Shown: positions 1-2,827 of the stretch, one piece after another
Layout: every line of letters begins with the position of its first letter
How positions within the stretch are numbered: the first letter of the stretch is position 1
Sequence record: FN394996.1
From: Enterobacteria phage CUS-3
Length of the DNA: 2,827 bases
Strand: one strand, 5' to 3'
The notes under the pieces: model-generated
What the model saw: only the letters and a program-made list of their open reading frames with translations
Database searches by the model: none
What the model was told of the DNA's origin: nothing
Program-made: the position numbers and the translations under genes

Positions 1-438
1 ATGGCGCGCCCAACAAAGTATCAAGAGGCGTATGCCGAACAGGCACGCAAACTGTGCTTGCTGGGCTACACCGATGCAGAGCTTGCTGATTTCTTCGAAG
101 TCAGTGAGTCAACTATTAACAAGTGGAAGCTTGATTATCCTGAGTTTTCGGAGTCCATAAAAAAGGGTAAGGCCGTCGCTGATGCAGAAGTTAGTGATCG
201 TCTTTATCAACGCGCTATGGGCTTCGTGGCTCCAGATATCGATATTCGTGTTATTGAAAACAGAATTGTCGAAACTCCGCTTGAGAAGTATTACCCGCCT
301 GATACAACCGCTGCCATTTTCTGGCTTAAGAACCGACAGAAGGATAAATGGCGCGACAAGGTTGATCACGAGCTAACAGGCAAAGACGGCGGCGCAATTC
401 AGATTGAAACATCACCGATGAGCACTCTATTCGGAAAA
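1..438 (+). CDS. Phage terminase small subunit (TerS), Sf6/P22-like packaging module; 146 codons visible from the ATG at 1, stop codon hidden in the masked block
   Basis: Frame 1 ORF starting at ATG 1. Translation MARPTKYQEAYAEQARKLCLLGYTDAELADFFEVSESTINKWK... contains an N-terminal helix-turn-helix-like segment (GYTDAELADFFEVSESTINKWK), an AIFWLKNRQKDKWRDK stretch typical of small terminase subunits, and a C-terminal tail GKDGGAIQIETSPMSTLFGK that I recall as shared with the Sf6-type small terminase. The ORF track extends it to 543 only because masked N codons translate as X; the in-frame TGA at 541-543 is not evidence of the true stop. Confidence 0.75.
64..129 (+). other. Predicted helix-turn-helix DNA-binding motif within TerS (residues about 22-43)
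   Basis: Sequence GYTDAELADFFEVSESTINKWK has the short helix / turn (S-E-S) / recognition helix pattern of HTH motifs; small terminases bind pac DNA through an N-terminal HTH. Pattern-based only. Confidence 0.45.
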
Positions 439-538
439 NNNNNNNNNNNNNNNNNNNNNNNNNNNNNNNNNNNNNNNNNNNNNNNNNNNNNNNNNNNNNN
501 NNNNNNNNNNNNNNNNNNNNNNNNNNNNNNNNNNNNNN
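439..538. other. Masked or undetermined sequence (100 N)
   Basis: Run of exactly 100 N. Hides the TerS stop codon and whatever lies between TerS and the tailspike-like ORF. 100 N is also the conventional scaffold-gap placeholder, so true length may be unknown. Confidence 1.
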
Positions 539-1762
539 TCTGAGCCATGTGTAAAATATTATGATGGCATTCTGTATCTGACGACCAGGGGGACATTAAG
601 TACTCAACCCGGTAGTTCATTGCACAGAAGCTCTGATTTAGGTACATCATGGAATTCTCTTCGCTTCCCAAATAATGTTCATCACTCAAACCTTCCTTTT
701 GCCAAAGTTGGCGATGAGCTGATTATTTTTGGCAGTGAGCGCGCATTTGGTGAGTGGGAAGGAGGAGAACCTGATAACCGTTATGCAGGAAATTATCCAA
801 GAACATTTATGACCAGAGTTAACGTCAATGAGTGGAGTCTGGATAATGTAGAGTGGGTTAATGTTACTGATCAGATTTATCAGGGCGGAATAGTTAACTC
901 TGCGGTTGGTGTTGGTTCAGTTTGTATCAAAGACAACTGGCTGTACTACATTTTCGGTGGGGAAGACTTTCTAAACCCATGGAGCATAGGGGATAACAAC
1001 AGAAAATATCCTTATGTTCACGATGGTCACNNNNNNNNNNNNNNNNNNNNNNNNNNNNNNNNNNNNNNNNNNNNNNNNNNNNNNNNNNNNNNNNNNNNNN
1101 NNNNNNNNNNNNNNNNNNNNNNNNNNNNNNNNNNNNNNNNNNNNNNNNNNNNNNNNNNNNNNNNNNNNNNNNNNNNNNNNNNNNNNNNNNNNNNNNNNNN
1201 NNNNNNNNNNNNNNNNNNNNNNNNNNNNNNNNNNNNNNNNNNNNNNNNNNNNNNNNNNNNNNNNNNNNNNNNNNNNNNNNNNNNNNNNNNNNNNNNNNNN
1301 NNNNNNNNNNNNNNNNNNNNNAGCGGCGGTGAAACAACGTCTTCAGCAGATGGCGCAATGATAACGTTGCATGGTTCCGGAAGCAGTACTCCACGTCGCG
1401 CGGTATATAACGCACTCGAACATCTTTTTGAGAACGGAGATGTTAAACCTTATCTTGATAATGTAAATGCTCTTGGTGGTCCGGGAAACAGGTTCTCGAC
1501 AGTTTATCTTGGCTCCAATCCTGTGGTTACCAGTGACGGAACATTAAAGACAGAGGCGGTCTCTCCTGACGAAGCATTGCTGGATGCCTGGGGTGACGTC
1601 AGGTATATCGCTTATAAATGGCTGAACGCTGTCGCTATAAAGGGGGAAGAAGGGGCGAGGATACATCATGGTGTAATCGCGCAGCAACTTCGTGATGTTC
1701 TTATTTCTCACGGACTCATGGAAGAAGAAAGCACAACATGCCGCTATGCCTTTCTTTGCTAT
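539..1762 (+). CDS. Tailspike / tail fibre protein, endosialidase-like (sialidase beta-propeller segment plus C-terminal intramolecular chaperone domain); partial, with start and stop both in masked sequence
   Basis: Frame 2 has no stop from 422 to 1762 across visible sequence. Visible segment 539-1030 translates to ...YYDGILYLTTRGTLSTQPGSSLHRSSDLGTSWNSLRFPNN...GGEPDNRYAGNYPRTFMTRVNVNEWSLDNVEWVNVTDQIYQGGIVNSAVGVGSVCIKDNWLYYIFGGEDFLNPWSIGDNNRKYPYVHDGH, with an Asp-box. Visible segment 1322-1762 translates to ...NRFSTVYLGSNPVVTSDGTLKTEAVSPDEALLDAWGDVRYIAYKWLNAVAIKGEEGARIHHGVIAQQLRDVLISHGLMEEE..., matching the S-D-x-x-L-K autocleavage and HHG-IAQ motifs of the peptidase S74-type chaperone domain found at the C-terminus of endosialidases and other tail fibres. 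The 291-nt masked block keeps the frame (97 codons). This ORF is absent from the supplied ORF track, apparently because it has no in-window stop. Confidence 0.7.
629..652 (+). other. Asp-box (bacterial neuraminidase repeat) motif SSDLGTSW
   Basis: Codons 629-652 in frame 2 encode S-S-D-L-G-T-S-W, fitting the S-x-D-x-G-x-x-W Asp-box consensus of sialidase-type beta-propellers. Confidence 0.6.
1031..1321. other. Masked or undetermined sequence (291 N) inside the tailspike-like ORF
   Basis: 291 N, which is 97 codons; frame 2 is the coding frame on both sides. Confidence 1.
1532..1762 (+). other. C-terminal intramolecular chaperone (peptidase S74-like) domain, N-terminal part, with predicted autoproteolytic Ser-Asp site at codons 1532-1534 / 1535-1537
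   Basis: TSDGTLKTE (Ser 1532-1534, Asp 1535-1537) followed by DVRYIAYKWLNAV and RIHHGVIAQQL (1658-1690) matches the conserved order of motifs in tail-fibre chaperone domains. About 76 residues of the domain are visible; the rest and the stop codon are masked. Confidence 0.6.
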
Positions 1763-2179
1763 NNNNNNNNNNNNNNNNNNNNNNNNNNNNNNNNNNNNNN
1801 NNNNNNNNNNNNNNNNNNNNNNNNNNNNNNNNNNNNNNNNNNNNNNNNNNNNNNNNNNNNNNNNNNNNNNNNNNNNNNNNNNNNNNNNNNNNNNNNNNNN
1901 NNNNNNNNNNNNNNNNNNNNNNNNNNNNNNNNNNNNNNNNNNNNNNNNNNNNNNNNNNNNNNNNNNNNNNNNNNNNNNNNNNNNNNNNNNNNNNNNNNNN
2001 NNNNNNNNNNNNNNNNNNNNNNNNNNNNNNNNNNNNNNNNNNNNNNNNNNNNNNNNNNNNNNNNNNNNNNNNNNNNNNNNNNNNNNNNNNNNNNNNNNNN
2101 NNNNNNNNNNNNNNNNNNNNNNNNNNNNNNNNNNNNNNNNNNNNNNNNNNNNNNNNNNNNNNNNNNNNNNNNNNNNNNN
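1763..2179. other. Masked or undetermined sequence (417 N) spanning the tailspike 3' end, the intergenic region and the 5' region of the acetyltransferase gene
   Basis: 417 N, which is 139 codons. Hides the tailspike stop, any promoter or ribosome-binding site, and the place where the neuO heptanucleotide repeat tract would be expected. Confidence 1.
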
Positions 2180-2827
2180 ATGTCGTTTTCCGTTGATGAT
2201 AATGGATCAGGTAATATTTTTGTATGTGGAGATCTTGTAAATAGCAAAGAGAATAAAGTTCAGTTCAATGGAAACAATAACAAACTTATTATAGAAGATG
2301 ATGTTGAGTGTCGATGGCTTACCGTAATATTTAGGGGTGATAATAATTACGTAAGAATACATAAAAACAGTAAGATTAAAGGTGATATTGTCGCAACAAA
2401 AGGTTCAAAAGTTATTATCGGTAGAAGAACGACAATAGGTGCAGGTTTTGAAGTCGTCACTGATAAGTGCAATGTTACAATTGGCCATGACTGCATGATA
2501 GCAAGAGATGTTATTTTGCGTGCATCAGATGGGCATCCTATATTTGATATTCATAGCAAAAAAAGGATTAATTGGGCAAAAGATATCATTATATCTAGTT
2601 ACGTATGGGTAGGGAGAAATGTCTCTATAATGAAAGGGGTATCTGTTGGAAGCGGATCTGTCATTGGGTATGGGAGTATTGTAACTAAAGATGTGCCATC
2701 TATGTGTGCAGCAGCCGGTAATCCAGCAAAAATAATAAAAAGAAATATAATATGGGCAAGAACGGATAAAGCGGAGCTAATTAGTGATGACAAGAGATGC
2801 TCCAGCTATCATGCGAAGCTCACGCAA
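2180..2827 (+). CDS. neuO: Hexapeptide-repeat (left-handed beta-helix) acetyltransferase, NeuO-like polysialic acid O-acetyltransferase; 3' partial (no stop before window end); true start may lie upstream in masked sequence
   Basis: Frame 2 ORF from ATG 2180 to the window end, 216 codons with no stop. Translation MSFSVDDNGSGNIFVCGDLVNSKENKVQFNGNNNKLIIEDD...IGAGFEVVTDKCNVTIGHDCMIARDVILRASDGHPIFD...SSYVWVGRNVSIMKGVSVGSGSVIGYGSIVTKDVPSMCAAAGNPAKIIKRNIIW shows imperfect hexapeptide repeats and the C-terminal GNPAK segment typical of this acyltransferase family. Counting from Met 2180, His falls at residue 119 (codon 2534-2536) and Trp at 143 (codon 2606-2608), which matches my recollection of the residues reported as catalytically critical in NeuO. 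The gene is strongly AT-rich and lies directly downstream of an endosialidase-like tailspike, as neuO does in CUS-3. Confidence 0.65.
   Translation, partial: MSFSVDDNGSGNIFVCGDLVNSKENKVQFNGNNNKLIIEDDVECRWLTVIFRGDNNYVRIHKNSKIKGDIVATKGSKVIIGRRTTIGAGFEVVTDKCNVTIGHDCMIARDVILRASDGHPIFDIHSKKRINWAKDIIISSYVWVGRNVSIMKGVSVGSGSVIGYGSIVTKDVPSMCAAAGNPAKIIKRNIIWARTDKAELISDDKRCSSYHAKLTQ

Follow-up and report, generated by a model that had tools for sequence, protein, structure and literature searches.

Fragment layout of a CUS-3 typing record almost certainly accounts for the apparent adjacency of small terminase and endosialidase tailspike

Results

Gene fragments in the window

The stretch of DNA analysed here (the window; 2,827 nt, record FN394996.1, with all coordinates given as positions in the window unless another record is named) contains four stretches of real sequence, at 1-438, 539-1030, 1322-1762 and 2180-2827, separated by runs of 100, 291 and 417 N at 439-538, 1031-1321 and 1763-2179, respectively. 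All four pieces are read on the forward (+) strand and comprise the complete coding sequence of the small terminase subunit (TerS) of a CUS-3-type prophage, running from the ATG to the last sense codon with the stop trimmed (1-438), an internal fragment of the tailspike gene siaK1 (539-1030), a second fragment of the same gene (1322-1762), and neuO, the gene for a polysialic acid O-acetyltransferase, also running from the ATG to the last sense codon with the stop trimmed, and with its repeat tract removed (2180-2827). CUS-3 is a P22-like (Lederbergvirus) prophage of Escherichia coli K1, and its tailspike is an endosialidase equipped with a P22-type head-binding domain. The initial annotation, made from the letters alone, described them correctly as a TerS open reading frame at 1-438, exactly 100 N at 439-538, and a stretch at 539-1030 that is open in frame 2 and already inside the beta-propeller.

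The open reading frame of the first piece starts with ATG and has 146 codons. Its product falls into PHROG 309 ('terminase small subunit') at E 2e-68, and over the C-terminal 38 residues it is almost the same as the TerS of Sf6, gp1, for which structures are available (E 5e-11); a Pfam search of this piece matched no family. As Pfam is without a model for this TerS, the assignment rests on PHROGs, on the C-terminal match to Sf6 gp1 and on synteny. In the complete CUS-3 genome (CP000711, the prophage of E. coli RS218), the piece is located at 22705-22268, which is CDS ECRS218_0022 minus its stop codon, and shares 98.4% identity with this annotated TerS gene, and it is 100% identical to the gene upstream of the large terminase gene (TerL) in E. 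coli E1 (NZ_CP104503) and GPEC172 (NZ_CM142814). PGAP labels the TerS gene 'hypothetical protein'. Given that only the C-terminal 38 residues match Sf6 gp1, the TerS of the window looks, as far as sequence comparison goes, like a mosaic of a shared C-terminal segment and a different N-terminal part rather than a full-length orthologue of Sf6 gp1.

The second piece (539-1030) encodes residues 487-650 of the 981-aa CUS-3 tailspike, which belong to the C-terminal portion of its catalytic beta-propeller (positions 192-355 of the 367 in the Pfam model End_beta_propel, E 1.6e-104), and maps to CP000711 4013-3522 in codon phase 0; in the sister records, the same interval is annotated as 'siaK1 endosialidase', partial at both ends. 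Residues 748-894, comprising the end of the stalk and most of the C-terminal intramolecular chaperone domain, are encoded by the third piece (1322-1762; CP000711 3230-2790, phase 0), which matches the last 70 of the 160 positions of Pfam End_tail_spike (91-160, E 7e-33) and also Peptidase_S74, the intramolecular chaperone (E 1.2e-11). By Pfam, the window therefore holds propeller, stalk and S74 parts of an endosialidase tailspike, and the full-length reference tailspike carries a P22-type Head_binding domain at residues 1-113 together with all the other domains. The record does not include residues 1-113 (head-binding domain) and 146-212 (N-terminal extension), nor does it include the beginning of the propeller. 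According to the initial annotation, the tailspike lacks its N-terminal domains; these domains, however, were left unsequenced or were not deposited, and there is no truncated tailspike here. E. coli E1 possesses the full 2946-nt tailspike gene (981 aa) with the siaK1 alleles of the window at 100% identity.

The fourth piece (2180-2827) is an ATG-initiated open reading frame of 216 codons that encodes a hexapeptide-repeat acyltransferase (Pfam Hexapep), and the body of the gene is 99.5-100% identical to neuO of CP000711, E1 and IMT5155. The neuO gene specifies a phase-variable polysialic acid O-acetyltransferase, in which AAGACTC repeats start two nucleotides past the start codon (PMC3046976; PMC13001214). 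At 2180-2195, the window reads ATGTC directly followed by GTTTTCC, the AAGACTC tract having been cut out after ATGTC. Complete genomes retain between 11 and 21 copies of this repeat, with 19 (133 nt) in RS218, 11 in E1, 21 in elppa4 and 18 in IMT5155. With the tract removed, neither the ON/OFF state of neuO nor the copy number of the source strain can be read from the window. In E1, neuO is in the OFF phase at 11 copies, and PGAP annotates only a 336-nt CDS.

When mapped onto CP000711, all four pieces begin and end on codon boundaries, the reference codon right after the first piece being TGA and that after the fourth being TAA. Moreover, the reading frame is kept across the 291-N run, the second and third pieces both being open in frame 2. 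Taken together, the codon-exact trimming, the removal of the stop codons and the excision of a hypervariable repeat point to human editing for allele comparison. A deletion and an assembler were also considered as the origin of the piece ends and both were rejected, as neither would produce codon-exact trimming along with repeat excision.

Distances and gene content between the fragments in complete genomes

Comparison with complete genomes revealed that the three N runs are of two kinds. The 291-N run at 1031-1321 is a placeholder of exact length, corresponding to a true 291 bp in CP000711, E1 and IMT5155 and thus to 97 codons (siaK1 residues 651-747). The 417-N run at 1763-2179 is likewise exact, with 417 bp between the end of the third piece and the ATG of neuO in the same three genomes, made up of 264 nt (the last 87 siaK1 codons and the stop) and the 153 nt that separate siaK1 from neuO. 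The 100-N run at 439-538, in contrast, is a spacer of arbitrary length between non-adjacent typing fragments, and it replaces kilobases of sequence in complete genomes, namely 18,254 bp in CP000711, 15,772 bp in E1, 17,680 bp in GPEC172 and 20,754 bp in IMT5155 (NZ_CP005930), as well as, judging from match coordinates, 20,753 bp in phiv205-1 and 16,368 bp in vB_EcoP-720R6. Placing TerS 'about 100 nt from' the tailspike, as was done initially, thus took a placeholder for a measured distance. The accompanying expectation that TerS is followed by TerL, with the tailspike many kilobases away, holds true in every complete genome examined. As for the suggestion that the 100 N might be a scaffold gap of unknown size, it was right about the size, which ranges from 15.8 to 20.8 kb across these six complete genomes, but not about its nature, the run being a deliberate spacer.

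The DNA between the two loci can be read in related genomes. The sister record FN394994 is derived from strain IMT_5155, and all four of its pieces map at 100% identity onto the complete IMT5155 chromosome (NZ_CP005930), in which the gap is occupied by TerL, portal, scaffold, coat, gp4, gp10, tail and ejection proteins, arc/antirepressor genes and the 5′ part of the tailspike gene. In E. coli E1, which carries the first three pieces of the window at 100% identity and the fourth at 99.8%, the gap contains a complete P22-type late gene set (TerL, portal, scaffold, coat, gp4, gp10, ejection proteins and arc) along with the full tailspike. Hence, the many kilobases of normal morphogenesis genes that, according to the initial annotation, would speak against a biological junction are present both in the very strain behind FN394994 and in the allele-identical E1. 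TerS resides directly upstream of TerL, portal, scaffold and coat in E1 and GPEC172, where the allele is identical to that of the window, and also in CP000711 and IMT5155.

Finally, the whole window was searched against 5,426 complete E. coli genomes, with pieces being joined when they lay up to about 1.9 kb apart. Within this distance, TerS was not found joined to the siaK1 pieces in any of these genomes, and the best places cover 539-2827 only. Several other genomes in this search have, like elppa4 (see below), just one matching place each.

Sister records of the same layout

A megablast of the window against the phage sequence collection identified 17 records, each 2827 nt long (FN394218, FN394986-FN394995 and FN394997-FN395002). 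Every one of the 17 has its TerS match at 1-438 and its siaK1 match at 539-1030, which are the coordinates of the window itself. The only number skipped in this accession run is FN394996, the record of the window. The titles of the two records examined read 'Enterobacteria phage CUS-3 partial proviral terminase gene, siaK1 gene and neuO gene, genotype GT_13 / GT_10'. FN394997 and FN394994 carry four partial CDS features at 1-438, 539-1030, 1322-1762 and 2180-2827, and their N runs extend exactly over 439-538, 1031-1321 and 1763-2179, as in the window, with each CDS stopping at the N boundaries. The closest record, FN394997 (GT_13), differs from the window by 6 bases, and the TerS allele of the window is 99.3% identical to that of the best sister typing record. 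By its layout as well as by its edited fragments, the window is a member of this CUS-3 multi-locus typing series. We take Mordhorst et al. 2009 (Environ Microbiol 11:3154-3165), which both of the neuO papers named above cite, to be the probable source of these records, the purpose of which is otherwise read from their titles and structure.

Decay and exchange in CUS-3-type prophages

Several of the genomes compared bear marks of rearrangement. In IMT5155, the tailspike gene is split by an IS66 element inserted about 213 nt into the CDS (NZ_CP005930, locus L006 3497-8892). This split represents real prophage decay, although at a place other than that proposed initially, and FN394994 does not reveal it. 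In the chicken isolate VTB96815v (NZ_CP178648.1, 3483863-3487584), an IS3-family transposase is annotated within the siaK1 region, which is another independent insertion into the endosialidase gene. GPEC172 (NZ_CM142814, locus L005 2381-6122) has the TerS allele of the window and the siaK1 fragments, with an integrase pseudogene beside the tailspike, and a neuO match was not found in this genome. In E1, only a truncated integrase-like pseudogene lies beyond neuO (locus L003 22839-23174). The int-neuO end of these prophages seems to be prone to erosion.

A different kind of variation is exemplified by elppa4 (NZ_CP083512, locus L004 2905-4867 and 23027-34366), which has the same siaK1-neuO end combined with a different pair of genes for a 'DNA-packaging protein' and a large terminase; megablast of the window TerS against this pair returned no match. 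That the packaging pair differs at the same siaK1-neuO end implies that the packaging module is exchangeable among CUS-3-like prophages. Judging from annotated product names, directly downstream in elppa4 there is an apparent P4-type satellite (integrase, Icd-like, primase, Psu and ogr/Delta) with a retron St85 aboard.

Discussion

The window brings TerS and the distal part of an endosialidase tailspike to within 100 characters of each other. We are confident, to the point of near certainty, that this adjacency is an artefact of deposition, and that the window concatenates separately sequenced, codon-trimmed fragments of CUS-3 joined by N. On this reading, the record is one of a series made for typing the CUS-3 prophage of E. 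coli K1, each member of which combines TerS, two siaK1 pieces and a repeat-less neuO. The runs of 291 and 417 N keep the real spacing of the contiguous stretch from siaK1 to neuO, and the 100 N are the conventional 'length unknown' filler between two loci separated by 16-21 kb, one on either side of the morphogenesis module. The DNA hidden behind the 100 N would probably comprise TerL, portal, scaffold, coat, head-completion and ejection proteins, the immunity-I genes and the 5′ half of siaK1. If the 100 N are a spacer for 16-21 kb, there is neither a TerS-tailspike junction nor a truncated tailspike to explain. The pieces map in this layout onto the related and sister genomes, and in these the intervening module is intact. 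From the sister strains and the allele-identical genomes, we infer by sequence comparison that the strain behind the window is likely to carry an intact intervening module as well.

The main alternative, which was offered as one of two options in the initial annotation, is a genuine deletion in the source K1 strain that would have removed everything from TerL through the 5′ half of siaK1, leaving TerS beside the distal tailspike with neuO retained. The bases under the N are unreadable, so the window on its own leaves room for such an event, and decay of other kinds does occur in CUS-3-type prophages, as illustrated by the IS66 in IMT5155, the IS3 in VTB96815v and the integrase pseudogenes in E1 and GPEC172. 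Nevertheless, we consider this deletion very improbable. The same layout recurs across 17 records from different strains and genotypes, and the one strain among them with a complete chromosome in our comparison, IMT5155, has 20.7 kb in the gap that its own record, FN394994, shows as 100 N. Moreover, a deletion would not stop at the last sense codon of TerS only to resume exactly on a codon boundary of siaK1, and siaK1 residues 651-747 and 895-981 as well as the neuO repeats are likewise missing from the record. Lastly, TerS does not come within about 1.9 kb of the siaK1 pieces in any of the 5,426 complete E. coli genomes. A deletion that fused the packaging module with the 3′ portion of siaK1 is without support.

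Slightly less probable still is the view that the N runs are scaffold gaps left by a short-read genome assembly. The number 100 is indeed the usual convention for gaps of unknown size, yet the fragments end at start codons, last sense codons and codon boundaries, and the repeat tract is precisely excised. Furthermore, the 17 records of 2827 nt share their coordinates, the titles speak of partial genes and give a genotype number, and an assembler would not link TerS to the middle of siaK1 past 16-21 kb of unique sequence. That the N runs were added later as masking over a contiguous record, as is the case for some stretches in one sequence collection, is hardly credible, because the same N runs, with the CDS ending at their boundaries, are present in FN394997 and FN394994 as stored in GenBank, and because 16-21 kb separate TerS from siaK1 codon 487 in all complete genomes examined, so that the 100 N are not a mask of real sequence.

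With concatenated typing fragments as the preferred explanation, the record matters only as a warning. Distant loci can end up side by side in a deposited record when N is used to connect them, and exactly 100 N carries no information on how far apart they are. In the window, the remaining two runs do keep the true spacing, so the length of an N run has to be compared with that in a complete reference. Biologically, the CUS-3 prophage, its endosialidase tailspike and the phase-variable neuO are already well described.

Among known systems, the window is closest to the CUS-3 typing records, with which it shares the length of 2827 nt, the coordinates of the pieces and of the N runs, and the gene content, and from which it differs in being a distinct combination of alleles. 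The four pieces are collinear with the complete CUS-3 (CP000711), the P22-like Lederbergvirus of RS218, and 98.4-99.8% identical to it; TerS there precedes TerL, and siaK1-neuO occupies the int-proximal end. The complete prophage differs in having 18,254 bp in place of the 100 N, and in possessing the AAGACTC tract (19 copies) that is missing from the window. As compared with Sf6 gp1 (PDB 3HEF, 4DYC), the last 38 residues of TerS are nearly identical and the large terminase partner is of the same type, whereas the N-terminal ~108 residues of the window TerS are without a sequence match.

Follow-up and report, generated by a model that had tools for sequence, protein, structure and literature searches.

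The DNA analysed here, a stretch of 2827 nt deposited as record FN394996.1 from Enterobacteria phage CUS-3 and referred to below as the window, raises the question of what is encoded between its positions 539 and 1762. The original prediction, made by reading motifs in the translated letters, was that this region specifies an endosialidase-like tailspike, of the type that degrades the K1 capsule, with an Asp-box and a self-cleaving C-terminal chaperone domain. The motifs on which the prediction was based lie exactly where it had placed them (SSDLGTSW and HHGVIAQQL, Table 1; Ser-Asp, 1532–1537), and all of them fall in one open frame, frame 2 of the + strand. The data presented in the following paragraphs argue that positions 539–1030 and 1322–1762 are, almost certainly, two PCR-sequenced fragments of siaK1, the gene for the endosialidase tailspike of CUS-3, a temperate, P22-like Lederbergvirus integrated in E. 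coli K1. The assignment to the endosialidase family was thus correct, although the architecture is seen only partly, in two fragments and not in a whole gene.

The first fragment comprises 164 stop-free codons. In a profile search it matched the Pfam family End_beta_propel, which is described as the 'catalytic beta propeller domain of bacteriophage endosialidase', with 350 bits (E 1.6e-104) over profile positions 192–355 of 367. It was also aligned end to end with two solved endosialidases, that of phage phi92 (gp143, 4hiz; E 1.8e-83, the best PDB match for this fragment) and that of phage K1F (endoNF, 1v0e/3gvk; E 3.3e-80), its first residue corresponding to endoNF residue 580. The Glu and the two Arg residues of the active site that are listed in Table 1 are invariant in the alignment of the CUS-3, K1F and K1E endosialidases, as well as among nine CUS-3 genotypes. 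A deep mutational scan of the K1F spike places Glu581, Arg596 and Arg647 among its key catalytic, mutation-intolerant residues (PMC12632334). The catalytic His350 and Arg549 (K1F numbering) fall upstream of the siaK1 sequence in the window. The Ser, Asp, Gly and Trp of the Asp-box, which fits the consensus S-x-D-x-G-x-T/S-W, are likewise invariant among CUS-3, K1F and K1E. This Asp-box is the second of the propeller; the first, SGDDGKTW, is present in the full-length homologue from E. coli strain E1, upstream of the part visible here.

The second fragment is made up of 147 codons with no stop, and the frame of the first fragment is kept across the run of 291 N that separates the two. Its residues 1–70 matched Pfam End_tail_spike (114 bits, E 7e-33, profile positions 91–160 of 160), and this stalk piece could be aligned with the last 69 residues of the mature endoNF chain. 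Residues 71–132 matched Pfam Peptidase_S74 (E 1.2e-11; 45 bits, the cut-off being 22), and the first 77 of about 164 residues of the chaperone domain are visible. The E values obtained with the two fragments are far outside anything that chance would give. The Thr-Ser cleavage site, the partner Lys and the HxGVxAQ motif are invariant in the alignment of CUS-3, K1F and K1E and in the nine CUS-3 genotypes.

It was of interest to locate the bond at which the chaperone domain would be released. The original prediction had pointed to the Ser-Asp pair. The Ser is indeed the key residue, but the bond is that between Thr and Ser (1531|1532), not that between Ser and Asp, so that Ser would become the first residue of the released domain. 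Three observations on endoNF place the scissile bond between Thr 1529–1531 and Ser 1532–1534. The crystal chains of the mature protein (1v0e/3gvk) stop at ...NPIVT, which is aligned with ...NPVVT in the window; the chaperone-domain construct 3gw6, which the second fragment matched with an E value of 5.4e-61, has Ala where the window has Ser; and in the K1F genome record the mature peptide gp17* ends at residue 910 and gp17-CTD begins at residue 911. The Ser-Lys dyad of endosialidase chaperone domains has been described as active only in the folded trimer, with a role as a folding sensor (PMC3742443). By homology to endoNF, the chaperone domain of siaK1 would be expected to release itself after trimerization.

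Table 1. Features of the window, with positions numbered from its first base
Feature	Position	Strand	Remarks
CUS-3 small terminase subunit gene	1–438	+	Complete but for the stop codon; 100% identical to E. coli E1 locus L001 3791–4228
siaK1 fragment 1, second half of the six-bladed beta-propeller catalytic domain	539–1030	+	Residues 487–650 of 981
Active-site Glu	542–544	+	endoNF (K1F) Glu581, from 1v0e/3gvk alignment
Active-site Arg	587–589	+	endoNF Arg596, from 1v0e/3gvk alignment
Active-site Arg	740–742	+	endoNF Arg647, from 1v0e/3gvk alignment
Asp-box SSDLGTSW, second of the propeller	629–652	+	From translation; K1F counterpart SRDIGQTW
Run of 291 N	1031–1321	+	siaK1 codons 651–747 (end of propeller and first part of stalk); flanks map to L001 20492 and 20784
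siaK1 fragment 2a, C-terminal end of the triple-beta-helix/stalk domain	1322–1531	+	Ends at Thr, the mature C-terminus
siaK1 fragment 2b, first 77 residues of the C-terminal intramolecular chaperone/Peptidase S74 domain	1532–1762	+	
Nucleophile Ser	1532–1534	+	Predicted from alignment to K1F, K1E and CUS-3
Partner Lys	1547–1549	+	Five residues beyond Ser (S-D-G-T-L-K)
HHGVIAQQL	1664–1690	+	From translation
Run of 417 N	1763–2179	+	Last 87 siaK1 codons and stop (to about 2026), siaK1–neuO intergenic region and neuO upstream region
neuO, polysialic acid O-acetyltransferase, CUS-3 cargo gene	2180–2827	+	Without AAGACTC repeat tract and without stop codon

A chaperone domain of this type is not, of course, diagnostic of endosialidases. 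The Peptidase_S74 part of the second fragment, taken alone, also matches spikes that are not endosialidases (9vvr and 6eu4), a phi29-type neck appendage (3gud) and a tail fibre (7y5s), and several PHROG tail-fibre families are matched too, all of which would fit a tail fibre or spike directed at some other glycan that shares with the endosialidases only this domain and a generic BNR/Asp-box propeller. The remainder of the sequence speaks against such a protein. The propeller fragment scores 350 bits with an endosialidase-specific profile and aligns along its whole length with solved endosialidases, the stalk matches End_tail_spike, the residues of the polysialic acid active site are kept, and the sequence is 99–100% identical to siaK1 of CUS-3. 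In PHROGs, both fragments were assigned to tail-spike families. All three profiles sought in the two fragments were thus found, the motifs and active-site residues are shared with the endosialidases of K1F, K1E and CUS-3, and the best matches are endosialidases, with no tail fibre of another glycan specificity among them. The profile and structure matches, together with the near-identity to siaK1, rule out a fibre of other specificity, for which the chance that is left is vanishingly small.

Four readable pieces are separated by runs of N at 439–538 (100 N), 1031–1321 and 1763–2179, and they represent, in order, the small terminase gene, the two siaK1 pieces and neuO without its repeat tract. 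Taken at face value, a terminase gene is followed in the window, after 100 nt, by tailspike codon 487, as would be found in a decayed prophage in which the small terminase had become fused, over some 100 bp, with what remained of a truncated tailspike gene, its 3′ half, leaving a non-functional relic of an endosialidase. A megablast search of phage records provided the means to evaluate that reading. It is apparent that the window belongs to a GenBank series (FN394218 and FN394986–FN395002), in which, from the numbering, it would be genotype GT_12. The search found 17 records of this series, each of them 2827 nt in length like the window, and those retrieved have titles of the form 'Enterobacteria phage CUS-3 partial proviral terminase gene, siaK1 gene and neuO gene, genotype GT_n'. 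All of the eight sister records that were retrieved have the features 1–438, 539–1030, 1322–1762 and 2180–2827 and the same layout of N runs. In these records the piece corresponding to 539–1030 is annotated as 'siaK1 endosialidase' and that corresponding to 1–438 as the small terminase. The window, in all four of its pieces, matches the CUS-3 typing records, with identities of 98.2–99.7% to those retrieved.

The 100-N run is a spacer that takes the place of about 15.8 kb of CUS-3 late genes, and the window is a hand-concatenated typing record, with no contiguous locus behind it. The window begins with the ATG of the terminase gene, and the terminase and neuO pieces each end exactly at the last sense codon. 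The end of the terminase piece at that codon and the clean excision of the neuO repeat tract are both signs of assembly by hand. The other two N runs keep the true length of the siaK1 and intergenic DNA that was left unsequenced, less the repeats of neuO; by a length-true projection, the 417-N run corresponds to L001 21225–21718 in E. coli E1, i.e. to 494 nt, which is 417 nt plus 11 copies of the 7 nt repeat. The adjoining neuO and terminase pieces, which had gone unnoticed in the original prediction, identify the element as CUS-3. Rfam had no match to either strand along the full length of the window, and the minus-strand ORFs beneath 539–1762 are only short or span the N runs, giving no support for a gene there.

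Complete genomes provide additional data on the same point. The first three pieces of the window show 100% identity with the E. coli E1 chromosome. In that genome the small terminase gene (L001 3791–4231) and the tailspike gene (L001 18543–21488; 981 aa, annotated as 'phage tailspike protein', stop codon at 21486–21488) lie 15.8 kb apart, and the first siaK1 fragment corresponds to 20001–20492 within the latter. The E1 prophage is intact and P22-like, with portal, P22 gp5-type capsid, gp4/gp10 and ejection proteins. With at least eight sister records that share the N layout and whose parts are termed 'partial' genes, and with the two loci well separated in an intact prophage that is identical over these pieces, a fusion of terminase and tailspike in a truncated prophage was rejected, and a decayed remnant is considered highly improbable. 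The two siaK1 pieces are better regarded as fragments of the CUS-3 tailspike gene, a reading with which none of the results conflicts.

Matches of this kind are common. Positions 539–2827 are covered by the best 25 E. coli chromosome matches, all with identities of 99.8–99.9%, and some part of the window was matched in 698 of 5426 genomes. The large number of chromosomes that match the siaK1 and neuO stretch fits the published frequencies of neuO/CUS-3, which was found in 43.5% of K1 genomes and in 88% of those of ST95 (PMC13001214). It had been predicted from the motifs that the host would be encapsulated with polysialic acid, and the identity of the sequence with siaK1 of CUS-3, a prophage of K1-encapsulated E. 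coli, bears this out.

The full-length E1 protein served to place the two fragments. Its Pfam domains are Head_binding (1–113), End_N_terminal (146–212), End_beta_propel (213–662; 772 bits) with an End_beta_barrel inserted at 324–406, End_tail_spike (663–817) and Peptidase_S74 (from 818). Residues 487–650 and 748–894 are visible in the window, while the N-terminal 486 residues, which include the P22-type head-binding domain and the propeller's first half, fall outside its visible part, as do the 87 residues at the C-terminus; a frameshift or stop codon may thus sit elsewhere in this isolate's gene, of which 311 of 981 codons are read.

The identity of the sequence, the domains in it and the fact that its catalytic and cleavage residues are conserved were observed directly. 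The activity of CUS-3 siaK1, its trimerization and the mechanism of its autoproteolysis are known from the literature or from database annotation, and the allele in the window is presumably active as well. On this basis, the full protein of 981 residues would begin with a P22-type head-binding domain and an N-terminal extension, go on with a six-bladed propeller into which a beta-barrel is inserted and a triple-beta-helix stalk, and end in the C-terminal chaperone. The N-terminal P22-type module is that which docks the spike on the virion, and the modularity of the CUS-3 tailspike has been described (PMC5380687). The spike would assemble as a trimer, with the chaperone domain driving the folding of the stalk; once the trimer had formed, the Ser/Lys dyad would cut the Thr|Ser bond and the chaperone domain would be released. 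The mature spike would then bind the K1 capsule's alpha-2,8-polysialic acid and cleave it endolytically, at a propeller active site formed by the Glu and two Arg residues of the first fragment along with the His and Arg encoded upstream. Cleavage of the capsule would allow the virion to reach the cell surface.

Comparison with known phage endosialidases, the endo-N-acetylneuraminidases of family GH58, indicates how closely the tailspike resembles each of them. The siaK1 gene of the CUS-3 genome (CP000711; protein ABQ88383) is the same gene as that represented in the window, with neuO as its neighbour and the phage backbone shared. The visible fragments, taken together with neuO, are 99.4% identical to it at the nucleotide level, and the full-length E1 protein is 98.7% identical to its product; the order siaK1 then neuO, the acetyltransferase gene, is found both in the E1 prophage and in CP000711. 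The window differs from this gene by a few allelic substitutions in the stalk/chaperone fragment (G/R, T/I, A/P and A/T). The CP000711 gene carries the annotation 'endo-alpha-sialidase activity, evidence IDA, PMID 16689790', the reference being to Stummeyer et al. 2006. The feature is already known, and is annotated in public records under the name that the original prediction had proposed.

EndoNF (K1F gp17; 1v0e, 3gvk and 3gw6) has the same catalytic propeller, stalk and chaperone domain as siaK1, and is about 63% identical to the E1 protein over residues 114–980, with higher values in the visible fragments. Its residues E581, R596 and R647, its T910|S911 cleavage site and K916 are all identical in the window. 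The two proteins differ at the N-terminus, where K1F gp17 has a T7-type particle-binding domain and the CUS-3 spike a P22-type head-binding domain, and the phages differ in lifestyle, K1F being lytic and CUS-3 temperate. EndoNE (K1E gp47, found also in K1-5) has the propeller active site, the Asp-box and the cleavage Ser and Lys as in siaK1, with about 43% identity in the alignment. Its chaperone domain is shorter and diverged, and in place of an N-terminal capsid-binding module it attaches via the adaptor gp37. The stalk of phi92 gp143 is far more diverged from that of siaK1 than is its propeller (E 1.6e-7 for the second fragment), and phi92 is a myovirus with multiple spikes. The Ser-x4-Lys dyad, trimer-dependent self-cleavage and the role of folding sensor are common to the Peptidase S74/ICA domains of other phage fibres and of eukaryotic MYRF. 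Those proteins have unrelated upstream domains, whereas the siaK1 domain stands in its original endosialidase context.

These results add little that is new. They re-identify a textbook case of modular tailspike evolution, in which a prophage has an endosialidase catalytic module, with its self-cleaving chaperone, grafted to a head-binding domain of the P22 type. Motif reading alone sufficed for the correct call. The record also serves as a warning that runs of N may hide the joining of distant loci.

The nine available genotypes were compared in terms of their polymorphism. In the siaK1 stalk/chaperone fragment there were seven nonsynonymous and one synonymous variable sites, as against five and 29, respectively, in the terminase gene (Fisher p = 2e-4), the variation in the latter being mostly one imported patch. 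This contrast probably reflects recent or relaxed polymorphism in siaK1 on the one hand and old, recombined variation in the terminase gene on the other. Diversifying selection acting, in resident prophages, on the C-terminus of the tailspike, for instance through co-evolution with O-acetylated forms of the capsule, would be another explanation, but a distinctly unlikely one. In genotype GT_7 (FN394991), the 5′ third of the small terminase gene, at window positions 69–150, holds a dense cluster of mostly synonymous differences, the signature of a patch acquired by recombination from a diverged P22-like phage.

The excess of nonsynonymous sites in 1322–1762 is also what might be seen if relaxed constraint in a resident prophage had impaired the siaK1 allele catalytically or proteolytically, so that it specified a spike that binds only or a precursor that remains uncleaved, and a Pro to Ala substitution private to the window, three residues past the catalytic Lys, could be cited in favour of that view. 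On the other hand, seven nonsynonymous sites among eight do not exceed what neutrality predicts (p = 0.37), the known catalytic and cleavage residues are all invariant, the Pro/Ala position is variable in the active K1E enzyme, and the same allele is found in intact prophages of complete genomes. An impaired allele is accordingly regarded as very unlikely, and a presumably active siaK1 endosialidase remains the preferred reading. Among the nine typing records, the window alone has 1354 C, which is silent, and 1556 G, which is the Pro to Ala change. The chromosome of E. coli E1 has both of these alleles as well, and K1E does not conserve the position at 1556.

The neuO piece specifies the enzyme that O-acetylates the same polymer as the spike cleaves. 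NeuO is a phase-variable capsule O-acetyltransferase, tied to virulence and phage exclusion in E. coli K1, especially in ST95. The product of positions 2180–2827 is about 99% identical to the NeuO of PDB 3jqy (E 1.6e-142), has a match to the Pfam Hexapep family and retains His119 and Trp143. O-acetylation has been reported to lower killing by K1 phage, and this has been read as superinfection exclusion. The gene starts in the window as ATGTC|GTTTTCC (2180–2195), with zero copies of the AAGACTC phase-variation repeat, and the same is true of eight of the eight sister records. Copy numbers in complete genomes are at least five (11 in E. coli E1 and 19 in CUS-3 of strain RS218), and from 2 to 93 copies are given in the literature. 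A natural, repeat-less neuO allele locked in the on state was considered and rejected; zero repeats in eight sister records, set against at least five copies in complete genomes, point to a convention of the deposit. The base directly 5′ of the repeat insertion site, at 2184, is C or T (Ser2 or Leu2), the start being ATGTT in GT_1 to GT_4 and ATGTC in the window.

The small terminase piece, which in the phage genome lies some 15.8 kb upstream of the siaK1 fragment, had no match in Pfam, and matched PHROG 309 (terminase small subunit) with 233 bits. Its similarity to the solved small terminase Sf6 gp1 is confined to the last 38 residues (E 5e-11), and this restricted likeness suggests that its N-terminal DNA-binding part is of a different type.

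Follow-up and report, generated by a model that had tools for sequence, protein, structure and literature searches.

An apparently repeat-less neuO 5′ end in a composite record of prophage CUS-3, from which the AAGACTC tract was probably removed

NeuO is a polysialic acid O-acetyltransferase encoded by the P22-like prophage CUS-3 of Escherichia coli K1. The gene has already been published, as have the structure of the protein, the heptanucleotide switch and the part that neuO plays in O-acetylation of the capsule and in resistance to K1 phage. The enzyme is a trimer with a left-handed β-helix that moves acetyl from acetyl-CoA to the polysialic acid capsule. The related OatWY of Neisseria meningitidis W-135/Y is chromosomal rather than prophage-borne. 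In structure OatWY, likewise a left-handed β-helix sialate O-acetyltransferase, is the nearest relative of NeuO, and the active-site residues are conserved (PMC3046976), although the similarity of the two sequences is only distant. In NeuO, the residues His119 and Trp143 (numbering without heptads) lie at the active site; they correspond to the published His147 and Trp171, and the proposed acetyl-CoA tunnel is flanked by this His and Trp, no acetyl-CoA complex having been crystallised (PMC3046976). Slipped-strand mispairing, which is the published switching mechanism (PMC3046976, PMC13001214, PMC9659370), changes the number of AAGACTC copies in neuO. Only copy numbers that are multiples of three keep the frame (ON), other numbers give short peptides (OFF), and every three copies add one more RLKTQDS heptad and increase the catalytic efficiency. 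This ON rule, the position of the tract in neuO and a linear rise of the catalytic efficiency with the number of heptads have been reported (PMC3046976). The phenotypes described include resistance to K1 phages and neutrophils, as well as regulation by DsdC (PMC3046976, PMC13001214, PMC9659370). Protection against K1 phage has been attributed to NeuO (PMC9659370), and K1 capsule O-acetylation was shown to switch on and off in culture in other strains (PMC13001214, PMC9659370). A laboratory construct without the 5′ VNTR, NeuO+0, served in the biochemical work of Bergfeld et al. 2007 and Schulz et al. 2011 (PMC3046976). In the present work we take from the cited papers how the enzyme catalyses its reaction, how its activity rises with the heptads and what is said of the capsule and of phage resistance, while the identity of the gene, the position of the tract, the length of the block in front of the gene and the ON/OFF frame logic were established here.

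The window, which is the whole stretch of 2,827 nt that was analysed, ended in an uninterrupted open frame of 216 codons from an ATG (2180-2827). Its last codon was the final sense codon, Gln216, and the TAA stop lay directly beyond the window end; in the locus of CUS-3 RS218 the neuO stop codon was seen at 4646-4648. A first-pass annotation made from the letters alone had read this frame as a NeuO-like capsule O-acetyltransferase gene, and our results agreed with it. The best match among all PDB sequences was 3JQY, deposited as “polysialic acid O-acetyltransferase” (E 1.6e-142). Residues 2-216 of the translation aligned with its residues 30-244, and a single substitution, I13V, was seen among the 215 aligned positions. 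The second match was 2WLC, also deposited as polysialic acid O-acetyltransferase and which we take to be meningococcal OatWY (E 3.2e-31, residues 25-208), so that the proposed comparison of the protein with NeuO and OatWY returned these two enzymes in this order. The left-handed β-helix that had been suggested was supported by a Pfam Hexapep match (PF00132, 42.5 bits at a cut-off of 27) and by the near-identical chain with a solved structure of this fold. Residue 119 of the translation was His and residue 143 was Trp, as had been noted before, and these numbers are exactly those published for the heptad-less NeuO (PMC3046976). At the DNA level, the gene was 99.4-100% identical to 18 CUS-3 neuO records and the CUS-3 genome. 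The gene body showed 100% identity with the IMT5155 genome as well as with 8 of the CUS-3 records, and it had a G+C content of 36% against 42-48% for the phage fragments, which fits the expectation for a cargo gene. As judged from these matches, 2180-2827 is neuO of the P22-like prophage CUS-3 of E. coli K1.

The first-pass annotation had also named an unrelated hexapeptide acyltransferase of the LacA/Maa or WbbJ type as the outcome that would overturn its reading. Such an enzyme would have the generic Hexapep domain in common with NeuO, and LacA and Maa structures were indeed found in the PDB sequence search at E 1e-15 to 1e-19. However, both NeuO and 2WLC were matched far more strongly than these structures, and the gene order in the full loci (siaK1 - neuO - int - attL/tRNA-Arg, argW) is that of CUS-3. 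The match to 3JQY refuted a LacA/Maa-type or WbbJ-type identity, to which we give next to no probability. Compared with neuO of CUS-3 from RS218 (CP000711; PDB 3JQY), the gene in the window is the same gene, with 99.5% DNA identity over 645 nt, the same position between siaK1 and int/attL and the same catalytic His and Trp. The two differ at the 5′ end: the RS218 gene has a 19-copy tract with TT after the ATG, whereas the window record has TC after the ATG and no tract. In this respect the 216-aa translation of the window corresponds to the engineered NeuO+0, with the same His119/Trp143 numbering. NeuO+0, however, is a laboratory construct, whereas the repeat-less form in the window is a property of the sequence record and most probably not of the strain.

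Three runs of N, at 439-538 (100), 1031-1321 (291) and 1763-2179 (417), divided the window into four readable segments, and the first-pass annotation had treated the last of these runs as a masked block. Megablast of 2180-2827 against phage records gave 19 matches, all with at least 99.4% identity. Eighteen of the matches were records that are each exactly 2827 bp long and that come from as many different E. coli K1 strains. These sister records (FN3949xx/FN3950xx) were titled [quoted passage not shown], and the CDS fragments annotated in them were terminase at 1-438, siaK1 at 539-1030 and 1322-1762, and neuO at 2180->2827. The Ns belong to the composite typing record as it was deposited and are not a mask added in the scan, because the sister records in the database have N blocks at coordinates identical to those of the window. 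The closest sister record to the whole window was FN394997 (99.7%), and no sister record was byte-identical to it. We presume that Mordhorst et al. 2009 (Environ Microbiol 11:3154) is the source paper of these records, the link being drawn from the strain names and the topic.

The composite nature of the record was also seen in its upstream parts (Table 1). The terminase fragment had no match in the 6-7 kb siaK1-neuO-int loci of CUS-3 RS218 and IMT5155, and the 100-N run behind it is an arbitrary spacer between genes that are not neighbours, terminase and siaK1. No Pfam match at E<=0.001 was found for this fragment. Its DNA was 93-99% identical to regions in Klebsiella, Salmonella and other Escherichia phages, which were annotated variously as hypothetical protein, HNH endonuclease or terminase. 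The two siaK1 fragments matched End_beta_propel (PF12217, 1.6e-104), End_tail_spike (PF12219, 7.2e-33) and Peptidase_S74 (PF13884, 1.2e-11), in line with the earlier placement of neuO downstream of the tailspike. They mapped to 2224-2715 and 3007-3447 of the CUS-3 RS218 locus, with a gap of 291 nt that equals the N run between them.

Table 1. Features of the 2,827-nt window
Feature	Position	Strand	Basis
Small terminase subunit gene, 5′ fragment	1..438	+	Sister-record annotation; not adjacent to siaK1 in the phage
siaK1 endosialidase tailspike, two fragments	539-1030 + 1322-1762	+	Pfam; 291 N between
417-N placeholder of exact length	1763..2179	.	Stands for unsequenced DNA: the last 264 nt of siaK1 including the stop and the 153-nt siaK1-neuO intergenic region, with the presumed neuO promoter and ribosome-binding site
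True neuO start codon ATG	2180..2182	+	Matches the ATG in the IMT5155, CUS-3 RS218 and phiv205-1 loci
TC between start codon and tract site	2183..2184	+	Alignment to tract-bearing genomes
neuO body, left-handed β-helix polysialic acid O-acetyltransferase	2185..2827	+	3JQY match, Hexapep, DNA identity

The earlier observation that no AAGACTC is visible was correct, with 0 copies on either strand of the window. This absence alone carries no statistical weight, because chance would be expected to yield no more than 0.25 copies in 2.8 kb. Comparison with tract-bearing genomes revealed where the repeats belong. CUS-3 RS218 reads ...ctaatATG TT (AAGACTC)19 G TTT TCC GTT..., phiv205-1 and the complete genome of APEC IMT5155 read ATG TC (AAGACTC)18 G TTT TCC, and the window reads ATG TC G TTT TCC. 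The equivalents of the start ATG were located at 3651-3653 of the IMT5155 locus, 3865-3867 of the CUS-3 RS218 locus and 3872-3874 of the phiv205-1 locus, and the ATG at 2180 aligned with the codon at which the full-length CDS is annotated to begin in both IMT5155 and phiv205-1. Since the tract-bearing genomes have ATG, then TC or TT, then the tract and then G TTT, the alignment identifies the ATG at 2180 as the true start codon of neuO and places the tract 3′ of it, two bases after the ATG, between 2184 and 2185 of the window.

The bases between the ATG and the tract were polymorphic. TT was found in CUS-3 RS218 (3868-3869 of the locus), and the TC variant was found in the window, IMT5155 (3654-3655 of the locus), phiv205-1 and two further genomes. 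The change from TT to TC turns codon 2 from Leu to Ser. With TC, the repeat register also reaches two bases further (TC|AAGACTC), and slippage might be slightly affected by this.

The first-pass annotation had offered two explanations for the missing repeats, the first of which placed the tract and the true start codon inside 1763-2179, with the ATG at 2180 being internal or artificial. The sole point in favour of this explanation is that the block directly precedes neuO and cannot be read. In CUS-3 RS218, phiv205-1 and IMT5155, exactly 417 nt lie between the siaK1 fragment, which ends at 1762 of the window, and the ATG. In all three, 264 nt of this stretch belong to siaK1 and 153 nt are intergenic, and no AAGACTC was found on either strand of it. 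Because the 417 nt are fully taken by the siaK1 3′ end and the intergenic DNA, there is no room for a tract, and what the block represents is the 3′ end of siaK1 together with the promoter region, not the repeats. The alignment of the ATG with annotated full-length starts and the location of the tract 3′ of the ATG in sequenced genomes also speak against a tract inside the block. By these alignments the explanation is already refuted for the related genomes, and for the window itself we give it next to no probability. The check that had been recommended, to unmask 1763-2179 and count the repeats, would have turned up none, as the tract lies 3′ of the ATG, between 2184 and 2185; the corresponding stretch in the three unmasked references holds no AAGACTC. 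It could even have led to a wrong rejection of NeuO, since a 5′ region with no heptanucleotide tract and with a plain promoter and ribosome-binding site before the ATG had been named beforehand as grounds for rejection. The intergenic region of IMT5155 was plain and A+T-rich, with AGGA 8 nt upstream of the ATG, and a promoter scan of it gave 9 sites against 5.7 +/- 2.6 expected, which was not significant.

The second explanation was an unusual 5′ end with zero repeats. Its descriptive part held, since the record does show such an end; its biological part, that the strain truly has a natural zero-repeat allele, very probably does not hold. Such an allele would be phase-locked ON and would encode a 216-aa minimal enzyme of low catalytic efficiency, a state unreported among natural isolates. 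The record as written is in frame (ATG TC G TTT) with its neuO CDS annotated as 5′-complete, and NeuO without heptads, the engineered NeuO+0, was active in vitro (PMC3046976), so that a zero-repeat allele is not biologically impossible. However, all 18 sister records, from 18 different strains, were alike in their length and in their repeat-less 5′ end. One of these strains is IMT5155. Its record, FN394994 (strain IMT_5155), matched the complete IMT5155 genome at 100% identity in each of the three segments that were mapped, and it reads ATGTCG where the genome has 18 AAGACTC copies; the genome was assembled later from a same-named strain, so that some drift of the copy number is possible, although a change from 0 to 18 is not plausible.

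A survey of complete genomes pointed in the same direction. A 371-nt query, in which the native 153 nt upstream of neuO were joined to ATG TC and the gene body, was searched in 5,426 complete E. coli genomes and matched 176 of them. All 60 matches listed out of these 176 came in two pieces, with an insert of 35-371 nt between the flanks. In 59 of the 60 listed genomes the insert was an exact multiple of 7, and the copy number ranged from 5 to 53 and was never 0. For MS7163 (H78) the estimate of 21 copies equalled the published value. These numbers are in line with the 2-93 copies described for natural neuO (PMC3046976) and the 3-53 copies across 64 complete genomes, with 21 in MS7163 (PMC13001214). 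The zero-repeat junction itself was searched with a 52-nt query in which each half is too short to seed on a repeat-bearing allele. In a local control this query found a synthetic zero-repeat sequence and missed an 18-copy allele. Neither its TC nor its TT variant had a match in the 5,426 complete E. coli genomes.

The tract-less sister records, the mismatch with the IMT5155 genome, the 60 listed genomes and the negative junction search thus lead to the reading that the tract was removed during preparation of the record. The best explanation is therefore that the variable (AAGACTC)n tract at the 5′ end of neuO was taken out of a composite genotyping record (probability about 0.93), and a natural zero-repeat allele is highly improbable. 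We infer that the depositors removed the tract deliberately, which is a sensible step for a genotype alignment. A survey published in 2026 likewise removed the tract from its BLAST query (PMC13001214). The neuO puzzle has little weight for biology, and it is an artefact of the assembly of a database record. Since the record is a concatenate from which the tract was removed without a mark, nothing about the organism can be read from the “missing tract” or “unusual 5′ end”. The lesson is one of method: in a concatenated typing record the N runs are placeholders and a hypervariable tract may have been taken out unmarked, so that composite records are unsuitable for inferring junctions, starts or repeats in a scan.

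The rule that multiples of three are ON, which had also been stated beforehand, was borne out both by frame modelling and by CDS annotation. When AAGACTC copies were re-inserted in the window allele, 0, 3 and 6 copies gave proteins of 216, 223 and 230 aa, and 1, 2, 4 or 5 copies gave peptides of 7-31 aa. Each three copies added one heptad, SRLKTQD/RLKTQDS. Among the 60 listed genomes, a full-length acyltransferase CDS (PGAP) was annotated in 20 of the 20 genomes with a copy number divisible by three and in 0 of the 40 others. Two apparent exceptions were examined and rejected. In one genome with 53 copies (H70), a 202-aa CDS was called from an internal GTG and is not full-length NeuO. In the other, E. 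coli 729_270514_x_12 (H41), only a pseudogene fragment was annotated, and the tract contained a degenerate stretch.

This degenerate stretch was 22 nt long (AAGATCTCGAGACTCAAGTTGC) and lay among 29 perfect copies at 753-979 of the locus, so that the tract length was not a multiple of 7. It could be real decay or a long-read assembly error. Two sister isolates of the same series (H40 and H42) had 19 and 14 perfect copies.

Further observations concern the neighbourhood of neuO and its annotation. The siaK1 fragments (539-1762) were 99.7-99.8% identical to tail fibre genes of the Escherichia phages vB_EcoP_ZX5, vB_EcoP-720R6 and Phi05_2388 B. Neither the terminase segment nor the neuO segment of the query was matched in these phages, which suggests that different phage backbones have the endosialidase module in common. 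An IS66-family transposase gene was found directly upstream of the tailspike gene in IMT5155 (locus 1-3497) and phiv205-1 (locus 1-3718), and the IMT5155 tailspike was annotated as a pseudogene with its N-terminus missing. neuO remains intact in a prophage that is decaying, and decay of CUS-3 has been noted in the literature too (PMC9659370). In some complete genomes (H28, H50, H64 and H75) the neuO 5′ region matched two or three places, which is consistent with second, possibly truncated, neuO copies of the kind described for strain CE10 (PMC9659370). In phiv205-1 (MN340231), a full-length neuO with 18 repeats (ON) at 3872-4648 of the locus was misannotated as “general stress protein”.
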